Source: a phage
Sequence record: PX104380.1
Reading direction: 5' to 3' (one strand)
DNA length: 64,000 nt
A program made the position numbers and the translations under genes. Of the stretch, positions 1 to 64,000 are shown one piece after another. A model generated the notes under the pieces. That model had not been told where the DNA came from. It was given only the letters and a program-made list of their open reading frames with translations, and searched no databases. How positions within the stretch are numbered: the stretch's first letter is position 1; the number at the start of each line of letters is the position of its first letter.

Positions 1-1
1 T

Positions 2-1562
<1,561 letters not shown>

Positions 1563-1568
1563 TTTTTG

Positions 1569-1576
1569 AATAAATA
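1569..1576 (+). promoter_or_regulatory. Late-promoter-like box AATAAATA upstream of holin t (one mismatch to T4 late consensus TATAAATA)
   Basis: motif 19 nt upstream of t ATG, followed by AAGGAGG SD. Confidence 0.35.
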
Positions 1577-1594
1577 TCCTTAAAAGGAGGGTCT

Positions 1595-2251
1595 ATGGCA
1601 GCACCTAGAATATCATTTTCGCCCTCTGATATTCTATTTGGTGTTCTAGATCGCTTGTTCAAAGATAACGCTACCGGGAAAGTTCTTGCTTCCCGGGTAG
1701 CTGTCGTAATTCTTTTGTTTATGATGGCGATTGTTTGGTATAGGGGAGATAGTTTCTTTGAGTACTATAAGCAATCAAAGTATGAAACATACAGTGAAAT
1801 TATTGAAAAGGAAAGAAATGCACGCTTTGAATCTGTCGCCCTGGAACAACTCCAGATAGTTCACATATCATCTGAGGCAGACTTTAGTGCGGTGTATTCT
1901 TTCCGCCCTAAAAACTTAAACTATTTTGTCGATATTATAGCATATGAAGGAAAATTACCTTCAACAATAAGTGAAAAATCACTTGGAGGATATCCTGTTG
2001 ATAAAACTATGGATGAATATGCAGTTCATTTAAATGGACGTCATTATTATTCCAACTCAAAATTTGCTTTTTTACCAACTAAAAAGCCTACTCCCGAAAT
2101 AAACTACATATACAGTTGTCCATATTTTAATTTGGATAATATCTATGCTGGAACGATAACCATGTACTGGTATAGAAATGATCATATAAGTAATGACCGC
2201 CTTGAATCAATATGCGCCCAGGCGGCCAGAATATTAGGAAGGGCTAAATAA
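1595..2251 (+). CDS. t: Holin t
   Basis: 218 aa; N-terminus MAAPRISFSPSDILFGVLDRLFKDNATGKVLASRVAVVILLFMMAIVWY matches remembered T4 holin with one TM segment and large periplasmic domain. Confidence 0.95.
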   Translation: MAAPRISFSPSDILFGVLDRLFKDNATGKVLASRVAVVILLFMMAIVWYRGDSFFEYYKQSKYETYSEIIEKERNARFESVALEQLQIVHISSEADFSAVYSFRPKNLNYFVDIIAYEGKLPSTISEKSLGGYPVDKTMDEYAVHLNGRHYYSNSKFAFLPTKKPTPEINYIYSCPYFNLDNIYAGTITMYWYRNDHISNDRLESICAQAARILGRAK

Positions 2252-2524
2252 TTATTTGTTCGTATACATCTCTAGATATCGATATACACCCTCAAAACCC
2301 TCGTTGAATTCGTCGATGAGGGTTTTCTTATCTTCTTGAGTTAATTCAGAAACAATTTTACGGAATGAATTCTGATTTAATTTTCTACCTTCATGTGTTA
2401 CTCCAATCTCATTCAGAAATGCAATAAAATTAGCACGATTTTCAACAATATCTTCTCTGGAAAATTTAATTAAAATAGACGCAACAGTAATAATTTCACG
2501 AACTGTATCAATATTTTTATTCAT
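2252..2524 (-). CDS. asiA: Anti-sigma70 factor AsiA
   Basis: 90 aa, MNKNIDTVREIITVASILIKFSREDIVENRANFIAFLNEIGVTHEGRKL matches T4 AsiA from memory. Confidence 0.93.
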   Translation of the reverse strand: MNKNIDTVREIITVASILIKFSREDIVENRANFIAFLNEIGVTHEGRKLNQNSFRKIVSELTQEDKKTLIDEFNEGFEGVYRYLEMYTNK

Positions 2525-2685
2525 TAACTATACCACTCAATTAGTTGACTTTGTTATAATATCATCAGACGCTTGATTTGTAAACTGGTCTGTGTTATTT
2601 TCTTCAAAAATTTTTTCTACGAATTCCTTGAACGACTTACGTTCCTGAGCTACATTATGCTCGATTACTTTTTCAAGATTATGAC

Positions 2686-2964
2686 TCATTCGAAATAATC
2701 TTCAATTTCATAATCATGGACGTAAATCATTATAGTTTTTAATACATCATCAATACTTTTTCCTGGTGCTGGAATTACGTAGAAATATCCTGCTTTTGAA
2801 AGGTCTTTATAAGTTCCAATCAAGAAATCATTATTCTCGAGATGTAATTCTTCAACTAATTCATTAACAATTGAGTGGTATAAATTTGGTAGAAACTTAT
2901 ATAGCTTTTCTAGAATATCAATTTTGATTGTGTATTGAACCACAGACTGAGAATCAATAATCAT
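2686..2964 (-). CDS. arn: Anti-restriction nuclease Arn-like protein (inhibitor of McrBC)
   Basis: 92-aa acidic protein directly downstream of asiA; size and position as T4 arn; sequence identity not verified. Confidence 0.6.
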   Translation of the reverse strand: MIIDSQSVVQYTIKIDILEKLYKFLPNLYHSIVNELVEELHLENNDFLIGTYKDLSKAGYFYVIPAPGKSIDDVLKTIMIYVHDYEIEDYFE

Positions 2965-3047
2965 AGACCTTCCCCTTATGTTTCTGTTTACGATTAGAAT
3001 CTTTAAACGCTTTCTTCTTATCTTTATGAACAGAAGCTTTATTAAAA

Positions 3048-3266
3048 TTATGTTTTGCGACTAAATTGTTCATAGTGCTGAATTACCTCTCTTAAACATT
3101 TGCATGTAAATGAGAACTTTTTAGCTACACCACATTCAAATATATGTTCTCTTAAATCACGCGTATCAGTATATCCCATCTCAACAATAAAATGCCTTAT
3201 TAGATTTTTATCTTTATCATTGAGAGAATTAAAATAATCAGATTTTGAATTAATTTCCCTGGCCAA
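3048..3266 (-). CDS. Hypothetical protein (arn-motA interval)
   Basis: 72-aa ORF with CxxC...CKC cysteines; start codon uncertain. Confidence 0.45.
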   Translation of the reverse strand: MAREINSKSDYFNSLNDKDKNLIRHFIVEMGYTDTRDLREHIFECGVAKKFSFTCKCLREVIQHYEQFSRKT

Positions 3267-3546
3267 ATTGAATCACCTTCAGTTGACGTTTTAATTCTTT
3301 TATCATTTCTTCGTTCATCGCAATATAAAGATCGCGTAAAGCAGGTTTTAGCATGTCATTTATTATAGAACTAAATGGACATACATAATCTTTTCCTACG
3401 AGCTTTTTGGTGAATTCCATATCACAGAACTTAAATCCCGGCTCATTGGTATAAATTCCCCAATTAGTTGACATCATTTTATTGGCATATTCTAGTGCCT
3501 GGATTTGATTCATAATTCCATCAATTTGAAACTTTTTAATATTCAT
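3250..3546 (-). CDS. Hypothetical protein (arn-motA interval)
   Basis: 98-aa ORF, stop overlaps next gene start. Confidence 0.5.
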   Translation of the reverse strand: MNIKKFQIDGIMNQIQALEYANKMMSTNWGIYTNEPGFKFCDMEFTKKLVGKDYVCPFSSIINDMLKPALRDLYIAMNEEMIKELKRQLKVIQFGQGN

Positions 3547-4007
3547 TAGTAAAGGTCCTCAGAGTAAAGTTCTTTTTCACTACCACCACGTTCAATACGT
3601 ACTTGTCCAGCGTAAGTTGCAATAATCATTGCTTCTTCACGTGTCCAATAATTACTATATTGGTCAATAAACCCTTGGTCATCATCACAAACTTGTTGAG
3701 TAACTAATTGAGGTTTAACTACATCTAAAACTTCTGCCATATCTTTAGAATAATGACGAGCACCTGGAATAATAAGAGTTCGTCCATCTTTTAATTTAAA
3801 ACGATTAGCTGCACAGACAATTCGTCGTTGATACTTTTGGTTTTCATCCCAGTACGCAGTCTGCCAACAGATTTCAGGAACTTCTTTCAGAATATCTTCT
3901 TCTGTGCATTTATAACCATGCGCTTTAAATTTTTGAACAAGACTCTCCGGAGTCTCACGAGATAAAGGCACATTCAGCATTTTTAAACGATTAATAAATG
4001 GGTTCAT
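3546..4007 (-). CDS. Hypothetical protein (arn-motA interval)
   Basis: 153-aa ORF, ATGA-type coupling with neighbours. Confidence 0.55.
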
Positions 4008-4333
4008 TTAAACCATCCTTTAATACGCTGCCACAAAGTTTTCTGCTGAGCTTTGTTGACACCAATTGAACGAATAACTGGTTGAGATTCCTGGAATTCT
4101 TTATAATCGGCAAGGTAAATTTCGTAAGCTGCATCCGTAAATGAACTTATCGCTGCCATAAAATTATTGCGAATACCTACTGGAGCATCTTTACTTTCAC
4201 GAATAATCATGTATTTACCAGTCTTAATCTTTACAATAGTTCCAAGATAAGCTCCATGATACCAGATGTCCCAACCCTCTTGAGTAGGTTCTGCACAACG
4301 ACGAAGTTCATTAACAATTTCTAACTTGTTCAT
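4004..4333 (-). CDS. Hypothetical protein (motA.1 position)
   Basis: 109-aa ORF directly downstream of motA. Confidence 0.55.
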
Positions 4334-4343
4334 TATTTATTCC

Positions 4344-4979
4344 TCACAGTTCAGATGCTACAGTGATTACTGCTTCAATGTTTTCTGCCGAGCGTTTAAT
4401 GTCAAGATAAACATTACCGTTTTTAGCGATTTTACAAGACATTCCGATATCAGTAAATTTCTGAATATGATGTTCCATCATTTTGTATCCAAAAATTCGC
4501 ATATTTCCATTGTTGTTAATTTCAAAATTACGAATTCCGTGAGTGCGTTTTTCTAAAATAGCGAGATAGTTACTGCGATAAGTTTCAACCTTTTTAAGAA
4601 CAAATCCATTTTCATCTAAAAGTTTTAACATGAGGTCTTTATCTTCTTCCATATCAGAAGTAATCTCACGAGCTTTACGAGTTGCTCGTTTTTTCAGTAG
4701 TTCCGGAGCATTTTCCTGTGCGTATAAAGTTGCTGCATTTGAAATAATATCCTGGGCTTCACCTGTAATGATTAATCCATCACCAGATTTCTCCACCAGG
4801 CCTTTTTTAATCAATACCCCAATATTACTATTAACTACTGCGTTACCTAAATCTGGATGCACCCCACGAACTTCTGCGGCTGTAATGAAATCTTTCTTAG
4901 CAATGGTAATTAAAATCGCAGCAGTTTTTTCATTCAGAACATCGTTAGAAGCTTTGATGATGTAAGTTACTTTAGACAT
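4344..4979 (-). CDS. motA: Middle-transcription activator MotA
   Basis: 211 aa, MSKVTYIIKASNDVLNEKTAAILITIAKKDFITAAEVRGVHPDLGNAVVNSNIGVLIKKGLVEKSGDGLIITGEA matches remembered T4 MotA. Confidence 0.95.
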   Translation of the reverse strand: MSKVTYIIKASNDVLNEKTAAILITIAKKDFITAAEVRGVHPDLGNAVVNSNIGVLIKKGLVEKSGDGLIITGEAQDIISNAATLYAQENAPELLKKRATRKAREITSDMEEDKDLMLKLLDENGFVLKKVETYRSNYLAILEKRTHGIRNFEINNNGNMRIFGYKMMEHHIQKFTDIGMSCKIAKNGNVYLDIKRSAENIEAVITVASEL

Positions 4980-5014
4980 TTTCTAATCTCCGTAATTCTG
5001 TATCAGTAGTTGAT

Positions 5015-5075
5015 AGTTGTATAGTACCACAGTATGCTTTGGTTGTAAACCGTTTTATGAAAAAAATTTTAAAAT
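5015..5075 (-). promoter_or_regulatory. Early (sigma70) promoter module upstream of motA
   Basis: - strand GTTTAC (plus 5045-5050), 17/18-bp spacer, extended -10 TGGTACTAT (plus 5021-5029), AT-rich UP region; conserved leader with GGAG before motA ATG. Confidence 0.65.
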
Positions 5076-5100
5076 AAAAAGGGAGAGCCTCGGCTCTCCC
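5061..5100 (-). terminator. Intrinsic terminator downstream of gene 52 and the 49-aa ORF
   Basis: - strand 8-bp GC-rich stem (GGGAGAGC/GCTCTCCC, 4-nt loop) followed by T-run TTTTTATTTTAAAATTTTTT. Confidence 0.7.
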
Positions 5101-5105
5101 TAAAA

Positions 5106-5255
5106 TTACTGCATGACTGTGATAACTGTCATGATAACACGTTGAATTCCGAACGCAAGAAGACCTCCTGCTACGGCTGGAACAACACCTAAACCCGCCA
5201 GTAAAATGCTACCGGATACTAATGCAGCGCTTGTAATACCAATGAATGGACTCAT
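5106..5255 (-). CDS. Small hydrophobic membrane protein (49 aa), translationally coupled to gene 52
   Basis: ATG 5255 overlaps gp52 stop (ATGA); own translation MSPFIGITSAALVSGSILLAGLGVVPAVAGGLLAFGIQRVIMTVITVMQ; below the 60-aa track cutoff. Confidence 0.5.
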   Translation of the reverse strand: MSPFIGITSAALVSGSILLAGLGVVPAVAGGLLAFGIQRVIMTVITVMQ

Positions 5256-6580
5256 TTGATTTCCTCTAAATCTTTAGTGTATTCTGTAACTACATCAGTA
5301 GTTTTCCAATATTCGTTTTCTTCTTTTTTAGCTTTAGCTTCTTCAGCAAGTTTCTTTGCTTCGTCGGAAGTCATATGAAAAATATTCATTCCGACTAGTT
5401 TATCGACATAAGAAGAATACATCTCAATTTTAGAAAGTTCTTCGGTCAGTTCTTTGCGAGTTTTACCCTGTACAACAATTTCACCTGAAATTACTTTCTT
5501 AATGAAATGCGCCTTGGCAAAGGCTAAACGAAAAGCTGACTCAGTTTCTTTGATTTTGTTATCAATTCGTTTTTGGACATAAGTTTTACGAACTTCAACG
5601 AAGTCTTTGATTAAATCAACTACGTTATCGTAAACTTGTAGCTTTCCTTTCTCATTAATAACGGTAATATTTTGGGAACGACGCTCAATCAACCCAAAGT
5701 CTTTCATAATTTTTGCATGGCGTTCTTCTTCGTTATCGCTCAAAGAATATTCTTTGCGGAATTTAACTTTGAAGCCAAAACCATGCTCACCACAAGCATC
5801 ATCCCATGTAATGAAGCCTTTATCTTCAAGTGGATCTAAAATTTTGCTCACATAAGTTTCACGATCATACTTATACGGAATCTCAGTGATATGCATTTGC
5901 GTTCGTGAAGTAAACTTATATGTTCCACGAATTTCATATTGACCGTCAATCTCAACGACTTCACCACGAAATTCTGGGAATTCTACCTTCGGTTTAGTTA
6001 CTTTCTTTCCTTGAAGAGCTTGCAGTACAGCTTTCTTGACAGAAGAAACACTATGAGGAAGAATGTAAGTTGCATAACCAGTTGCAATACCGGAAACACC
6101 ATTAAGAAGAACAGTAGGAATAATAGGCAAATAGAAAGCAGGCGGAATGTGTTCTTTATCTTGATGTACCGGAGCATATTCAGTATCTTTATATACGTTA
6201 TAGAAATTTTTACTTACACGAGCAAAAATATAACGACTTGCTGCTGCTTTTTGAACGGTACGAGAACCAAAGTTTCCTTGACCATCTAACAAAGGAAAGT
6301 TATTATTCCAAGTGTTAGCCATCAAAGCCCCCGCATCTTGTGCAGAGTTTTCACCATGATGATATCCAAGGTCCGCTACACCACCTGCAATAGAAGCGAG
6401 TTTGTGAAACTTATCTTTATTTCCTCGTGCCAAATCAAGAGCTCGAGCAATAACAAATCGTTGAACTGGCTTAAATCCGTCAATCATATTTGGAATGGCA
6501 CGATTTTCAACCGTGTACATAGCATAAGCCAATGCTTCATTATCAATGATACTTTTTAAATCGCGATTATTCAGTTGCAT
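5252..6580 (-). CDS. 52: DNA topoisomerase II medium subunit gp52 (GyrA-like)
   Basis: 442 aa, matches T4 gp52 length and order (motA-52); breakage-reunion region IDGFKPVQRFVIARAL. Confidence 0.93.
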   Translation of the reverse strand: MQLNNRDLKSIIDNEALAYAMYTVENRAIPNMIDGFKPVQRFVIARALDLARGNKDKFHKLASIAGGVADLGYHHGENSAQDAGALMANTWNNNFPLLDGQGNFGSRTVQKAAASRYIFARVSKNFYNVYKDTEYAPVHQDKEHIPPAFYLPIIPTVLLNGVSGIATGYATYILPHSVSSVKKAVLQALQGKKVTKPKVEFPEFRGEVVEIDGQYEIRGTYKFTSRTQMHITEIPYKYDRETYVSKILDPLEDKGFITWDDACGEHGFGFKVKFRKEYSLSDNEEERHAKIMKDFGLIERRSQNITVINEKGKLQVYDNVVDLIKDFVEVRKTYVQKRIDNKIKETESAFRLAFAKAHFIKKVISGEIVVQGKTRKELTEELSKIEMYSSYVDKLVGMNIFHMTSDEAKKLAEEAKAKKEENEYWKTTDVVTEYTKDLEEIK

Positions 6581-6584
6581 AAAT

Positions 6585-6725
6585 TTACCATACTAGTGAA
6601 TGTAGTGCCATAATAACATCAGAAATGAAAAGCACGACTTGAATTAATCCGAACATTACTCCATAATATAGTGCTACTAATAAAGTAGCAAGGGCTAATG
6701 AATAGCCCAAGATTTTCTTAATCAT
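6585..6725 (-). CDS. Small hydrophobic peptide (46 aa)
   Basis: own translation MIKKILGYSLALATLLVALYYGVMFGLIQVVLFISDVIMALHSLVW; directly upstream of gene 52. Confidence 0.4.
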   Translation of the reverse strand: MIKKILGYSLALATLLVALYYGVMFGLIQVVLFISDVIMALHSLVW

Positions 6726-6883
6726 TAGTAGATAACAACACAAATGTTAAATATGCACACATACCCTGAGCTAAAGCTTGCGAAAACACACTGCTGGCAT
6801 CAATACAGATAGTTAAAACACATGCTACTATCCAACAAATAAATGAAATAACTCCTAATAATTTTGCAATATTCATATTTTCC

Positions 6884-6997
6884 TCACATAAATCCAAAGT
6901 AAACGTTTAATACATCAATCATTAAAACGATTGGGAATATACTCAAAACTACTAGTATTATAACTACATTCCATATAGCTTTAACAATCTTTTTCAT
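6884..6997 (-). CDS. Small membrane peptide (37 aa) behind conserved early leader
   Basis: ATG 6997 preceded by GGAGGAACAGAAA leader; MKKIVKAIWNVVIILVVLSIFPIVLMIDVLNVYFGFM; track ORF is an upstream extension. Confidence 0.45.
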   Translation of the reverse strand: MKKIVKAIWNVVIILVVLSIFPIVLMIDVLNVYFGFM

Positions 6998-7019
6998 TTT
7001 CTGTTCCTCCGTAGTTGAT

Positions 7020-7080
7020 AGGGTAATAGTACCACGGAAGAACAGTCTTGTAAACAGCTTTTTTAAAAATATTCGTAATA
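7020..7080 (-). promoter_or_regulatory. Early promoter module
   Basis: - strand GTTTAC (7050-7055), 17/18-bp spacer, TGGTACTAT (7026-7034), AT-rich upstream. Confidence 0.6.
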
Positions 7081-7240
7081 AATGTGAATACCAACTACTA
7101 CCGCTGAAACCTGTGCAACCCACCACGCACAAGCAATAAGTACAGAATTCAAAATTTTCATAATAACCTCATTACAAAAGTAAATGTTAAACAAATTACT
7201 GGAATACTAATTAACCAAACAAAACACCACCATAGTGAAC

Positions 7241-7504
7241 TCATAGCTCAATCTCAGCGATTTTCATTTCATTACTATTAATAGCCGCTTTAAGACTATC
7301 TGAAAGAATTACATTCCAATGGTCATTCATATGACCATTAACTAAGCGTGTAATTTCTTCGGGAGTTGAAAAATAAGGCTGATCAGACTCCCAATGCGAT
7401 AGTCCCAAGCGAGTATAAATCATACCTTCATCATCGCTAGAATATTCAACTGACACAAACTCATCAGTTATTTTATGTTTAGCGTAATAAAATTTAAATT
7501 TCAT
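7241..7504 (-). CDS. Hypothetical protein (87 aa)
   Basis: ORF behind conserved leader CGGAGGAACAGAAAATG and an early promoter. Confidence 0.55.
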   Translation of the reverse strand: MKFKFYYAKHKITDEFVSVEYSSDDEGMIYTRLGLSHWESDQPYFSTPEEITRLVNGHMNDHWNVILSDSLKAAINSNEMKIAEIEL

Positions 7505-7526
7505 TTTCTGTTCCTCCGTAGTTGAT

Positions 7527-7587
7527 AGTTATATAGTACCACGGTCCTTGTGGTGTGTAAACCATTTTGTGAAAAATTTTTTAAATG
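7527..7587 (-). promoter_or_regulatory. Early promoter module
   Basis: GTTTAC (7557-7562), spacer, TGGTACTAT (7533-7541), AT-rich UP. Confidence 0.6.
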
Positions 7588-8138
7588 GAAAGATACCATC
7601 CGTTGTAGTTGCTTTTTCGCACTACCTTACGAAGGTCTTCTCTGTCACCGATGAACTTCGGAGTGTACTGGATGACACCTGGATGAATTTCTTTAGTGTT
7701 GAATATAATTATACAGTCCGCGACTTGATGATTTAGAATGGGCCCTAGATTTATTCCAGAACCATATGGATACTCTCCGCTGCATCCCGTTGTTACCGAA
7801 ATCCAACGCGAGTCAGTTTGATGTGTCTTAACTTCTACACGGAGCCCACAGTATTTTGGATGTGCTAAAACATCCCATGCATACGTGTACGGATCATCGG
7901 CATCTTCTTGACCTTTGTTAACATATCCACTCAACCAATCTGCTACCACATACTCGGCATACACAGCAATACGGCATCTTTCGATAACTTCTGCCTTATC
8001 CTGATTTGGGTTTTGTTTTAAAGAGTATCTTGCAGTATCAGCAATTTTGGCCTTCATTTCACTAGTCAAGTCACTGTTAGATAGTGTAAATGACGGAATC
8101 TGAAATAGTCTCTGCAAACCCGGATTCGTTTTCTGCAT
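7581..8138 (-). CDS. denB: Endonuclease IV DenB-like
   Basis: 185 aa, the size of T4 DenB, directly upstream of rIIB as in T4; sequence not verified. Confidence 0.6.
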   Translation of the reverse strand: MQKTNPGLQRLFQIPSFTLSNSDLTSEMKAKIADTARYSLKQNPNQDKAEVIERCRIAVYAEYVVADWLSGYVNKGQEDADDPYTYAWDVLAHPKYCGLRVEVKTHQTDSRWISVTTGCSGEYPYGSGINLGPILNHQVADCIIIFNTKEIHPGVIQYTPKFIGDREDLRKVVRKSNYNGWYLSI

Positions 8139-8167
8139 TTAAACTTTCCTTTATGTCGGAATCATAA

Positions 8168-8198
8168 TTTCTCTTAAAACAAAAGGGCCGAAGCCCTT
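8168..8198 (-). terminator. UUCG hairpin with T-rich tail (terminator-like)
   Basis: - strand AAGGGC-TTCG-GCCCTT then TTTTGTTTTAAG. Confidence 0.45.
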
Positions 8199-8201
8199 AT
8201 T

Positions 8202-8396
8202 TTATTTGAATTGTGCAATTCTTTTTTCTAAACAATCTGCGTAAGATTTCATTGAGATGAACTGTGAAAGCAGTAATTCTTGCTCAACTGCATTAACTGT
8301 TAGAAACTTTGCGCTTTCTAAAAATTTACTCAGTGCATTAATTTTGAGCATTAATTGATCGTATTCTTCTTTTACTCGTGCTTGATAACCTAACAT
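8202..8396 (-). CDS. Hypothetical protein (64 aa) between rIIB and denB
   Basis: ORF with predicted helical/coiled character. Confidence 0.45.
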   Translation of the reverse strand: MLGYQARVKEEYDQLMLKINALSKFLESAKFLTVNAVEQELLLSQFISMKSYADCLEKRIAQFK

Positions 8397-8428
8397 AATT
8401 TTCCTTAATGTGATAAGGGACGAAGCCC

Positions 8429-9367
8429 TTATTTAAATTGTTCTGTAACGTCTTCAACTACTTCGTATTGGCAGGTACGCATTTTAGCATCGTTGTAATC
8501 AATCGGAATTGATACTACATCACGCGGATGTACTTTAACTTTTACAACTCGGCTAGTTGAACTGCCAAAGTGACGAATATAAGATTTAGAACACACATGC
8601 AGACCGCGAGAACAAGTTTGTGTATCATCGTCATTCACACGAGTACGTGGCATTTTAACTACTTTACCAGGGCTGTTATCAAAAGTATTTGAATGACAGT
8701 CAAAGTAATTGCTGCGAACTACTTTCCAAGCATAGAAGTAACCGTCTTCTGTAATTTCAATATCGTTTGCTACCAAGAAATCAAAGAGTCGAGATACCGC
8801 TTTTTGGCTTGGGTTTTCCAGCAGATTTTCCAAGAACGGAAAATAGAATTCAAAGTTTTCGCCTTTTTCCATCGAGTCAAGAATACGATCAACCAAACCA
8901 GACCGTAATTCGATATTTTGATAGAACAAGCTTCCACCTTCAATTCGAACATCGCCGGAAATATATTTTTCAACAGCGCGGCGAACATTAATTTTTTGCG
9001 CAGCTTCTTCCAGCTTATCTGCTACAAGCAGATTAAGAATTTCCTGGAAGTTTGAATGAGTATTAGGAGTTGCGTTATAAGTTACACCGTCAACAGTAAT
9101 TGAAATGAATTTTTTAGATGCATTCCAAATAATGTCAGATTTAGCAACTGGAGCAATAGCTACATCACTCTTAACTTCAACTGTAATGTCACCGCTAATA
9201 GTAACTTTGGAGCGTTTAGCTTCTTCAGCATTTTTCAAAACACGACGGATTGTGTCAACCGATACACCTTGCCAATCAGCCAATTCCTGTTGGGTGTAAT
9301 TACCACTTGAATACAGCTTAACAATTTCAGCTTGTTCGTTTTTGGTCAGGCATTTAATATTGTACAT
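8429..9367 (-). CDS. rIIB: rIIB protein
   Basis: 312 aa, MYNIKCLTKNEQAEIVKLYSSGNYTQQELADWQGVSVDTIRRVLKNAEEAKR N-terminal HTH; downstream of rIIA. Confidence 0.9.
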   Translation of the reverse strand: MYNIKCLTKNEQAEIVKLYSSGNYTQQELADWQGVSVDTIRRVLKNAEEAKRSKVTISGDITVEVKSDVAIAPVAKSDIIWNASKKFISITVDGVTYNATPNTHSNFQEILNLLVADKLEEAAQKINVRRAVEKYISGDVRIEGGSLFYQNIELRSGLVDRILDSMEKGENFEFYFPFLENLLENPSQKAVSRLFDFLVANDIEITEDGYFYAWKVVRSNYFDCHSNTFDNSPGKVVKMPRTRVNDDDTQTCSRGLHVCSKSYIRHFGSSTSRVVKVKVHPRDVVSIPIDYNDAKMRTCQYEVVEDVTEQFK

Positions 9368-9378
9368 AATTTTCCTTA

Positions 9379-11556
9379 TTAGGCCGCAAGGGCCTTCATA
9401 GTTTTAGCGATTTGAGAAACTTCATCATCACTTAAAGAGTTGCGATATCCGATGAAGTCGGAAACAATACGGAATTTCTTGGTAAACTCAGCAACCATTT
9501 TATCACTGTTTTTTGAAGCATTATTTGATAATACATCAAAAAGATTAGTTACTGTCCAGATGTCATGACCGATGGTATCTTTTCCACCATTAAAATACAC
9601 ACCCTGCAATGAACTAACCATATTAGCGAGTCGTGTATATTCTTCAGAAACTTCATCTGTACTGAAGTACTTCATCATAAAATCTAGTTCAGGATGCTTG
9701 ATAATTTTATCAATATATCGTTGAGCTGAACTTGAATAACCTACATACTTATCATAATCTACATCATCAAAAGCATCTACATATAAATCACGTAAAGCTT
9801 CAAAAATACATTGGCACTGACCAAGCTCTTTTACCTTTTTCTGCAAAAGCGGACGAATAACATAAAATTCATTAATGCCAATAAGATTAGCCATACGAAT
9901 CAAAATATTCATAGATGGATGACAAAGCGATGTAGTACCATCCATAGAGAAAATATCAGAACGATGCATATACGCTACATACCCAGTAATTTCATCTGCT
10001 TCTGATGTGAGCGTAAATAATTCCTCTTTTTCCCAGCGCCCGTCTTTAATTTCAAACTTAAATGCTGTAGCAGCTTTAGGACGAGGAGCTTTACTTTTAA
10101 CTACCTTTGGAATATAGCTTTTAACTAAAGCTTCAATTTCTGACAAATAATGAATGTTAACTTCATCACTTTCAAACATCGCCATAATATCAGGAAGCAA
10201 ATCAATCTGCGATTCTACTTCTGGATTAATAAACAGAAGGCGTTCGTTGTGATGAATATTTAAGGTGTTATTAAATTCACTATCATCTAACGCATGTGCT
10301 AATCCACGGACAATATTAACACGATTTTTAATATTATCAATAACGATATTAATTTTTGTTGCATTAATACCAAACAGACGATAACTTGATGCAACGGCTG
10401 AAGTTTCATGACTTTGCTTAATGCGTTTCAGTCGAGGGTCAAGATTTACTTCATACACAACTCCTGCATTGCATAACTTACTATCAGGTTCAAACATACT
10501 CTGCATCTTTTTATATGACAGATTTTTAGTCGTGAATTTGACTGAATTACTAATCATATAATCTCGAGCAGAATACCCCATCTTCATCAATTCACGATAT
10601 GTGTGACGAGGAGATGTAGATTCTTTAAATCGTTTTACATCTTCATTAAATGCTTTCTCACTGAGTTCTTTAACTCGTTCAATAATATTTTTACGAGTAC
10701 GATCATCCAGTGAAAGAGCCTCACGAGATGGAGCAATATCAAGTGAACCCATTGGAAACTTAATGTAATTCACTTCATTGCGAATGCTTAGCCAGTTACG
10801 GTCTCTAATAACACCGTCGATAGGATAAACAATACCGCCATAGATAGCATATAATCCGCCGCGATCTGGCCAGTATCTTTCTGGATTTACACCGTAATAA
10901 TCATCAAAATCCGGAAAATAATCAATTTCGCGGTCAAGACCGTTAATGATAGCCAAATCTTTGAACGGTCGCATGATATAAGAAACTTCATAAGCAAAGT
11001 TTCTAAAGTCTTTTTCTTCAACTGGAACTACGATTTCAATACCAGTTTTATCATCTGGATCCATTTCTTTTACGAATGTAGGTTTAATCTGTGGACCATC
11101 ACCATCCATGTAAGCTACATAACCACGAATTTCACCTTTATGATACGAAGTAATACTAAACGTATCAGTATAACTAAACGGAGATTTAGAACCTAAACCA
11201 AATCCACCAATGAAATCATTAGATTCAGCTTTAGATGAACTGAAATATGAATTATACAGACCAGGAGAATTATCATCACCCTGAATATCAAAATCACTCA
11301 TACCCGGACCAAAATCTCGACAAACAAATCGTGGATCTAAACGTCCAGGAACTTGAATGATAAATTTTTCAGGATTTCCATTGAGAGAATGGGCATCAAT
11401 CATGTTGGTAATCAATTCACGGACTACTGCGCGAATCTTGTTTGTATACAAATCAGACGACAGAATTTTAAATACTTTAGGAGATGCTGTGATGCTAAAT
11501 GCTTTTGATTTAGAACCATTGCCAAGAATTGTTTCTTTTTCAGTGGTGATAATCAT
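9379..11556 (-). CDS. rIIA: rIIA protein (GHKL-type ATPase fold)
   Basis: 725 aa; N-box-like [10 protein letters not shown] and G-box-like GGFGLGSKS motifs; T4 rIIA length. Confidence 0.93.
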
Positions 11557-11566
11557 AATTTCCTCA

Positions 11567-11770
11567 TTAATTCATATTACGCTTAATAACTTCAGCAACT
11601 TCTAGTAATTCATCTTTAGTTGCAGTGTCGGATTGAATTTTATCTCTAATATCTTTAAAGCGGTTTTTAAATTCTTCGGCTTCTCCCATATCGAAAAAGC
11701 GTTGAATGATTCTATATTCTCGATGAACTGCTTTATCAAAAAGTTCTAAATTTACTTTATATGATTTCAT
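11567..11770 (-). CDS. rIIA.1: Hypothetical protein rIIA.1-like (67 aa)
   Basis: small ORF between gene 39 and rIIA. Confidence 0.55.
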
Positions 11771-11789
11771 TTCAATATCCTCATTTGCC

Positions 11790-11845
11790 CAATTAATTAT
11801 ACCACATCCTTGTGGTAAAGTAAACTACTGGCTCATCCATTCTTT
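11790..11845 (-). promoter_or_regulatory. Early promoter for rIIA.1/rIIA
   Basis: - strand GTTTAC (11820-11825), 18-bp spacer, TGGTATAAT (11796-11804); overlaps 3' end of gene 39. Confidence 0.55.
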
Positions 11846-13642
11846 ACGAAGGTCAGCATTATCTCCCATGAGCATTTCAAAAAGCTCATTCCAGTTCTCA
11901 GGAAGTTTAACAACATCATATACCGGATTTTGAATCATCTCACGATATTCAGATTTTTCCAAAGAGCCAAGTCCCTTAATATAACGGATGCTATGTTTAG
12001 GTAGAGCATCTTTAGCACTCTCATATTCAGCGACTGTATAAAACCATTCTTGTTTTTTACCGACCTGAGCGATGATTACAGGAGTTTTGACAAAGCGAAT
12101 TCTTCCTTGTTCAAACAGTTCTGGCCAATTACTAAAAAATCCGAGCAGAGAAGGATAAATGCTTCCTAGACCATCATGGTCAGCATCGGTCATAATAGCA
12201 ATATTATGATAATTCAAGTTTTCAGCTTTTTCACCAAGAACTAATCCAGTGATTGCGCAAATATCAAACAGTTCTTTGTTTTTAAGCATATCAGCATATG
12301 ACATACCCCAACTGTTGAGAACTTTACCGCGCAATGGATAGCCACCATGAAGTTCTTTATCACGAACATCGATTAAATAACCAATTGCAGAATCACCCTC
12401 AGTCAAGAAAAGAGTAGTGTCAGCATCTTTACCACAAAGATTCGCTTTGATATGTTTATGAACCTTAGCTTTAGAAGCCTTTTTAGCTGCTTTAGTTTCT
12501 GCTGCTTTTTCTGCCGCCAATTTACGAGCCAAGGCAGCTTCAATAATCGGCATTAAAATTGCTTCATTATTTAGAATAGCGCGTGAAATCTTTTTAGCAT
12601 CAAGTTGAATATGACTACGAATTTCGCCAAATGGAGAAGTCAAACGCTCTTTAGTTTGAGAATCAAATCGCATGTTTTTCATATCACGGACAAACATAAC
12701 GATAGTCAAACATTCTTTAACGCGTGCTTTAGTCACATCAATTTTGAACTTACGTTTGATTTGTGGAATAAGGTCTTCACAAATATCATCCATAACACAG
12801 TCAATGTGATGGCCACCATTCTTAGTGTGAATGTTATTCACATAAGTTAATTGACGAAAACCATCCGGTGAACGACCAACCGCAATAGAGCAATTTTCTT
12901 GTTCTTGAACGATAGCATGCTCATCATATTGGCGTGCATATTTCTTAAAATTGCCCTGAACCTTTTTACCATTAAAGGTAAATTGAATATCAGGATAAAC
13001 TACTGCAAGTGTCTGGAGACGATCTAGTGTAATGTCAAGATAAACTTGGGACAGCTCATTAGTTTCAAATGACATAAAATCAGGAATGAAAGTAACACGA
13101 GTTCCTTTCCATTTTCCAGGAATAGTTTCCCATGATTTATTTTCCATGCCATTTGAACAACGAACTACAATATTATTTTGACCATCACCAGTTTCACCGA
13201 CAAACATCACAGAAAAAATGTTTGTCAAACTAGAACCAACACCATTCATACCGCCAGTGACGCGTTCTTTATCATCACCGAAGTTACCACCTGCTTTTGG
13301 AATAGTCCAGGCAGCAACAGGACCAGGAATTTCTTCACCGGTAGGTGTTTTGACCATCGCTTGTGGAATACCGCGACCGTTATCTTCAACTGTTACCTGA
13401 TTATTTTTAATGGTAACATTAATTTTATTCGCGAATTTAAACTTAGTACGAATACCTTCATCTACTGAGTTATCGATAATTTCATCAATAAGCTTAACAA
13501 GACCAGGTACATACTGAACACTTTCCCATTTACCAAACAGAAAGCGCTCATGCATTTCATTAGCAGAAGAGCCAATATACATGCCGCTACGCTTTTTGAT
13601 ATGTTCAATATCGCTCAGAATTTTAATTTCATTCTTAATCAT
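11825..13642 (-). CDS. 39: DNA topoisomerase II large subunit gp39 (GyrB-like), uninterrupted
   Basis: 605 aa single ORF with ATPase N-terminus and TOPRIM motifs (TEGDSA, DADHDG); no gene 60 split. Confidence 0.93.
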   Translation of the reverse strand: MIKNEIKILSDIEHIKKRSGMYIGSSANEMHERFLFGKWESVQYVPGLVKLIDEIIDNSVDEGIRTKFKFANKINVTIKNNQVTVEDNGRGIPQAMVKTPTGEEIPGPVAAWTIPKAGGNFGDDKERVTGGMNGVGSSLTNIFSVMFVGETGDGQNNIVVRCSNGMENKSWETIPGKWKGTRVTFIPDFMSFETNELSQVYLDITLDRLQTLAVVYPDIQFTFNGKKVQGNFKKYARQYDEHAIVQEQENCSIAVGRSPDGFRQLTYVNNIHTKNGGHHIDCVMDDICEDLIPQIKRKFKIDVTKARVKECLTIVMFVRDMKNMRFDSQTKERLTSPFGEIRSHIQLDAKKISRAILNNEAILMPIIEAALARKLAAEKAAETKAAKKASKAKVHKHIKANLCGKDADTTLFLTEGDSAIGYLIDVRDKELHGGYPLRGKVLNSWGMSYADMLKNKELFDICAITGLVLGEKAENLNYHNIAIMTDADHDGLGSIYPSLLGFFSNWPELFEQGRIRFVKTPVIIAQVGKKQEWFYTVAEYESAKDALPKHSIRYIKGLGSLEKSEYREMIQNPVYDVVKLPENWNELFEMLMGDNADLRKEWMSQ

Positions 13643-13694
13643 TACTTATCCTCGTTTGGTTTCGGGAATATTATACTCCAATAATCATAAAGCT

Positions 13695-13712
13695 AAAGGC
13701 CCGAAGGCCTTT
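13695..13712 (-). other. UUCG hairpin in gene 39 5' region
   Basis: - strand AAAGGCC-TTCG-GGCCTTT; followed by AGCTTTA and TATAAT-like elements. Confidence 0.5.
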
Positions 13713-13972
13713 TATTTAAAACGAATAGTTGAATCCTTAAAGAACAGCCCAGAACATACTGTTCCTTCTACTTTCTGCCCGGTAGGTCCAATAGCACGAA
13801 ATCCAGTATGCTGGAAATCATTTTCAGAGCAACCGAACCAATTATATCCAGTGATTTCAATATTAGTAAAACCACTTGAAGACAAAACTTTGGTTGCATT
13901 ATCAGCATCAGTACATCCTACTAAAGATACTGCTAATACTAATGCCGCGATAGAACGATTAACATATTTCAT
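13712..13972 (-). CDS. Putative lipoprotein (86 aa)
   Basis: signal peptide with lipobox LVGC (MKYVNRSIAALVLAVSLVGCTD). Confidence 0.6.
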   Translation of the reverse strand: MKYVNRSIAALVLAVSLVGCTDADNATKVLSSSGFTNIEITGYNWFGCSENDFQHTGFRAIGPTGQKVEGTVCSGLFFKDSTIRFK

Positions 13973-13976
13973 AATT

Positions 13977-14348
13977 TCACTTAAATTTAATGGCTTGAAG
14001 GAGACTAATAATTCTTAAACGGCTTCTTTCATCTTTAACTGTAAAGGAAAGAGGGTCACCAGATTTCATAGTGATAGTGCATCCAAAATCAAAATTTTCG
14101 GAAACTTCTTCGAAGAAGTCAAATTCTTCAGCATAAATTAGAACATTACTCTGCATACTGTGAAGAATTTTTCCATCATTTCCAGATGCTGTACTAATCA
14201 TCGTAACATTATGACCTTTCATATCTTCAACGATAAATTCGCTTGTAGATATTACAGCATTAATAGAACCATTCCTATAAATAGCAGACATTAGATATTT
14301 CTTTTCTTCACCTTCGCGAACACGATATTTCTTACCGATTTTAAACAT
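13977..14348 (-). CDS. Hypothetical protein
   Basis: ORF; ATG at 14348 preferred over GTG 14354 of the track. Confidence 0.5.
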   Translation of the reverse strand: MFKIGKKYRVREGEEKKYLMSAIYRNGSINAVISTSEFIVEDMKGHNVTMISTASGNDGKILHSMQSNVLIYAEEFDFFEEVSENFDFGCTITMKSGDPLSFTVKDERSRLRIISLLQAIKFK

Positions 14349-14350
14349 AA

Positions 14351-14527
14351 TCACCCTTTAAGTAAATCGTAAAAACCACCATTCACATGCTTAGGAGCAG
14401 AAGGCCGACGAGTAGACAAACGATGACATTTAGGGCAAACATCATTTTCTCGTTCAGAAATCTTTTTAATTTTTTCATATTCATGCCCGCAGTCTTCAGA
14501 TTGGCATTTATAATCATACATTGGCAT
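14351..14527 (-). CDS. FmdB-like zinc-ribbon protein (58 aa), not in ORF track
   Basis: own translation MPMYDYKCQSEDCGHEYEKIKKISERENDVCPKCHRLSTRRPSAPKHVNGGFYDLLKG; CxxxxC...CxxC; AAGGA SD before ATG. Confidence 0.5.
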   Translation of the reverse strand: MPMYDYKCQSEDCGHEYEKIKKISERENDVCPKCHRLSTRRPSAPKHVNGGFYDLLKG

Positions 14528-14529
14528 AA

Positions 14530-14934
14530 TTATTCCTTAAAGTGTGCTTTCAACATCTGATACAAGGACCATGCTTGTTCATTATTTTCAATAGTAACTT
14601 TCATTACCGGGAATTCTGAGAAATCTTCTATCTGTTCTTGCTCTTCAGAAGCTTGGTATGGATTTTCAACTTCATCAAAGAACCCAGCTTCGTTAGTAGA
14701 GAGCCAGATAAAGTTTTCGTCAAGGATATCACCGCCGGCACAACGTTTGAGTACACCTGTGGATGTCATAATTTTAGTAGGACGCCCAAGATAATCAGCA
14801 TCTAAAATTTTAAAAGGCTCCATACCTAAACGTCGTGCATAGATTCCGTTATCAGTATGGTCTTTAATAAAATTTTCTTGAGCTTGTTTATTTTTAAATT
14901 GATACCATTTATTAACTTCAAATTTAATAGCCAT
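14530..14934 (-). CDS. Hypothetical protein (134 aa)
   Basis: ORF, stop/start overlap with the next gene. Confidence 0.55.
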
Positions 14935-15149
14935 TAATAAATTTCCTTCCAGTAAGTTGTGCCGTCTTCAGTAATTTCACGGAATACACCATAAATCGGT
15001 TGTTTATCACCGACTTTCTCATACACATAAACCGAAGTCAAGTGAGTAAACTTAACGGTATGTTCCTTTTGAACCACTACCAAATCTGGATCGAATAATA
15101 CATCTTCAAATTCGTCATTAGTACAGTTCTGAACAATTTTACGTTTCAT
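14934..15149 (-). CDS. Hypothetical protein (71 aa)
   Basis: ORF. Confidence 0.5.
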
Positions 15150-15162
15150 TACAATTTCCTCA

Positions 15163-15432
15163 TTAATTGAACAGCGGAGCGATACGTTTCAGAAGAGTAG
15201 CAGCACCTTTAGCGAATTTTACATCATGAAAAACAGTTTCTTCTTCTGTAACAACTCGAACTTTAATATTTTCACAATCCCAATTTTTACGAACAATCTT
15301 CAAAAGCTGCAGTAAATCTTTACATTCAGCAATATCGATAACACATCCACGAGAATCTTCCATTATCGCACGATAACCGTAAGCCATACCATAATCGTTG
15401 AAAGATTGCTCGATGATAATTAAGTTTTCCAT
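15163..15432 (-). CDS. Hypothetical protein (89 aa)
   Basis: ATG 15432 behind GGAGAATAAA leader; track start is a TTG extension. Confidence 0.5.
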   Translation of the reverse strand: MENLIIIEQSFNDYGMAYGYRAIMEDSRGCVIDIAECKDLLQLLKIVRKNWDCENIKVRVVTEEETVFHDVKFAKGAATLLKRIAPLFN

Positions 15433-15469
15433 TTTATTCTCCAAGTTGTTTTCTGTATCAGTAGTTGAT

Positions 15470-15530
15470 ATTGATATAGTACCATAATCAACTACTGATG
15501 TATATAGTTTTATGAAAAAATTTTAAACTT
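15470..15530 (-). promoter_or_regulatory. Early-promoter-like module (degenerate -35)
   Basis: TGGTACTAT -10 (15476-15484) but -35 is TATACA; flanked by inverted repeat ATCAGTAGTTGAT/ATCAACTACTGAT. Confidence 0.4.
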
Positions 15531-16027
15531 TATGCATAGCGAGCTTTGCTGTAGTGTTTAATCCAACTTTCAGGAATGACTTTGTATGTTCCCAAAAATA
15601 CCACGTTGTACAACTTAACACCATCTTCTACCCACTGATCGGTAATGTATGCACACATAGCACGAGTATGATGTTTTTGAACAACCCCTTCCTCATCTTC
15701 AGTAAATTCGAATTCATAAGGAGCAACGAACTTAATAGCTTGACCGAGTTTCCACTTAAAGTCTACACCTACATGTGAAGTATCAATCGTTTCAATTCCT
15801 TTAGCAGGAACAGCTTTCAAAAACGCAGACTCAAGAAATTTCGCACGAACATAGCCAAACTGAGGTTTAGACTTTCCATCTTTAGGAATGATACGCACTT
15901 TTACTTCAGAATCTTCATCTTTAACACCATGTTTAAGCTGAATGCTTACAATTTCGACCAATTTTCCTGCTGCTTTAGAACGGGATTTATCAGATACACG
16001 AGCAATTTCACCAATATTAATAATCAT
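15530..16027 (-). CDS. Hypothetical protein, paralog A (165 aa)
   Basis: C-terminal motif CAYITDQWVEDGVKLYNVVFLGTYKVIPES shared with the next ORF. Confidence 0.55.
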   Translation of the reverse strand: MIINIGEIARVSDKSRSKAAGKLVEIVSIQLKHGVKDEDSEVKVRIIPKDGKSKPQFGYVRAKFLESAFLKAVPAKGIETIDTSHVGVDFKWKLGQAIKFVAPYEFEFTEDEEGVVQKHHTRAMCAYITDQWVEDGVKLYNVVFLGTYKVIPESWIKHYSKARYA

Positions 16028-16103
16028 AGTTATCTCTCACTTGTTAAAAAGATTTTATACTCCACGGGACCAGAGTATAATGGTCCCAAGAGTTTGTAAA
16101 CTA

Positions 16104-16649
16104 TTAATTTAAAATAGCTACCACCGCACTACGAGGTACTACACTAAAATCACCTGCATGAACAACGTTCAGAAGTTCAACACCATCTTCAATCCACTGG
16201 TCTGTTACCCAACCACAGATAGGATTATCAAAAGGACGACGGATAGACACAGCAGCACACAACAGGTCTGTAGGGTCTTGTTCTTCAACTTCTTGGAACA
16301 GGATGAACTCATCTTCATAAACCAGGTTTTTCTTTATTTTGTTATTATCTAACCGGCGACCGTGGATGACGTAAGATTTGTCAAACCACTCACTTTTGGC
16401 AAATTCTTCAACAATAAATTCGCCTTCGCCAAAAACATCAGTCAGAGTTTTATGACCAGAAATCAAGGCATTAGTTTTAATTTTAGGTTCAACCAGTTTG
16501 TAGGTTTTGCCGATTTCAATAGCGATAGTCATAGTAGGTTCCTTAATTTCCAGTGGTTTAACAGGGCATACATAAGTGCTTACAACATCAAAATCAATCA
16601 GTTTAGCTACCGGATTTGGTATGTATTCAGGATTATAATTAAATTTCAT
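16104..16649 (-). CDS. Hypothetical protein, paralog B (181 aa)
   Basis: C-terminal motif CGWVTDQWIEDGVELLNVVHAGDFSVVPRS. Confidence 0.55.
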   Translation of the reverse strand: MKFNYNPEYIPNPVAKLIDFDVVSTYVCPVKPLEIKEPTMTIAIEIGKTYKLVEPKIKTNALISGHKTLTDVFGEGEFIVEEFAKSEWFDKSYVIHGRRLDNNKIKKNLVYEDEFILFQEVEEQDPTDLLCAAVSIRRPFDNPICGWVTDQWIEDGVELLNVVHAGDFSVVPRSAVVAILN

Positions 16650-16651
16650 AA

Positions 16652-17152
16652 TTATCTCATTTCAATAAAATCTACGAGTTCAGCATGCGATTTGCGGAAC
16701 ATTACTTGGTGCCCACCAATGATAACTTCATCTTCAGGAACTTCGTATACAGCGAGATAAAATCCTTTAGAAGATAATTCTTCCCGCTCTTCTCGTGTGA
16801 ACCATCTCATCATATCATACTCACTAGCGAAAGCAAAATGATAAAGAGCTATAAACCATCCTGGAATATGATATTCTACTCCAACATAATCTTTCTTGAA
16901 CTTAGTATTAATTACTATATTAGCGTTTTTAACTAATAGTTTATCTTCGTGTGGTAAAGGAATTCTTTTATTATTATCGCTATGATGCATAAAATTAGGT
17001 CTGTCATAACCTACGTGTAATAGCCACTCTTCGCTCCATGAATCTATTATACTCCTGTACGGAGTTATTTGAACACAAAGATTTCGACGTATTGTTATAG
17101 CATCTTCATAATCAAGAATACTAAACGATGATTCAACACGATAAATTTTCAT
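16652..17152 (-). CDS. Hypothetical protein (166 aa)
   Basis: ORF behind GAGG SD, downstream of an early promoter. Confidence 0.55.
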   Translation of the reverse strand: MKIYRVESSFSILDYEDAITIRRNLCVQITPYRSIIDSWSEEWLLHVGYDRPNFMHHSDNNKRIPLPHEDKLLVKNANIVINTKFKKDYVGVEYHIPGWFIALYHFAFASEYDMMRWFTREEREELSSKGFYLAVYEVPEDEVIIGGHQVMFRKSHAELVDFIEMR

Positions 17153-17174
17153 TTTATTATCCTCAGTAGCTATG

Positions 17175-17230
17175 GTGTTATAATACCATAACTAACCGAG
17201 GAAGTAAACAACTTTTTATCGTTTTGTTGG
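17175..17230 (-). promoter_or_regulatory. Early promoter
   Basis: GTTTAC (17204-17209), 18-bp spacer, TGGTATTAT (17180-17188). Confidence 0.55.
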
Positions 17231-17899
17231 AAGAGATAGAGGATCACACTCTTCCTCTGACGGAGCATCTTCAAGACCCATAGCATATCGCAAAGCATAC
17301 TTCATCATCAGGATGTCTTTCGCACAGTCATGAATAGAATCATGCGCAACGAATCCATTTAAGGTTCCCTTCGGAAGAGGACACGTGGTCATATCACGAA
17401 CAAGGAGAAGTGCTTCAATTCTAGTACGAATATCACGCTGATTCCAAAATTTACAAGGTTCTAACTTAAATGTATCAAGCTCATTCTCGGAAACGCCGTT
17501 AAGACGTTGAATATCGCGAATGAGATCGACTAAAATTGGAAAATCAAACGACATTCCACGGCACCAGCCTTGAGATTTCCAAGGATCGATATTATGTGCA
17601 TTGATGTAATCATTGAATTTTGCAATACCATCAATGGTGCTTACATCTTCATCTGATGGTGCAATATTTTTTCTAGCTTCAGGCGATTGATTTTTCCACC
17701 ATTCAATAGTGCTTTTAGTAAAAAGACGGTGTCCTTTTTGACTTTTTAAGTCAAATTTAATTTTAATGCCACGTGAAACTAGTTCATCGAATGTTTCAAC
17801 AACTTCCGGGTTAGGGTCAAAGGCAATAACAGCCAAATCAATAACAGCTGCCTTTTCACCGCTTCCCATTGTTTCAAAATCTATAATAAAATCAAACAT
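17216..17899 (-). CDS. dexA: Exonuclease A DexA (DEDD 3'-5' exonuclease)
   Basis: 227 aa; N-terminal DFETMG exo motif; T4 DexA length. Confidence 0.88.
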   Translation of the reverse strand: MFDFIIDFETMGSGEKAAVIDLAVIAFDPNPEVVETFDELVSRGIKIKFDLKSQKGHRLFTKSTIEWWKNQSPEARKNIAPSDEDVSTIDGIAKFNDYINAHNIDPWKSQGWCRGMSFDFPILVDLIRDIQRLNGVSENELDTFKLEPCKFWNQRDIRTRIEALLLVRDMTTCPLPKGTLNGFVAHDSIHDCAKDILMMKYALRYAMGLEDAPSEEECDPLSLPTKR

Positions 17900-18141
17900 T
17901 AAACTTTCCTCGCTAAATCGCGAATTTGACCTACAGTATAATCTTGAATATAAACTTTATTAATAGGCTCATCCATAAATTTTGCCATAGATTCAATATC
18001 TTTTTGCATCTCTTCAAGACTGTATACTATCTTTGAAGCTTTTTCACGAATAGTTACATTTTCAGGTCCTGGATTTTCTTCAATGACAGCTTTAACATTT
18101 GCCATAAGAGATTTAAACTGATACCAACTTAATTCAATCAT
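17899..18141 (-). CDS. Hypothetical protein (dexA.1 position)
   Basis: ORF; start adjusted to internal ATG. Confidence 0.4.
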   Translation of the reverse strand: MIELSWYQFKSLMANVKAVIEENPGPENVTIREKASKIVYSLEEMQKDIESMAKFMDEPINKVYIQDYTVGQIRDLARKV

Positions 18142-18394
18142 TAATAACCGCCTTATAAAGATGGTTAATTTCACCCAAAACATAATCACTTATTGTAACA
18201 GTTTTTACTTCACCACAAAAGAATTCTAACGCAATTAAATCTCGTTCAATTTCTTCTAATTGAAGCATTAACTTGCCAGATTCAATTTTTACATTTCTAC
18301 GATTTTTACTATAAGCTATTTCATAAATTTCGCTCACTTTATCTTGAAGAAGATAAAACTGGTCTTTAGTTATTTCCACGAATAGCTTCCTCAA
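18134..18394 (-). CDS. Hypothetical protein (86 aa)
   Basis: ORF. Confidence 0.45.
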   Translation of the reverse strand: MRKLFVEITKDQFYLLQDKVSEIYEIAYSKNRRNVKIESGKLMLQLEEIERDLIALEFFCGEVKTVTISDYVLGEINHLYKAVIND

Positions 18395-18626
18395 ATTTAA
18401 TTAGTAATTTACAGACACTTTCATCTAGTGTAATTACCGTATCTGTATTACTGTGATATGATTGTTTTTCAATTCGTTTAATTGCTAATATAGTATCACT
18501 TATAAGATAAAGCTTATGAAGGAGCTCAGCTCCTGTTACCATAACATCGAGATTATCTTGCTTATTAGTATGCTTCCTTATACCATCTATTAGACGATTT
18601 AAATATTTTGAATTGATGTTAATCAT
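18366..18626 (-). CDS. Hypothetical protein (86 aa)
   Basis: ORF directly downstream of dda. Confidence 0.45.
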   Translation of the reverse strand: MININSKYLNRLIDGIRKHTNKQDNLDVMVTGAELLHKLYLISDTILAIKRIEKQSYHSNTDTVITLDESVCKLLIKFEEAIRGNN

Positions 18627-18632
18627 ATAGCC

Positions 18633-19952
18633 TCACACATAAAATACATCATAACGACCACGAGTTACACCAACATAAAGAAGTTGTTGGGCCAATTCAG
18701 CATCTGCATAATGAATACAAGGCGTATAAATGAAAGCACGGTCTACAGACATACCCTGAGCTTTATGGAATGTTGATGCAGGAAGTGCTTTCACTTTACT
18801 AAACTGTGATTTAGCATCCCAAAAATCACTCCATGGAGCTTTTCCGCCTTTGTTCCAATTTTTATAAGTTTCTGCCGTTTTACCTAAAAATAGGTTAAAC
18901 TTATACAATTCTTCATCAGATGAAATTATTTTAATCTTTTCACGATAATATTCATCATCGCCGTAAGTTTCTACTGTTAAATCCCAATGACGAATTAAGT
19001 ATTCTCCAGGAACACCACGAGCTTTAACAAACGTCGATGTATACTCTGCTTCTATAATACGAACTAATTGTCCGTTATTAAAAATAATTTCTGACACAGG
19101 CTTTCCATCAATTTTATATGTTTTAATTAATGGTTCCTGCATTACAATAATTTCACCAACAATAAAATCTTTATCAGTTTCAAAAATCTTTTTACGAATA
19201 ATGCTATTTAACTTGTCAACAGATTTATTCGTAAATGCCATTACGCGATTTTCAAACAAATCATCTAAAGATTTGACGATTGAAAAATAATTTACCATAA
19301 AATCGCGTAAAGCGGTATCACCAGTAAATCCACGTACTCCATGCCCGTCAACAACTTTATCATAAATCCACTTACCGTTACGAACATCAGTAGCTACATC
19401 AATAATAGGAGCATTACTGCGTTTAACTTCAGTAAGTTCACACTGATAAAAATCTTTGTGTGTAAAGAATGGACTGATATAAGCAGTATTTTCTCCTGGG
19501 TCAACAGGTCTAATTTGCTTATTATCGCCTATTCCAATTATAGTACACCACGGTGGGATAGTTGAAAGCAAAATTTTGAAGAGCTTTCTATCATACATTG
19601 ACACTTCGTCGCAGATTAATACCCTGCATTTAGCTAAATCTGGTACTTCTTTTTGTTCAAAAAGAACGTTTTCTTCATACGTAACTGGGTTAATTTTAAG
19701 AATACTGTGAATAGTACTCGCTTCTTTCCCCGACAGTTTTGAAAGAATCTTTTTAGCTGCATGAGTAGGAGCTGCTAAAATAATACCAGTTTCACCCGTA
19801 GATATTAAAGCTTCAATGATGAACTTAGTAAGAGTAGTCTTACCAGTACCAGCAGGTCCATTAATAGTTACATGATGTTTCTTTTCTTTAATAGCCCTCA
19901 TAACGATGTTAAAGGCATTTTTCTGGCCTTCTGTCAAATCATCAAATGTCAT
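18633..19952 (-). CDS. dda: DNA helicase Dda (SF1B)
   Basis: 439 aa; Walker A GPAGTGKTT; N-terminus MTFDDLTEGQKNAFNIV as T4 Dda. Confidence 0.95.
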   Translation of the reverse strand: MTFDDLTEGQKNAFNIVMRAIKEKKHHVTINGPAGTGKTTLTKFIIEALISTGETGIILAAPTHAAKKILSKLSGKEASTIHSILKINPVTYEENVLFEQKEVPDLAKCRVLICDEVSMYDRKLFKILLSTIPPWCTIIGIGDNKQIRPVDPGENTAYISPFFTHKDFYQCELTEVKRSNAPIIDVATDVRNGKWIYDKVVDGHGVRGFTGDTALRDFMVNYFSIVKSLDDLFENRVMAFTNKSVDKLNSIIRKKIFETDKDFIVGEIIVMQEPLIKTYKIDGKPVSEIIFNNGQLVRIIEAEYTSTFVKARGVPGEYLIRHWDLTVETYGDDEYYREKIKIISSDEELYKFNLFLGKTAETYKNWNKGGKAPWSDFWDAKSQFSKVKALPASTFHKAQGMSVDRAFIYTPCIHYADAELAQQLLYVGVTRGRYDVFYV

Positions 19953-20260
19953 CGGAAAGCCCCTGCAATTGGAATACTAACAATACGCCCAGTATCTAGA
20001 ATTCGTTGATATAATCTTTGTGTATCTACATCAGGCTTAACATGTTTAACTTCTATTTTATTAAACCAAAACTTGCGTGGAGTCTCAACTAATCTTGGAA
20101 TTCCCTTACCTAAAGCTAGTTGATACTGCTCTTTAAGAGTGGTAAATACTTTATCAGCAATCTCTCTTTCAAAAAATACAGCAGGACGATGTTCATCAAG
20201 TGGAACTGGCGCCGTAAATCCGTCTTTGTCTCGGTAAACTATCGCATATACATAAACCAT
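19949..20260 (-). CDS. Hypothetical protein dda.1-like (103 aa)
   Basis: ORF overlapping dda start. Confidence 0.5.
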   Translation of the reverse strand: MVYVYAIVYRDKDGFTAPVPLDEHRPAVFFEREIADKVFTTLKEQYQLALGKGIPRLVETPRKFWFNKIEVKHVKPDVDTQRLYQRILDTGRIVSIPIAGAFR

Positions 20261-20261
20261 A

Positions 20262-21008
20262 TTATCCTCGGATAAGTTTAAAAATTGAACAATTTAGCGG
20301 GTATCCTCTTTTCAGTTTAAGTTTATCAATAAAAGACAAGTTTTGATACCGCTCTACACCTTGAATAATTTTATCACACATATCATATTGCATTTCTGCT
20401 TCTGACAACTTTTTCACAGTTTTCCAATCCGAGCCTTTAAGAAGAACGTTCAATTTAACAACTTCAGCGCCTTCTGCTATGCGAGAACCATCAATACGAG
20501 CTTTAAGTGCTATAATCGTTAGCTTAACGTCAGAAGTTTGTTTTGATTTAGAAAGCTGAGAAATGTGTTCAATTCGGTTTTCACGTTTTTTCTGTATAGC
20601 TTTAATTTGATTATAAGTCTTTTTGATTTTAGCCCATTTCTTTTCATCTAAATTTAGTTTATGAACTTTTTTCGCAGATGAACGACCAATTCGCAAAGCA
20701 AATAAATCACGTTTTTCAATTAACTCCTCTAAAGTATAATCAGAACGAAATGTATTATACTTTTTCTTTACTGCAATAACATTCCCTTTAATGTATCCAA
20801 TGTTATTATCAAAACGTTCTAATGATAATTTCTCTCCTTCAATACGATTATCAAAAGGTTCTCCTGAATAGGCACAAACTTTTTGATCTAAAATGTTCTT
20901 AATGTAATTGAAGTCTAAGTTAAAATCTTTAGAACGTCTTTTTGCAGATGCCTGAGTATGCTCTAAACGACGTTTAATTTTACGAATTTGATTATTAGAC
21001 AGTTTCAT
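20262..21008 (-). CDS. srd: Srd-like protein (by position between dda and modA)
   Basis: 248-aa basic protein; T4 srd occupies this slot; identity not verified. Confidence 0.45.
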   Translation of the reverse strand: MKLSNNQIRKIKRRLEHTQASAKRRSKDFNLDFNYIKNILDQKVCAYSGEPFDNRIEGEKLSLERFDNNIGYIKGNVIAVKKKYNTFRSDYTLEELIEKRDLFALRIGRSSAKKVHKLNLDEKKWAKIKKTYNQIKAIQKKRENRIEHISQLSKSKQTSDVKLTIIALKARIDGSRIAEGAEVVKLNVLLKGSDWKTVKKLSEAEMQYDMCDKIIQGVERYQNLSFIDKLKLKRGYPLNCSIFKLIRG

Positions 21009-21130
21009 ATTTTTCTCACATCTTACGGACGATTGACTACTATACTATAACATTTTTACCTTAGCTTGTAAACAACTTTATGTAAAAATGCTTTAAAAAT
21101 TTCATGGTATAATGAATCTAAGTCCTTCCA

Positions 21131-21733
21131 TTATAGATTAAATCCTTCAAAATCAAGAGTATAGATAGTGTATGTTGAATACTTTTTATACTCATATCTA
21201 TCTGCAATTCTAAATACACTTCCAGCTGGTATCATTACTTCTTGTTCATCTGAAACTAATTCCATATTACGATAACGATGGCTATCCGGAAACTTAAAGT
21301 TTGGATTGTATTCTTTACAGCGTAGAGCTTTTATAGCATACTCCTGGAAATTGAATACCATAGGAGCTTTGAATTCAAAAATAACCTGTGTGCTATACTC
21401 TAAACCAGAAGCAAAATGTAGAGCTATATTTTTATCATATGAAGCTGATACGACTTTATCAAATGTAATAATATCAATTCCTTGATTTAACACCTGCTTA
21501 GTCTCAGCTGGAACACCTCTCCAAAGAGGTTTATCGTTTGGTTCCAAACGAGATTTGATTATTTCATTTAACCAAGTATGGTCATCTGGCTTATTAGTAA
21601 TACAATGAATTAAAAGTTCAATTTCAGATAAATTAAACCCTTCAGAAAGTAATTCTTCACGAATAGAAGCACGCACCGATGCATCCATTGATTTTATTTT
21701 AAAATCTTTTAGTTGCATTACTGAGTATTTCAT
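21131..21733 (-). CDS. modA: ADP-ribosyltransferase ModA
   Basis: 200 aa; R-S-ExE signature (WRG, SAS, QEVMIP); T4 ModA length. Confidence 0.8.
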   Translation of the reverse strand: MKYSVMQLKDFKIKSMDASVRASIREELLSEGFNLSEIELLIHCITNKPDDHTWLNEIIKSRLEPNDKPLWRGVPAETKQVLNQGIDIITFDKVVSASYDKNIALHFASGLEYSTQVIFEFKAPMVFNFQEYAIKALRCKEYNPNFKFPDSHRYRNMELVSDEQEVMIPAGSVFRIADRYEYKKYSTYTIYTLDFEGFNL

Positions 21734-22353
21734 TCAACTACCTCAATATCATAAACTTTAAATGTTCCAAACGAATCGTGTAATTTTTCTTTTGAAATAG
21801 AAGTTATTTTATACTTTCCAATTGGAATCATCCATTCTTGTTCACGCACGATCATCATTAAGTTATCAGTACGCTCTGAATCTAATCCATCAGTATCTTC
21901 ATATGTATACTTAAACTCAGTATTAGGAGAAGAAAGTATAATATCGCTGATATGGTCAGAGTAATTAAAAGCTTTATCAGTTTTTAAGCGGAATATTATT
22001 TCAGTGAAATATTCAGCATAAGAAAAAGAACACGCTGTGTGTAAACTAGTAGTAAATGAATCTACCCTATTCGTTGAAAACACATCTCCAACCTGTAAAT
22101 TTTCTATTATTTCTTTTGTTGTTTTTGATATACCACGATATAACTGATAAGGCGATTTAGTTAAATGCTTTTTAATGATTTTATTCAACTGTCTGTGAAG
22201 AGCTTCATTCTTTTTGGCTTCCATACATTGCCAAAGAATTGATTGTTCAAAATCAGTAAACTTTTCACAAACCTTTTTATACATATCATATTGAAAATCA
22301 ACGCTTTCAGCTTTTATAGATAACTGTTCAACATCTGCAAGATTAATAATCAT
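21730..22353 (-). CDS. modB: ADP-ribosyltransferase ModB
   Basis: 207 aa; R-S-ExE signature (YRG, STN, REQEWMIP); paralog of ModA. Confidence 0.8.
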   Translation of the reverse strand: MIINLADVEQLSIKAESVDFQYDMYKKVCEKFTDFEQSILWQCMEAKKNEALHRQLNKIIKKHLTKSPYQLYRGISKTTKEIIENLQVGDVFSTNRVDSFTTSLHTACSFSYAEYFTEIIFRLKTDKAFNYSDHISDIILSSPNTEFKYTYEDTDGLDSERTDNLMMIVREQEWMIPIGKYKITSISKEKLHDSFGTFKVYDIEVVE

Positions 22354-22374
22354 GATAGCCTCCGTATACTTCAG

Positions 22375-22430
22375 AAGCTATCATATCATTGTTAGAAAGG
22401 AAAGTAAACAACTTTTTGAATTATTTTGCC
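22375..22430 (-). promoter_or_regulatory. Early promoter for modB-modA
   Basis: GTTTAC (22404-22409), 18-bp spacer, TATGAT -10. Confidence 0.5.
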
Positions 22431-22603
22431 CAGGGAGCCCAAGGCGGAGGGTCAAGATGGTATGAAGCCAGTTCTTCTAGAAGAGCATCTGGGGCTTCAA
22501 TTCCATAATTCTGTAATACTATACGGTATTCTTTCTTATAATCACTAGAATCATTCTGGATATTCGTAGAATGATTATCTTCTAACATCTCAAATAAATC
22601 CAT
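22421..22603 (-). CDS. Hypothetical protein (60 aa)
   Basis: ORF. Confidence 0.4.
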   Translation of the reverse strand: MDLFEMLEDNHSTNIQNDSSDYKKEYRIVLQNYGIEAPDALLEELASYHLDPPPWAPWAK

Positions 22604-22611
22604 ACTAATTC

Positions 22612-23082
22612 CTAGCGATAAAAACCAAATTGACGATTAGCTTCAATAATCTTTCTTTCTTCTTCGGACATTCTCCAGCGTAGTCCAACATCAAAATGAG
22701 CCCAGACCATCTTAACAAATGCATTTATATCTTTAATATCTTCAATAATGAATGTTTTACTTTTAGAAGGTTGACTCGCTAATTTAACTTTATCATCTTC
22801 AAATAGGTCAAAAAGACCATATTCATGAGCTCTTTTATAGCCTTTAATAGTTAAAGCTTCAGAAGAAGAAAACGGTGAATCGGTATTATGCAAAATATCT
22901 TCAGTATGCTTTATAATTAGAATAACATTTTCTGGATATTTTCTTTCTTTTATATCTTTAATTAAAAAATCCGGATTTTCTGCTAAAGGAATAATTAATG
23001 AGCATTTTTTATCAAGTGTATTTACTGATTTACCTTCTTTAGACATAAATTCTATTGAATATAATTTTGCTACTTCAATCAT
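22612..23082 (-). CDS. Hypothetical protein (156 aa)
   Basis: ORF in modB-soc interval. Confidence 0.55.
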
Positions 23083-23235
23083 GTGATTTCCTTTTGCCTA
23101 CTAATGGACCGTCAGGAACTTTGTTTTCCTGAATGTATTTCTCATTTTCTTCCATCATTTTACTACCAATTTTAAGAAGCAAATCCATTGCTTCATTTGC
23201 TTTTGCTTTAGCCTCTTCCAATGTCATATCTTTGC

Positions 23236-23439
23236 TCATGATTTATCACCATAGATGTCTCTCATCAATTTAAGCGCTGAGCGTTCTAATTTCTTTTCTT
23301 TCTCAGCACTAATCATTGATTTCATCCATTCTTCTGATTCGTTCTGCATTTCTTTATTTGCTTGTTCAACCCAACCATCATCAATATACATTGAGTTTGG
23401 TCTATTGAACCATTCAAGAATCTTCTTGAGAGCTTTCAT
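23236..23439 (-). CDS. Hypothetical protein (67 aa)
   Basis: ORF. Confidence 0.45.
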
Positions 23440-23911
23440 TTATTTTACCTAAAACAATAGTATGGACACCGTCAAATTTATGAATTTTTAGCAAATTAGG
23501 ATTTAAATTATTCCATAAAGAGGTAATAAAATATGATAGTGCATTTTCTTCTGTAATTATAAATTTATTTCCCTTATCTATTTTCCAGTCATATATTGAA
23601 TCGTATGAATATAATGGCAATGGTTTATTGTTATAATATGATTCAGCAACATCAATATAGTTAGATTTAGTAAATGCTTGAATTGACATAAATGGAGAAT
23701 TTCGTACAGTTTCAATAATTCCGATCTTTTTAAGTTTTATTTCAACATCTTCTGGAACTGGCATTGAAATAAAATCTTCTACTAGATACATGTTATTATC
23801 ATATCTTTTATCAATCATTACTGCTACTGTAATTGGAATATCTTTAGCAAACGCCATGCTATCACTATTGATAGACATTTCAAACAAAATCGCTTCCATA
23901 ATTTTCCTCAA
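23414..23911 (-). CDS. Hypothetical protein (about 160 aa)
   Basis: ORF. Confidence 0.5.
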
Positions 23912-24249
23912 TCACAAGATGTAGATGAACAACCAGAATCACAAGAACTTCCACATGAATCGCCCGTCCATACATGAACAGGAACATTAGTGTCATATGA
24001 ATCAGAACTAGACTGTGTATTCTGCGTATTAGATGATGTAGTAGGTGTTGACCAGCGCCAAGGATTTTTATAATATTCTTGGGCTTCTTCATAAGTCATA
24101 GTAACTGCTTCTACTGTTCCATCTCCCATATAAACATATTCAACTACAGTTAAAGGAAGGTAGTCATTTGAAATAGGAACTACACCTTCTCCGGGAGTTG
24201 TAGAGAAAAAATCCGTAAAGAAACTTTTAAACCAATTAAAGATAAACAT
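23908..24249 (-). CDS. Hypothetical protein with Ser/Thr/Cys-rich C-terminal tail
   Basis: 113 aa ending [34 protein letters not shown]. Confidence 0.5.
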
Positions 24250-24461
24250 TACAAAAAGCCTCTCTTAAATTCGATTCTTTGAAATCCACCCCAGTCAGTG
24301 TATCGCATTTCAGCATTGAACTCGACTGAACCATCTGCATGCATCATGAATGAATGCGTGACGATATCACAATCCCAGCTTTTCATACCCCATTTATCAG
24401 AGATAGCTTTATCAAGAACCTTCTGGAGGTCTTCATTTGGTTTAATCCAACGATTTAACAT
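24249..24461 (-). CDS. Hypothetical protein (70 aa)
   Basis: ORF behind early promoter. Confidence 0.5.
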   Translation of the reverse strand: MLNRWIKPNEDLQKVLDKAISDKWGMKSWDCDIVTHSFMMHADGSVEFNAEMRYTDWGGFQRIEFKRGFL

Positions 24462-24481
24462 AGTGCTCTCCTCTATAAGAT

Positions 24482-24531
24482 AATTCTATTATACCATACT
24501 CATTTTGGAAAGTAAACCAGTAAAATGAAAA
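24482..24531 (-). promoter_or_regulatory. Early promoter
   Basis: GTTTAC (24512-24517), 18-bp spacer, TGGTATAAT (24488-24496). Confidence 0.6.
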
Positions 24532-24552
24532 AAGGACTCCCGAAGGAGTCCT
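24521..24552 (-). terminator. Intrinsic terminator after soc
   Basis: - strand AGGACTCC-TTCG-GGAGTCCT (8-bp stem, UUCG loop) followed by TTTTTCATTTT. Confidence 0.75.
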
Positions 24553-24559
24553 TGAATTA

Positions 24560-24796
24560 TTAACCACCTATTTGTGTAGGCGTAAACATTGCAGCATTCT
24601 TAGTTTTCCAAGTTGCTGCATCAGAAACTACAGTAGAATATGCCGCCTTTTCAGAAGGAAAGGTCTGATAATGAGAATCTGCAATACGATGCTCGTTAGA
24701 ATAAATTTCAAACGGAACAGAAACTTCCATACCTTTAACTTCTTTGCCTTCACCTGCTGGATGAGTAAAGGTCTTGATGTTAACGAAACCACCCAT
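24560..24796 (-). CDS. soc: Small outer capsid protein Soc
   Basis: 78 aa; VNIKTF...HYQTFPSEKAAYSTV matches remembered Soc core. Confidence 0.85.
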   Translation of the reverse strand: MGGFVNIKTFTHPAGEGKEVKGMEVSVPFEIYSNEHRIADSHYQTFPSEKAAYSTVVSDAATWKTKNAAMFTPTQIGG

Positions 24797-24827
24797 AATA
24801 AACTCCTTTATTGTTTAATTACAAGTG

Positions 24828-24835
24828 TATTTATA
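24828..24835 (-). promoter_or_regulatory. Late promoter TATAAATA for soc
   Basis: exact T4 late consensus on - strand about 30 nt upstream of soc ATG. Confidence 0.7.
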
Positions 24836-25667
24836 ATCCATTTTCAAATCTCTTTATCATGTTTATATAATTTTCGTCAGGATAACCTAGGCTAACTGCT
24901 AGTTTTCTAAAATTGACATATTTAGGTTTGTTGTTATTAATCCATAATTCTCTAAGCTCTTTTTCATAATTCCATTTAAGTTGATTTCTGCGTGCAGTTT
25001 TGCTTAAAGTTTTTCCTTTAGCTTTTAAAGCTTTTTCAGATGACTGTTTTAATTTTTGAATATTTAAAACTTCTTCTATAGATAAATTATTTTCCTTTGA
25101 ATATCTTATGCAAAAATCTTTTACTGCGGCTATTAGGCAATTTTTGTGAGTACCTAAAATTTCTGGGTTATTTTCTTCAACTAAAATTCCCCAATATCTT
25201 CGGTAGCGAGGCATATCTCTTGAAATCCAGTCATTATACCAAAAATCAAAGTTGGAATACATGAAAGATTTTCTTTTACGAAGAGTATCTTGGTTTATCC
25301 ATTGCTCACGTTTATCAGCCCATAACTTAATAGTAAAGTCTTTTTCTGAGTCAGAAAGCTTCTTAAATTGCGAGCTATTTACTGAGGTCATTCTCTGGAA
25401 TGCATTCAGCAATCCAAATCTTCCAGTTGAACATAAGAGATAGTGAACATATATGTGTTGATATATTGGGAGATATACTCTATTCCAAGGATGTATTTTA
25501 AAATCACTATACTCAGGAAATGCGCATTTAGGAAGTATATGATGGGCTTCTGTTTTAGATTTGATGTGAGTGTTTAACTTATATTTATCTATAATTTTTA
25601 AGTACTCATCTAAAAGTTCCCATTGCGGGAACTTTTCTTTAAGAGCAGATTTGAAATTAATATCCAT
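24831..25667 (-). CDS. HNH-family homing endonuclease-like protein (Mob-like)
   Basis: about 278 aa; HNH-like core EAHHILPKCAFPEY...HPWNRVYLPIYQHIYVH; sits between 56 and soc. Confidence 0.65.
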   Translation of the reverse strand: MDINFKSALKEKFPQWELLDEYLKIIDKYKLNTHIKSKTEAHHILPKCAFPEYSDFKIHPWNRVYLPIYQHIYVHYLLCSTGRFGLLNAFQRMTSVNSSQFKKLSDSEKDFTIKLWADKREQWINQDTLRKRKSFMYSNFDFWYNDWISRDMPRYRRYWGILVEENNPEILGTHKNCLIAAVKDFCIRYSKENNLSIEEVLNIQKLKQSSEKALKAKGKTLSKTARRNQLKWNYEKELRELWINNNKPKYVNFRKLAVSLGYPDENYINMIKRFENGL

Positions 25668-26175
25668 TATCTTGACGTTCAAAATTATGCTTGTTCTTCA
25701 GATAATAAAGTTTAAAGATTTCTTCAGCAGTAAGGCCGAGACCTTGGAACATGTTCAGAACGAAATGAAGAATATCAATCATTTCGAATTTAATTTCCAA
25801 CTGGTCTTGTGGAGACAAATCAGTAATCAGAGTTTCACGACGTTCACCATGCTGCGACTTCCAAGGCTTCCATACAGCAGATGCATCTTTTTCACCATTG
25901 CTCATACCACCAAGAGAAGTCAGAAGTTCACGGAATTCATCATCAATGTAATCTTTCTGATTACGCAGCCAATCGACAACTTCACCTGCAGTAGCCAAAT
26001 CATCAGGATGACGGTTATATTCAGGTTTATCTTTAGCTAAACGAACCTGCAGAGATTTCTGCATATCAAGCATAACTTGCAGTGGGTCTTTTTCATCACC
26101 GAGAATATCCCAGTATTCATTTTGAGCTTTATCAGCACCAGCGATCAGATGACTACATTCGTTGAAATGTGGCAT
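25657..26175 (-). CDS. 56: dCTP pyrophosphatase gp56 (MazG-like)
   Basis: 172 aa; MPHFNECSHLIAGADKAQNEYWDILGDEKDPLQVMLDMQ matches remembered T4 gp56. Confidence 0.92.
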   Translation of the reverse strand: MPHFNECSHLIAGADKAQNEYWDILGDEKDPLQVMLDMQKSLQVRLAKDKPEYNRHPDDLATAGEVVDWLRNQKDYIDDEFRELLTSLGGMSNGEKDASAVWKPWKSQHGERRETLITDLSPQDQLEIKFEMIDILHFVLNMFQGLGLTAEEIFKLYYLKNKHNFERQDNGY

Positions 26176-26218
26176 GTTATTTTTCCTTTCAATTCATGGG
26201 TTAGTAGATTAATTATAC

Positions 26219-26226
26219 AATAAATA
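26219..26226 (+). promoter_or_regulatory. Late-promoter-like box AATAAATA upstream of the + strand small ORF
   Basis: same architecture as upstream of holin t: box, about 12 nt, AAGGAGG, ATG. Confidence 0.35.
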
Positions 26227-26248
26227 TATAAAGCAATAAGGAGGACAT

Positions 26249-26449
26249 ATGGTACAAAAATTAATGGCACTTGTTAATGCCATAAAAGGTAATAAAAAAC
26301 GTATAGCTTTTACTATTTCTGCTATGGTAGGAATTTTACTCTGGAACTTTATTTTATCACCTGTTGCAATTGCACATGGTGTTAATATTCCAGTAGTTAC
26401 TCTTGATACATTTGTAGATTTAGCATTTGCTTTAGTTGGGTTAATTTAA
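26249..26449 (+). CDS. Small hydrophobic protein (66 aa), only + strand gene inside the - strand block
   Basis: strong SD AAGGAGG 5 nt before ATG; hydrophobic segments; convergent with gene 61. Confidence 0.55.
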   Translation: MVQKLMALVNAIKGNKKRIAFTISAMVGILLWNFILSPVAIAHGVNIPVVTLDTFVDLAFALVGLI

Positions 26450-27474
26450 ATCTTAGCATATTTAGATAACCGCATTTTAGCCATTAACCCCTGGGCAATA
26501 TTATTTTTCATATATTCCATAATTTGTTCAGGGGTTGCACCTTCCTTTCTAATCATATCATTAACATCTTTTGATTTCCAGGGAGATTTATCCCAAAACA
26601 TAACCCTTTCTCCTGCATCAACTAATTTAGTCATTCGCTTGATAGTGTCAGGATGACGAGGTTCATTATCTAAAACCCACACTCGTCTATCTTTAAATGG
26701 AACAACTTCTAGGTCTAATTGACCACCCGTAATAGCTATACCATTTTCAATGAAAAGGGAATCGATAGGTCCTTCTAGAACATATACATCGCCATCTTTA
26801 ACTCGTTCAACTCCATAGATTTTTGTTGCCTCAGGATAAGCTTTAATGGTGATATATTTTTGAGGAGCATCTTTCTTTAATGCGCGTCCTTGAAAAGACT
26901 CAGCCTTTCCGTCAGCATTATAAATTGGAATAACAAGACGAGGCTCAGAAATTTCCTTTTTGTATGTTCCCGGTGCGATGCTATTAACTAATTTAGGCCA
27001 TTCGGTTGTAAACCAAAGATATTTCCATTTATCCTTTGGAATACAACGAGCTTTTACATATTTTATAATTGGATGGTCTTCCGCCAGTTTATCTAATCTA
27101 ACACATGACGGAAGAGATTTAATTATTTTCTTCTCAGGTTGTTTAGGAAGTTCTTTAGGTTTTTCTACTGAACGACTTTTACCTTTTTCTTTTCTTATTT
27201 CAAAGATATACTCACGATATAAATCAGGTTCAAACTCCTTTAAATATATTCCGATTGGTGCATGATAGTTACAGTTATAACAATGAATATTTCCTTCATT
27301 ATTATCACCATAATACCATCCACGGGCTTTATTCTGGTCGGTTTTTGAATCTCCACAAACTGGGCATCTAAACCGTAATTTAAAAGTTGAACTATTATTT
27401 ACTTGTGTGAATTTAGGTAAATGAGCTAATGCACGGTATGCAAACTCATTATCAATCCAAGGTATTGATGACAT
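26446..27474 (-). CDS. 61: DNA primase gp61
   Basis: 342 aa; zinc ribbon CPVCGDSK...CYNC, TOPRIM EGPIDSL; N-terminus as T4 gp61. Confidence 0.95.
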   Translation of the reverse strand: MSSIPWIDNEFAYRALAHLPKFTQVNNSSTFKLRFRCPVCGDSKTDQNKARGWYYGDNNEGNIHCYNCNYHAPIGIYLKEFEPDLYREYIFEIRKEKGKSRSVEKPKELPKQPEKKIIKSLPSCVRLDKLAEDHPIIKYVKARCIPKDKWKYLWFTTEWPKLVNSIAPGTYKKEISEPRLVIPIYNADGKAESFQGRALKKDAPQKYITIKAYPEATKIYGVERVKDGDVYVLEGPIDSLFIENGIAITGGQLDLEVVPFKDRRVWVLDNEPRHPDTIKRMTKLVDAGERVMFWDKSPWKSKDVNDMIRKEGATPEQIMEYMKNNIAQGLMAKMRLSKYAKI

Positions 27475-27476
27475 TT

Positions 27477-27641
27477 TTACTCTTCTTTTTCTTTAGATTC
27501 CTCTTTTTTCTTTTTAGGAATCTGTTCAGGACCTTTATTTACTATAGCACCTGATGTTGTTCCAGTAGAGATATTTTCAGGATTACCACCTGAATCTCCA
27601 GCAACCATATCTTCTTTAATAAATTCTTTATATGTTTTCAT
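27477..27641 (-). CDS. Small hydrophilic protein (about 54 aa), not in track
   Basis: own translation MKTYKEFIKEDMVAGDSGGNPENISTGTTSGAIVNKGPEQIPKKKKEESKEKEE; abuts gene 61 start. Confidence 0.4.
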   Translation of the reverse strand: MKTYKEFIKEDMVAGDSGGNPENISTGTTSGAIVNKGPEQIPKKKKEESKEKEE

Positions 27642-27642
27642 A

Positions 27643-28290
27643 TTAACCTCTATTCATAAAAGCATTAAAAATTTGATCGTCAATAGAAACTTTTACTTTA
27701 GGCTGTTCTTCAAACGGTAATTCATATCCACATATTACAATTTTGTGATCGATACCAAAATACACAGAAGCAATATGATTAATATTATTTTCAGTGAAAT
27801 CTAAATCAACATCAACATCTTTTTGACTAACGCTCAAAGGATAATTAATACGAATAATTCGATTATCTTTAACAAAGATTCCACCGACATACTCTGTGTT
27901 GCGTTTAAAGTTTACACGTTTCCTAAATGAAAAATATTCAGGTTCTTTATGAGCCCGACTCATAGGACACAATGAGTAGCTAGAATAAGAGATGTCAAAT
28001 CCTACACCTTCAATATGAATATGAGCCAACGTGTCATGATTAAACCAATTATAATCATATGCCAAATCCATTATATTGTAATATGTGAAAGGCACCGGAT
28101 TAACATCATGTGTTGTACCTTTAAAATCTGCCCAGGCAACGATTTCGTTATCTTTAACAATTACAAAAATTGTGCCAATAAGATATCCACGGTTATTTTC
28201 ATCAGGCGTTATAGTATAACATTGTGCATCAGGAAATTTACCGTATTTAAACGGTGGATTTTTGTGCATATAATAAATCATATTATTCAC
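27643..28290 (-). CDS. Hypothetical protein (215 aa)
   Basis: ORF between sp and 61. Confidence 0.55.
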   Translation of the reverse strand: MNNMIYYMHKNPPFKYGKFPDAQCYTITPDENNRGYLIGTIFVIVKDNEIVAWADFKGTTHDVNPVPFTYYNIMDLAYDYNWFNHDTLAHIHIEGVGFDISYSSYSLCPMSRAHKEPEYFSFRKRVNFKRNTEYVGGIFVKDNRIIRINYPLSVSQKDVDVDLDFTENNINHIASVYFGIDHKIVICGYELPFEEQPKVKVSIDDQIFNAFMNRG

Positions 28291-28576
28291 CTGTGATTTC
28301 GGTTACGATATTTTTGTTATTAAAGTTTTTATCGCAATACAGAACATAATTATACTGCATTACACCACCAGACTTAAGCTGTTTTTGTACTTCAGCTTTC
28401 ATTTCAGGACGATCGCGCTCAACAATATTCATAATATCCGCTTCAATTTGAGTTTCAACTTCAGTCTGATCTGCAGTCATAGACCATTCACACAAATCTT
28501 TATCATATCCTGCCATAGCAGGCTGAGCAGCACAAGAAGCCAAAGTAAAAATTGTAGCAAAAATAAATTTTTTCAT
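28283..28576 (-). CDS. sp: Spackle periplasmic protein Sp (superinfection exclusion)
   Basis: 97 aa with signal peptide MKKFIFATIFTLASCAAQPAMAGYDKDLCEW matching remembered T4 Sp. Confidence 0.9.
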   Translation of the reverse strand: MKKFIFATIFTLASCAAQPAMAGYDKDLCEWSMTADQTEVETQIEADIMNIVERDRPEMKAEVQKQLKSGGVMQYNYVLYCDKNFNNKNIVTEITGE

Positions 28577-28599
28577 GATAATCTCCTCAGTAGTTTATG

Positions 28600-28655
28600 T
28601 TTATATAGTATCTCAATTTCCAACAAAAGTAAACAGCTATTTTAAAACTTCTGTA
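28600..28655 (-). promoter_or_regulatory. Early promoter for sp
   Basis: GTTTAC (28629-28634), 18-bp spacer, TACTAT (28605-28610); GAGG SD before sp ATG. Confidence 0.55.
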
Positions 28656-28894
28656 TAATCACATGTTACAAACTGTTTCTCTAACTTGACGATTTTACGA
28701 AAATACCTTTTACACTGACGAATCTGTCGCTTCGTAGGACGTACAGCAAACTTAATAAATTCCACTCGACCAAATGGAGGACTTTCTTCTGCTGGAATAT
28801 CTAGCACCAATTCCCACGTATCTGCAATAAGTGCTTTGAATTGAGTATTTTTCCTGACGTTATACGGAGTAGGTTTAAATAAAACAATATGCAT
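28637..28894 (-). CDS. Hypothetical protein (85 aa, 61.4 position)
   Basis: ORF. Confidence 0.5.
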   Translation of the reverse strand: MHIVLFKPTPYNVRKNTQFKALIADTWELVLDIPAEESPPFGRVEFIKFAVRPTKRQIRQCKRYFRKIVKLEKQFVTCDYTEVLK

Positions 28895-28895
28895 A

Positions 28896-29078
28896 TTATC
28901 CTCGGCAATCTACTTCACATACTTTCTTGTCATCAATGAAAGCTTTAACTAATGCTGTATTAACTTCAGCATATTGAGTAGTAGCCCATTGAACGTCATC
29001 TTTCATCATTGTGATTTCTTTAGTAAACGTACTTTCATTCTTAAACCACCCCATAAAAACTACCTTTACCAATTCCAT
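28896..29078 (-). CDS. dmd: Dmd, antitoxin against RnlA/LsoA RNases
   Basis: 60 aa, MELVKVVFMGWFKNESTFTKEITMMKDDVQWATTQYAEV matches remembered T4 Dmd. Confidence 0.88.
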   Translation of the reverse strand: MELVKVVFMGWFKNESTFTKEITMMKDDVQWATTQYAEVNTALVKAFIDDKKVCEVDCRG

Positions 29079-29136
29079 AACAATCTCCTCATTTAACCAA
29101 CAAGACTACTATACCATAGTCTTGTCAGCTTGTAAA

Positions 29137-30564
29137 CTAAAATTTTAATTCATTTGCCAAAGCATCTAACTGAGCTCGAGCTGATTCGTTTCTTTGATAG
29201 CGATTCTGTTCAGCCTGAATCTGCTGTGAACCTGCTACTTCACTCACTTCGGTTGGAGTAGAATCTTGTTCAATTTCTACCCATTTTTGATTTCCTTTTT
29301 GAACACCCATCAAAAACTTATTCCACTTATTCTTATCGCCATAACGTGATTTGATTTGCTTAATGAGTTGTTGTTCAGCAGCTGCTAGCTCCTCGGTTTC
29401 AATGACCGCAAGCATAAAATCAGCTGTTGCTGGAAGACCAGCAGATTCTGCAATATCGCTCATGTTAACATCGGAAGAGTCCCAAGCTTGTTTACCAACC
29501 TGTGCTGCAGTCCAAAGAACAGTTTCGGTTTCAACAGCCAGAGCACGCAATTCCTCTGCAATAGCTTTAACAGTTGTGTAACTATTTTCTGAGTAAACTC
29601 TGATGCGGCAAGATTTACAAATACCTAGATAGTCGACAATAATGATTGTTGGAACAAAATTCTTCTTGAGCTTTAATTCATTTAAAAGTGATCGAAATGT
29701 ATTAGCGTCTGCTCCACCAGTAGGATATTGCTTAACGATTAAACGACCGAGAGTAGATTTCTCACGCCATTTTTCCATTTTTCCTTTATACTCGGCATAA
29801 GAAATATGTCCATCATCAATGTCATCAAGAGAAACATCAAGCATGTTAGCGTCAATACGTTTAGCGCAGACTTCTTCTGCCATTTCCATGGAGATATAAA
29901 GAACGTTATGACCAAGCTGTAAATAATCCGCTGCTAATGAACACAATCCTAATGACTTACCAACGTTAACGCCAGCCATTAAAACGTTCAGTGTTCCTGT
30001 TTCAGCTCCGCCTTTTGTAATTTTATTCAAAATACGGAGTTTAAATGGAACCTTACGAGCTTTATTCATATAAGATAGCCAGCGTGCTTCGTAGTCATCC
30101 ATCCAATCATGACCAACGTAGCTATCAAATGAAATTGATAATGCTTGACGCATGATGTCAGGAATAGCACCAACATCCGGCATTTTCTTATTTCGTTTTT
30201 CCGGAGGAAGCTCAGCATTAGTTTGAATTTCAATTATTTTAGACGTAGCATTAAACATCGCCCTTTGCTGAACATATTTTTCTGTTTCTTTTATTAACCA
30301 ACTGTGGTCTTCTGGAGAATCAGCTAGTTTTGAAATAAGTGTTTTTACACCAGAATATTCTGTTTCAGTAAATGAACTATTTTCTAATGCAACATTTAAC
30401 GCATTAATAGATGGAACGCTATGGTACTCATTAACATGAGATTTAATTAATTTGAATGTATTTTTAGCTGGACCACTTTCAAAATATTCTGAATCCATAT
30501 ATGGCCAAACTTTTGAAAAATAAGCTTGATCAAATATGAGATGAGAAAGAATAATTTCTACCAC
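29137..30564 (-). CDS. 41: Replicative DNA helicase gp41 (DnaB-like)
   Basis: 475 aa; Walker A GVNVGKS; T4 gp41 length. Confidence 0.95.
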   Translation of the reverse strand: MVEIILSHLIFDQAYFSKVWPYMDSEYFESGPAKNTFKLIKSHVNEYHSVPSINALNVALENSSFTETEYSGVKTLISKLADSPEDHSWLIKETEKYVQQRAMFNATSKIIEIQTNAELPPEKRNKKMPDVGAIPDIMRQALSISFDSYVGHDWMDDYEARWLSYMNKARKVPFKLRILNKITKGGAETGTLNVLMAGVNVGKSLGLCSLAADYLQLGHNVLYISMEMAEEVCAKRIDANMLDVSLDDIDDGHISYAEYKGKMEKWREKSTLGRLIVKQYPTGGADANTFRSLLNELKLKKNFVPTIIIVDYLGICKSCRIRVYSENSYTTVKAIAEELRALAVETETVLWTAAQVGKQAWDSSDVNMSDIAESAGLPATADFMLAVIETEELAAAEQQLIKQIKSRYGDKNKWNKFLMGVQKGNQKWVEIEQDSTPTEVSEVAGSQQIQAEQNRYQRNESARAQLDALANELKF

Positions 30565-30573
30565 ACTTACTCC

Positions 30574-30936
30574 TTAAAAGAATTTAAATTTTTTCTTTGA
30601 CCTTTTATTAAATGCATCTTGTAGTTGCATTGTAATACATTTTTCTACATGAGGAGCTAACTCAGCTTTTCTTTCTTGGTCAAGAACAGCAAAGTCCATT
30701 ACGACTTTTCCATCAACCCAATCTAATTTTGTCACATACACAATGTGTGTAGAACCATCTTCTAGTTTAATGACAATCTCCTGGATAACATTTTCCATGG
30801 CAGATTTAATTATCTTAAGAGATTCATTAAAAAGACGTTCTTTTCTTTCTTCTTCCCCCTCCGAAGAGGGGGATTCATCGATAATTTCTAGATCTAAATC
30901 TAAATCATCTTTATTCATTAAATTCTTCCATATCAC
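30574..30936 (-). CDS. 40: gp40-like protein (by position between uvsX and 41)
   Basis: 120-aa ORF; contains an intragenic UUCG hairpin at 30855-30872. Confidence 0.55.
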   Translation of the reverse strand: MIWKNLMNKDDLDLDLEIIDESPSSEGEEERKERLFNESLKIIKSAMENVIQEIVIKLEDGSTHIVYVTKLDWVDGKVVMDFAVLDQERKAELAPHVEKCITMQLQDAFNKRSKKKFKFF

Positions 30937-32092
30937 TTAACTGCTCGAGGTCAGTTTCTAAATCAGCAGCTGATTTACTTTTACTTTCTGAAGATTTAAA
31001 TTTTTCAACTTTTGAGTTAATTAATTCATCAACTTCAGCTTCAACAATTTCATTACTATCAATAGCACCTAACTGATAAGCACGTTTAATAGCATCTCGG
31101 AATGGTTGATGCTTAAATAAAGGACCCCAGAATGTAGTGCAGTTGGTATCTTTTGCACGCCAAGATTTTTCTTCGCGAATCATCTCACCGGTTTCTTCAT
31201 CAAGAAATTCACGAGCATACCAACCATTTTTAGGTTTTACCACGAATCCTAATTCTAGAGCCATATCTAACAATCCAGAATAAGGATCAATACCACCGTC
31301 AAATTTAACATCAATAAAGAATTTACTTTTTTCTTTAACGGTACGAGATTTTTCTACATTTAGAACAAATTGATACCCCTGAAGATCAGAGCCATCTTTA
31401 ATCTGACGTTTACCGATAATGAATACGGTATCAGCCGAATACATTACGCCTGTACCACCTGTCATCACGGTTTTACTAAACATTTCAATTGTTTCAATTG
31501 TATGGTTAACCGCAACACATGGAATATTTTTAATGCTAAAGTAAGGAGTAACAATACGGAATAATGACTTCAGTGATTTAGCACGAGTCATATCTGCCAC
31601 AGATTTTTCATTCAAGGCATCTTCCGTTTCTTTCTTAGAAGCCATATTACCAATTGAGTCGATGAATACAATAACCTTTTCACCACGCTCAATAGCTTCA
31701 AGCTGATTCACCATATCAATTTTCAGCTGTTCAACTGACTGAATTGGCGTATGAATTACTCGTTCCGGGTCAACTCCCATGGATCGCAAATAAGCTGGAG
31801 TAATACCAAATTCGCTATCATAGAATAGACAAACCGCGTCAGGATATTTGTTCAAATATGCCGCAACCATAGTCAAAGACATATTTGATTTAAAGTGTTT
31901 AGAAGGTCCTGCGAAAATAGTTAAACCAGACTGCATACCGCCATCAATCGCACCAGAAATAGCAATATTAAGCATTGGGATTTTTGTACGAATTACATCC
32001 TTTTCATTAAAAAATTTAGATGTAGTCAGTTCAGCAGTCATTTTAGAAGTGGAAGCTTTAATCAAACGGGATTTTAAATCTGCAATAGACAT
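30911..32092 (-). CDS. uvsX: Recombinase UvsX (RecA/Rad51 family)
   Basis: 393 aa; Walker A GPSKHFKS; N-terminus MSIADLKSRLIKAS. Confidence 0.95.
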   Translation of the reverse strand: MSIADLKSRLIKASTSKMTAELTTSKFFNEKDVIRTKIPMLNIAISGAIDGGMQSGLTIFAGPSKHFKSNMSLTMVAAYLNKYPDAVCLFYDSEFGITPAYLRSMGVDPERVIHTPIQSVEQLKIDMVNQLEAIERGEKVIVFIDSIGNMASKKETEDALNEKSVADMTRAKSLKSLFRIVTPYFSIKNIPCVAVNHTIETIEMFSKTVMTGGTGVMYSADTVFIIGKRQIKDGSDLQGYQFVLNVEKSRTVKEKSKFFIDVKFDGGIDPYSGLLDMALELGFVVKPKNGWYAREFLDEETGEMIREEKSWRAKDTNCTTFWGPLFKHQPFRDAIKRAYQLGAIDSNEIVEAEVDELINSKVEKFKSSESKSKSAADLETDLEQLSDMEEFNE

Positions 32093-32169
32093 TCATTTTT
32101 TCCATAGGCATCATTATATTTTCCTCACTGGTTAAAGATAAAGTAATTATAACACAATAAATTTAGGCA

Positions 32170-33018
32170 TTAATCAACTGCTATCGGATGAATAGCATTA
32201 AACTTATGAAATGCTTCTGATTTTTCTTTACGCGAAACACACATGCGAAGAACCTTTAATGGCTCGTCTTCTTCACCCAACGATTTTCGTTTTTCAATAT
32301 TAGAAGTTTTCCAACGAGCTTGCTCTGGAAACTCTCTATTGATTTGCTCAAGCGCTCTATTATGTTTAGAATTACTACGAATTGAACTGCACCCGCCAGG
32401 AGCTTGTGCTTTTCCAGATACAACCAGATATTTGAACAAGGCCAAATGCGGATAACCTTGATTAATTAAATTGAGAAATGCATACATATCTTCGCACAAA
32501 TCAATTTTTCCATACCCAATTTGTTCTGTCGTAAGTTTTCCAAGGTCATACCATGTATTCGTGAATCCATACGAATTTTCACGATAATTACCCCAAGATG
32601 AAGTAATTTTAAAAATAGGTAGACGAGCATGGCCATGATAATACCCACAATCCATGGCATCCTCAACATATTGAATCAATTCATAGAACTGTTCACGGGT
32701 TAATTGATTGACTTTATCCACACAACGACGATCATCTCTTTTTCGCATTGAACTCATACGAATAGTAGTATCATCGTCAATCATCCAGATTCGTTGACCT
32801 GCATACATATCAGTAATTGCTTTACGAGTACCGGCAATTCCGTTTACATCATCAGGAATAGTTATAATTTTAGCTCTAGACCCATAAGCGTCATGATAAG
32901 CTTTTTCTTCATGTTCACGTACTACGATATGAGGTTCATAATCAGTCGGAAACATATCAAGGGCAGAAACTGCCCCTACACGTTGATAGCTCGGAATTAC
33001 GAATTGAATCATTTCCAC
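32170..33018 (-). CDS. Putative DNA glycosyltransferase (GT-A-like, DxD motif) at the beta-gt locus
   Basis: 282 aa with IWMIDDDTTI; between uvsX and 42; unlike T4 beta-gt (351 aa). Confidence 0.5.
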   Translation of the reverse strand: MEMIQFVIPSYQRVGAVSALDMFPTDYEPHIVVREHEEKAYHDAYGSRAKIITIPDDVNGIAGTRKAITDMYAGQRIWMIDDDTTIRMSSMRKRDDRRCVDKVNQLTREQFYELIQYVEDAMDCGYYHGHARLPIFKITSSWGNYRENSYGFTNTWYDLGKLTTEQIGYGKIDLCEDMYAFLNLINQGYPHLALFKYLVVSGKAQAPGGCSSIRSNSKHNRALEQINREFPEQARWKTSNIEKRKSLGEEDEPLKVLRMCVSRKEKSEAFHKFNAIHPIAVD

Positions 33019-33749
33019 TCACCGTTATAATCTTTTTTCACAATATGAGTTTCGCCAGTATTCCACCAATGATCAACCAAGTAAAAATGACGAGAATATA
33101 CATGAAGACTTCCGACATTCCATATAATAGAACCTGCTTTATATTGCCGCGATGGGTCGCCTGCATTCAAATCAGATACTAATTTATCTAGTACGTATTT
33201 TTGCCAAGCATAATCATTACGATAGCCTGCCCAGCAATCATTGCTTCTCATGCTAACAACCGCATTGACTTTCTTATCACGAATCAGGTACTGTACTGTA
33301 TTAGTACACATGAAATCTGACATACCATCTTTATTGTAGTCAAATTGCATGGATGGACGAGTATAAATCATGATACCACGTCGAGAATCAGGATTTTGAC
33401 CAAGTTCAGCTAAACACATATCATACTGGGCATAGTTATCTTCTGACCAGATAGCCCAACCATAATTTGAGTTAATTTCACCTTTAGAAGATGCTACCTG
33501 CTGCCAAATCTTTGGTGTTTCACCTGGAATATCTTTAACAAACAAGCTCTTAGATTTATACCATTCAAGTTCACGTTGAATGTATTCATCATTAAGAGCG
33601 CCAAAAATAAACGGTTCATCTGCTACAAATGATGCGCCAATAATTTCAATAGTTTTAACGCCAGTTTTATCAACTACGAAATCTTTTTCTTTTAATGCAA
33701 GCCCCAAATGAAGACGGATTTCTTCAACTGTCATAGAGTCACTAATCAT
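33009..33749 (-). CDS. 42: dCMP hydroxymethylase gp42
   Basis: 246 aa; thymidylate-synthase-like fold; T4 gp42 length and position. Confidence 0.92.
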   Translation of the reverse strand: MISDSMTVEEIRLHLGLALKEKDFVVDKTGVKTIEIIGASFVADEPFIFGALNDEYIQRELEWYKSKSLFVKDIPGETPKIWQQVASSKGEINSNYGWAIWSEDNYAQYDMCLAELGQNPDSRRGIMIYTRPSMQFDYNKDGMSDFMCTNTVQYLIRDKKVNAVVSMRSNDCWAGYRNDYAWQKYVLDKLVSDLNAGDPSRQYKAGSIIWNVGSLHVYSRHFYLVDHWWNTGETHIVKKDYNGEWK

Positions 33750-33902
33750 TTAAACCTCAATTGATACATTCATATTTAACTTGTAACAGTAATAAACCCC
33801 AACCTAAAATAATAGTTGGAATCATAAGAGGAACCGTTACACTATAGTATATACTTATTATAATCATCAAGATTAAAAGCAACACTGCTATAATTTTGCT
33901 TT

Positions 33903-34154
33903 TCATTCCTTCTCTCTGATGATAATTACCTGATTTGGTTGTGCAGACTTTTTAGTTTCACCCGCAATTGACCAAATAAATGTAATAAACCAACCAATAA
34001 TTGACCAGTTAAACAGTAAAGATGTGAAAAAGATTCCTACTGTCGATTTTGACCCACGCATCAAGGCGATAAACCATGGAAGCATGTATATAATAATAGC
34101 CAACACACCTGAAACTAAAACCATAAAAATTGAACCTGCTACTAAAGTTTCCAT
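33903..34154 (-). CDS. imm: Immunity protein Imm (superinfection exclusion)
   Basis: 83 aa, METLVAGSIFMVLVSGVLAIIIYMLPWFIALMRG matches remembered T4 Imm. Confidence 0.9.
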   Translation of the reverse strand: METLVAGSIFMVLVSGVLAIIIYMLPWFIALMRGSKSTVGIFFTSLLFNWSIIGWFITFIWSIAGETKKSAQPNQVIIIREKE

Positions 34155-34161
34155 GTTTTCC

Positions 34162-34542
34162 TCACTTAGTCAAATTTTTTACACATGAATTATAAGAATT
34201 CACTACATACTCCATCGGAGCATTTTTACCAGTACGCCATTGGTAATTATTAGCCCAATTAGCCCAAAGCTCGGCGCAGTAGTTTTCAATTTTTTCTTCG
34301 CGTGTAATTACATCCGAATTACGATATGCTTGAGCAGATTCATCTGGACGAATAGCTTCGTCAAAATTCGCCTGCATTTGTTCGACTGTTTGCTTTGGAG
34401 CTTCTTTATAACACTTGACATTAGGATTATAAAATTTGCTTGAACAGTTTACAATTTTTCCTACATCAGACTGATTTACTACCGGTCCTTGAGCTACACA
34501 ACCAGTAAGACCTAATGCAATAACCAAAATAGTGATTTTCAT
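34162..34542 (-). CDS. Putative lipoprotein (126 aa)
   Basis: signal peptide with lipobox LTGC. Confidence 0.55.
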   Translation of the reverse strand: MKITILVIALGLTGCVAQGPVVNQSDVGKIVNCSSKFYNPNVKCYKEAPKQTVEQMQANFDEAIRPDESAQAYRNSDVITREEKIENYCAELWANWANNYQWRTGKNAPMEYVVNSYNSCVKNLTK

Positions 34543-34552
34543 AATAATTTCC

Positions 34553-34789
34553 TCAAATGCAAGTAGTAATTACTCCAGTAGTGCTTATGCAGGTATTACC
34601 CATTTGCACACCTAAAGATCCATTTGTATTCACATGAAGATTATCATCAATTTTAACTGATATTTTACCATTAGTGTGAATAACGGTGCTAGATTCAATC
34701 ACAGGTTGAGTATCATTTTCAACACTAACAAATGGAACTGCTGCTAATGCAACTAAACAAACTGCTAAGCATCCAATAACAATTTTCAT
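34553..34789 (-). CDS. Small secreted protein (78 aa)
   Basis: ATG 34789 behind GGAGAATAAA leader; N-terminal signal-like segment. Confidence 0.5.
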   Translation of the reverse strand: MKIVIGCLAVCLVALAAVPFVSVENDTQPVIESSTVIHTNGKISVKIDDNLHVNTNGSLGVQMGNTCISTTGVITTCI

Positions 34790-34817
34790 TTTATTCTCCA
34801 AATCTGTATTAGTTGAT

Positions 34818-34875
34818 AGTTGTATAGTACCATGGAAGAACAGTCTTGTAAACAGTTTTGTGAAAATTTTTTAGG
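34818..34875 (-). promoter_or_regulatory. Early promoter
   Basis: GTTTAC (34848-34853), 18-bp spacer, TGGTACTAT (34824-34832). Confidence 0.6.
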
Positions 34876-34969
34876 GAATTCTAAAGGTCCAGAATCATCT
34901 GTTTTTCATAAGTATAGATTTATATTACTTGTATGAAAAAGGGACCCGGAGGTCCCTAGATTTATTCTA

Positions 34970-37666
34970 TCAGCCAAACAGGAAGTCTAACGAAGCTTTT
35001 TCTTCATAGTCCATACCAGCCGATTCACACATGCCCGCAAGCGGTTTAACAAACGATTTTTGGAACAAAGTTGAATAGTCAATCCAAGACAGTACGTCAG
35101 AACGAATTTCTTTTGGAAGTTCTGTACCCGACGGCCAAGCAATGCATTTGTCACCAAATGGATTTCCTTCACGCAATGGAAGAACCATTACTTTATTTCC
35201 ATCCAAAATTGGAGCTACACCTAAACCGCTAACAGCTCGACGATAAGTTAGCACACCACGAATATGGAACGGACATTTAAATCCTGGCCAACCTTTATCA
35301 TCATATTTCGCTATATCGTTCGCAGTTTTTACTTCAGCAATAACTTTATAGTCAAGTTGACGATATTCTTTCTCGAAGTTCTTGTAATATTCTTGGACAG
35401 ACTCTTCACCTTCCTGAAGAATACGACGAATACTTTCTTCAAGAGCTTCTTGGACCGCTTTAGGCGTTGAACTTTGCTGAGTTTCCATACCCATGATTTT
35501 TAGATGCGGTTCAGCAAATCGCTTATCTTCCATATCATAAACGTTCAGAGCATAACGCTTTTTCGCTTTCCAAAATCCACCAACGCCCTTTGAACCAAGT
35601 GGAGGGCAAGAAATAGCTTCACGGTCCATATGCATCAGATGCTCGCGGTTATTCATATAATCACATAACTCACGATATGCAACATCAATCATAGGTTCCA
35701 TCTTTTTCTTACCGAACTGATTCATGAATTCAACTAAATCGTTCTGCTCTTTGAATCGGCCAAGACCAACTTTTTCAATAACTTTATCTACACAAACATA
35801 TACCGAATCAGTATCACCTGCTGCGATGAAATCTTCGCCATTAGTTCCGCATACTTTATTCAGATATTCATTAATTTTACGAGCAATCCACTGAATACCA
35901 ACTTGGCCGAAAATTGTGATAGCAGTAGCATTTCGCAAATCATAGTAACGGAAATGAATATTACCAAGAGCACCATAAAGACTGTTAATAAGAATTTTAC
36001 GGTTCAGCTGATTTGTGTTAGCAAGTGTAGCCGCTTTTTCACATTCTTCAATCAAACTATTGAGAACAGATTCAGTATAATTCGATAGTTCATTTAAGAA
36101 ATCATCACTGAACTTAACATATCGTTCAACTTCAGGTTTAGTTGAACAAGACCCTGCGCCTTTCATAATAATCTTTTTAATAGCTTCGGCATTCATTTCT
36201 TCAGCGAACATTTTCTTTTTCCAATCTTTACGCTGGAAAAATACTTTAGCGATTTCCTTTGGAATGATACCTTCTTGATGCTTATCGTACATCCATCCAT
36301 TCGGAGAACAAGAATATTCATCACTCGGTTTAGGAGCTGTTCCTGCGATATATTCATGAATTGGATGAACTTTAAACTGACCACGAATAGTCTCAGGACT
36401 AATGTTAACCTGACGAATAATGCTCGGATACAGAGAAGTCAAGTCAAAACTCATAATATATCGACGAGCAATTGGTTTAGGTTCAAATACGAATGCACCC
36501 GGAAAACTCTGTTTAACATGCGAACCTTGTTGAGGAATAACCTTATGTTCACCTTTCAATGAGTTAAAAATAATAGCATCCCAGGTTTTAATAGGACTCA
36601 TTACACCAGAAAAAGGCATTTTAGCGTAATAAGACATACTTAAAACTAGATCGATAAACCCGCGAATTTTATCAATTGCTTGAACTGATTCTACGTCAAT
36701 GATGTTATAACTAATGTATCGTTGATGATTAGTCTCACGAAGTTTATTAATAGGACCGTCGTATGGTAATTTACCTTTTTTGGTTTCATGCTGAGCAACT
36801 GATTCCAAAGAGAATGACGGCAAATTAGTAAATGCGAATTTCTTATACAAATCTAAATAATCAAGAATAGATACGCCATCAATAGAATAAATTTCTTTGC
36901 TACCGTACATATTTTGGATAAGTTTAGATTTTACTCGACCGATTGGAGAGAAGCGTTTCATACTACGTTCACCGAGAACCATTTTAACGCGATTCATGAT
37001 ATACGGAACGTCAAACCCCTCAATATTCCAACCAGTAAAAATAGCAGGTCGTTTCTGTTCCCAGAGATTGATATATTCCATGAGCATATCACGCTCATTA
37101 TCGAATGGCATATAAATTACTCGGTCAAGAATTTCTTGAGGAACTTCATCACCACCTTCACAGTCAAGCTTAGCAGCTAACTTTGCATCCCATTTTGATA
37201 CTGAACCATACATTGAATTCAAAAGGTCGAAAACATAAAAACGATCATCAATTGAATCGTAATGAGTGATAGCATCAATTTCATATTCTGCTTTCATTGG
37301 GTCAGGAAATTTATCGCCAGTAACCTCAATGTCACAGTTAGCTACACGAACAAATTTTCGGTCATAAACAATTTCTGAACCGTATGTATCACTGATATAA
37401 GCGAGTTTAAAATCGTTCATACCGAGAGCTTCGAGACCGATATCTTCCATTCGTTTCATCCAATCTCGAGCATCTTTCATTGATGGAAATTTTTGAGGAG
37501 CGCAGTTTTTACCATAGATGTCTTTGTACTTTGACTCTTCCTTACAATGCCTAAACATAGTTGGAAGATATTCTACTTCACGAGTACGTTCCTTTCCGTT
37601 TTCATCAATATAACGTTCAACAATGTTATTTCCGACTGTTTCAATAGAGATATAAAATTCTTTCAT
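34970..37666 (-). CDS. 43: DNA polymerase gp43 (family B)
   Basis: 898 aa; exo and pol motifs including AAGDTDSVYV; T4 gp43 length. Confidence 0.97.
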   Translation of the reverse strand: MKEFYISIETVGNNIVERYIDENGKERTREVEYLPTMFRHCKEESKYKDIYGKNCAPQKFPSMKDARDWMKRMEDIGLEALGMNDFKLAYISDTYGSEIVYDRKFVRVANCDIEVTGDKFPDPMKAEYEIDAITHYDSIDDRFYVFDLLNSMYGSVSKWDAKLAAKLDCEGGDEVPQEILDRVIYMPFDNERDMLMEYINLWEQKRPAIFTGWNIEGFDVPYIMNRVKMVLGERSMKRFSPIGRVKSKLIQNMYGSKEIYSIDGVSILDYLDLYKKFAFTNLPSFSLESVAQHETKKGKLPYDGPINKLRETNHQRYISYNIIDVESVQAIDKIRGFIDLVLSMSYYAKMPFSGVMSPIKTWDAIIFNSLKGEHKVIPQQGSHVKQSFPGAFVFEPKPIARRYIMSFDLTSLYPSIIRQVNISPETIRGQFKVHPIHEYIAGTAPKPSDEYSCSPNGWMYDKHQEGIIPKEIAKVFFQRKDWKKKMFAEEMNAEAIKKIIMKGAGSCSTKPEVERYVKFSDDFLNELSNYTESVLNSLIEECEKAATLANTNQLNRKILINSLYGALGNIHFRYYDLRNATAITIFGQVGIQWIARKINEYLNKVCGTNGEDFIAAGDTDSVYVCVDKVIEKVGLGRFKEQNDLVEFMNQFGKKKMEPMIDVAYRELCDYMNNREHLMHMDREAISCPPLGSKGVGGFWKAKKRYALNVYDMEDKRFAEPHLKIMGMETQQSSTPKAVQEALEESIRRILQEGEESVQEYYKNFEKEYRQLDYKVIAEVKTANDIAKYDDKGWPGFKCPFHIRGVLTYRRAVSGLGVAPILDGNKVMVLPLREGNPFGDKCIAWPSGTELPKEIRSDVLSWIDYSTLFQKSFVKPLAGMCESAGMDYEEKASLDFLFG

Positions 37667-37703
37667 AGATATTCCTTAGTTTATAGCCCGAGTTATTAGG
37701 CTC
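37667..37703 (-). promoter_or_regulatory. Gene 43 translational operator
   Basis: - strand RNA GAGCCUAAUAACUCGGGCUAUAAACUAAGGAAUAUCUAUG: 5-bp stem, 8-nt loop next to the SD, as in the described T4 gp43 autoregulatory site. Confidence 0.6.
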
Positions 37704-37724
37704 TTGATATATTATACTCCAAAT

Positions 37725-37742
37725 AAGGGGCCGAAGCCCCTT
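37725..37742 (-). other. UUCG hairpin upstream of gene 43
   Basis: - strand AAGGGGC-TTCG-GCCCCTT, 7-bp stem. Confidence 0.55.
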
Positions 37743-37744
37743 GC

Positions 37745-37966
37745 TTAAATTAGTACTATTTGTCGGTGAAAAATTGTCATTCCATCTGCATTAATTGACT
37801 TAACGACTGCAGTAAAGTGTTTTTGTTCTGGGTGAATTAATTTTTGAAATTCTACCTGAAATTTTAGTTGAAGATTTTCTGGTAAATCGAAAAGTGTTTC
37901 TGTTGCAGAAAGATTATATTTTTCTTTAAGAGACGCCATGTATTCTTGTGGAGTTATAGCAGTCAT
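37745..37966 (-). CDS. Hypothetical small protein between regA and 43
   Basis: ORF from internal ATG; weak support. Confidence 0.3.
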   Translation of the reverse strand: MTAITPQEYMASLKEKYNLSATETLFDLPENLQLKFQVEFQKLIHPEQKHFTAVVKSINADGMTIFHRQIVLI

Positions 37967-37967
37967 A

Positions 37968-38336
37968 TTAATTACCAATCGTATATTTAGGAACGAGTTT
38001 CCATTCATGTTTTTGTTTAAAAGAAATAACTCGGAAGTTATTAGTTAAATCTTTCATAAAAGTTCTTTGACCAGGAACGATTTCAATCAGTCCCCAATCT
38101 TCTAATAGCCATGCAATCGAATCACGACGAACTTCATCTTCTTCTGTCATTTCAACTTGGCGACCATCCATACGAAGCATTTCTTTAAAATGAACGATAT
38201 AATATAGTCCTTTTTTCTGAAGAATATGACAGGACTGATACAGAACTTTATCTTTATTATTAGCAATTCCCATACGAGTCAAAGTTTCTTTTACTTTCAG
38301 AAAATCTTCAGGTTTTTTAAGAGTAATTTCAATCAT
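37968..38336 (-). CDS. regA: Translational repressor RegA
   Basis: 122 aa, MIEITLKKPEDFLKVKETLTRMGIANNKDKVLYQSCHILQKKGLYYIVHFKEM. Confidence 0.93.
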   Translation of the reverse strand: MIEITLKKPEDFLKVKETLTRMGIANNKDKVLYQSCHILQKKGLYYIVHFKEMLRMDGRQVEMTEEDEVRRDSIAWLLEDWGLIEIVPGQRTFMKDLTNNFRVISFKQKHEWKLVPKYTIGN

Positions 38337-38337
38337 T

Positions 38338-38901
38338 TTACCATTCCAATGCTAGTTTTTTGAGTTGTTTCTGTTCTTTTACGTTCTTAGTCACTTCTTT
38401 CAAAAAATCATCCGTGACTAAACCTTTTAGTTCTTTTAATACTAAAGGTAGTTTTCCATTTTTAGTAAGAATTGATTTATAGTTAATTGCATCATTTGTG
38501 TTAACTTGATACCGCTTAGCAAGTAACTTAATAATCAATACTTCGGTGGAATCTTCAACCAGTTTTGCCCATTTACCATATCTTTTACCACGAGGAACTG
38601 CAGCCATTAGATAATTAAAATGGGCTTCATCACTTAAGCCTGATCCAATTAAATTCATAGCATATACAGCTGGCATGCACTCTGGAAATTGTGACAATGC
38701 ATTTTCAACCATGAATTTTGAATAATCTTTTTGAGCAATAGAGCATTTAGTTTTATTATTAATAGCTCCAATTATTTCAAAAAATTCATTTTCAGCTTTT
38801 TCTTTAAAAGAATCAGCAGCGGATTGGACAGCTGTCCAATCTTTAGAATACCAAGCAACTTGATGCTCGTTTAATTGAATATCATCTTCAAATAAGCTCA
38901 T
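38338..38901 (-). CDS. 62: Clamp loader small subunit gp62
   Basis: 187 aa between regA and 44. Confidence 0.88.
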
Positions 38902-38902
38902 A

Positions 38903-39862
38903 TCACTTCCACTGCATTTCGCATGCTAATTGAATGAAAAGATAAGCTAGATGCAATTCAGTATTAGCTGCAATACCATGATACTGATTATTTTCGCCGA
39001 CAATTTCGTACATACGAATAATACTCTGTGGTGTTACACGTGAATAGATTTCTTCGGCAAGTTTACCAACAAACCAAGAATAATCTGCTGCATATTTTGG
39101 TGCTAAAGCTCTGAGTTGTTTAACATCTTTATTTTTGAGAGACTCAAGAACATCATCAATAGCACCACGATCGTTAGTAACCAGTGATAAAATACCAGCA
39201 TCCAAAACACCTTTAGATGAATAACTATCGAGCTCGCCAATAGTTTTACGAAAATCAGGAAAATTCTTTTTAACCAAAGCTGCTACAACTTTCATATCAG
39301 CTATAGCAATACCTTCATGTTTACAGATTTCAGTCAACCGACGAATCATCTGCTTCATCATTTCAATTTTATCTTCATCGGTCGGTTGACCGAATGTGAT
39401 AACTCGACAGCGTGACTGAAGCGGTTTAATAATACCATCAATATTGTTAGCAGTAATAATAATACTACAGTTCGAACTATAAGCTTCCATAAAGGAACGA
39501 AGATGTCGCTGAGACTCTGCTAATCCTGAGCGGTCAAATTCATCAATAACAATTACCTTTTGACGACCATCAAATGAAGCGGCGCTGGCAAAATTAGTCA
39601 AAGGACCACGAACGAAATCAATTTTACAATCTGATCCATTCACAAACATCATATCAGCATTTACATCATGGCACAATGCTTTTGCTACAGTTGTTTTACC
39701 TGTTCCTGGAGAAGGAGAATGAAGAATAATATGTGGAATCTTACCTTTACTTGTAATAGATTTAAAGGTTTCTTTATCAAAGGCGGGAAGAATACATTCA
39801 TCGATAGTAGATGGACGATATTTCTGTTCAAGAATGTGTTCTTTTTCATTTACGGTAATCAT
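38903..39862 (-). CDS. 44: Clamp loader large subunit gp44 (AAA+)
   Basis: 319 aa from ATG 39862 ([17 protein letters not shown]); Walker A GTGKTT. Confidence 0.93.
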
Positions 39863-39896
39863 AATTTCCTCATTCAAGTTTTAGTGTAAATTATAA

Positions 39897-39910
39897 AGGG
39901 CCGAAGCCCT
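39897..39910 (-). other. UUCG hairpin between genes 45 and 44
   Basis: - strand AGGGC-TTCG-GCCCT. Confidence 0.5.
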
Positions 39911-39913
39911 CTA

Positions 39914-40600
39914 TTAAAAATCGTGGGTAGAATCAGCTTCAAGAGCTACTACATAATTCGCGTGTTCACCTTCAAATTTAGCAGCACCTTGTTTACCTTT
40001 TGCCCAGAGCAGAAGTTTATAATTTCCTGGTTGCATTTTCATATTTGCCATATTGATAATGAAATTAAATGTATTTTCACCATCATAATCACCAAGAGTC
40101 AAAGAATATTTAACACGTGTCAGAGCAGAATCTTCTACTTTATTAAAACCGTTAATTACGATTTTACCTTCTTTTACCGTGATAGCAATTGTATCAATTT
40201 GCAGACCACGAGATACACGCAACAGTTGTTGAAGGTCTTCAGCTTTAATTTCAGTAACAACAGATGCTACCGGGAATGGAATTGGTTTATTAGGAGCAAC
40301 TACTGTACTCGGATCGGCTGCTGGCCAAAAAATTGTTGAACGGGCATCAGCAATTTTAATATTTCCATCTTCTGACTGGGAAATTTCTGCATCATCATTA
40401 ACTAGAGACAGAATACCGAGAAAACCGTTCAAATCGTAAATTGCTACATCAAAATCAATAGTGTCAGAAATATTTGCTTCCGCATAAGTTGTACCATTAA
40501 CTGCGCGAGTCATAATAAATTGACCGGATTTAAGCATAATACCGGAGTTAATAGTAGCGAAATTTTTCAAAATATTCAGTGTGTCTTTAGATAATTTCAT
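39914..40600 (-). CDS. 45: Sliding clamp gp45
   Basis: 228 aa; [64 protein letters not shown]. Confidence 0.95.
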   Translation of the reverse strand: MKLSKDTLNILKNFATINSGIMLKSGQFIMTRAVNGTTYAEANISDTIDFDVAIYDLNGFLGILSLVNDDAEISQSEDGNIKIADARSTIFWPAADPSTVVAPNKPIPFPVASVVTEIKAEDLQQLLRVSRGLQIDTIAITVKEGKIVINGFNKVEDSALTRVKYSLTLGDYDGENTFNFIINMANMKMQPGNYKLLLWAKGKQGAAKFEGEHANYVVALEADSTHDF

Positions 40601-41484
40601 TTCAATTTCCTATTTACATAATAGTTAGACCAGGACCGTACAGCACCCTGATAAGATTCGTCGTTAAACCCATTAGCTACTGCAATTTTACGAAATTTAT
40701 TATAACTCGGTTTTCCGTAAGCATGCCATAAAGATTTTAATTCATCTTCATGTTCAATCCAAGTTCCTCTAGCTTTAGATTTTCTAAATTTTGATTTGAA
40801 TTCCGGTGAATTATTTCTAACAGTTGCTTGAATTGAAGCTCTCTGTCTTCTTTCAGCATTATTCCATAACTCTTTTTGAGATTTAGAAATTTTTGATTTT
40901 ACACTTTCTGAATTCATTATATCACTAAACTTTTTAGCATAACTGCAATCAAGATATTTCAATTTCATCTTATTTGAAAGTTTAAGCTTTTTCTCATCGG
41001 TCCAGTGATTCTTCATTGAATTAGATATTTTGTATTTTACGTCAGAACTATGTTTGTAACCTTTACGAATACCAACATAATCGGGCGTAATTTCAGATTG
41101 CGAAAGCTTTACAATTTTTCCAGTTAAAACATTTTTATATGTTCCATATCCTTTAGCGCCAATTAAAGTATTTTCATCTGCGTATGCTTTATTAAAATAT
41201 TTTATATTACTTTTTGCTTTAACTTTTAATTGAAAAAATCTTTCCAATTTTCTTGGATCTAATATAGTTTCAGCTAAAATTTTGACGGTATATTTAGTGG
41301 TTTTAATAAGCTCAAAATATTCATCGCTATAACTCGATGACACGCTTCCAGTATAAATCTTTCCAGCTGAATCAATTATATTTGTTCCATCGAAAATTGC
41401 GTCAATTTTCGAACCTATATAATAACATGGAAAAATATTTTTAGCTTCCCGCTCTGGAAAGCTAATAAGATATACTAAATTCAT
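40597..41484 (-). CDS. GIY-YIG-like (Seg-type) homing endonuclease candidate between 45 and rpbA
   Basis: 295 aa; N-terminal VYLISF...YYIGSK resembles GIY-YIG; C-terminal module shared with two other endonuclease-like ORFs. Confidence 0.5.
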
Positions 41485-41870
41485 TTATTAAAATCAGCCA
41501 CAATTGTTTCCGCAACAAGTTGAGCAGCAACAATTAGACGTTCATCTGCATTACCGCAATAATCATCTTCAAGACGTTCACCGCATGAAGTCATAATAAA
41601 TTTAGCGCCAGCATTTAGAGATTCTGTCGTATGTTTACGCATTAGTTCAATCCATTTATCACTCACTTCACGATCGATAGCTTCATAATACGCATGACGA
41701 GCAGGTGCAGATTTAATTTTGTTCTGTATAACTTCCATTGCGTTATCAGAAAGAGACAAAACCCATGCTCGACGAATTTTATTTTGGTTTTGCGGATTTG
41801 ATTCAGAACGCACGTGTTTTGGCTGAATATCTTTTACATCAACAGTATAATTCACAGTAATTTTAGTCAT
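41481..41870 (-). CDS. rpbA: RNA polymerase-binding protein RpbA
   Basis: 129 aa between 45 and 46. Confidence 0.8.
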
Positions 41871-41879
41871 AATACACCT

Positions 41880-42068
41880 TTAGTCATAATAATCAGTAAC
41901 AGTCCAAGCTTCATTTCTATTGGACATTATTTTTGTATATTCTGCTTTAAATGCATTCCTAAGCATAGATTCAGTAACTATATGCTCTTCATTGGAAAAA
42001 TTATTTCTCAGAATATATCGTTTTATTTCAGGAAAAGTTAATAAATGCTGTCCAGTTGAATATTCCAT
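41880..42068 (-). CDS. Hypothetical protein (62 aa)
   Basis: ORF. Confidence 0.45.
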   Translation of the reverse strand: MEYSTGQHLLTFPEIKRYILRNNFSNEEHIVTESMLRNAFKAEYTKIMSNRNEAWTVTDYYD

Positions 42069-42123
42069 GTTTTTCCTCCATAGAGATTATACTCTAATAA
42101 ATTAAAGCATAATCTCTTATAAA

Positions 42124-43806
42124 TTAAACCATTACAGTAAATCGACCAACTTTCTTCATTTGAAGATGCTGACCGTATTCTTGTGGGTCATGGTCTTTAT
42201 GCGAAATTATAAAAACATTAGTGTTTTTCATTGAATTTATAATATTAGCTACACCTTTAATACCTTCGGCATCAAATGACCCATCAAACACTTCATCGAG
42301 TATTAATGTACTAATACTAACACCAGATACAATAGAAGCAATATCACGCCAAGTAAATAAAAGAGCAATATCGATTCGTGCCTTTTCACCTTCACTAAAT
42401 GAAGCATAACTAAAATCTTCGCGACCACGGGATTTAATTGTCTCATTAAATTCTTCATCTAATGTAAACACATAATCCGCTTCCATTATTTTAAGATAAT
42501 GGTTAATCTGCTTATTAAATAATGGAATGTACTTTTTAATAATAGCACCTTTAATACCAGAATCTTTGAGCATATCAGTCAAAATTCCTCGGTGGTATTT
42601 TTCCATTACTAAATTAGTTTTTGTCTTAACAATTTTATCAAGTTCTTCTTGAAGCAGTGCTATTTCATCAGCATGGTCAATAAACTCAGAAGATGCTTTT
42701 TCTATAGCCGCTTTAACTTTTTTAGCTTTATCTACCGTCGTGATTAGAGATTGCTTTTTATTGCGAATATCATTTGCCAACGACTGTTGGGTTTTAATAT
42801 TATCTCGGTATTCATCAACAAGAACTTTTAAATTATCACGATGTGTTGAAAGCTGTTCAAACGAATGCGTGCATTCAGAAACTTTATCTTTAATTTTAGA
42901 AACAACTTTATCACCGGAACTCAATTGTGACAAACAGGTTGGACATAATCCACTTTCGTGATACATATTAATGACTTTATTATACGAGTCAATTTTTGAT
43001 TTAATTAAAACTGCTTCTTGACCGATTTTATTAAATGCATCAGTCGGGTCTTCATCCAAAACAATATTAACTAATCTTTCATTAGCTTCTTCTATTTCCG
43101 ATTTTAGCGTTCTAGCTTCTTTTGCCAAATCATCATACATATTTTGAAGACGAGTAAGGTTGTCACCTGTTAATTTTTTCTGGCGTTCAACGTTATCATT
43201 ATATATTTTAATTTGTTGGATAATACTATCTTTTTTAACATCAAGCACTTGGTTTTGTGAATTTAATTCACGTATTAGTGCTTTATTAAGCTTATCCATT
43301 TCAGCTAATGTTCCTACCTCAAGCAGGTCTTCCACAAGCTTTCTTCGCGCAGGGGTCGACAAACCCATGAAAGGGGTATACCCTGCTGTACCAAGGACAA
43401 CAATCTGCTTGAAACTGGCATATGACATTCCGATAAGCTGTTCAAATTCTGCTTGGAAATCTTTACTGCTGGCAGATTCATTAAGACGTGTACCGTTAAC
43501 GGTGATTTCGAAAACGTTTGGTTTTTGTCCTCTTTTGATATAATACTTTTTCTCATCATATTCCATCCACAGTTCAACTAAAAGTTCTTTCTTATTTGTG
43601 CTGTTTATTAATTGACCTTTCTTTACATCACGAAATGGCTTACCAAAAAGCCCAAATGTGATGGCTTCTAACATAGTAGACTTACCACCGCCATTTCGTC
43701 CAGTAATAAGAGTTTTTTGAACCTTATCTAATTGAATGTCAACTCCATTTTGACCAACTGACATTATATTTTTATATTTTACTCGGTTTAATTTAAAATT
43801 CTTCAC
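42124..43806 (-). CDS. 46: Recombination nuclease subunit gp46 (Rad50/SbcC-like)
   Basis: 560 aa; Walker A GRNGGGKST, coiled-coil middle. Confidence 0.95.
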   Translation of the reverse strand: MKNFKLNRVKYKNIMSVGQNGVDIQLDKVQKTLITGRNGGGKSTMLEAITFGLFGKPFRDVKKGQLINSTNKKELLVELWMEYDEKKYYIKRGQKPNVFEITVNGTRLNESASSKDFQAEFEQLIGMSYASFKQIVVLGTAGYTPFMGLSTPARRKLVEDLLEVGTLAEMDKLNKALIRELNSQNQVLDVKKDSIIQQIKIYNDNVERQKKLTGDNLTRLQNMYDDLAKEARTLKSEIEEANERLVNIVLDEDPTDAFNKIGQEAVLIKSKIDSYNKVINMYHESGLCPTCLSQLSSGDKVVSKIKDKVSECTHSFEQLSTHRDNLKVLVDEYRDNIKTQQSLANDIRNKKQSLITTVDKAKKVKAAIEKASSEFIDHADEIALLQEELDKIVKTKTNLVMEKYHRGILTDMLKDSGIKGAIIKKYIPLFNKQINHYLKIMEADYVFTLDEEFNETIKSRGREDFSYASFSEGEKARIDIALLFTWRDIASIVSGVSISTLILDEVFDGSFDAEGIKGVANIINSMKNTNVFIISHKDHDPQEYGQHLQMKKVGRFTVMV

Positions 43807-44066
43807 AAAAGATTCCTTTTAATGTATCTTTTAGACCATTCTATCATATCATCATAATCTAAAAAGTATTCATCAAATTCAGCCATGCAAACAACACCTT
43901 GTGCTGCTTTTGATGTGATATAAATTATTCCAACATATCTAGAATCTTCTTCGGTATAATCAATATTTGCTATGAATTCATCATTAATGTCAAATGTCGA
44001 AAACTTCACTGTATGCATCCTTAATACAAGATACAGCCATATCTCGTAATGATTTAGGTGTGTCAT
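43803..44066 (-). CDS. Hypothetical protein (87 aa, 46.1 position)
   Basis: ORF. Confidence 0.5.
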   Translation of the reverse strand: MTHLNHYEIWLYLVLRMHTVKFSTFDINDEFIANIDYTEEDSRYVGIIYITSKAAQGVVCMAEFDEYFLDYDDMIEWSKRYIKRNLL

Positions 44067-44253
44067 TATCTAAAATGTTGAAGTTAAAAGATACAGCCCA
44101 GTCAGTGCAGACCGTGACCTTTTTAATACAATTATCTTCAACCTCTAGCGGTTCAAACCAATATTCAATAATTTCTTTATGCCCAATATCATCTTTTACT
44201 TCGCATTCAAAATGCTGACTCATCATAACATTTTTAAATTCATCAAAAGTCAT
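43990..44253 (-). CDS. Hypothetical protein (87 aa, 46.2 position)
   Basis: ORF; start may be internal because of overlap. Confidence 0.45.
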   Translation of the reverse strand: MTFDEFKNVMMSQHFECEVKDDIGHKEIIEYWFEPLEVEDNCIKKVTVCTDWAVSFNFNILDNDTPKSLRDMAVSCIKDAYSEVFDI

Positions 44254-45269
44254 TGTGTTGCCTCTACATATAACTGATTTGCATATTGAATAAGTGCTTC
44301 ACGGTCAGAATCAGTGATGTCTGGAATTGCATTAATGTATTCTTCCATCAACGTCTGAAGCGATTGAACTTCAACTTCTTCACTATCATCTGACTCGACA
44401 GAGTTATCAATCTTTGACACAACTCGTAATGAATGCACAACTTTTTCTAGTTCAGATTCGAACTTCGTTAGATTTTTGTCTACTTCAGTTACTATAACAC
44501 GTACTGATAGATTTGTAAAATCTTTATAGTCAATTTTTCCTTTAAATGGATAATGAATTCTACGATGCCAGGTAGTATTGTTTGGAATAAATTCCATTCG
44601 TTCTGTTTCTGTATCAAACATCCAGAACCCACGAGGGTCATTCTCGTCACCTGCAGTTAGTGTCCATGGTGTCCCAATATATCTGACATTAGCAGCCTCA
44701 GAGATAGTATGGAAGTGACCAGACCACACTTCTTTATAAGTCTTAAGGAAATCAGGTTCAAGACCATGAGATTTCATTCCTTTATAAAAATAAAATCCGT
44801 TCAGTTCCCAGTGACCAACACAAAAAGAAGCAGATGAAGTTTTGATGTGCTCAAGAATTTCACCAGTATTTTCTTCACACATCCAAGGAATTAAATCAAT
44901 TAAACATCCGTCAAAATCTACCGTAGTAGGCTTATCATATACTTTAACATTAGGATATTTAGCCAAAAGCTCAGTAGAGGCATTTGGGGTTAAAGTATTT
45001 TTAAAGTGCATATCATGGTTTCCTACAACAGTATGTAGGGTAATACCGGCATCATCAAGCATTTGAACTATTTCACGAGCGAACTCCATAGTTTTATGCG
45101 TGATCGCTTTTCGTACATCAAAAATATCACCATATTGAATCCATACAGTAATTCCATTTTTCTTAGAATATTCTATCGCTTGCTTAATTCCATCAATTTG
45201 AATACCGCGAATCCACTCATCATCAGCTTTAACGCCTAAATGCCAATCACCTAAATTTAAAATTTTCAT
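44250..45269 (-). CDS. 47: Recombination nuclease subunit gp47 (Mre11/SbcD-like)
   Basis: 339 aa; phosphoesterase motifs GDWH, GNHD. Confidence 0.95.
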   Translation of the reverse strand: MKILNLGDWHLGVKADDEWIRGIQIDGIKQAIEYSKKNGITVWIQYGDIFDVRKAITHKTMEFAREIVQMLDDAGITLHTVVGNHDMHFKNTLTPNASTELLAKYPNVKVYDKPTTVDFDGCLIDLIPWMCEENTGEILEHIKTSSASFCVGHWELNGFYFYKGMKSHGLEPDFLKTYKEVWSGHFHTISEAANVRYIGTPWTLTAGDENDPRGFWMFDTETERMEFIPNNTTWHRRIHYPFKGKIDYKDFTNLSVRVIVTEVDKNLTKFESELEKVVHSLRVVSKIDNSVESDDSEEVEVQSLQTLMEEYINAIPDITDSDREALIQYANQLYVEATQ

Positions 45270-45406
45270 ATATCAAGAACCGTCATTGAAATGCAAAATA
45301 AAATTATTGAAATAAACCCATCTGGTGTGCTAAAGAACCCAATCCAACATGCTCTAGTGAATAGATAAAATGCAAGAAAAAGTATCACATATCCAAGAAA
45401 TATCAT
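45266..45406 (-). CDS. Small membrane protein (46 aa, 47.1 position)
   Basis: ATG 45406 behind GGAGG; MIFLGYVILFLAFYLFTRACWIGFFSTPDGFISIILFCISMTVLDI. Confidence 0.45.
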   Translation of the reverse strand: MIFLGYVILFLAFYLFTRACWIGFFSTPDGFISIILFCISMTVLDI

Positions 45407-45430
45407 TGTATCAAACCTCCGTATAAAGCT

Positions 45431-45448
45431 AAAGGGCCGAAGCCCTTT
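45431..45448 (-). other. UUCG hairpin downstream of a-gt
   Basis: - strand AAAGGGC-TTCG-GCCCTTT; flank ATAAAGCTAAAGG also present at 13687. Confidence 0.5.
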
Positions 45449-46649
45449 ATTTTGTAATAATGTCAAACTGTTCTTTAAAGCAGAAGCTTGAATCTTGATG
45501 CTGATACAAAAATTCATAAGCTTTTTCGCGTTCGCGGTCATAAAGAGTTCGGTCAGATGACAGTTCTTTAATACGCTCGAATGTTGATTCCATGTCATTT
45601 TCATCAAACCAAACGATACCGCTATCATGAGAAATTAATGGAGTGTTATCAACACGGAATTTTAAATTTTCGCCAGTAGATTTCCAAAATACCGGAATTG
45701 TTCCACATGCACCAAGCTCGAGATGAGTATATTCTAAAGAACGCTGTAGATATTTTTTGTCCAACTTACTCAGCTGATAACCAAAACCGGATTTACTCAT
45801 ACGTTCAAGCATTTCGCTATTTACATAACGGTCAAGAATTTGCGTTGGCAAATTAGGAGCAATTTTAATTTGGTCTACTTGATGAAGACGATAATACTCG
45901 TATGGAATTCCTTTTTCTTTAATAGGAATGAACGCTGGAGAACGTTCCAGACCTTCCATAATAGTACTTAGTCCTGCAGGTTTAAGATGTTTTTCATGAA
46001 AATCAAACATCTGATAAAAACCTTTCCATGTAGTCGTACGACCAATCCAACGGTTGATATTCATGTTAATTTCAGAAACATCTTTCCAGTAGGTTGACCG
46101 AACCTTCGCAATATCCATAGGAGGCTGAAAGTTATATACGGTCGGCGCTTCTTCAATATCATCAAACAGAGAAACAGTTTCTGGATACCATTCTTTCATC
46201 AGAACTTTATTAAAATCACCATTATCAGAATGGCTAAAAATAACATCAGCTCGACGAACAGTTTCTTCTAATCCCAAATTTCGACGCAAAGAAAGAGAAG
46301 AATGGTCGTGTTGATAAACTACAACACGAACAGAAGGTTTAATGTTATCAATAATTTTTTTATAGTTATTAATAGTGTCTTCTTCAACCGAAGTAGCAGG
46401 AACCGAATTGATAATTAGAATATCACAATCATTTACCAGCTTAAGTGTTTTATCGTATTCTTTTGCCAATAAAACCGGAATTGAAAATGATTTATAATCA
46501 TGCGCACAATTACGAGTAAATGATTTATCTTTAGCATAAACCAAAGTTACTTCATGACCATTTTTAATAAACCAATCACGTTGCTCAAGAGAAAATTTAG
46601 TTACACCACAACCTTCAAGACCTCGAGCCATAAAAATACATACTTTCAT
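45447..46649 (-). CDS. a-gt: DNA alpha-glucosyltransferase
   Basis: 400 aa; MKVCIFMARGLEGCGVTKFSLEQRDWFIKNGHEVTLVYAKDKSF matches remembered T4 alpha-gt. Confidence 0.93.
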   Translation of the reverse strand: MKVCIFMARGLEGCGVTKFSLEQRDWFIKNGHEVTLVYAKDKSFTRNCAHDYKSFSIPVLLAKEYDKTLKLVNDCDILIINSVPATSVEEDTINNYKKIIDNIKPSVRVVVYQHDHSSLSLRRNLGLEETVRRADVIFSHSDNGDFNKVLMKEWYPETVSLFDDIEEAPTVYNFQPPMDIAKVRSTYWKDVSEINMNINRWIGRTTTWKGFYQMFDFHEKHLKPAGLSTIMEGLERSPAFIPIKEKGIPYEYYRLHQVDQIKIAPNLPTQILDRYVNSEMLERMSKSGFGYQLSKLDKKYLQRSLEYTHLELGACGTIPVFWKSTGENLKFRVDNTPLISHDSGIVWFDENDMESTFERIKELSSDRTLYDREREKAYEFLYQHQDSSFCFKEQFDIITK

Positions 46650-46673
46650 TTAATATCCTCTTTGTTTTGGTTT

Positions 46674-46697
46674 ATTTTACCAAAAATTTATAAAGCA
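46674..46697 (-). promoter_or_regulatory. Candidate MotA-dependent middle promoter for a-gt
   Basis: - strand TATTGCTTTA (MotA box TGCTTTA), 11 nt, TAAAAT. Confidence 0.45.
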
Positions 46698-46700
46698 ATA

Positions 46701-46718
46701 TAGGAGCCGAAGCTCCTA
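46701..46718 (-). other. UUCG hairpin
   Basis: - strand TAGGAGC-TTCG-GCTCCTA. Confidence 0.5.
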
Positions 46719-46892
46719 TCCACATAATACATCATACAAAGGCTCATTAGAGCTTCTAAATTTTATGCGCTTATATGTTATAGTTCCTTCTGCTTTAGCT
46801 TTATCATGAGACTCTTTAAAGAGTCTCATCATTTCCTCTTTAGAGGAACGAATTTTATTATAATCTATTTCAGAAGTCTGGGTGTTCATCTT

Positions 46893-47099
46893 TCATAACT
46901 GCCACCATTTTTTGACTTGATAAGAATCAACCCACACTTTCATATTAGGGTCTGCTCTTACAATAGGAGGATTAACTTCTTTAATTGAACTATCATGGTA
47001 TTCTTTTTCAGAAATTTTCACACAAAGATGACCATTCAAAGATTCAGTAAATCCTGCATTAATTTTAAGACGCTTGAATTTTACGTGTGTAAGCATCAA
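46893..47099 (-). CDS. Hypothetical protein (68 aa)
   Basis: ORF. Confidence 0.45.
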   Translation of the reverse strand: MMLTHVKFKRLKINAGFTESLNGHLCVKISEKEYHDSSIKEVNPPIVRADPNMKVWVDSYQVKKWWQL

Positions 47100-47382
47100 T
47101 CATATCCTCAATTTGCGATCTAGTAGTCTTCCAAAGAATACTGATGAGTTCATCGTTATATGGCTGTTTTAGAATATCCCGACTTTTCTTGATAGCATAT
47201 TCGTATTGAGCAAAATTATTATTTTCAGCTGCAATCTGAGCGTGCTTATAAAGACGATTCAGTTCGCGTTTGTTTTTAGACAATAACTTATTTGCTTTTC
47301 TTTCTGCTTCAAGACGGTTCTTTTCTTCAATAGAAGAAATAAGCTTTTCCACTTCATCATTAATTTCGGGTTTATCAGTCAT
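47065..47382 (-). CDS. Hypothetical protein (about 100 aa)
   Basis: ORF; helical. Confidence 0.5.
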   Translation of the reverse strand: MTDKPEINDEVEKLISSIEEKNRLEAERKANKLLSKNKRELNRLYKHAQIAAENNNFAQYEYAIKKSRDILKQPYNDELISILWKTTRSQIEDMIDAYTRKIQAS

Positions 47383-47383
47383 A

Positions 47384-47602
47384 TTATTTCTCTAATATAA
47401 AATAAAAATCATCATCTGTTAAATGATACCGATAGTTTAATTCTACACCATTAGATTTAAAAGCGGTATCATACGGATTTTCTGGATCAATATCAATGTC
47501 AAGAGCTAAAACTTCCCTGAGATACATTTTAAGTAAATAGGGAATAGCTTCAACTTCAGGTATTTCTTCCAAGAATCCGGAGAGGTTAATCGTTAGCCTC
47601 AT
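47384..47602 (-). CDS. Hypothetical protein (72 aa)
   Basis: ORF directly downstream of gene 55. Confidence 0.5.
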
Positions 47603-48143
47603 ATAAAAAATCCAAACTAGGAGAATCGTCTACAACACTTTTCTTTTCAGCCCCCGGTGTTCTATAGGTTGATTCTTCGTAATGCGTCATTTTATCGTAG
47701 ATGTCTTGAATAAAAGTTTCATCTACTAACGCAACCATATCGTCGTCACGACTGTCATAGACATTGTGAACGAAGTAACTATATTTCTTTGCAACTTCCT
47801 TACGTTCTTTTTTAATACGCTGGACGAATGCATTAAAACAAGCTTGAGTTATATATGCATGTGGGTTTTTATATTTCGTTTCATCAAAATTATGAAGTCC
47901 TTTAATAGAAGCTTCTATACCATCTGCAATCATTTCTTGTTTCCAAGACTGGGTGTATCCTGAAAAGTTGAAACGTTTAGATAAGCCTTCTGCAATAAGC
48001 ATAATGGCTAATCCGATAGTATCATTCTGACGAACTACTTTATTTGGGTCTTTATTATTTGCTAATTCTGTTTTCCAATCAATAATAGCTTGTAAAAGCT
48101 CTTTATTGTTTACGTAATTATATTTAGGCTTAGTTTCTGACAT
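47586..48143 (-). CDS. 55: Late sigma factor gp55
   Basis: 185 aa from ATG 48143 ([24 protein letters not shown]). Confidence 0.93.
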
Positions 48144-48225
48144 TTTCACCTCTTAGCTCAATTCATAGATCTATTATATCATAATATTTGAAGATCTATC
48201 TTAAAGCATAGAGGATGAATCAATT

Positions 48226-48441
48226 TCAAGCATTCATCAGCTTAGCCGCTCCAAGAGCTGTATCTAGTGAATCAAATTGGTCAACATATTCAATCAATTC
48301 GCCGTAATTAGCATATAACCACCATTGGCTAAATTCATACTCAAGGATGAATCCGTTTCCTTCAATTTGAGTTAAACCATTGCCGTTTGTATTTACTTCA
48401 TATCCGGCAAGACGCAAATCGTTAATAAGAGCTTCGTTCAT
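48226..48441 (-). CDS. Hypothetical protein (71 aa)
   Basis: ORF. Confidence 0.5.
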   Translation of the reverse strand: MNEALINDLRLAGYEVNTNGNGLTQIEGNGFILEYEFSQWWLYANYGELIEYVDQFDSLDTALGAAKLMNA

Positions 48442-48443
48442 AA

Positions 48444-48770
48444 TTATACCTTAGTAATTTTCAGGTCTGCAAATTTTTTCTTGCGTTGATTTTTCATGCG
48501 ACGAATAGTTTTATCGGAAATTTCATGCTTTTGATAAGCTTTAGATTCTACACCAAAAGCTTTAACATCAAATTCTGACAAGATATATTGAACCAACAAT
48601 TCACGGACAGTATTGCGTCCAATCTTCTGATCATTCTGTTTCATCGTTTGATGAAGCTCTTTTTCCCATTTATCCAAAATTTGAGGAGTTACAATATCGC
48701 CTTTTTCTAGCAAAGAAACTACTTTATCATATGCGTAAGAATTAATGACGTTTTTAATTTGAATAGTCAT
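48444..48770 (-). CDS. Hypothetical protein (108 aa)
   Basis: ORF. Confidence 0.5.
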   Translation of the reverse strand: MTIQIKNVINSYAYDKVVSLLEKGDIVTPQILDKWEKELHQTMKQNDQKIGRNTVRELLVQYILSEFDVKAFGVESKAYQKHEISDKTIRRMKNQRKKKFADLKITKV

Positions 48771-48822
48771 ACATTATCCTCAATTACGTTAAAATTTTAT
48801 TATCCAAAAAGGGCCGAAGCCC

Positions 48823-49023
48823 TTAGCTAAACTGTTTGGCACCCTTCCAGCCTTCGTACATCATTGCGGCTGATATTAATATTGCTCCTGAGCAACTTGA
48901 ATATTTGTGATTCCAAAACCAGTTTAGAAAAACTTCGTCATCAATACCTTGAGCTATCATATTTTCAAAGAACTGACGACGAGATTCGGCAATTCGTTGT
49001 GATAATTTAGATTCAGGATTCAT
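48823..49023 (-). CDS. Hypothetical protein (66 aa)
   Basis: ORF. Confidence 0.45.
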   Translation of the reverse strand: MNPESKLSQRIAESRRQFFENMIAQGIDDEVFLNWFWNHKYSSCSGAILISAAMMYEGWKGAKQFS

Positions 49024-49162
49024 TTAAATTTCCCAATTACCATTTTCATCAATAAATTTAATCCAGTCATTTACTGACCACTTAGTCGTATCGCCTTTTG
49101 GAGTAACATTTAAAGTATATAGCCCTTGCTTAAAAAGCATTCGTTTGATATTCATAATTTCC

Positions 49163-49495
49163 TCAGCTGTAACGATAACACTCGTTTGATTTACGTTTAG
49201 CAACTCGTTGAGAAGTATTATAATCAAAATCATCGTCAATGTAAACTGATTTTTTCAACTTTCTTACTTCACCACGTAATTGGCGATTTAGCTCATCTTT
49301 AACTTCTGAATCAATACCTTTCATTCTACGCCATTTATCTGAGCGAAAAATGTTTTCAACCATATCTTTATGACTTACCCCATCAGGAGCTTTACGCTTT
49401 CCGAAATAGTCATAATCACGCACTTTTAAGTCTTTACGACGATATGTTTTACCCATGGAGTTTAATTTCCTTAGCAACTGAACTAAATACAGCAC
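49163..49495 (-). CDS. Hypothetical basic protein (about 100 aa)
   Basis: ORF; start uncertain. Confidence 0.4.
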   Translation of the reverse strand: MLYLVQLLRKLNSMGKTYRRKDLKVRDYDYFGKRKAPDGVSHKDMVENIFRSDKWRRMKGIDSEVKDELNRQLRGEVRKLKKSVYIDDDFDYNTSQRVAKRKSNECYRYS

Positions 49496-49631
49496 GATCG
49501 CAAATCATACGTTTATGTAACTTGAGTATAATATAGCAAACTTCAAAACTATTTACATGAGTAACGCGAACAACATTACCATTAATAAAATAATATTGTC
49601 CCTTTTTAATTTCTTTATCAACCATAACCAT
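49449..49631 (-). CDS. Hypothetical protein (60 aa)
   Basis: ORF behind early promoter. Confidence 0.45.
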   Translation of the reverse strand: MVMVDKEIKKGQYYFINGNVVRVTHVNSFEVCYIILKLHKRMICDRAVFSSVAKEIKLHG

Positions 49632-49655
49632 ATCAATTCCTCAAAGGTAATTCAT

Positions 49656-49712
49656 ATGTTAATAATACCACGGTTTGAACTTGTTGTAAACAACTTTGTG
49701 AAAAATATTTTA
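49656..49712 (-). promoter_or_regulatory. Early promoter
   Basis: GTTTAC (49686-49691), 18-bp spacer, TGGTATTAT (49662-49670). Confidence 0.55.
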
Positions 49713-49789
49713 GGGAATGATAAGAAGGGAACGATAGCTTAGAATGGTAATATACAGAATGTAAGAAAGAAAGGCCCAGAGGGCCCGTC

Positions 49790-50113
49790 TTAGTCTTCTA
49801 TGATATCTCTATCATATCCAAGTGAAATGAGAGTTTCTTTGAAGTGTTTAATGTTCTTTTGTCTAGAATCATTAATGAAAATGACAGGATACCGAATATT
49901 AAGAGATGTGAATCCAGCGCGTTTAGCAAGAGATACAATCAATGGGCGATCGTACTCAATCTTACCATTATTAGTAAGAACTTTATAGAAAGTAAAAGGA
50001 GCATTGAGCTCCTTTAGAAGTTTTGTAACTGATTGACATCCAGGACAACGACCTACTTCATCTGGAATTCCATAGACTTCAATCTTATTCTTTAAGTTCG
50101 AGTTTTGTTCCAC
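49790..50113 (-). CDS. NrdH-like glutaredoxin (CPGC), non-ATG start
   Basis: redox motif GRCPGCQ; no in-frame ATG upstream of motif; GTG at 50113 with AAGGA 10 nt upstream proposed. Confidence 0.45.
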   Translation of the reverse strand: MEQNSNLKNKIEVYGIPDEVGRCPGCQSVTKLLKELNAPFTFYKVLTNNGKIEYDRPLIVSLAKRAGFTSLNIRYPVIFINDSRQKNIKHFKETLISLGYDRDIIED

Positions 50114-50396
50114 GAGAAATAATTCCTTGGTAAGCCCAATAAGGAGGATTAGCAGAATCCTCACCAGAGTTTTCTTCAGGAAAATAAACCTGGATAACGA
50201 AGCCGGATTCATCAAAGGTAAAATAAACCGTAGGCAGTTCACCTAACAAATCGGCACGAGCGTTGATTTCTTCGAGGTCTTGTTCACGTCCAGCCCAGAA
50301 GCTTGGGTTCAGACTACATTCATAGAAATAATAGTCATTACCGAACATATCAAAACCATTCCAACTCTCTACTACATACCGCTCAAAACTAATCAT
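50085..50396 (-). CDS. Hypothetical acidic protein (103 aa)
   Basis: ORF. Confidence 0.5.
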   Translation of the reverse strand: MISFERYVVESWNGFDMFGNDYYFYECSLNPSFWAGREQDLEEINARADLLGELPTVYFTFDESGFVIQVYFPEENSGEDSANPPYWAYQGIISRGTKLELKE

Positions 50397-50398
50397 AA

Positions 50399-50614
50399 TT
50401 AAGCCTTTTTATCAAGAACCGCATTCAGCTTGTTAGTAATTTTATCCAGACGCTCATTGAACTCACTAGAAGATAAGCCCTTTTCTGGAGAAATCAAACT
50501 AATTACGAAAAATATAACAATAAAAGGAATAAGGAAAATAGCTCCAACTGCCATGAACAAAAAGAATGTTACAGTTGTAAGAAAATCAGCTAAACCTTTA
50601 CGAAATTTATACAT
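50399..50614 (-). CDS. Small membrane protein (71 aa)
   Basis: ORF with TM segment FLFMAVGAIFLIPFIVIFFVISLI. Confidence 0.5.
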   Translation of the reverse strand: MYKFRKGLADFLTTVTFFLFMAVGAIFLIPFIVIFFVISLISPEKGLSSSEFNERLDKITNKLNAVLDKKA

Positions 50615-50729
50615 ATTTTACCCTTAATTGATTAACCAAGCATTGATAAGCACTAAACTATATTGCGAATAAAATTCTGGACCAAAATGAAAAATCATAT
50701 CATTTATAGTATCCATAATGTAATTCAAT

Positions 50730-51200
50730 TTAATCATGTGTCCACACCCCATCGGTATTTGACCAAAGTCGCTGATTATCTGATCCTCGCCACAGCTTTT
50801 TAGTCGGAAGATTTTTCTCATACTTCCCATCAATAATAACATCAACATATTTAAGCATTTCTAGTTGTTTAATATCTTCAAACTTATATCCTGTCCACAA
50901 CCAAATGCTTTTATTGGGATAAAGATTTTTAATAGTTTGAACCACAGAGTGAATCACGTCTCTGTTATCAGGATAAAGAGGGTCACCTCCGGTTATAGTT
51001 AATCCTTCTATATAATCATTATTCAAACATTCAATCAATTGTTCTAGTGTTTCACCAGTGAATGGAATACCATTTCTAGCATTCCATGTTGATTTATTAT
51101 AACACCCTTCGCATTTATGCAAACAACCTGTAACGAAAAGAACGACCCTGCATCCAGGGCCATTCACAAAGCAGCACGGGTATATTCTGTCATAATTCAT
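50730..51200 (-). CDS. nrdG: Anaerobic ribonucleotide reductase activase NrdG (radical SAM)
   Basis: 156 aa from ATG 51200; CxxxCxxC motif CLHKCEGCYNK. Confidence 0.88.
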   Translation of the reverse strand: MNYDRIYPCCFVNGPGCRVVLFVTGCLHKCEGCYNKSTWNARNGIPFTGETLEQLIECLNNDYIEGLTITGGDPLYPDNRDVIHSVVQTIKNLYPNKSIWLWTGYKFEDIKQLEMLKYVDVIIDGKYEKNLPTKKLWRGSDNQRLWSNTDGVWTHD

Positions 51201-52027
51201 AATAATATCCAATTTTTCCAAGCTTCATCAGTAGAATTACAGCGTTTTAGTATAAGATGTCTAGAAACTTTTATGGCATTTGAGCACTTTTTAATTGAAT
51301 CATATTTAATACCGTCAACTGAAACGGTTTTGCTCGTTGGAGAAATTTTTCCATACATTGGATTTTTTGAACCAACTTGAAGTCCTTTTAAAGCTTTTGA
51401 AAGCTTTTGTCTAGATTCCAATGACATGGGAGAATTCTTTTTACCTTCAATAATTCGCTTGCGATGAAGTTCGCGTTCTTCTTCGCTCAAAGAATTGTAA
51501 TATTTTTTAACACCGTTTGATATAGATAATTTATCTTTCTCAGACCGCTCTCCAACTAATTTACTTCTAACATCTTTTCGCTTCATAGCTATGCTTACAG
51601 CTTTATTTAAATTTGCTTGATGCTCTGGCGTACGTTTATATTTCTTTAAAGCACGTGAAATAGCTATTTTAGTTTCTACTGTTTTCTTTTTACCTTTATT
51701 TGCTAAACTATTTTTGTGGCGATGTTCAAGTGTCTGTTCATAAGCAGTTCCACCTTTTCCACCGGGTTTAATATTATATGTATTTTCTTTTAGACAATAC
51801 TCTTCGGTTACAAGTTCAGCTTCTTTATCATACATTTGTTTTTCATTATCAAAAACATGTAAAATTTCTTTATTAAAATTTTTTCTACCATATTTTAATA
51901 AAGCGGCACGAATCAATGTTCCTGATCCCATATAACCGTCATTTATGTTATCGGTGCTATGCGCACCGATATATTCCTTTGAATTAATTATATTTGTTAT
52001 TTTATAAATTATATAATACCTATGCAT
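51197..52027 (-). CDS. GIY-YIG homing endonuclease (I-TevI/Seg-like), free-standing between nrdD and nrdG
   Basis: 276 aa; N-terminal YYIIYKITNIINSKEYIGAHS...YMGSG; basic NUMOD-like repeats; overlaps nrdD stop by 8 nt and nrdG start. Confidence 0.72.
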   Translation of the reverse strand: MHRYYIIYKITNIINSKEYIGAHSTDNINDGYMGSGTLIRAALLKYGRKNFNKEILHVFDNEKQMYDKEAELVTEEYCLKENTYNIKPGGKGGTAYEQTLEHRHKNSLANKGKKKTVETKIAISRALKKYKRTPEHQANLNKAVSIAMKRKDVRSKLVGERSEKDKLSISNGVKKYYNSLSEEERELHRKRIIEGKKNSPMSLESRQKLSKALKGLQVGSKNPMYGKISPTSKTVSVDGIKYDSIKKCSNAIKVSRHLILKRCNSTDEAWKNWILL

Positions 52028-53837
52028 GTTTTACTCGTTTTACCATTTCTTTCATTTTACCTAAATTCCATGGAACAACGCTAGGAGTTCCAAGATATCC
52101 GCATGTTCTTCTTATGGTATTCATCTTTTTAGGATCAGTTTCTCCACAAATAGAACAAACAAATCCGTTTTCAGTAGGAGTCATTTCATGGGTACTTCCA
52201 CATGTAAAACATTTATCTACTGGCATATTAACACCAAAATAATCTAAATGTTGTGCAGCATAATCCCATACGGCCTCAAGACCCTTTAAGTTATTTTTCA
52301 TATCAGGAAGTTCAACATAAGAAATGTGGCCGCCTGTCGCAATGAAATGATATGGCGCTTCACGAGAAATCTTTTCAAACGGAGTAACATTTTCTTCTAC
52401 TGAAACGTGGAAACTGTTAGTGTACCAGCCTTTATCGGTAACATCTTTTACACTTCCATATTTTTCGGTATCAAGTTTACAGAAGCGATAACACAGGTTT
52501 TCAGCAGGAGTAGAATACAAGCTAAAAGCAAATCCGGTTCTTTCTGTCCACTGCTTAAGACGAGCATTCATTTTAGTTAAAATTTCTTGTCCAATATCAC
52601 GACCGACAAGAATATTCAATTCGTGAATACCAATGTATCCTAAGGACACTGAACTTCTACCGTTTTTAAATAACTCAATTATATCATCATCAGGTTTAAG
52701 ACGAACCCCGAATGCACCTTCTTGGTAAAGAATAGGAGCAACAGTCGCTTTAACTCCTTTTAAGGAACTAATTCTACACATCAAAGCTTCAAAACACAGA
52801 TCCATTCGTTCATTAAATAGCTCAACAAATTTCTGCTCATTGAATTGAGTTCCAATATAAGAATCTAATGCGATGCGAGGAAGATTCAATGTTACAACAC
52901 CAAGATTATTACGTCCATCAAGAATTTCATTACCGGTTGAATCTTTCCACACACTCAAGAAACTACGACAACCCATTGGAGAAACAGGAGTAGATGAGCC
53001 GGTGATAGCTTTATTGTTCTTAGCCGAAATGATGTCAGGATACATTCTTTTGCTTGCGCACTCTAGAGCAAGCTGTTTAATATCATAGTTCGGGTCGTCT
53101 TTATAAAGATTAACACCTTCTTCAACGAACATAACAAGTTTAGGGAAAATAGGAGTTATCCCATCACGACCAAGACCTTTAATACGATTTTTCAGAATTG
53201 CTTTCTGAATCATTCGTTCAGTCCAGTCAGTTCCCGTACCAAATGTAATTGTTACAAAAGGCGTTTGTCCGTTTGAACTAAAGAGAGTATTTACTTCATA
53301 TTCATAAGCTTGGAATGCATCGTATACATCTTTTTCTGTTTTAGATTGAGCATAATTCAACGCATCAGCGATTTGCCATTTTTCTGCATCCTCAATATGT
53401 TTTGCATAGGTGCGTTTAACATAAGGAGAAAGTACTTTATCTACATTCGCAAAAGTCGTTCCGCCGTATTGATGGGAAGCAACCTGTGCAGTAATTTGTG
53501 CCATAATTGCAGTAGCAACACCGATTGATTTAGGAGTTTCAATCTGTGCATTACCAAGCTTAAATCCGTTCTCAAGCATTCCTTTTAAATCTACTAAACA
53601 ACAATTAGTAAATGGAAGAGCAGGGGAATAATCAATATCATGGAAATGAATAATTCCGCTTTCATGCGCTTTCATAATAAAAGACGGGACCATATTTTTG
53701 GCAATGTGTTTAGACACAATACCAGCCATAAGGTCCCGTTGAGTTGGAAAAACACGAGAATCTTTATTAGCATTCTCGTTTAAAAGGTCTTTATTAGTTT
53801 TATGAATCAATCCTTCAATTTCTTTTTCAATTGTCAT
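52020..53837 (-). CDS. nrdD: Anaerobic ribonucleotide reductase NrdD, intronless
   Basis: 605 aa contiguous; glycyl-radical region RRTCGYLG and C-terminal Zn ribbon CFTCGS...CSICG. Confidence 0.95.
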   Translation of the reverse strand: MTIEKEIEGLIHKTNKDLLNENANKDSRVFPTQRDLMAGIVSKHIAKNMVPSFIMKAHESGIIHFHDIDYSPALPFTNCCLVDLKGMLENGFKLGNAQIETPKSIGVATAIMAQITAQVASHQYGGTTFANVDKVLSPYVKRTYAKHIEDAEKWQIADALNYAQSKTEKDVYDAFQAYEYEVNTLFSSNGQTPFVTITFGTGTDWTERMIQKAILKNRIKGLGRDGITPIFPKLVMFVEEGVNLYKDDPNYDIKQLALECASKRMYPDIISAKNNKAITGSSTPVSPMGCRSFLSVWKDSTGNEILDGRNNLGVVTLNLPRIALDSYIGTQFNEQKFVELFNERMDLCFEALMCRISSLKGVKATVAPILYQEGAFGVRLKPDDDIIELFKNGRSSVSLGYIGIHELNILVGRDIGQEILTKMNARLKQWTERTGFAFSLYSTPAENLCYRFCKLDTEKYGSVKDVTDKGWYTNSFHVSVEENVTPFEKISREAPYHFIATGGHISYVELPDMKNNLKGLEAVWDYAAQHLDYFGVNMPVDKCFTCGSTHEMTPTENGFVCSICGETDPKKMNTIRRTCGYLGTPSVVPWNLGKMKEMVKRVKHA

Positions 53838-54307
53838 TTTAAACTCTTTCTAAGCTGCTTCTTGAATGAAGCTATTAATTGTGTTTTGGTGTCAGATTCA
53901 TTATATTCAAATCCTCTTTGAAGCATCTCGGCAATCATTTCCTCTTTTCCTAAACGAGAAAATTCCTTTGATTTATCTCCAACAAAGTTAGGGTGAATAT
54001 TATTTTGGGTGTAATCGGATTTTAAATAAGTAAGTAAATTTTCTAACCATTCAAGATAATCAACACCTTGCCCCTTTAAGCCAGAACGATTAAATTTATG
54101 TTTCATTTGACCTTCCGCGGCATTGCAGAGATTACAAAGCAATCCACGTACCTTTCCTGCTTTTGGTCCATTTAATTCATGGTCATGGTCAAGGTGATTA
54201 GCTTGAACATCAGGATTTAATTCTCGTTGGCAAATTAAGCATTTACCATTTTGTGCATCATAAAATTTCTGTTTTTCTTCTTTATATAATTTGCCAGTCA
54301 ATAACAT
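53834..54307 (-). CDS. 49: Endonuclease VII gp49
   Basis: 157 aa; MLLTGKLYKEEKQKFYDAQNGKCLICQRELNPDVQANHLDHDHELNGPKAGKVRGLLCNLCN. Confidence 0.95.
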   Translation of the reverse strand: MLLTGKLYKEEKQKFYDAQNGKCLICQRELNPDVQANHLDHDHELNGPKAGKVRGLLCNLCNAAEGQMKHKFNRSGLKGQGVDYLEWLENLLTYLKSDYTQNNIHPNFVGDKSKEFSRLGKEEMIAEMLQRGFEYNESDTKTQLIASFKKQLRKSLK

Positions 54308-54348
54308 AATAAACCCTTACCTTAAATAGATAAGGGTATTTATTATTT

Positions 54349-54834
54349 TCAAGTATTGTAAAACATTCGATGCAATCGCTTATATTGCCGAATCTTTTGG
54401 TCAGAAAAAGAAATTTGGGTTTCAAGCCATTCAATATATTCTGCCGCAGCTTGCATCAGGTTACCTTCATAGCCATCGTTATTTTCTTGCGCAGCTAATT
54501 TAGCTAATGCGTATGAAATACGTTCACCTTGAAAATCGGCTTTAGGCTTCTGAACAACTTGATTAGTTCGCTCTACAACTTCTTCAATTTCGCCATTTTC
54601 AACGGATTCAGTATTCCATAAGCACCAATACGTAATTGGCTTATCATAGATATTAATAATCTTTCCGTCGGAAAGTTCAATTTCAATAATTCCAGTATCA
54701 GGCTCTATATCATCTTCACATTCTTTTGCAAGTTCACGAACTTTAAAGACAGTACCTGCGCTAAGTTCCGGCCAGTAATTACACAGCCCTGTATCAGCAC
54801 GATTAATTCTAAACCACTTATCTACTGTAATCAT
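54349..54834 (-). CDS. pin: Protease inhibitor Pin-like
   Basis: 161 aa from ATG 54834; directly downstream of 49 as in T4. Confidence 0.6.
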   Translation of the reverse strand: MITVDKWFRINRADTGLCNYWPELSAGTVFKVRELAKECEDDIEPDTGIIEIELSDGKIINIYDKPITYWCLWNTESVENGEIEEVVERTNQVVQKPKADFQGERISYALAKLAAQENNDGYEGNLMQAAAEYIEWLETQISFSDQKIRQYKRLHRMFYNT

Positions 54835-54956
54835 GTCCCATCTCCATATCAATTAAGTCATTTATCGTTGGTTCATTATATACTGTTTCTTCATCAGTGT
54901 AAACCGGTTCTTCCGGCTCTGGCTCTACAGTTTCCCATCTAGCCGCCCACCAAGGT

Positions 54957-55166
54957 TTAACCCCGAAGCTTATTAAGTTCTTCATCATCAATCCAGGATT
55001 CTAGTCCTGTTGGCAGGTCACATTCAATTTCCCAAAGAAGTTCTTCAATTTTCTGAAGACGATCTAGTTCTTCAGCAGGAATAGTAACCATTGACGGAGC
55101 TCTTGCTACATTAATATCGTAAATCATATTTACCCCAGTTTGACCATACAATCGCCGTATTTCCAC
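54957..55166 (-). CDS. Hypothetical protein (69 aa)
   Basis: ORF. Confidence 0.45.
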   Translation of the reverse strand: MEIRRLYGQTGVNMIYDINVARAPSMVTIPAEELDRLQKIEELLWEIECDLPTGLESWIDDEELNKLRG

Positions 55167-55345
55167 TTAGAAATAGACTTTTCACCATTAGAATAATAAA
55201 CTTCAAGTTTAGCACGATTATTTTTAATTTGAATAACCTTGGCTGTCATCAAAGTTCCATACCCATAATAAACTGCAACTTCATCACCTACATATACCGC
55301 GCTTCCGCGGTAATCATGGATATAATCAGTTCCTTCGAGCATCAT
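55130..55345 (-). CDS. Hypothetical protein (71 aa)
   Basis: ORF. Confidence 0.45.
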   Translation of the reverse strand: MMLEGTDYIHDYRGSAVYVGDEVAVYYGYGTLMTAKVIQIKNNRAKLEVYYSNGEKSISKWKYGDCMVKLG

Positions 55346-55605
55346 TTAAAGTATTCCCGCAATTGGTCAAATCCACCAATATGACTTCCATCAGGAGCAA
55401 ATACTTGTGGCATTGTCAAACCAATTTGAGTATCACGACCTAGTTTAGTCAGAAGCTCAGCGATTTTCTCATCATCAAAAACACCTTTTTCCGGCATAAT
55501 GTTGATAAATTCAAACGGCTGTTTCTTCACGGTCAAAAGACGTTTTGCATTATCACAATACACGCATTTGTGGATGTTGCTATCATAACCATATACTTTA
55601 AACAT
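55342..55605 (-). CDS. nrdC: Glutaredoxin/thioredoxin NrdC
   Basis: 87 aa; MFKVYGYDSNIHKCVYCDNAKRLLTVKKQPFEFINIMPEKG with CVYC active site. Confidence 0.95.
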   Translation of the reverse strand: MFKVYGYDSNIHKCVYCDNAKRLLTVKKQPFEFINIMPEKGVFDDEKIAELLTKLGRDTQIGLTMPQVFAPDGSHIGGFDQLREYFK

Positions 55606-55606
55606 A

Positions 55607-55849
55607 TTATTCCTTAATTCCTAGTACTTGTTTAAAAGTCTCGTCGTAATCAAGACTTTGACCCGTTTGTTCTTTATGTTTGTATATAATATCACTTACT
55701 TCTGATAGCATATTTTTATATGAACGAGTTAAAGCAGATTTAAGCACGCTGTATCTATCAGGAAATTTACCATGTTCATTATAATAAGCTATTGCTAATT
55801 CACGGACTGCCTTTTCAGCAGCCTCCATATATTCTTTACGCTTGGTCAT
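55607..55849 (-). CDS. Hypothetical protein (80 aa)
   Basis: ORF. Confidence 0.5.
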
Positions 55850-55851
55850 TT

Positions 55852-56241
55852 TTAATCCAAAATATTATTAGGCATTGGTTGAACACTCACAAGTTCTTTA
55901 AAGAACTCAGTAGAATCAGGCAATTTAACCATTTCCGGAGCATGCTTACTGAATTTATGTTTACATTGACGGCATTTATATTCAAGCTCTGGTTTACGCC
56001 AGTTAATCAATTGAACTTGTTCAGTACCGCATTCAGGGCAATTAGGAACATTTTTAGAAGCTCTTTCACGTCGTTCAACCATAACCATAATGGCATCCCA
56101 AGCAGGAGGTTTAAAGTCTAAATCGTCACAACCATGAATCTTTCCACGCATTTCCAAATCGTCTTCTTCACCAGCCATAATAATTTTAATTAGACTAGAA
56201 TTACTTGAAGCTGCAATATCTTCTAATAAACGCTTTTTCAT
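55852..56241 (-). CDS. Zinc-ribbon protein (129 aa)
   Basis: CPECGTEQ...CRQCKH. Confidence 0.55.
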
Positions 56242-57164
56242 TTCAGTACCTCAATAGCATCACGTAAACCATTTGCTTTGGCGGTTAAAGCCTTAAGAAC
56301 TTTAGTATGCTCTTCAATTTGTTTTTCAACTTCAATCAAACGAGCATTGAGATATTCGCGTTCTTCTTTCATAGTATCATTTCCATGATTGGATTTTGGT
56401 GTAGGTTTAAATTCACTAGGGTCCTTTAACTTAATAACAAATTTAGTTTCAAACAGTGAAAGACCATAATTCGTATTATCATCAAAGGATTTAACTACAT
56501 CCATATTAGATAATAACTCATGCAAATTATAAGACAAAGAACTAATAGTTTCATTGTGTTTATTAGCTTCGCGTGGTTTCATATACGGAAGATTTTTATA
56601 TATCTCATGCGGAGCGCAAACGATAATTGACAATTCAAATTGTCCATTCTGGGACGATGGAATGAATTTAGCCGTAACCCAGTCTTTTACATTCACATTA
56701 ATAGTACGGTTATCACCATGACAAAACAGTCTACGAGAATGCTTAAAAAGCATATTCACGTTATTATTGAATTCGTGTGAAAATTCACTAGCAAATTTTT
56801 CTTTACTATCTTTAGAAAACCATTCTTCTAAATAAGTTCTTTTCACGTCATTAATAATATTAAATGTAACAACACTAGCATTTGATACATTAGTCTTAAT
56901 GTAGCTTGGATACATAAATTTTTTAACATTATTAACAGCTATCACAGAAGATAGTAATCGGGAACGTTTGAACCACTCGAGCAAAGAACCAAGAGAATGT
57001 GAATACGCATTTTGTGTATCTTTACAAATATGGTTTTCCCATCCAATATAGTCTAAAAAATCACGAAGAATATTATTGATTACTGCTCTGTGTCCGATCT
57101 GATAATTACGATGTTTAGTAATAAGACTGTCAAAATAATCAATATAATGTTTACGAGTTTTCAT
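56238..57164 (-). CDS. Coiled-coil paralog family member 1 (308 aa)
   Basis: C-terminal heptad-like region [42 protein letters not shown]. Confidence 0.6.
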   Translation of the reverse strand: MKTRKHYIDYFDSLITKHRNYQIGHRAVINNILRDFLDYIGWENHICKDTQNAYSHSLGSLLEWFKRSRLLSSVIAVNNVKKFMYPSYIKTNVSNASVVTFNIINDVKRTYLEEWFSKDSKEKFASEFSHEFNNNVNMLFKHSRRLFCHGDNRTINVNVKDWVTAKFIPSSQNGQFELSIIVCAPHEIYKNLPYMKPREANKHNETISSLSYNLHELLSNMDVVKSFDDNTNYGLSLFETKFVIKLKDPSEFKPTPKSNHGNDTMKEEREYLNARLIEVEKQIEEHTKVLKALTAKANGLRDAIEVLK

Positions 57165-57216
57165 GTTCTTCTCACTTGGTTAATGATTTATACTCCGAGC
57201 CATCCTTGGCTTTAAA

Positions 57217-58218
57217 TTACTTAATTAACTGTAAAGCCTGTTCTAAACGATCAAGACGATTAACAGATTCTTCCCAAATCCTTTTAGCCTGCTCATATTC
57301 TTTCTGCGCTTTATTAGAAATTTCTAGAACTTCTTTATAAGCTTTTTCTAATGCAATAACTTCTGGACGAATTTCTACCGGTTCAGGTGAATCATCAAGA
57401 CATTCCATTAGTTCCTCAAGGGTAGTTTCTTCTTTAGGAGTATTCACAATTTCATCACATTTTTGTTGGTAAATTTCTTTACTAGTAGGTGAATAAGTAC
57501 ATTTCACTTCACGAAGACTAACTACAATTTTATATCCTTCCCAACCGCATATATTCTTAAAAGGATATGTATGAATATTTTCTACCGTTTCCATACAAAG
57601 TAATGCAGTCTCTAACTGATGAGTTGTATCACTAGCAATTGAGAAAAATTTATTAATATTCTTTTGATTAGCTTCTGGTGTAAAAAATTCATAATTCACA
57701 AAAATAGCTGCTTTATTTTTATCAAGTTCATATTCTTTTATGATAATCATATCAGAAGCCAAAGGATGAATTTGACGATAATCGCCATAACATAATTTAG
57801 AAGCTGATTTTAGAATTTGCTTCTTGAAAAGTCTAAAATTACTAATCCAACGACGAGTAAAAATATTCTCAGGGTCTTCTTTATTATTAAGATGATAAGA
57901 ATTAACATCACCGAACCAACTGTATCCTACTACATCTTTGGTTCGTTTAATTTCTTTCCCAAAATTACTAAGAATATCTTGATTAACTAAATATGAAAGA
58001 AGACGAGACCCTTTAAAGGTTTCCTTAATATCATCTTTATCTACACGACTAGAAATTTTATGAACTTCATGAATAAATTTGCTGGAAGAAACAATACTTG
58101 CATCAGTATTGTTGAGCCACTGATTGATAATAGAAAGAACACTATTCTGACTAGACATAGGTTTAACTTTATCATCAATAACACTATTGAATGATTTGAT
58201 ATATTCGTTACGAGTCAT
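57217..58218 (-). CDS. Coiled-coil paralog family member 2 (333 aa)
   Basis: start at ATG 58218 behind GGAG; shared motif FRLFKKQILKSASKL; C-terminal coiled coil. Confidence 0.6.
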   Translation of the reverse strand: MTRNEYIKSFNSVIDDKVKPMSSQNSVLSIINQWLNNTDASIVSSSKFIHEVHKISSRVDKDDIKETFKGSRLLSYLVNQDILSNFGKEIKRTKDVVGYSWFGDVNSYHLNNKEDPENIFTRRWISNFRLFKKQILKSASKLCYGDYRQIHPLASDMIIIKEYELDKNKAAIFVNYEFFTPEANQKNINKFFSIASDTTHQLETALLCMETVENIHTYPFKNICGWEGYKIVVSLREVKCTYSPTSKEIYQQKCDEIVNTPKEETTLEELMECLDDSPEPVEIRPEVIALEKAYKEVLEISNKAQKEYEQAKRIWEESVNRLDRLEQALQLIK

Positions 58219-58240
58219 ATTAATCTCCTCAGTAGAAAGT

Positions 58241-58297
58241 AAGAACATTATACCACATCCTTGTGGCAAAGTAAACTAGTTCAGTGCATTTAGTGCG
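58241..58297 (-). promoter_or_regulatory. Early promoter
   Basis: GTTTAC (58271-58276), 18-bp spacer, TGGTATAAT (58247-58255). Confidence 0.55.
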
Positions 58298-59280
58298 TTG
58301 TTCAATTTAGAACGTTGCTTCGTGAGATTTTTTACTTTTTCTTGAGCTTTTTCTAGCATCTTTTCAGCTTCTAACACTTCATTAGTTGCTTTAACGAGTT
58401 CATCATCTACTGCCTTGATAGACTTCTCAATCGCATCCGCGTGCCATTTTTCAACAGGTTTAAGACTCGGATTTTCAACAGGAAGAAAATTCACTTTATT
58501 GAATTTCCATGCATCATTATTACCTGAACTATACATCCAAAATTTAGGATCGTTTGATGAGTAATTAGTTTGGTGTTCAGGTTTTTTCTCTTGTATAACT
58601 TCGTCCTTTCTCAAAAAATCGTATTTAAATGAAACGATCATATCAAGTTCATACGTTGTTGTGTCTAATTTAAATCGTTCAAAACGAGGTAAAATCTTAG
58701 ATTGAACAGCAGCAACAACATCCATATACTTAAATGCTTCTGTCAGCTGTGATTTAAGACATTCACAAATTGAAAGAGAATTTTTTGTATTAGGTTTAAA
58801 GCTAATTCGTGCAGTTCTATTATTTTCTTTTAATGGTCTTACTTCCATCTGAAGAGTATAACCATCAAATTTCAGGTTCTTTAAGTTAATGTCAGAACCT
58901 TTTAATCGACTAGCCGTCGACAAAATTTGCTTTAATTGTTTACGGAATAGAGCAATAAATCTCCATTCAATACGATAATGATTTGGATTGAAAAATCCAG
59001 ATGATAAATCGACCTTACTTTGACCAACGCCTTGAACAAATAAAGGATTTTTATAATCAATAGTTTTACAGAAATCGGTGAGCTGCTCACGAGCAGTCAT
59101 TTGTGTAATATACCCTGCTTCATTAAAATTACGCACCCATTCACTGCTATTCATATATTTAAAGTGAATGGAACTATTAACTTTATCAGGGTCTAAATTA
59201 TTTTGGCACAAAAATGTCATAACATCACGAGTATAGCTGGCATTACGAACCATATCTTCAATTTGAGAACGAGTTTTCAT
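58276..59280 (-). CDS. Coiled-coil paralog family member 3 (334 aa)
   Basis: shared motif FIALFRKQLKQILSTASRL; C-terminal coiled coil. Confidence 0.6.
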   Translation of the reverse strand: MKTRSQIEDMVRNASYTRDVMTFLCQNNLDPDKVNSSIHFKYMNSSEWVRNFNEAGYITQMTAREQLTDFCKTIDYKNPLFVQGVGQSKVDLSSGFFNPNHYRIEWRFIALFRKQLKQILSTASRLKGSDINLKNLKFDGYTLQMEVRPLKENNRTARISFKPNTKNSLSICECLKSQLTEAFKYMDVVAAVQSKILPRFERFKLDTTTYELDMIVSFKYDFLRKDEVIQEKKPEHQTNYSSNDPKFWMYSSGNNDAWKFNKVNFLPVENPSLKPVEKWHADAIEKSIKAVDDELVKATNEVLEAEKMLEKAQEKVKNLTKQRSKLNNALNALN

Positions 59281-59288
59281 GGTGTTCC

Positions 59289-60191
59289 TTAAGATTTAAG
59301 TAAATCAACAATTTTAATTAATTTTTCACGTTCAGATTTAGCTTTACTACTCAATCCGGATAGTCTAAAGATTTCATCGTCATACTGTTGAATAGAAATA
59401 TTTAGCTCTTCAATTTGCTTATTAAAATAATCAATTTGCTCAGAATGTTTTTCGTTACTGCGAACTGGTACAGGTTTTGTAGGCAATTTAGTTAAACTGG
59501 ATTCATCCGGGCGATAAATTAAAATACAACTTGAACCAATCGGGCATTTTGCACCAGATGAATATTCTAATGTTCCGGCTTCTTTTAAAACTTCAAAAGC
59601 TAAACAGAGATGATGCCCCATATTAACATAATCTGTAGAGCGAGCTCTGACGTAATAATCATCGCCGCGAATACTAAATTTAAAGCATTTAAGGTCTTCT
59701 GTATTATTGGTCTTAAAAATCATTTGTTTATCTAGACCTTTAGCTAATCGAGCGCCTAATGCTAATAATCGTCGTTGATTTTCCCACAAATCTGCGATCA
59801 TTTGGTCAAATGATAATTTCGGCATTAGTCGACCATAAAGGTCATATCCTTTATTATAATTACGAAGGATTTCACTCGCGTTAATACGAGACAATGCTCC
59901 AATTTTATTAAGGGCTTTCATAATGCGATTAGATAAACCCATTCCAGACCCGTTTGTTCGCTGCAAATGTTTTTCTAATCCAAATCCAATATCAACTTTA
60001 AACTTATCTAAAATTTCTGCATGAACATCTCTGTCAATAACATTCAAATCCAAAGTTGGGTTAAATCTATGAAAAAATTTATCTGGCTCTCCACGACGAA
60101 GTACAGTCCATTCATTCATTTTTTTATTAACTAAAGATTTAATTACTGTATTGACATTATTAATTACTACTGACATATTTTTCTCACTCAA
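59289..60191 (-). CDS. Coiled-coil paralog family member 4 (300 aa)
   Basis: shared motif LWENQRRLLALGARLAKGL; C-terminal coiled coil. Confidence 0.6.
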   Translation of the reverse strand: MSEKNMSVVINNVNTVIKSLVNKKMNEWTVLRRGEPDKFFHRFNPTLDLNVIDRDVHAEILDKFKVDIGFGLEKHLQRTNGSGMGLSNRIMKALNKIGALSRINASEILRNYNKGYDLYGRLMPKLSFDQMIADLWENQRRLLALGARLAKGLDKQMIFKTNNTEDLKCFKFSIRGDDYYVRARSTDYVNMGHHLCLAFEVLKEAGTLEYSSGAKCPIGSSCILIYRPDESSLTKLPTKPVPVRSNEKHSEQIDYFNKQIEELNISIQQYDDEIFRLSGLSSKAKSEREKLIKIVDLLKS

Positions 60192-60592
60192 TTTTCAATT
60201 TTACTAAATACACAGAATATGATGGAAAAGACTATATAAGCACCGCATACAGATTGAACTAATACCATTCCAAAGAACCAAACAATATTATCAAACAATG
60301 TCTGTTTTACGTCGAAAGGACGTAAACTTACAGTAATATTATCGCCTTTTTCTATTGATGAATACATCTCTGGTGAAATATATTCGCTAAATCTATAACC
60401 ATCATTCAGCTCATATACAGCAATAAACGATAAACTAGACCCCTTTCCTTGTGTTCCTGTAATAGTATTAACTACAGTAACATCATAATCTTTATAATGC
60501 ATATAATCATTAATTGCATAATAACCATATGCAATTACTATACATAAACAACATATCAATAAATTCAATCTTTTAATTATCAACTGTTTCAT
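60188..60592 (-). CDS. Membrane protein (134 aa)
   Basis: N-terminal and C-terminal TM segments. Confidence 0.55.
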   Translation of the reverse strand: MKQLIIKRLNLLICCLCIVIAYGYYAINDYMHYKDYDVTVVNTITGTQGKGSSLSFIAVYELNDGYRFSEYISPEMYSSIEKGDNITVSLRPFDVKQTLFDNIVWFFGMVLVQSVCGAYIVFSIIFCVFSKIEN

Positions 60593-60647
60593 AATAATCT
60601 CAATTAAAAGGGCTTAGAACCATTATACCATCCTTGGTATAAAGCGG

Positions 60648-61175
60648 TTATGCGAGTACCGTCTTTAACCGTTCTTCAAACTTCCGAAGAGTATTCTGGC
60701 GTTCAGCTCTTTGCTTTTTGTAAGTTTCAATACGCTCTGAAATGAGAGTGTATCGTTCATTTACTGATTCTTTCATAAAATCAGGAATTTCACGAGAAGC
60801 TTTAATCTCATCAAATTTATCAATAACAGCTTGCTCTTCAGCAATTAAGTTATCATACATCAAAATATCTTTCTTGATGAACTCAATATCTTCTTGAGTT
60901 ACACGAGATAACTTAGATGCTTTATCCTTTTTGTACTGTTCGTTAGTATCACGAGACCAGTGTAATGTACGATTTTTATTCGTATTTTTGTAAATTTCTA
61001 CGATACCAATCTCATCAATAATAACGATCCAATTCCAACGGGATTTGTAAATTTGTCCTCCATCAACTGTGATTTCACCTCCGATTGAGATGTCATTAAA
61101 GAACTTGCTTTGTGCTTCAGATTTAAATTTACCATCGTTGTAATTTACCAAGTTGAAAATATCTTTAGCGTTCAT
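60648..61175 (-). CDS. Hypothetical protein (175 aa)
   Basis: ORF behind conserved leader and early promoter. Confidence 0.55.
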   Translation of the reverse strand: MNAKDIFNLVNYNDGKFKSEAQSKFFNDISIGGEITVDGGQIYKSRWNWIVIIDEIGIVEIYKNTNKNRTLHWSRDTNEQYKKDKASKLSRVTQEDIEFIKKDILMYDNLIAEEQAVIDKFDEIKASREIPDFMKESVNERYTLISERIETYKKQRAERQNTLRKFEERLKTVLA

Positions 61176-61197
61176 TTTCTGTTCCTCTGTAGTTGAT

Positions 61198-61255
61198 AGT
61201 TGTATAGTACCACAGAGGAACAGTCTTGTAAACCACTAAAAGAAACTTCTTTCAC
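61198..61255 (-). promoter_or_regulatory. Early promoter module
   Basis: GTTTAC (61228-61233), 18-bp spacer, TGGTACTAT (61204-61212); 12-bp inverted repeat CTGTTCCTCTGT/ACAGAGGAACAG flanks the -10. Confidence 0.6.
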
Positions 61256-61550
61256 AATTTTTTCCACTGAACCACGCGCTCACTGCTTTCTTAGTCTCAG
61301 GAGCAGTGTTATCCATAAACCATTCAAAGGCAGCCTTTTTATGATTCTGGAGGGCTTCTCGGGCTTTAATCTGCTCACGGTCTATTAACACTAACATATG
61401 AGCCTTTCTTGTCACCAAGGGCTTCTTATGATTTTTTGAATACTCCCAATCATTTGTCCATCGCATCGTTGTTGCGAACTGAAATACTGCTTCTTTAATT
61501 TTAGTTTCGTAAATTTCACGAGCCTTTGAGTATAACATCATTACCTCCAT
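61236..61550 (-). CDS. Hypothetical protein (104 aa)
   Basis: ORF. Confidence 0.5.
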   Translation of the reverse strand: MEVMMLYSKAREIYETKIKEAVFQFATTMRWTNDWEYSKNHKKPLVTRKAHMLVLIDREQIKAREALQNHKKAAFEWFMDNTAPETKKAVSAWFSGKNCERSFF

Positions 61551-61620
61551 TTACTAGTTTAATTCTAGTCATCTTTTTGATGGCAGTCCATATAATCTAT
61601 TTCTGAACTGCCTTTTTGTC

Positions 61621-62340
61621 TTAGGATTCTTCTAAATGTCTTTTCTGAAAAGTTGATACCATACTACGATACGGTTCATTTGGATACCCGTGTTTTATAG
61701 CTTCCTTTGTAAATTTTCTCCATCCATATTTAGTTTCTTTCCAAAGCTCGAATAATTCATCTTCATACTGCCATATAGTTAAATGAGAACGCTTTGCAGC
61801 TTTAATTCCATTAATATGCTTTTCTTTTACTACAGGATTGCTTAGTTTCTTTTTAATAATATTACTAACTTTTCTAACAAAAACTGGGTCCTTATATCGT
61901 TGCGAAGTTTTTATTGAAGTGTTTAATTTAGCTTCCGGTGTGGATGTGACCTCTTTCATCTTTTTCTTCATATGCTGTATATGATTAGGATTTTTCCATA
62001 AATTTATAGAATGCTTTTTGCATTTTATCCTAGTTTCATCTGCAACCTTTCCTCCTTCACCTCCGTATGACAGGTTAACACAGTTTTTTCCATATTTCAA
62101 TTTACCTGCCATGATATATAATATTTCAGCTTGTACCATTTTATCATAATTATCAAAAACTTCTAAAACCGTTTTTGATAATATGTGGTCATTTGACACT
62201 TTTACACGTTCTATATAATTTCCACTACCAACATACGAATCATTGATGTTATTAGTTATATGTCGACCATAATAGTATTTCTTAATACCTGTCTTTAAAT
62301 TTAATATTTCAGTTTTATAGATAGTAAAATATTTTTTCAT
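61621..62340 (-). CDS. GIY-YIG (Seg-like) homing endonuclease candidate
   Basis: 239 aa; N-terminal YFTIYKTEILN...YYYGRH...YVGSG; C-terminal module shared with ORFs at 24831 and 40597. Confidence 0.6.
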   Translation of the reverse strand: MKKYFTIYKTEILNLKTGIKKYYYGRHITNNINDSYVGSGNYIERVKVSNDHILSKTVLEVFDNYDKMVQAEILYIMAGKLKYGKNCVNLSYGGEGGKVADETRIKCKKHSINLWKNPNHIQHMKKKMKEVTSTPEAKLNTSIKTSQRYKDPVFVRKVSNIIKKKLSNPVVKEKHINGIKAAKRSHLTIWQYEDELFELWKETKYGWRKFTKEAIKHGYPNEPYRSMVSTFQKRHLEES

Positions 62341-63305
62341 TTTAATAATACCGTTTCAGCAATTTCTTCCCAATGATTTTTGTCGGTCATAATAAAGTCA
62401 GCAAGATAAAGAGCAGTACGCAGTGAAACATTGCGTAAACGATTAACATTGACTTTCATCCATGATAATGCTTTATAAGTTTCTTCATCAGAAAGACCGC
62501 GCTTTTGCATCATGTCAGTTGAAAGAATAACATCTTCAACCCTGACCATAATTTCTTCATTAGTGTGAACACCCAAATCCAAATAAACTGAGCGGGACAC
62601 TAATGCTTGTAAATGTGGAGCAAGTTTAGTACCACGGTCTAATTCGCGGTCAATGTCAACGTTTGTGATAAAAACAATCGTTCCTTTAAATTCAAACTCA
62701 CGCTCAATGCCTTTTTCTTCTAAGTAAGAAGATGCGGTGCTCCAGCAGACTTTACGGGTCTCTCCAGTGTCCAGAGCAGCTTTCAGAAGATTAAGAATGT
62801 CCATATCAGAGAAAACATCCACATCATCAATCAAAAGGACAGAATTCTCTTCACGATTATTCCAAAGCTGTTCATAAAGACCGATACCAGAGATTTTACC
62901 ATTAATGCTTTTATACTCAATGTATCCAATATCATTTGCTTTATTTAAAGCTTTATCTAAAGAATACGTTTTACCAATACCCGCCGCGCCAGAGATAATT
63001 AATGAACGAATGTTTCCGTTAATAATACCATTCGTCATCATTCCCATAACATTAAATCTTTTATTAATGCGGGTTTTCATATCTTCATACGATTCTTTAA
63101 CTTCTTCAACTTTTACACCATCATATGAAATGTCTGATTTGTAAACCCAAACACCGCGACGTTTACCGTCAATTTCAACAAAAACTTTACCATCTCCTTG
63201 TGCATCTACTGGAGCATTATCAGGGAACCACTCACCTAAGAGTTCAAAGGTTCCAGAGATTTCTTTGCCAAAGTAAATACCCTTATTGATAGTTACAGTT
63301 TTCAT
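62337..63305 (-). CDS. P-loop NTPase (AAA-like)
   Basis: 322 aa from ATG 63305; Walker A GAAGIGKT, Walker B LLIDDVD; track extension reads through a terminator hairpin. Confidence 0.55.
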   Translation of the reverse strand: MKTVTINKGIYFGKEISGTFELLGEWFPDNAPVDAQGDGKVFVEIDGKRRGVWVYKSDISYDGVKVEEVKESYEDMKTRINKRFNVMGMMTNGIINGNIRSLIISGAAGIGKTYSLDKALNKANDIGYIEYKSINGKISGIGLYEQLWNNREENSVLLIDDVDVFSDMDILNLLKAALDTGETRKVCWSTASSYLEEKGIEREFEFKGTIVFITNVDIDRELDRGTKLAPHLQALVSRSVYLDLGVHTNEEIMVRVEDVILSTDMMQKRGLSDEETYKALSWMKVNVNRLRNVSLRTALYLADFIMTDKNHWEEIAETVLLK

Positions 63306-63333
63306 TTTATTCTCCAAATCTGTATCAGTTGAT

Positions 63334-63390
63334 AGTTGTATAGTACCATAAAGCTTTATGCTTGTAAACAACTTTGTGAAAAATTTTTGA
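63334..63390 (-). promoter_or_regulatory. Early promoter module
   Basis: GTTTAC (63364-63369), 18-bp spacer, TGGTACTAT (63340-63348). Confidence 0.6.
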
Positions 63391-63419
63391 AATAAAAAAA
63401 GGGAGCCCGAAGGCTCCCT
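63391..63419 (-). terminator. Intrinsic terminator
   Basis: - strand GGGAGCC-TTCG-GGCTCCC followed by TTTTTTTATTT. Confidence 0.75.
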
Positions 63420-63420
63420 A

Positions 63421-63999
63421 TCATTTATAATAACTTCGATGGTTTTCAAGATAGACCTTCTCAAGGAAGTCATCCCAGAAACTCATATCTACCTTATCAG
63501 GCATACCGTTCTTAGAAGCTTCAGTAGATGCTGCTTCTACTTGATCAACCACATCTTCCAAAAACTCTTGAACTGTTTTAAATGGATGTTTACCCAGCTT
63601 CACGTCGAGAATAAATGGAGCATCTTGAAGTGGATAAATTAAGTCGCCAGTTTTGTAAATTTCCAATAGTTGGAGTCCACCACGACAAGCATGACTCAAA
63701 GCTTTCCAGTCAATGCCTTCATTGGCTTCGGCTTTACGAGCACGTTCACCGTATTCAGCATCTAATTTGTTCAGTGACTGCTTAAGCTCAATAAGAGAAA
63801 GCGTTGTCTGATATTTACGACCCAACACAGTGTAGAACGTTTGTGGGCCTGTTTTCTCATGATTATGGAACACCCATTCACAGAATTCGTTTTCTGGAAG
63901 ACGATGCTTAATATCTTCAATTTTAGTGCGACGTTGTCCTTGTGTTCCATCTTCTCGGTAGACATTCCGTTGATCAGGAATTTGATTAATTACTTTCAA
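63421..63999 (-). CDS. Hypothetical protein, probably N-terminally truncated by window edge
   Basis: ORF runs to window end; the first codon is TTG. Confidence 0.45.
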   Translation of the reverse strand: MKVINQIPDQRNVYREDGTQGQRRTKIEDIKHRLPENEFCEWVFHNHEKTGPQTFYTVLGRKYQTTLSLIELKQSLNKLDAEYGERARKAEANEGIDWKALSHACRGGLQLLEIYKTGDLIYPLQDAPFILDVKLGKHPFKTVQEFLEDVVDQVEAASTEASKNGMPDKVDMSFWDDFLEKVYLENHRSYYK

Positions 64000-64000
64000 C

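What the first reader, a model, noticed from the sequence alone, without database searches (positions are those of the whole stretch)
26176..26449. Lone + strand late-type membrane ORF between genes 56 and 61, where T4 is remembered to carry dam
The 56-61 interval contains no methyltransferase-sized ORF. Instead there is one + strand gene, antisense to the whole early block, encoding a 66-aa hydrophobic protein with a strong SD and an AATAAATA box arranged like the holin t upstream region (1569-1595). A late-expressed small membrane protein here could act in lysis timing, superinfection exclusion or host takeover.
Basis: partly seen in the sequence, partly recalled or inferred. Interest (0 to 1): 0.6.

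Follow-up and report, generated by a model that had tools for sequence, protein, structure and literature searches.

The report
Conserved late membrane gene beside primase
The small forward-strand gene between genes 56 and 61 is a real, conserved T4-family gene for a 66-residue membrane protein that is probably made late in infection; it is already annotated as a hypothetical protein in hundreds of phages, is missing from the T4 reference annotation, and does not replace dam.

Summary
ORF 26249-26449 (+) encodes a 66-aa hydrophobic protein. It has an AAGGAGG ribosome-binding site and an AATAAATA box 22 nt before the ATG. It is the only + strand ORF across about 47 kb of minus-strand genes. No dam is present in the 56-61 gap or anywhere in the window.

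The "instead of dam" framing is wrong. T4 carries the same ORF (65/66 identical) next to dam, unannotated in its reference records. T4-type dam occurs in only 184 phage records, against about 500 Tequatrovirus records with the ORF.

The ORF belongs to phrog_2024 (RB69ORF029w, "Dam.1", S16 gp16.1). It sits in the same slot throughout T4-like phages. dN/dS is about 0.1. A NATAAATA box precedes it in every T4-like lineage checked except S16, which has ATTAAATA. The heptamer ATAAATA is otherwise strongly avoided (7 copies in the window, about 40 expected). Three other copies precede the known late genes t, soc and 49.

The predicted protein has a basic N-terminal helix, one transmembrane helix, a conserved loop and a short acidic C-terminal helix. 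Profile comparison links its core to the TM2-loop-TM3 part of GTA-type 3TM holins (PF11351): probability 82%, far above shuffled controls. It fails the formal membership tests for that family.

The best guess is a late accessory membrane or lysis-timing factor. The function has not been tested.

The parts
26219..26226 (+). AATAAATA, a T4 late-promoter-like box (consensus TATAAATA) ending 22 nt before the ATG
   Evidence: Sequence. The heptamer ATAAATA is strongly depleted in the window, 7 copies against 40.5 expected. The same AATAAATA form precedes t and gene 49 in this window. NATAAATA is conserved 16-33 nt before the orthologous ATG in the T4-like lineages checked, in different upstream contexts; S16 has ATTAAATA. 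The -13 position is known to vary between A and T in T4-like phages (PMC1524935).
26238..26244 (+). Shine-Dalgarno sequence AAGGAGG, 4 nt before the ATG
   Evidence: Sequence. AGGAGG, GGAGG or AAGGAG is present in all orthologous loci.
26249..26449 (+). Coding sequence of the 66-aa protein MVQKLMALVNAIKGNKKRIAFTISAMVGILLWNFILSPVAIAHGVNIPVVTLDTFVDLAFALVGLI (phrog_2024; RB69ORF029w, 'Dam.1', S16 gp16.1)
   Evidence: tblastn finds 693 phage records. dN/dS is 0.08-0.15 within Tequatrovirus and Mosigvirus. Synteny is conserved in divergent T4-like phages.
26252..26302 (+). Residues 2-18: amphipathic N-terminal helix plus a basic cluster (net charge +5), inferred to be cytoplasmic
   Evidence: The AF2 model has a helix at residues 2-12. 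The cytoplasmic location is inferred from the positive-inside rule.
26303..26374 (+). Residues 19-42: the transmembrane helix, containing the near-invariant W32-N33 and invariant P38
   Evidence: The AF2 model has a helix at residues 16-42. The Kyte-Doolittle 19-residue maximum is 2.0 at residues 23-41.
26375..26446 (+). Residues 43-66: the conserved loop (G44, P48) and a short C-terminal helix (residues 52-63) with an acidic residue at position 53 throughout the family except the VR25 tandem copy (Gly) and D57 in the window-type subfamily; inferred to be periplasmic or interfacial
   Evidence: This segment together with the outer half of the transmembrane helix is the part that aligns with PF11351-type holins.
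26446..26449 (.). TTAA: overlapping convergent stop codons of the ORF (TAA, 26447-26449) and gene 61 (TAA on the minus strand, 26446-26448)
   Evidence: The same 4-nt overlap with the downstream convergent gene is seen in T4, RB69, VR25, S16, L020, L021 and L032.
26212..26236 (-). Context: a minus-strand middle-promoter-like site for gene 56. The MotA box TTGCTTTA is the reverse complement of 26229-26236, followed by an 11-nt spacer and TATAAT, the reverse complement of 26212-26217. The late box lies inside the spacer.
   Evidence: Read from the sequence. RB69 has a published predicted middle promoter at the equivalent place, Pm:16038 (supplement of PMC1524935). T4 has P(M) 16.53 before gene 69/56 (X01416 annotation).
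26264..26283 (-). Context: a terminator-like hairpin with a T-run on the minus strand, inside codons 6-12 of the ORF. It is a likely terminator for gene 61 read-through.
   Evidence: It is conserved in T4 but not in RB69, VR25, S16 or the more distant lineages.
25657..26175 (-). Context: gene 56 (dCTP/dUTP pyrophosphatase)
   Evidence: phrog_173 at 7.8e-47. Annotation of the Kha5h and T4 homologues.
26446..27474 (-). Context: gene 61 (DNA primase)
   Evidence: phrog_47 at 1.2e-106. T4 and Kha5h annotation.

Best explanation
This is a genuine, conserved gene of T4-like phages (Tevenvirinae). It is transcribed from its own gp55-type late promoter, on the strand opposite to the surrounding early and middle genes. 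Its product is a 66-residue protein of the cytoplasmic membrane. A basic amphipathic N-terminus faces the cytoplasm. One helix spans the membrane. A conserved loop and a short acidic helix lie at the periplasmic face. The conserved core (W-N-x4-P-x5-G-x3-P-x4-D/E) is remotely related to the TM2-loop-TM3 portion of GTA-type three-TM holins (PF11351). I therefore infer that it acts late in the inner membrane as an accessory holin-like factor that tunes membrane permeabilisation or lysis timing, and not as the main holin, which in T4 is gpT. It has nothing to do with dam. The segment between it and gene 56 is a variable slot that may hold dam, a homing endonuclease or nothing. Shown here: gene reality, conservation, synteny, the promoter-like box and the membrane-protein architecture. 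Inferred: late transcription, topology, and the lysis-related mechanism. My confidence in the shown part is about 0.85 and in the lysis-related mechanism about 0.3; the confidence value given for this explanation (0.35) refers to the whole statement including the mechanism.
For: Gene reality. The protein matches phrog_2024 at 1.5e-31. tblastn finds it in 693 phage records. It is intact in T4 itself. dN/dS is 0.08-0.15 within Tequatrovirus and Mosigvirus. No gene lies on the opposite strand that could explain this conservation. Orthologues down to about 25% identity occupy the same slot between 56 and 61 on the + strand in RB69, VR25, S16 and metagenomic T4-likes.

Late promoter. ATAAATA is about six-fold depleted in the window. 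Three of the other six copies precede t, soc and 49. The box is present 16-33 nt before the ATG in the T4-like lineages checked, in at least four unrelated upstream contexts, with S16 carrying ATTAAATA. Non-T4 relatives sit at the end of structural/late blocks after an endonuclease VII gene.

Membrane protein. The AF2 model (pLDDT 77) has helices at residues 2-12, 16-42 and 52-63. Hydropathy and charge distribution agree.

Holin link. hhalign of the family against PF11351-type proteins gives probability 82%, E = 1e-5, over 39 columns covering TM2-loop-TM3. Sixty column shuffles score 10.9 +/- 2.5 with a maximum of 17.8, against 34.4 observed. Divergent members give weak direct hits to phrog_3427 holin (5e-4 and 2e-3), to PF11351 (0.03 and 0.1) and to phrog_11161 holin (0.012). 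An 81-aa 'GTA-like holin' of phage Pan1 has the same layout. The RcGTA locus rcc00555-rcc00556 (endolysin and holin) is required for lysis and release (PMC5026251).
Against: No transcript, protein or phenotype data for this ORF were found. The window protein itself has no Pfam or NCBIfam hit even at E <= 10. The holin similarity covers only about 40 residues of membrane-embedded sequence, and 82% probability is short of certainty. The protein lacks the charged hydrophilic C-terminal tail typical of holins. Its C-terminal helix of about 12 residues is too short to span a bilayer. It is not linked to the lysis genes t, e, rI or the spanins. From established T4 genetics (my knowledge), t-null mutants do not lyse, so this protein cannot by itself release the endolysin. 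A protein that collapsed the membrane potential late would also be hard to reconcile with hours-long lysis inhibition. The box has A, G or C but never the consensus T at its first position in any lineage, so the promoter may be weak.
Confidence: 0.35

Rival explanations
1. It is a late inner-membrane protein with a role unrelated to lysis. Possible roles are countering a membrane-associated host defence, excluding late superinfection, or altering envelope physiology late in infection. On this view the similarity to holins reflects only a shared membrane-insertion module.
For: The protein has the same architecture and the same promoter evidence as in the main explanation. It is never linked to lysis genes in T4-like phages. 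One distant member lies directly upstream of a RelA/SpoT-type gene. The gene sits among accessory genes such as sp and dmd.
Against: It gives no match to immunity or exclusion families in Pfam, such as the Imm and Spackle models, at E <= 10. The known T4 exclusion genes imm and sp are early genes (established T4 knowledge). The only sequence lead obtained points to holins.
Confidence: 0.3
2. The main function of the element is the late promoter. It drives antisense transcription through gene 61 and the upstream early genes, to shut down primase and early mRNAs late in infection. The small ORF is secondary.
For: The ORF's stop overlaps the stop of gene 61, and no convincing + strand intrinsic terminator follows for more than 4 kb. 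The promoter box is conserved.
Against: Antisense RNA alone would not impose codon-level purifying selection (dN/dS about 0.1). It would not maintain an intact 52-70-aa reading frame with a conserved motif and a strong ribosome-binding site down to about 25% identity. It would not explain homologues in non-T4 phages that lack the convergent primase gene. The two functions could coexist.
Confidence: 0.1
3. It is a membrane-bound helper of virion assembly, for example of membrane-associated prohead initiation or fibre assembly.
For: It has late-type expression signals. Non-T4 homologues lie at the end of tail or structural gene blocks.
Against: It shows no similarity to gp40 or other assembly chaperones. 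It lies far from the structural genes in all T4-like phages. No missing membrane factor is called for by T4 assembly genetics (my knowledge).
Confidence: 0.08
4. It is a chance or decaying ORF that is not expressed.
For: It is absent from the T4 reference annotations. No experimental data were found.
Against: The frame is intact in 693 records. Purifying selection, a conserved ribosome-binding site, a conserved promoter box and a conserved position hold across several genera.
Confidence: 0.03

Closest known systems
phrog_2024: RB69ORF029w, RB32ORF030w, 'Dam.1' (Kha5h note), Salmonella phage S16 gp16.1; hypothetical proteins of Tevenvirinae
   Same: It is a full-length sequence match (E = 1.5e-31). 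The size is the same (57-70 aa). The position is the same, between genes 56 and 61, on the opposite strand, with a stop overlapping the convergent gene. The upstream NATAAATA box and ribosome-binding site are the same.
   Different: Nothing essential differs; the window gene is an ordinary member. Gaprivervirus phages carry two tandem diverged copies, while this window has one.
GTA-type three-TM holins (Pfam PF11351 GTA_holin_3TM; named, per Pfam's description, for the holin of the RcGTA release locus rcc00555-rcc00556; phage homologues such as Rhodobacter phage RC1 RHWG_00029 and the short 'GTA-like holin' Pan1_96)
   Same: They share the pattern W-N-x(4)-[hydrophobic/P]-x(5-6)-x-L-P-P-x-P-x-[DE] followed by a hydrophobic helix. 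This corresponds to the outer half of a transmembrane helix, a periplasmic loop and the next helix. hhalign gives probability 82% with a score about 9 sd above shuffles.
   Different: The window protein is 66 aa against about 170 aa. It lacks the N-terminal helix and the long soluble segment, the complete third TM helix and the charged C-terminal tail. It does not reach the Pfam threshold. It is not next to an endolysin gene.
T4 lysis-control proteins: holin T, antiholins RI and RIII
   Same: Holin t is a late gene with the same form of promoter box and ribosome-binding site in this window. T and RI are also small-TMD inner-membrane proteins with periplasmic C-termini (established knowledge).
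   Different: No sequence similarity was detected with the family libraries. The periplasmic part is only about 24 residues, so it has no domain comparable to the periplasmic domains of T or RI.
ORF52 of Salmonella phage BSPM4, a 64-aa membrane protein outside the lysis cassette that modulates holin function (PMC11657625)
   Same: It is a functional analogy only: similar size, a single TM helix, encoded away from the lysis genes, and proposed to fine-tune lysis timing.
   Different: No homology was tested or claimed. The phage family is different (Chi-like). In ORF52 the TM helix is at the N-terminus.

Membership tests
phrog_2024 (Tevenvirinae small membrane protein between genes 56 and 61) | Significant full-length match to the family profile | tested here: met
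   E = 1.5e-31 over residues 2-66 against profile positions 1-65 of 65.
phrog_2024 (Tevenvirinae small membrane protein between genes 56 and 61) | Conserved genomic slot: + strand, between gene 56 and gene 61, convergent with a 4-nt stop overlap | tested here: met
phrog_2024 (Tevenvirinae small membrane protein between genes 56 and 61) | Signature residues W32, N33, P38, G44, P48 and an acidic residue at position 53 | tested here: met
   Alignments A2 and A4.
T4 late (gp55-dependent) genes | A TATAAATA box ending about 6 nt before the transcription start, a short distance upstream of the ribosome-binding site | tested here: met
   The box matches 7 of 8 positions (AATAAATA), the same variant as before t and 49 in this window. 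The heptamer is six-fold depleted in the window. It is conserved before the orthologues checked, with ATTAAATA in S16. The -13 base is known to be variable (PMC1524935).
T4 late (gp55-dependent) genes | A transcript that appears late and depends on gp55, gp33, gp45 and DNA replication | not testable with these tools
   A T4 dRNA-seq data set exists (10.1101/2024.04.04.588121, 150 phage transcription start sites including 22 antisense), but its table is not held.
Holins (functional class) | Small protein with at least one transmembrane helix | tested here: met
Holins (functional class) | Highly charged hydrophilic C-terminal (cytoplasmic) tail | tested here: not met
   The C-terminus is ...DLAFALVGLI. 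No basic residue occurs after R18.
Holins (functional class) | Encoded next to an endolysin or spanin gene (lysis cassette) | tested here: not met
   The neighbours are 56, 61 and, in some phages, dam or a homing endonuclease. This criterion is weak for T4, where t and e are also unlinked. One non-T4 homologue lies about 1.5 kb from a Phage_lysozyme gene.
Holins (functional class) | Lethal, timed membrane hole formation; complementation of a holin-defective phage | not testable with these tools
   This needs an experiment.
PF11351 GTA_holin_3TM | Score above the Pfam gathering threshold (24.8 bits) | tested here: not met
   The window protein gives no hit at E <= 10. Divergent family members reach 13.6-15.3 bits. 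Even RC1 RHWG_00029 scores 24.2.
PF11351 GTA_holin_3TM | Three transmembrane segments, about 136-220 aa | tested here: not met
   The protein is 66 aa with one full TM helix plus a 12-residue helix.
PF11351 GTA_holin_3TM | Profile-profile similarity over the conserved C-terminal membrane region | tested here: inconclusive
   hhalign gives probability 82.3%, E = 1e-5, over 39 columns. The observed score is 34.4 against 10.9 +/- 2.5 (maximum 17.8) for 60 column shuffles. This supports relatedness of one module, not membership.
Dam DNA adenine methyltransferase | A homologue of T4 Dam in the 56-61 interval or elsewhere in the window | tested here: not met
   The best tblastn hit has E = 0.8. No DPPY/NPPY motif lies in an ORF of suitable size.
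Superinfection-exclusion proteins Imm and Sp | Match to the Imm or Spackle family models | tested here: not met
   No Pfam hit at E <= 10. Spackle is a separate gene further upstream on the minus strand.

The most novel reading that the evidence does not exclude
T4 and all its close relatives encode a hitherto unrecognised lysis-control component. It would be a truncated, single-span relative of GTA-type holins, made at a low level from a sub-consensus late promoter. It would co-assemble with holin T, or act on the membrane beside it, to set the lysis clock or stabilise lysis inhibition. It has been missed for decades because the gene is absent from the T4 reference annotation.
Probability: 0.15. 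Interest if true: 0.7.

Novelty: new member of a known kind. Interest (0 to 1): 0.4.

Why it matters
T4 is among the best-annotated viruses. Even so, its reference records leave the 309 bp between dam and gene 61 empty, although a conserved late-type gene for a membrane protein lies there. The evidence argues for adding it to the T4 annotation. It also gives a concrete and cheap hypothesis to test, a holin-related accessory factor, in a lysis and lysis-inhibition system that is still being worked out.

Tried and rejected
1. dam. I looked for dam hidden in another frame or elsewhere in the window by tblastn, blastn and a motif scan, and found none. I rejected 'the ORF replaces dam' because T4 and SH_GT have both.

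2. Curated families. Pfam and NCBIfam scans of four family members at E <= 10 gave nothing.

3. Fold search. A search of the AF2 model against viral structures returned only family members. One carries an automatic 'Holin' name. The afdb50 library was unavailable.

4. Literature. Searches for RB69ORF029w, RB32ORF030w, dam.1, T4 late-promoter and TSS maps, ribosome profiling and unannotated T4 genes found nothing on this ORF. The Miller 2003 T4 genome review is not held. The TSS table of the T4 dRNA-seq preprint is not held. The DksA RNA-seq supplement lists annotated genes only.

5. Minus-strand hairpin. I considered the hairpin inside codons 6-12 as a conserved structure tied to the ORF, for example a dual-start control element. 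I rejected this because it is conserved only in Tequatrovirus, and Met6 is likewise lineage-specific.

6. Neighbours of non-T4 homologues. I scanned them for endolysins. The results were not decisive: a 'minor tail protein' at 6.8e-8, and a lysozyme 1.5 kb away in one case.

7. The word-indexed protein search with the single sequence found only relatives with more than 89% identity. The profile searches were needed to go further.

Full report
**What is there**

The window is a T4-type phage (Tequatrovirus). The 1.9 kb around the finding is 97% identical to phage Kha5h and matches several hundred T-even genomes. Gene 56 (dCTPase) lies at 25657..26175 on the minus strand. Gene 61 (primase) lies at 26446..27474 on the minus strand.

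Between them is a 73-bp spacer followed by an ATG ORF at 26249..26449 on the + strand. It encodes 66 aa: MVQKLMALVNAIKGNKKRIAFTISAMVGILLWNFILSPVAIAHGVNIPVVTLDTFVDLAFALVGLI. AAGGAGG lies at 26238-26244 and AATAAATA at 26219-26226. The stop codon of the ORF and the stop codon of gene 61 overlap in the tetranucleotide TTAA (26446-26449).

A greedy non-overlapping ORF map shows that this is the only + strand ORF between 2251 and 49557.

**dam**

There is no methyltransferase in the gap or anywhere in the 64 kb. The best tblastn hit of T4 Dam has E = 0.8. This is not a replacement, however.

In T4 the order is 56, dam, a 309-bp unannotated gap, then 61. That gap contains the same ORF, 65/66 identical, at NC_000866 17738-17938. 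Shigella phage SH_GT has both genes annotated.

T4-type dam is found in 184 phage records. The ORF is found in 693 records, about 500 of them Tequatrovirus.

The segment between 56 and the ORF is a variable slot. It is empty here and in Kha5h, holds dam in T4, and holds a homing endonuclease in the PYPS2T/fPS-2/G50 group. Absence of dam is thus an ordinary polymorphism.

**Is the ORF a gene?**

The evidence says yes.
- It matches phrog_2024 (function unknown) at 1.5e-31 over its full length.
- It is annotated as RB69ORF029w, RB32ORF030w, 'Dam.1', S16 gp16.1 or 'putative transmembrane protein'.
- dN/dS is 0.08-0.15 within Tequatrovirus and Mosigvirus. It is 0.16-0.48 between genera, where synonymous sites are near saturation.
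- Nothing is encoded on the opposite strand that could explain the constraint.

A profile search of 1.8 billion representative proteins found 17 relatives of 33-70 aa (two are fragments of 33 and 45 aa) that share W-N-x4-P-x5-G-x3-P-x4-[DE]. Those I could place in divergent T4-like contigs occupy the same slot: after the gene 56 block, on the opposite strand, with a stop overlapping the next convergent gene. The same holds for Salmonella phage S16.

Gaprivervirus phages carry two diverged tandem copies. The second type is also found in several Klebsiella T4-like phages (Potts1, Marfa, pzk-kv8, SAKp28).

**Is it late?**

This is not shown directly but is well supported.
- The heptamer ATAAATA occurs only 7 times on both strands of the window, against 40.5 +/- 6.8 in shuffles. 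The phage therefore avoids it.
- Of the other six copies, three lie in front of the classical late genes: t (AATAAATA, 18 nt before the ATG), soc (TATAAATA) and 49 (AATAAATA).
- The copy at 26220 ends 22 nt before this ORF's ATG.
- NATAAATA is present 16-22 nt before the ATG in all 17 loci examined from Tequatrovirus, Mosigvirus and Gaprivervirus. The upstream contexts differ: the gene 56 promoter here, the dam promoter region in T4, a homing-endonuclease flank in L010, and the RB69 and VR25 arrangements.
- It is also present in four more distant T4-like contigs at 16-33 nt. S16 has ATTAAATA.

The first base is A, G or C and never T. Published work notes that the T at -13 is poorly conserved in T4-like phages, with A or T common (PMC1524935).

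In this window the box lies inside the spacer of a minus-strand middle-promoter-like site for gene 56. That site is the MotA box TTGCTTTA, 11 nt, then TATAAT (read). RB69 has a published predicted middle promoter at the same place.

No + strand terminator follows the ORF for more than 4 kb. A late transcript would therefore run antisense into gene 61.

**The protein**

The AF2 model built with a 20-sequence alignment has mean pLDDT 77. It has helices at residues 2-12, 16-42 and 52-63, and a loop at 43-51.

Residues 1-18 carry a net charge of +5. The hydropathy maximum is at residues 19-42. The tail has D53 and D57 on one face of a 12-residue helix.

By the positive-inside rule the N-terminus is cytoplasmic and the last 24 residues are periplasmic or interfacial. 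This topology is an inference.

The best-conserved part is the outer half of the transmembrane helix and the loop.

**Relation to known families**

Pfam and NCBIfam give no hit for the window protein at E <= 10. Divergent family members give weak hits to three holin families:
- phrog_3427 (5e-4 and 2e-3);
- PF11351 GTA_holin_3TM (0.03 and 0.1, profile positions 66-117 of 123);
- phrog_11161 (0.012).

tblastn with one divergent member reached an 81-aa 'GTA-like holin' of cyanophage Pan1 and a 170-aa protein of Rhodobacter phage RC1. The RC1 protein scores 24.2 bits on PF11351. It reads ...LLWLWNVIILHVLNAIFKTALPPMPFDQLIQLSGL....

I aligned 21 RC1-type proteins, several of them pre-annotated as PF11351. 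I compared this profile with the 28-member family profile. hhalign gave probability 82.3%, E = 1e-5, over 39 columns, family positions 27-65 against TM2-loop-TM3 of the holins. Sixty column-shuffled controls scored 10.9 +/- 2.5 (maximum 17.8) against 34.4 observed, and the reversed profile scored 9.5.

The similarity is therefore not a composition effect. The family probably shares this membrane module with GTA-type holins. The RcGTA endolysin-holin locus rcc00555-rcc00556 is required for lysis and release (PMC5026251; see also PMC3423380).

Membership fails on length, number of transmembrane helices, the charged C-terminal tail, the Pfam threshold and linkage to an endolysin.

**Mechanism**

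I commit to a late accessory inner-membrane factor of holin ancestry that modulates permeabilisation or lysis timing. My confidence in that mechanism is about 0.3.

It cannot be the primary holin, because T4 t mutants do not lyse (established knowledge). A freely depolarising protein would also conflict with lysis inhibition.

A functional precedent exists in phage BSPM4. Its ORF52 is a 64-aa membrane protein encoded outside the lysis cassette that tunes holin function (PMC11657625).

The rivals are a late membrane protein with a defence or exclusion role, a mainly antisense-RNA function, an assembly helper, and a non-expressed ORF. They are weighed in the rival section.

**Novelty and interest**

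The gene is already deposited as a hypothetical protein in hundreds of genomes and has its own PHROG, so its existence is not new.

Four points may be new, since I found no paper on the ORF:
- its omission from the T4 reference;
- its presence at the same slot in all eight or so T4-like lineages examined;
- the conserved late box;
- the profile-level link to GTA-type holins.

I rate it as a new member of a known kind, with interest 0.4.

Noticed in passing
window 24831-25682 (-): A 283-aa HNH-type homing endonuclease ORF (phrog_655, 4.5e-33) sits between soc and gene 56 and overlaps the 3' end of gene 56 by 26 nt. T4 has the unrelated GIY-YIG endonuclease segF at this position. The ORF contains an internal GATAAATA at 25581-25588 on the minus strand.
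   Followed up: partly
whole window, both strands: The late-promoter heptamer ATAAATA is about six-fold under-represented, with 7 copies against 40.5 +/- 6.8 expected. This suggests selection against spurious late promoters. Any occurrence of the heptamer is therefore informative when annotating T4-like genomes.
   Followed up: partly
window 14276-14283 (+): A perfect TATAAATA lies on the + strand inside, and antisense to, a 125-aa minus-strand early-region ORF (13977..14354). No ORF start follows it. It may be an orphan antisense late promoter or a chance copy.
   Followed up: no
window 26212-26236 (-): A middle-promoter-like site for gene 56 (MotA box TTGCTTTA, 11 nt, TATAAT) overlaps the + strand late box, which lies in its spacer. 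The two divergent promoters of different temporal classes therefore share the same 25 bp. In T4 the gene 56 middle promoter is associated with oriA.
   Followed up: partly
window 26264-26283 (-): A terminator-like hairpin with a T-run on the minus strand is embedded in codons 6-12 of the + strand ORF, so the sequence is dual-use. It is conserved in T4 but not in RB69, VR25 or S16.
   Followed up: yes
L005 2701-2901 (VR25) and L006 (TH40): Gaprivervirus VR25 has a second, diverged tandem copy of the gene (VR25_032). This type is also found in several Klebsiella T4-like phages such as Potts1 and Marfa. In TH40 the second copy looks degraded. dN/dS of the first copy is relaxed in this genus, at 0.39-0.68.
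   Followed up: partly
L026 129-308 and 325-1383: A distant family member (P0117, 59 aa) lies 17 nt upstream of a 352-aa RelA/SpoT-domain gene on a short metagenomic contig. This could be a small-alarmone-synthetase module paired with a membrane partner.
   Followed up: no
L024 4553-5210 and L031 4543-5159: In two contigs that are not organised like T4 at this locus, the family member follows an endonuclease VII gene at the end of a tail or structural block. This is a recurrent pairing of a 94-aa ORF, endonuclease VII and the small membrane protein.
   Followed up: partly
window 49557-49742 (+): This is another small + strand ORF (61 aa) within the minus-strand block. Its C-terminal 28 residues match phrog_13445 (function unknown) at 3.4e-22. 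No ATAAATA box lies nearby.
   Followed up: partly
window 4333-4341 (-): AATAAATA lies directly against the ATG of the 109-aa ORF downstream of motA. Here it serves as the spacer between the ribosome-binding site and the start codon. This copy cannot be a promoter for that ORF and is probably incidental.
   Followed up: yes

Follow-up and report, generated by a model that had tools for sequence, protein, structure and literature searches.

In phage T4, gene 42 and uvsX are separated by the genes for a 351-aa beta-glucosyltransferase (beta-gt; PF09198) and the homing endonuclease segA. In phages T2 and T6, the second DNA glucosyltransferase is ba-gt (also called ggt or TAGT), whose gene has reportedly been known since the 1990s, when it was cloned and named by Winkler and Ruger (1993); we take EC 2.4.1.28 to be this T2/T6 beta-glucosyl-HMC-alpha-glucosyltransferase. 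T2 and T6 lack beta-gt, and TAGT adds a beta-1,6-linked second glucose onto alpha-glucosyl-5-hydroxymethylcytosine (alpha-glucosyl-hmC), giving gentiobiosyl-hmC (PMC13216743, PMC11078745). The two enzymes share their genomic position, their pathway and the decoration of 5-hmC DNA with sugar from UDP-glucose, whereas they are unrelated in sequence and fold (GT-B for T4 beta-gt, GT-A for ba-gt), and their acceptors differ, being the hydroxymethyl group of hmC for beta-gt and the glucose of alpha-glucosyl-hmC for ba-gt. When ba-gt was deleted from T6, gentiobiosyl-hmC disappeared while ~75% alpha-glucosyl-hmC was kept, only the second glucose being lost (PMC11078745); published work also shows that T6 with this deletion differs in its sensitivity to Brig1, a glycosylase, and to the glucosidase BapA. 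HPLC/MS of DNA from Solly and EH2, two phages of the Durham collection, gave ~1/3 5-hmdC and ~2/3 alpha-gentiobiosyl-mdC, along with a trace of alpha-glucosyl-mdC; beta-glucosyl-mdC was absent, and the authors of that study state that the TAGT position is syntenic with T4 beta-gt (PMC13390438), an argument also found in PMC13216743. The function, the fold class and the synteny of ba-gt with T4 beta-gt are all published, and the gene analysed here is already known.

We examined this locus in a 64,000-nt stretch of phage DNA (the window). The gene order was 43, small ORFs, imm.1, imm, 42, ba-gt, uvsX, 40 and 41, as in T2 and T6, and the 25-kb stretch surrounding ba-gt was 96–97% identical to many T2/T6-like phages. 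Gene 42, whose T2 counterpart is annotated as gp42 dCMP hydroxymethylase, lies directly upstream of ba-gt; on the other side, a 77-nt spacer (32093..32169), equal in length to that of T2, separates ba-gt from uvsX. Unlike T4, the window has no segA in the slot. [quoted passage not shown]

Table 1. Positions of ba-gt, its motifs, its neighbours and other features in the window
Feature	Position	Strand	Evidence
Homing-endonuclease-like ORF	24831..25682	-	PHROG 655, 4.5e-33
uvsX, 393-aa RecA-like ORF, downstream bound of the slot	30911..32092	-	ORF, synteny
ba-gt (ggt, TAGT), beta-glucosyl-HMC-alpha-glucosyltransferase	32170..33012	-	ORF, ATGA overlap, T2 identity, PHROG 842, PF20691, GT-A model
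D79-D80-D81 codons (gac gat gat), DxD-type motif	32770..32778	-	Invariant in the ten-sequence alignment; aligned with LDDDD of 9jma
I6-P7-S8-Y9-Q10-R11 codons, N-terminal IPSYxR motif	32980..32997	-	Ten-sequence alignment; aligned to IIPTYNR of 9jma
Gene 42, dCMP hydroxymethylase, 246 aa	33009..33749	-	ORF; synteny with T2 gp42; weak thymidylate-synthase family matches
49-aa hydrophobic ORF between imm and gene 42	33757..33906	-	Conserved PHROG 3610, 5.7e-26
Homing-endonuclease-like ORF	40597..41484	-	PHROG 655, 3e-32
alpha-gt, DNA alpha-glucosyltransferase, 400 aa	45447..46649	-	PF11440, E=5.7e-236
Homing-endonuclease-like ORF	51197..52027	-	NUMOD3, I-TevI DNA-binding and SegE GIY-YIG matches
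Homing-endonuclease-like ORF	61621..62340	-	PHROG 314, 1.8e-30

The preliminary description had placed a 282-aa protein in the slot between uvsX and gene 42. The ORF listing bore out both the reading frame (32170..33018, minus strand) and its flanking genes, whereas the length needed revision. The count of 282 residues begins at a GTG (33018), and an ATG two codons on (33012) gives 280 residues. On inspection of the sequence, this ATG was found to share the tetranucleotide ATGA with the TGA stop of gene 42, and GGTGAG lies a few bases 5′ of it. The shorter product is likelier because the copies in T2, EH2, Solly and RB14 are all annotated as 843 nt, which corresponds to a start at this ATG. 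Judged from these sequence features, translation of ba-gt most likely begins at the ATG (33012) and yields 280 aa; a start at the GTG would add two residues. The DNA of ba-gt was matched over its full length, at 90–99% nucleotide identity, by 475 phage records, the gene standing there too between gene 42 and uvsX, and the conservation of the ORF across these records shows that it is not a chance reading frame.

Nearly all of the matching records were Tequatrovirus phages of Escherichia, Shigella, Yersinia, Salmonella and Citrobacter, in which the gene is usually named beta-glucosyl-HMC-alpha-glucosyltransferase, beta-alpha-glucosyltransferase or glucosyl transferase. At the protein level, the copy of vB-Eco-KMB42 was 100% identical to that of the window; EH2, Solly and RB14 share one and the same protein, which differed from it at a single residue (H40 in the window, Y40 in these three and in the measured relatives), in a column that is variable among homologues. 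Identity was 277/280 residues (99%) with the T2 protein, annotated b-gt, and 276/280 (~98.6%) with the T6 RefSeq protein YP_010067197.1. In T2, the three differing residues are H, Y and S where the window has R11, H40 and P251; in T6, there are three substitutions and a codon lost in the RefSeq protein. The T2/T6 enzymes (PF20691, PHROG 842) further resemble that of the window in the DDD motif, in the alpha-gt partner, in the slot between gene 42 and uvsX, in the ATGA coupling to gene 42 and, for T2, in the length of 280 aa, and we found no difference of kind between them. PHROG 842 (beta-glucosyl-HMC-alpha-glucosyltransferase) was matched at 3e-89 over profile positions 3–269 of 270; an NCBIfam scan of the protein matched no model, and a sequence search of the window found no ba-gt paralogue elsewhere in it. 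The earlier proposal of a T2/T6-type arrangement, an alpha-glucosyltransferase plus a second transferase, thus stood. We regard it as nearly certain that this gene is the known T2/T6-type second DNA glucosyltransferase, ba-gt, which hundreds of sequenced T4-like phages carry intact, and no evidence found in this study contradicts that identity. The T4-like alpha-gt described earlier from the sequence was likewise recovered at the same place (Table 1), and it shares 91% identity with its counterpart in phage Geo.

Since the slot is the very one that T4 beta-gt occupies, and since GenBank labels such as "putative beta-glucosyltransferase" and "b-gt" are attached to the gene (e.g., in Sf22 and teqskov), the protein might instead be read as a functional analogue of T4 beta-gt that glucosylates 5-hmC directly. 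The sequence comparisons spoke otherwise. T4 beta-gt showed no detectable similarity to the window protein (blastp best E=2.2), and the Pfam scan of this protein gave PF20691 only, PF09198 not being reported. The two enzymes also differ in fold, with GT-A modelled for ba-gt and GT-B for T4 beta-gt. Chemistry points the same way, as no beta-glucosyl-hmC was seen by HPLC/MS in phages with an enzyme one residue away from that of the window (PMC13390438), and the T6 deletion cited above took away the second glucose while leaving the first. Direct beta-glucosylation of 5-hmC by this protein is therefore extremely improbable, and the reading is already largely refuted. The absence of a T4-type 351-aa beta-gt from the slot, noted in the preliminary description, extends to the entire window (tblastn with T4 beta-gt, best E 1.4); the same search ruled out a second gene of this type elsewhere in the window as a candidate.

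The class of the enzyme, which had been left as unverified, was then assessed by profile and structure. A profile search could have shown no glycosyltransferase fold; instead, Pfam PF20691 (TAGT, TET-associated glycosyltransferase) was matched with a score of 41.3 bits, above its curated cut-off of 27.5 bits, over profile positions 2–205 of 205, and modelling gave a GT-A fold. A homologue search over 5.8 billion proteins yielded 11 clusters with BLASTP identities between 28% and 98%, and ten full-length homologues reaching down to 32% identity were aligned. AlphaFold2 run on the single ba-gt sequence gave a pLDDT of 39.5, too low for use, whereas the alignment-based model reached a pLDDT of 70.4 and a pTM of 0.72. 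Its N-terminal nucleotide-binding half (residues 1–80) was confident, with pLDDT ~84–95; the alignment is shallow, which leaves parts of the model uncertain, and the weak regions are residues 126–150, 202–211 and 261–280, for which reason the acceptor (DNA) binding site is undefined in it. The model has a GT-A glycosyltransferase fold with a clear but moderate likeness to GT2 structures. The Pfam match and, independently, the alignment-based model thus support a glycosyltransferase fold for ba-gt.

The DxD-like motif IWMIDDDTTI, pointed out earlier, corresponds to residues 75–84 of the 280-aa protein. In GT-A enzymes, a motif of this type holds the divalent metal and the diphosphate of the UDP-sugar. 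The invariant columns of the alignment include I6, P7, S8, Y9, R11, D79, D80 and D81, so that the D79–D81 part of the motif is unchanged across the ten homologues. Similar to IPTYNR in GT2 enzymes, the N-terminal IPSYxR motif is carried by the beta strand that comes first in the nucleotide-binding domain (modelled as E3-7). Searching PDB sequences with the single protein returned chance matches only (E above 1), and the sole match of the alignment profile was 9jma, a GT2 beta-1,3-glucosyltransferase, over residues 2–83 at a non-significant E=0.25; neither search found a solved structure for the TAGT family. In the 9jma alignment, IPSYxR is paired with IIPTYNR and DDD with LDDDD. At E=0.25, this profile match suggests a kinship of ba-gt to GT2. 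The GT2-family GT-A enzymes TarP (6h1j), TarS, AvpGT (9jma) and BcsA have in common with ba-gt the GT-A Rossmann-like nucleotide-sugar domain, the IPxYxR-like motif on an N-terminal strand, the DxD motif and an inverting beta-transfer, the last being inferred for ba-gt. In PMC13216743, a model of the T6 TAGT was assigned the GT-A fold and placed outside GT2, as its sister group. As for the features by which the TAGT family is recognised, the GT-A fold was found in the model and the conserved DxD motif in the alignment; the genomic context also agrees, in that ba-gt adjoins the dCMP hydroxymethylase gene and an alpha-gt in the same genome supplies the acceptor.

Another reading would be a TAGT transferase with a donor or acceptor (sugar or base) unlike that of the T2/T6 enzyme. 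Solitary TAGT homologues occur in 288/753 phage genomes, and the family may hold more than one acceptor specificity, with members in phages that have neither alpha-gt nor beta-gt (PMC13216743). The window protein, however, is 98.6–100% identical to enzymes of phages with measured DNA chemistry and co-occurs with alpha-gt, and we consider a different specificity hardly credible here. The window ba-gt itself gives no sign of novel activity.

With the T2/T6-type identity of ba-gt, the pathway would run as follows. The gene 42 product would make hydroxymethyl-dCMP, the root of the pathway, which would be built into the phage DNA. The alpha-gt would then add an alpha-linked glucose to 5-hmC in DNA, creating the acceptor of ba-gt. 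Finally, ba-gt, presumably a small, single-domain, soluble transferase of GT-A fold related to GT2, would take a second glucose from UDP-glucose and attach it in beta linkage at the 6-OH of the first, yielding alpha-gentiobiosyl-hmC. The invariant D79-D80-D81 would serve to coordinate a divalent metal together with the UDP diphosphate. The mechanism would be inverting, since alpha-linked UDP-glucose gives a beta-linked product, as in GT2. In this scheme, the T2/T6 identity, family membership, fold, motif conservation, synteny, presence of alpha-gt and absence of T4 beta-gt were computed here, while the chemistry and the genetic requirement of ba-gt are taken from the literature on T6 and Durham phages. 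By analogy with T6 and Solly, the window phage DNA probably contains about two-thirds gentiobiosyl-hmC and one-third bare hmC, with no beta-glucosyl-hmC.

The share of gentiobiosyl-hmC nevertheless differs widely among phages whose enzymes are 97–99% identical, being ~5% in T2, ~40% in Geo and ~70% in Solly and T6 (T6 ~72%); given this variation, the ratio of mono- to di-glucosylation in the window phage is not readable with confidence from sequence. The ba-gt of the window might accordingly be present but inactive or weak, leaving the DNA mostly mono-alpha-glucosylated as in T2, where the 99% identical gene goes with so little of the disaccharide (PMC11078745); apparent lesions of ba-gt in two public T6 records also fall on this side. 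We consider a weak allele unlikely in the window. Its copy is intact and keeps every residue invariant in the alignment, R11 and DDD among them, and also the near-invariant P251; it is at R11 and P251 that T2 is changed. EH2 and Solly, the closest of the relatives that have been measured, have highly gentiobiosylated DNA (PMC13390438).

A comparison of the T2 gene (LC348380.1, 4007..4849) with those of EH2, Solly and RB14 revealed only R11H and P251S, the former hitting an invariant column and the latter a near-invariant one. These two changes could, speculatively, underlie the low di-glucosylation of T2. If they matter, the contrast between T2 (~5%) and T6 (~72%) would be the effect of a hypomorphic allele, and the window allele, with R11 and P251, would predict a T6-like pattern. 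It is rather doubtful that small ba-gt substitutions govern the balance between mono- and di-glucosylation in T-even DNA. Geo DNA has an intermediate 1:2:2 pattern (PMC13390438), and the Geo enzyme differs from that of the window at eight residues, including R95K; effects of enzyme and context are inseparable in this phage because its alpha-gt is also only 91% identical.

Of the two T6 records, MH550421.1 (compared over 4138..4980) has an in-frame TAA at ba-gt codon 10 and is annotated with 261 aa from an internal Met, and NC_054907.1 (compared over 201..1040), the source of the 279-aa YP_010067197.1, lacks one of the codons for the invariant DDD. These lesions could be stock mutations or sequencing errors. 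The gene is intact in the window, T2, EH2, Solly, RB14 and Geo, where neither lesion was seen.

For the window phage with an active ba-gt, the expected sugar coat comprises hmC, alpha-glucosyl-hmC and alpha-gentiobiosyl-hmC, without beta-glucosyl-hmC, and this coat predicts the fate of the phage against modification-dependent defences. According to published work, including PMC13216743 and PMC11078745, gentiobiosyl-hmC DNA resists Brig1 in vitro and the BapA glucosidase, and is still cut by GmrSD/BrxU-type enzymes. The identification of ba-gt serves annotation and host-range prediction and is not a discovery.

Several minor features were also observed. A scan for promoters and terminators around ba-gt gave counts no greater than the shuffled expectation. 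Within the 5′ end of ba-gt (32958..32978, minus strand), ~35 nt past the start codon, there is a GC-rich stem-loop, GGGGCAGTTTCTGCCC, with a T-rich stretch after it; as the terminator-like count was no higher than in shuffles, it may be a chance occurrence. The record LR215724.1 annotates a terminator somewhere under its ba-gt match. The small hydrophobic ORF between imm and gene 42 has a counterpart that is annotated in phage Geo and left unannotated in the T2 record LC348380.1. Four homing-endonuclease-like ORFs were found in the window (Table 1). One of them (40597..41484) stands between rpbA and gene 45, a place without any gene in phage Geo, and another (51197..52027) is 43% identical to T4 segA over 144 residues.

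Follow-up and report, generated by a model that had tools for sequence, protein, structure and literature searches.

The 64,000 nucleotides analysed here, referred to below as the window, are part of a Tequatrovirus (T4-like) genome, sequence record PX104380.1, with T4-like gene order: soc, 56, ... 43, regA, 62, 44, 45, rpbA, 46, 47, ... nrdG, nrdD, ... nrdC.9-11. Interspersed in this order are three ORFs, all on the minus strand and with coordinates verified by translation: p1 (40597-41484, 295 aa), p2 (24831-25667 when read from ATG, 278 aa) and p3 (61621-62340, 239 aa). The DNA around them is 97-99% identical to that of many T-even-type phages of Escherichia, Shigella and Yersinia. Each of the three is labelled 'homing endonuclease' by PHROGs, and their sequences mark them as free-standing homing endonuclease genes such as T-even-type phages carry, with homing activity of p1, p2 and p3 themselves being presumed.

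The gene p1 (40597-41484, minus strand) encodes a SegG-type GIY-YIG core, a helical linker and a C-terminal module, and is squeezed between rpbA and gene 45 with start/stop overlaps, ATGA, at either end. Comparison with T4 by blastn places it in an 875-bp segment (40612-41486) where T4 has 51 bp of 45-rpbA intergenic DNA, homology breaking at 40612 and 41486 with flanks that are 97% identical. Its catalytic domain, residues ~1-104 (41173-41484, minus strand), is homologous to N-terminal residues 1-102 of T4 SegG (E 1.1e-15) and contains the GIY-YIG motifs VYLISF...YYIGSK. Of the catalytic Arg, Glu and Asn of GIY-YIG enzymes, an alignment of p1-type proteins has an invariant Glu (E80) and an invariant Asn (N97), and no invariant Arg at the position of I-TevI R27. 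Inspected by eye, the N-termini of T4 SegA and SegE are likewise without an obvious Arg there, and since both are given as demonstrated endonucleases (PMC2330249), its lack need not disqualify p1 or p3. The basic linker, residues ~142-232 (40789-41061, minus strand), has six predicted helices (AF2, 146-232) and repeats of the S..K.S...K..W type whose resemblance to NUMOD3 is weak (Pfam E=0.65, below threshold). Repeated basic helical units, S..K.S...K..W..pE.R, are present in the linkers of both p1 (~142-232) and p3 (~100-180), and may be a variant repeat type. Just past the rpbA stop, within p1 codons 7-15, there is a terminator-like hairpin (41441-41465, minus strand) made up of a 10-bp stem and a T-run after it, by which p1 expression might be limited.

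A MobD-like HNH homing endonuclease gene, p2 (24831-25667, minus strand), occupies the soc-56 slot, which in T4 is that of segF, and its overlap with gene 56 is 11 nt, the same as that of segF with gene 56 in T4. Its frame is open to an upstream TTG at 25682, with the ATG at 25667 as the alternative start; the latter is likelier because the closest homologue, P0005, begins MDINFKS. The HNH motif region, AHHILPK...WNRVYL...QHIYVH (25431-25547, minus strand), was identified from the sequence, from the match to PHROG 12434 'HNH endonuclease' (E 4e-10) and by comparison with MobA-E, the HH...N...H beta-beta-alpha-metal motif aligning by eye with their HHIIP...NLV.L...EH..AH. T4 MobD aligns over nearly the whole length of p2 (phmmer 1.5e-8), there are weaker matches to MobA, MobB and MobE, and none of the Pfam HNH models matches p2 at E<=1. 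In the surrounding segment (24676-26197) the gene 56 next to p2 is just 79% identical to T4 gene 56, and flanks elsewhere are ~97% identical; such local divergence would be of the kind expected around an endonuclease target.

Between nrdC.9 and nrdC.10 lies p3 (61621-62340, minus strand), a SegA/SegE-type GIY-YIG homing endonuclease gene which is RB32ORF093c and in some records bears the annotation 'segE'. Its core, with the motifs FTIYKT...YYYGRH, matches T4 SegE, SegA and SegB at E ~1e-12. The gene lies in a 733-bp segment (61625-62357) where T4 has 37 bp at the nrdC.9-nrdC.10 junction, again with 97% identical flanks in the blastn comparison. The start of p3 overlaps by 4 nt the stop of a gene at 62337-63473 (minus strand); at 378 aa that ORF exceeds T4 nrdC.10 (322 aa), and, judging by alignment with T4, its true start is probably an internal ATG near 63306 (MKTVTINKG...). 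A fourth free-standing endonuclease gene of the window, SegC/SegD-like and GIY-YIG (51197-52027, minus strand; E 3e-39 to T4 SegC), is in the nrdD-nrdG slot where T4 has mobC, an HNH gene. Its core is paralogous to that of p3, and its further parts are NUMOD3-like repeats and an HTH tail of NUMOD1 type.

The GIY-YIG three-dimensional fold is found in both p1 and p3, and their cores, as classed by homology, are of two distinct subtypes. The original prediction that the nucleases of the set come from two catalytic families is correct because the cores of p1 and p3 match Segs (SegG for p1, SegE/SegA/SegB for p3) and p2 matches MobD with the HH...N...H motif. As related genomes indicate, all three genes behave as mobile insertions: nearly the whole query stretch is present in few related phage records (25 of 626 for p1, 29 of 748 for p2, 65 of 644 for p3), and p1 and p3 are, relative to T4, polymorphic in presence or absence at an intergenic site between conserved genes.

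That one HNH-like and two GIY-YIG-like ORFs of this genome end in a related block was the starting claim, and both BLASTP and profile comparison bear it out with a block of ~50 residues common to the three. It occupies residues 232-295 of p1 (40600-40791, minus strand; helices ~241-255, 261-270 and 279-292 from AlphaFold), 24834-24998 in p2 (minus strand; TARRNQLKWNYEKELRELWINNNKPKYVNFRKLAVSLGYPDENYINMIKRFENGL) and 61624-61800 in p3 (minus strand). In compositionally adjusted BLASTP, pairwise similarity is limited to the C-terminal ~45-80 residues: p1-p2, E=2e-8 with 42% identity over 43 aa; p1-p3, E=3e-5; p2-p3, E=7e-9 with 39% identity over 80 aa. A profile of 103 family members (see below) matches the window, translated in all six frames, exactly three times, with E 7e-25 for p2, 4e-21 for p1 and 9e-20 for p3, and no further match below E=0.5; the tail of the fourth endonuclease is thus without the module. 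The consensus is R-k-x3-W-x2-y-d-E-L-y-x-L-W-x2-n-g-k-P-x3-k-F-r-k-i-A-v-x-n-G-Y-P-D-x-s-Y-x2-m-v-x2-F. Similarity confined to low-complexity basic residues is not what is seen: the conserved positions, W, L, W, P, F, A, G, Y, P, D, Y, M/I and F, are aromatic and hydrophobic columns which form a hydrophobic core pattern.

How widespread is the module? When 1.8 billion representative proteins, clustered at 50% identity, were searched exhaustively with a profile, 103 clusters had the module at E<1e-3, 28 of them at E<1e-10. (A word-indexed search of a large protein collection with the alignment of the three tails gave no match, the index being too coarse for 60-residue queries.) With tblastn the module is found in 281 and 354 phage records, depending on which of two queries is used; among the matches listed all are phages of Gammaproteobacteria of ~155-260 kb, mostly about 165-177 kb, with hosts that include Escherichia, Klebsiella, Edwardsiella, Aeromonas, Acinetobacter, Shewanella, Proteus and others. 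Across phage records and representative proteins there is an apparent limitation of the module to T4-like phages. Conservation on this scale marks the block as a genuine domain family. That the three tails are rich in lysine and arginine and the region AT-rich might have suggested chance or low-complexity composition as the source of their resemblance, or else recent gene conversion among paralogues in this genome, but such explanations have a negligible probability: the E-values are from compositionally adjusted BLASTP, W/L/W/F/G/Y/P/D/Y columns are conserved, chance would hardly give 103 clusters from 1.8 billion proteins and 354 phage records with the module, and the three window copies are mutually just 28-42% identical, which argues against gene conversion and means that there has been no recent exchange among the tails of p1, p2 and p3 in this genome.

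Counted by hand from motifs and from homology to p1, p2 and p3, the N-termini of the 103 clusters are GIY-YIG in ~43 and HNH in ~33, with most of the others being short fragments. The module is characteristically terminal, a median of 1 residue separating its end from the C-terminus, and is present in 1-3 tandem copies per protein, many having two or three. NUMOD3 is found upstream, in the linker, in 25 of the 102 full-length module proteins. The most compact architecture seen is that of a protein from a cultured phage, Dhakavirus IME281 gp048 (L012 1707-2357; 216 aa, annotated 'hypothetical protein'), in which two tandem modules follow the GIY-YIG domain immediately, without a linker. Among T4 proteins the profile matches MobD (1.6e-22), SegA (4e-19) and SegF (2.6e-7), the second and third of which are given as demonstrated homing endonucleases (PMC2330249), and it matches none of the other twelve T4 homing endonuclease genes, the C-terminus of SegG giving E 0.24. 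A possible formulation for p2 and T4 SegF, 'same soc-56 slot, same tail', had to be dropped, as the module of p2 matches those of SegA and MobD and not that of SegF at E<0.01. A weak profile match near 46055 (plus strand) of T4, E 0.007, in the frd.1-frd.2 region and on the strand opposite the annotated genes, is probably spurious.

Complete ORFs consisting of modules alone, with no nuclease, were also encountered, on metagenome contigs from T4-like phages (L007 2433-2798; L009 2363-3606). One of them, P0007 on L007, has 121 aa and 2 modules and is beside gene 5; the other, P0050 on L009, has 201 aa and 3 modules and directly follows a 213-aa ORF for a GIY-YIG domain plus one module, downstream of a gp39-like topoisomerase gene. 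ORFs of this type may be decayed endonuclease genes or may encode free DNA-binding proteins.

Catalogued domains offer no sequence-level counterpart. No Pfam model covers the module in either the 102 full-length proteins or the 103 isolated modules, NCBIfam has no model for it, and a profile search of PDB sequences gave nothing significant; a RAMP (CRISPR-associated) protein, considered as a PDB relative, was dismissed since its match of 26 residues at E 0.8 is non-significant. The obvious comparison is with the NUMODs. The Pfam NUMOD1 model matches none of the 103 modules at E<=1, and hhalign against seven NUMOD1 tails (I-TevI, I-TevII, SegC, SegD, MobB, MobC and the ORF at 51197-52027) gives a probability of 1%; NUMOD1 is a strand plus HTH, whereas the module, from a different sequence family, is a bundle of three helices, the second and third joined by a long loop. 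NUMOD3 (PF07460), a minor-groove helix, matches inside the module in just 2 of the 103 isolated copies, and weakly (E 0.043). I-Bth0305I, the Vsr-type enzyme of Bacillus phage 0305phi8-36, also has small helical tandem DNA-binding repeats on a homing nuclease, but these repeats, described as NUMOD2-like, are classical short-turn HTHs (S..ELA...GIS) and N-terminal, unlike the module (PMC3239194). The module profile does not match I-Bth0305I even at E<=1000, the comparison being with that protein and not with the original 2003 NUMOD2 block. The C-terminal regions of Mob proteins have been termed 'specific to each protein' (PMC2790892), and the literature on T4 endonucleases, exclusive of the 2003 NUMOD and original Seg papers, does not mention the sharing of a tail by MobD, SegA and SegF. 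A second shared tail, in MobA and SegG, was considered because of 'GWIP' in both, and BLASTP found no alignment between them at E<=100.

AlphaFold, run on the 103-sequence alignment, predicts three helices with a mean pLDDT of 83, rising to >90 through the core, and an independent model of full-length p1 has the same three helices. The predicted module superposes on DNA-bound three-helix bundles of homeodomain and Myb type, and the structures that it matches best are HTH domains in complex with DNA. In a domain as small as this, however, this predicted homeodomain/Myb-like character should be taken as a resemblance of fold only: the likeness to homeodomains, to Myb-SANT and to the transposases TnsB, IstA and Tc3 is at fold level alone, with 5-14% sequence identity, and PDB profile and Pfam searches detected no relation to these domains at the sequence level. 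The net charge of the module averages +4.4 and is positive in 91% of copies, with conserved basic residues at positions 7-8 before helix 1, at position 27 before helix 2 and in the K-F-R-K with which helix 2 opens. Conservation also marks the hydrophobic core; variability is among the highest at those helix 3 positions that face the solvent.

This charge, the conserved basic residues, the basic linker, the tandem copies and a position corresponding to that of the DNA-binding domains of I-TevI and I-HmuI (PMC2988022) make a DNA anchor the best-supported reading of the modelled module, its specificity putatively coming from helix 3 or from the basic arm. Counting against this reading, helices 2 and 3 are separated by a loop (G-Y-P-D-x-x-Y) that exceeds the turn of a classical helix-turn-helix in length. 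There is a further constraint on how such an anchor might work. The major groove of T-even DNA contains glucosylated hydroxymethylcytosine, and it is chiefly the minor groove that T4 endonucleases are believed to read (PMC2330249), which makes a major-groove recognition helix awkward. One could instead suppose that the module mediates protein-protein interaction or dimerisation, for instance by pairing nicking HNH monomers or by recruitment to the replication or recombination machinery. This seems unlikely, since 91% of modules are strongly positive, the module sits where the DNA-binding domains of I-TevI and I-HmuI do, its best structural matches are DNA-bound HTH domains, and 1-3 tandem copies on GIY-YIG enzymes of monomeric type suit DNA-binding beads better than a dimer interface.

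Alternatively the module might bind DNA mainly for regulation, by autorepression at an operator, or for protection of target sites, instead of for choice of the cleavage site. [quoted passage not shown] Yet the module is nearly always fused to a nuclease, and ORFs with modules alone could be decayed remnants of endonuclease genes, that for P0050 being directly after one for a GIY-YIG-plus-module protein, so that a mainly regulatory function has to be considered very unlikely.

Our preferred reading, to which we give a probability of roughly three in four, is that these are bipartite homing endonucleases in which a nuclease core is combined with a putative DNA-anchor module that has been repeatedly exchanged. 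It is in keeping with the general model of phage homing endonucleases as bipartite proteins with DNA-binding modules like beads on a string (PMC2988022, PMC1564403). The N-terminal domain, GIY-YIG of either subtype or HNH, would do the cutting, and the basic helical linker would connect it to the C-terminal three-helix module of about 50 residues, whose basic N-terminal arm (R/K at positions 7-8) and helix 2 start (K-F-R-K) would hold the backbone or the minor groove. On mixed infection a relative without the gene would be cut and repaired from the genome that carries it, the gene and nearby markers thereby being copied. Within T4-like phages the module would have been swapped repeatedly between nuclease classes, with tandem duplication also possible.

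The proposal that the tail became joined to different nuclease cores by domain shuffling finds support both in modules whose nearest neighbours cross nuclease class and in like cores that have other tails. One genome has the same tail on three cores that are unrelated or distantly related. Conversely, cores of the same kinds have other tails in the ORF at 51197-52027, in T4 SegG, whose core is homologous to the p1 catalytic domain and whose C-terminus is without a module match, and in P0107 and P0108, where a p1 (SegG-type) core is followed by a Cys/His-rich, zinc-finger-like tail in place of the module. The nearest module neighbour is on the other nuclease class in 28 of 90 cases, including reciprocal pairs at ~50% identity. 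Nearest neighbours of the same class number 62 of 90, against 46 +/- 6 expected under shuffling, so exchange between classes has not been free, modules partly clustering by nuclease class. Several exchanges explain the pattern better than one, as far as can be read from the noisy picture that 50-residue sequences provide.

Modular reuse across nuclease classes is a principle known since the work on NUMOD, I-TevI and I-HmuI, in which the same logic applies, a nuclease being tethered to a series of small modules for DNA binding that are shared by different catalytic families (PMC2988022, PMC1564403, PMC2677866). T4 SegA and SegF (GIY-YIG) and MobD (HNH) have the same C-terminal module as p1, p2 and p3 and the same life style of intergenic insertion in T-even genomes, but the window genes are at other loci, 45-rpbA, nrdC.9-nrdC.10 and the soc-56 slot that is segF's in T4, and the combination of a SegG-type core with the module, as in p1, is absent from T4. 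What appears to be new is that there is a further, distinct type of module, that SegA, SegF and MobD have it, that it forms tandem arrays and that it seems limited to T4-like phages.

Modular DNA-binding tails give phage homing endonucleases long, tolerant target sites, and engineered nucleases have been built with modules of the I-TevI type. The general understanding of homing elements is unchanged by the present module, which adds a distinct type to the tail repertoire of homing endonucleases and does so in SegA, SegF and MobD, whose C-termini the literature cited here treats as unrelated or protein-specific. It also provides an annotation handle for many phage ORFs now termed 'hypothetical protein', IME281 gp048 among them, and the presence of one tail on three nuclease cores in one genome is a natural experiment on target recognition versus cleavage chemistry. 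A bolder version, possible though doubtful, is that the module is an uncatalogued homeodomain-like DNA-binding family apparently confined to T4-like phages (Straboviridae), whose beads would each read a short segment of DNA and whose module-only proteins might be regulators or shields of target sites against homing. If so, T4-like phages would possess a natural, recombinable kit for DNA recognition.

Follow-up and report, generated by a model that had tools for sequence, protein, structure and literature searches.

The GIY-YIG gene between nrdD and nrdG in phage record PX104380.1 is very probably segH, a known free-standing homing endonuclease gene

In the ribonucleotide reductase (RNR) operon of T-even phages, the nrdD/nrdG junction is a textbook case of a site that holds segH, mobC or neither, with an optional intron inside nrdD. 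The name segH reportedly comes from Sandegren, Nord and Sjöberg (Nucleic Acids Res 2005), who applied it to a free-standing GIY-YIG homing endonuclease gene of T4-related phages; SegH is reported to cleave DNA site-specifically near its own locus, and it reportedly also cleaves DNA that bears segH. That study is cited in a review that locates seg and mob endonucleases at nrdD/nrdG, with segH there in place of mobC (PMC2988022), and a preprint describes genomes in which the GIY-YIG gene segH takes the place of MobC (bioRxiv 10.1101/2022.08.31.505936). T4 mobC occupies the same junction in the same orientation as segH and likewise overlaps nrdD and nrdG, but it encodes a 210-aa HNH protein of an unrelated family, it opens with a copy of the first seven nrdG codons, and the nrdG 5′ half linked to it is a different one that has diverged strongly. 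I-TevI from the T4 td intron (PDB 1MK0, 1LN0) resembles SegH in catalytic fold, with the GIY/YIG hairpin and an Asn aligned, and in a common plan of nuclease, linker and C-terminal helix-turn-helix; I-TevI is intron-encoded, whereas SegH is free-standing, lacks the helix bearing R27, carries NUMOD3 repeats where I-TevI has a zinc finger and is only about 25–29% identical to the I-TevI catalytic domain. I-TevII of the T4 nrdD intron is likewise a GIY-YIG homing element that targets the nrdD operon and co-occurs with segH in some phages, for example EC128, but it is intron-borne, inserts elsewhere (53299|53300) and is absent from the 64,000-nt stretch of phage DNA analyzed here (record PX104380.1; hereafter the window). 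T4 SegE and the other Seg proteins (PF19835) share with SegH the GIY-YIG subtype and a free-standing lifestyle between conserved genes (PMC2988022), but differ in insertion locus and target gene and have only domain families in common with it.

In the window, the minus strand carries the gene order nrdD–segH–nrdG. The nrdD gene (52020–53837), called from its open reading frame and Pfam, encodes the 605-aa large subunit of the anaerobic (class III) RNR without interruption; segH (51197–52027) encodes a 276-aa free-standing GIY-YIG homing endonuclease, called from near-identity with deposited segH and a match to PHROG 314 'homing endonuclease' (E 8e-59); and nrdG (50730–51200) encodes the 156-aa radical SAM activase of the anaerobic RNR (Pfam Fer4_12, E 8e-49, and Radical_SAM). 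As a preliminary description of this DNA had stated, the 276-aa gene overlaps both the nrdD stop and the nrdG start: its ATG lies inside the final 8 nt of nrdD, ATGCATAG (52020–52027), which comprise the last codons and stop, and its TGA overlaps the nrdG ATG at 51200 as the 4-nt sequence ATGA (51197–51200), with T6 and RB3 annotated alike. The program-made list of reading frames placed the nrdG start at a TTG at 51221, which we rejected; the ATG start, giving 156 aa, matches the annotation of T6, T4 and T2. At the empty junction of T2, nrdD and nrdG meet in a simple ATGA overlap. Ungapped per-gene comparisons were used for junctions and gene identities, and yielded for nrdD 1757 of 1818 identical nt with T6 and 1720 of 1818 with T2, and for nrdG 449 of 471 with T6, 442 with T2 and 367 with T4.

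The 276-aa reading frame is, with high confidence, segH, a gene whose insertion point is precisely the nrdD/nrdG junction and which was probably spread by homing; the identification as segH is directly supported by its sequence identity, position, domain architecture, fold, motif residues, linked flanks and phage distribution. The same gene is found in RB3, LZ2, U5, T6 and PP01 (AY262138.2, AY262139.2, MH550421) at 98.7–99.3% nucleotide and 272–273 of 276 amino-acid identity, with nucleotide identity of 99.3% to T6 segH and 98.7% to the RB3 gene (AY262138.2, product 'SegH, homing endonuclease'). These T-even copies agree with the window in length, nrdD–nrdG position, overlaps and a recoded nrdD tail, and differ from it by just three or four substitutions: the proteins have the same length, with three differences from T6 (274 of 277 positions identical, stop included) and four from RB3 SegH ABI48949.1 (273 of 277, stop included). 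The substitutions fall at residues 42, 104, 115, 117, 118 and 158, are conservative and spare the invariant motif residues. The gene is annotated segH or 'SegH homing endonuclease' at the same position and orientation in RB3 (AY262138.2), LZ2 (AY262139.2), T6 and PP01. The window thus presents an ordinary case of a gene already known, and the earlier proposal of a candidate free-standing mobile endonuclease targeting nrdD or nrdG alleles of related phages gains support, as literature and GenBank both name this putative mobile element SegH homing endonuclease. An assignment as MobC or another HNH protein was rejected, as the product has no HNH Pfam match and the segH segment aligns with T4 mobC at noise level. 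In the phage collection, full-length segH occurs in about 71–73 records, T6 among them, and at identity of at least 95% across about 70 genomes, while the unrelated T4 HNH gene mobC occupies the junction in 32 records and the junction is empty in about 601, a patchy occurrence, as is typical of mobile genes.

SegH combines an N-terminal GIY-YIG catalytic domain of SegE-like subtype (residues 1–93, 51749–52027), a NUMOD3 DNA-binding repeat (residues 200–228, 51344–51430; Pfam E 3.7e-7, 30.4 bits, cut-off 20.4) and a C-terminal I-TevI-type helix-turn-helix DNA-binding domain (residues 226–273, 51209–51352). Residues 1–102 alone pass the Pfam model PF19835 SegE_GIY-YIG (30.9 bits, cut-off 25), and the general GIY-YIG model PF01541 stays below threshold (16.4 bits, cut-off 22.6, E 0.011). 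A second, weaker NUMOD3 repeat lies upstream in the linker, where the permissive Pfam threshold returns two stretches. For the C-terminus, the Pfam model I-TevI_DNA-bd scores 21.2 bits (E 2.7e-4), under its cut-off of 27, and BLASTP aligns SegH 224–276 with I-TevI 194–243 (E 3e-4). Because sequence searches of the PDB were weak, with phmmer from the single SegH sequence giving chance matches only and a profile search reaching I-TevI across the GIY-YIG hairpin alone (E 0.4), we tested the fold by structure prediction and Foldseek. An AlphaFold2 model of residues 1–93 (pLDDT 95–98) retrieved as its top three PDB matches 1MK0, 1LN0_B and 1LN0_A, all the I-TevI catalytic domain with its three-stranded sheet and helices, at probability 1.00 and TM 0.60–0.64 (normalized to target length), the next match having probability 0.09; hhalign of SegH with the same domain gave 94% probability. 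The I-TevI-like N-terminus claimed earlier is therefore borne out in fold and motifs by Foldseek and hhalign, and the C-terminal DNA-binding domain is I-TevI-like too.

We compared catalytic residues across 55 homologues. The GIY-YIG hairpin of SegH is formed by I6-I7-Y8 and Y19-I20-G21, and hhalign pairs Y8, Y19 and G21 with I-TevI Y6, Y17 and G19. Residues Y8, Y19, G21, H23, D30, Y32, G34-S35-G36, E69, Y84 and N85 are invariant among the homologues, and Y84-N85 aligns with I-TevI Y89-N90, which includes the conserved Asn N90. Candidates for the metal-binding Glu (E75 in I-TevI) lie in or just past the helix next after strand 3: every homologue has E69, 53 of 55 have E71 and 47 of 55 have E75; hhalign pairs SegH E75 with the I-TevI residue, whereas helix position favors E69. 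The expectation that the catalytic residues are present thus mostly stands: GIY, YIG and Asn are family-invariant and a Glu is clearly present, with E69 and E75 as candidate equivalents of the I-TevI residue. It fails for an aligned counterpart of I-TevI R27: hhalign finds none, I-TevI 23–31 falling in a 9-residue gap, and the AlphaFold2 model shows a loop at residues 26–36 with no helix after YIG. In the SegE-like subfamily, H23, D30, Y32 and S35 are invariant instead, and 40/41 holds a basic residue. Absence of the R27 helix is a trait of this whole subfamily and not a defect of the window copy, and SegE-like catalysis may use another constellation, composed of His23, Asp30, Tyr32, Ser35 and the basic residue.

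Sequence on both sides of segH diverges from the empty-site phage T2. The recoded 3′ end of nrdD (52020–52104) begins where the codons for the glycyl-radical motif RTCGYLG end: 34 of the 86 terminal nt differ from T2, against 64 of 1732 elsewhere in the gene (Fisher p 2e-23), and 11 of the last 22 residues are changed. Only 81 phage records have this tail, essentially the segH carriers, and a search for the donor lineage among more distant phages found no similar NrdD tail above 79.5% identity. In nrdG, a substitution cluster at nt 12–30 (51171–51189) distinguishes segH-bearing phages from T2, with differences at 8 of the first 30 nt against 21 of the remaining 441 (p 2e-4), and its pattern is common to the window, T6, RB3 and EC128. 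Both flanks fit a putative homing cassette that carried neighboring sequence along, and the locus would illustrate how selfish endonuclease genes take flanking host-gene sequence with them. If SegH does cut segH-bearing DNA, as has reportedly been observed, the divergent flanks would be hitch-hikers and not an immunity device. Alternatively, the nrdD tail and the nrdG cluster may indicate the site that SegH recognizes and have a modulating effect on self-cleavage; taken jointly with the separate proposal of a distinct SegE-like catalytic constellation, we regard this reading as rather unlikely. Neither proposal is specific to the window.

The intron of T4 nrdD has no counterpart here. T4 nrdD is interrupted by a 1033-nt group I intron carrying I-TevII, as the preliminary description stated, and the T4 junction holds mobC where the window has segH. 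The window gene is a single 605-aa frame matched over its full length by Pfam NRDD (E 6.6e-172) and also by Gly_radical. Removal of 1033 nt from T4 nrdD after exon-1 nt 538 brings the gene back into frame and yields the best alignment, which places the empty insertion site, the I-TevII homing-site region, between 53299 and 53300 on the minus strand. At this site the window shares the intronless allele of T2 and T6, and several synonymous positions just downstream distinguish it from the exon sequence of T4 and EC128. An Rfam scan of the whole window returned no match of any kind at gathering score, and one at E ≤ 1 over 50500–54400 returned nothing relevant; the same scan detects Intron_gpI in the nrdD loci of T4 (105 bits) and EC128 (98 bits). 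Lack of the intron had been put forward as a noteworthy trait, a view that does not survive comparison: the intron is present in 25 records against ~700 T-even-type records with the region in the phage collection, so an intronless nrdD is unremarkable, being the rule to which T4 is the exception.

We found no T4 late promoter (TATAAATA), MotA-box middle promoter or Shine-Dalgarno sequence ahead of or inside segH, and a sigma-70 promoter scan gave fewer sites than in shuffled sequence. Since such signals are lacking, segH translation is probably coupled to nrdD, and absence of an own promoter and Shine-Dalgarno sequence has been described for several T4 free-standing endonucleases (PMC2988022). 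Under the model we favor, segH would share a transcript with nrdD and nrdG, and coupling to the nrdD end across the 8-nt overlap would give low-level translation, yielding a protein of modular, I-TevI-like build in which an N-terminal GIY-YIG nuclease is predicted to be joined by a long helical NUMOD3 linker to the C-terminal helix-turn-helix. Cleavage activity, cut position and homing we infer or take from the literature: in a mixed infection, a co-infecting phage without segH would be cut by SegH in its nrdD/nrdG region, and recombination templated by the segH genome would repair the break and copy segH and some flank into the recipient. The flanks that travel with the gene would then be the recoded nrdD end, about 85 nt long, and the nrdG substitutions within nt 1–30, both common to all segH carriers.

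Other readings of the locus account for part of these data. The frame could be a decaying or inactive homing endonuclease remnant that persists only through its embedding between two co-translated genes, as would suit the missing aligned equivalent of the I-TevI catalytic Arg, the score under the general GIY-YIG Pfam threshold, the lack of an own promoter or Shine-Dalgarno sequence, and the annotation of defective endonuclease genes such as I-TevIII in T4. However, the window frame is full length, with 276 aa like deposited SegH and just three or four conservative differences; 17 of 17 family-invariant residues are intact; the Arg helix is missing subfamily-wide in SegE-like proteins, whose own Pfam model the domain passes; and the gene is kept at identity of at least 95% in about 70 genomes, making a remnant very unlikely. 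We give a similarly low probability to the view that SegH is kept mainly because it benefits the phage, through marker exclusion of competitors, local recombination or amplification, or nrdG regulation, with homing secondary. Precedents exist in the T6 homing endonuclease SegB, which promotes amplification of anti-defence loci according to a 2026 report (PMC13096335), and in I-TevI, which doubles as a transcriptional autorepressor (PMC2988022); segH also lies within the operon and could influence nrdG translation via the ATGA overlap. Against this, no sequence feature suggests such a role, and about 600 related phages have no gene at the junction, which indicates that segH is dispensable for nrdD/nrdG function.

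An overlooked intron that encodes the endonuclease now, or did so until recently, as with I-TevII, is scarcely credible, even though SegH shares its modular build with intron-encoded I-TevI and homologues carry the label 'group I intron endonuclease' in some databases. The Rfam scan that detects the T4 and EC128 nrdD introns has no group I match in the window, the T2 empty site is a simple ATGA gene junction, and the frame abuts and overlaps both neighboring genes, leaving no room for intron structure; a hidden intron around segH is refuted by these observations.

The significance of identifying segH here is small beyond correct annotation. The call is useful for annotating the window because some public records mislabel the gene, which appears as 'segD' in the RB3–RB10 genomes and as 'hypothetical protein' elsewhere.

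We identified the 276-aa GIY-YIG gene between nrdD and nrdG (51197–52027, minus strand) as segH, an already described gene in a well-studied locus and not a new one. A megablast search with 50700–53900 recovered 72 phage records that span the entire segment at 96–97% identity, several of which, including PP01 and T6, call the middle gene 'segH: SegH homing endonuclease'; as a query by itself the gene is fully covered in 71 records. It is 99.3% identical to T6 segH and 98.7% identical to the 2.7-kb GenBank entry 'Bacteriophage RB3 NrdD, SegH, NrdG' (AY262138.2; sister entry for phage LZ2, AY262139.2), and its product matches T6 and RB3 SegH in length with only three and four differences, respectively. 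The 2005 SegH study reportedly found that the protein is an active endonuclease whose cleavage site lies near the gene's own locus, that it cuts DNA with or without segH, and that it homes in mixed infections. The preliminary description, made from sequence alone, was right to read a free-standing mobile GIY-YIG gene here, one with nearly identical copies in T6, RB3 and some 70 further genomes. The paper naming segH (Sandegren, Nord & Sjöberg, Nucleic Acids Res, 2005) is among the works cited in a review (PMC2988022). Supporting statements come from this review and from a preprint (bioRxiv 10.1101/2022.08.31.505936), according to which segH takes the place of mobC in some genomes. Database labels for the gene vary: genome records KM606994–KM606999 and NC_025419 (RB3, RB5–RB10) call it 'segD', so that for RB3 the original deposit and the genome record conflict, and the T6 and T2 records AP018814 and AP018813 carry garbled product names, such as 'tail sheath monomer' for nrdG.

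Every gene between 47.5 and 57 kb lies on the minus strand, in the T-even order 55, 55.x, nrdH, 55.8, 55.9, nrdG, segH, nrdD, 49 and onwards. The layout first proposed is correct throughout: nrdD (52020–53837) is a single 605-aa ORF matched end to end by Pfam NRDD (E 6.6e-172) together with a glycine-radical domain, the segH ATG falls within the final 8 nt of nrdD (ATGCATAG), and the segH TGA overlaps the nrdG ATG as ATGA. The true start of nrdG (50730–51200) is the ATG at 51200, matching the T6, T4 and T2 annotations; a TTG at 51221 is an upstream extension from the mechanical ORF list. A motif scan upstream of segH found neither a Shine-Dalgarno sequence nor a promoter of the T4 late or MotA-type middle class. 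Because segH overlaps nrdD by 8 nt, it is likely co-transcribed with its neighbours and translated at a low level by coupling to nrdD, the mode discussed for segC, segF, mobA and mobC (PMC2988022). Near the 5′ end of the nrdG reading frame, some 35 nt past the start, a G+C-rich terminator-like hairpin of 11 pairs precedes a T-run (51140–51165, minus strand), and the T2 sequence there is nearly identical. A 103-aa ORF between 55.8 and nrdH (50085–50396, minus strand) has a locally raised G+C of about 0.41 and no Pfam match; it occurs in about 420 other T-even-type records, is missing from T4 and T6, and so ranks as a normal mosaic accessory gene.

Pfam analysis of SegH recovered NUMOD3 (E 3.7e-7) and, below threshold, the I-TevI DNA-binding domain at the C-terminal end; the general GIY-YIG model stayed below its cut-off (16.4 versus 22.6 bits), while residues 1–102 alone exceeded that of SegE_GIY-YIG (30.9 versus 25 bits). 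The PHROGs match is 'homing endonuclease' (E 8e-59), and many of 328 homologues from a large protein collection carry PF01541 and/or PF19835. Fifty-five of the homologues were aligned, and this alignment, also the input of an AlphaFold2 model, shows invariant Y8, Y19, G21, H23, D30, Y32, G34-S35-G36, F51, E69, V73, Y84, N85, G89, G90 and G92. Residues 1–93 are modelled at pLDDT 95–98 with a beta-beta-alpha-beta-alpha topology, and a Foldseek search of the PDB places the I-TevI catalytic domain in its first three positions (1MK0, 1LN0; probability 1.00, TM 0.60–0.64 normalised by target length), followed by a match of probability only 0.09. Profile-sequence alignment with I-TevI (94% probability, E 1e-7) pairs Y8, Y19, G21 and Y84-N85 with I-TevI Y6, Y17, G19 and Y89-N90, bearing out the suggested I-TevI-like N-terminus, and the I-TevI helix-turn-helix domain has its match in the final 50 residues of SegH (E 3e-4). 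SegH differs from I-TevI in lacking the R27 helix: I-TevI residues 23–31 fall in a 9-residue gap that leaves catalytic R27 without a counterpart in this alignment, and the model has a loop at that position. Invariant E69 and highly conserved E71 and E75 are candidate equivalents of I-TevI E75. The expected catalytic residues were thus mostly found, with four of five classical GIY-YIG motif elements present and the Arg helix absent. The missing helix is a trait of the whole SegE-like subfamily and not a lesion in this copy, and T4 SegE, namesake of the subfamily, is listed as active (PMC2988022). SegE-like GIY-YIG enzymes may have a catalytic make-up of their own, a point not specific to this window.

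Comparison with T2, which has an empty site, revealed altered sequence on both sides of segH. In nrdD, 64 of the first 1732 nt differ (3.7%) against 34 of the last 86 (40%; Fisher p 2e-23), with divergence beginning immediately past the stretch that encodes the glycyl-radical motif RTCGYLG and altering 11 of the last 22 NrdD residues (...GYLG-TPSVVPWNLGKMKEMVKRVKHA in the window, ...GYLG-NPNERGFNLGKNKEIMHRVKHQ in T2); in nrdG, 8 of the first 30 nt differ versus 21 of the remaining 441. The recoded nrdD tail and the nrdG 5′ differences are common to the window, T6, RB3 and EC128, and the tail occurs in only 81 records, essentially segH carriers. This sharing argues for a mobile unit in which segH is joined by roughly 85 nt of nrdD on one side and roughly 30 nt of nrdG on the other, flanks of the same kind as the co-converted flanks described for free-standing endonucleases (PMC2988022). 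A search of the sequence collection for similar NrdD tails gave a next best match at most 79.5% identical, and the donor lineage of the flanks is probably not among sequenced phages. SegH would be expected to recognise or cleave a site in the junction region of segH-less phages; the recoded flanks may affect SegH cleavage, a possibility not specific to this window.

The junction occurs in three states: empty, with nrdD and nrdG overlapping by ATGA (601 records with an uninterrupted junction, including T2); occupied by mobC, a 210-aa HNH gene unrelated to segH (32 records, including T4); or occupied by segH (about 71–73 records, including T6, RB3 and the window). Such patchy, mutually exclusive occupancy is as expected for mobile endonuclease genes. 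In T4, mobC codons 1–7 (MNYDRIY; T4 locus 4519–4539) duplicate nrdG codons 1–7 (3897–3917, equivalent to window 51180–51200), so the mobC cassette appears to have entered immediately within the start of nrdG and to have restored that start. T4 nrdG is only 57–81% identical to the window across 50870–51170 (nrdG nt ~30–330) and 98–99% identical downstream, unlike T2 and T6 nrdG, which match throughout; the strong divergence over the first two-thirds of the T4 gene seems to go with mobC and not with segH.

As first described, nrdD is intronless. Rfam at gathering thresholds gave no match in the whole 64-kb window, and a permissive scan of 50500–54400 found nothing relevant, while the same scan detected Intron_gpI in the T4 nrdD locus (105 bits) and in EC128 (98 bits). 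The intron and segH are independent, because EC128 and a few other phages (FL23, FL44, RPN226, SYGD1) carry both; in such phages (EC128 locus coordinates 998–4671) the intron with I-TevII and segH place two independent GIY-YIG homing elements in a 3-kb stretch of one operon. With a full-length intron in only 25 phage records, against about 700 in which the nrdD/nrdG region is at least 90% identical, an intron in nrdD is the rare state and intronless nrdD the norm. By alignment, the 1033-nt T4 intron would map between window bases 53300 and 53299, and the window shares its intronless allele with T2 and T6. Just 3′ of this empty site (53235–53299), 8 of 65 positions distinguish the intronless allele from T4/EC128 exon 2; all of them lie in a cluster beside the insertion site, and they may influence susceptibility to I-TevII.
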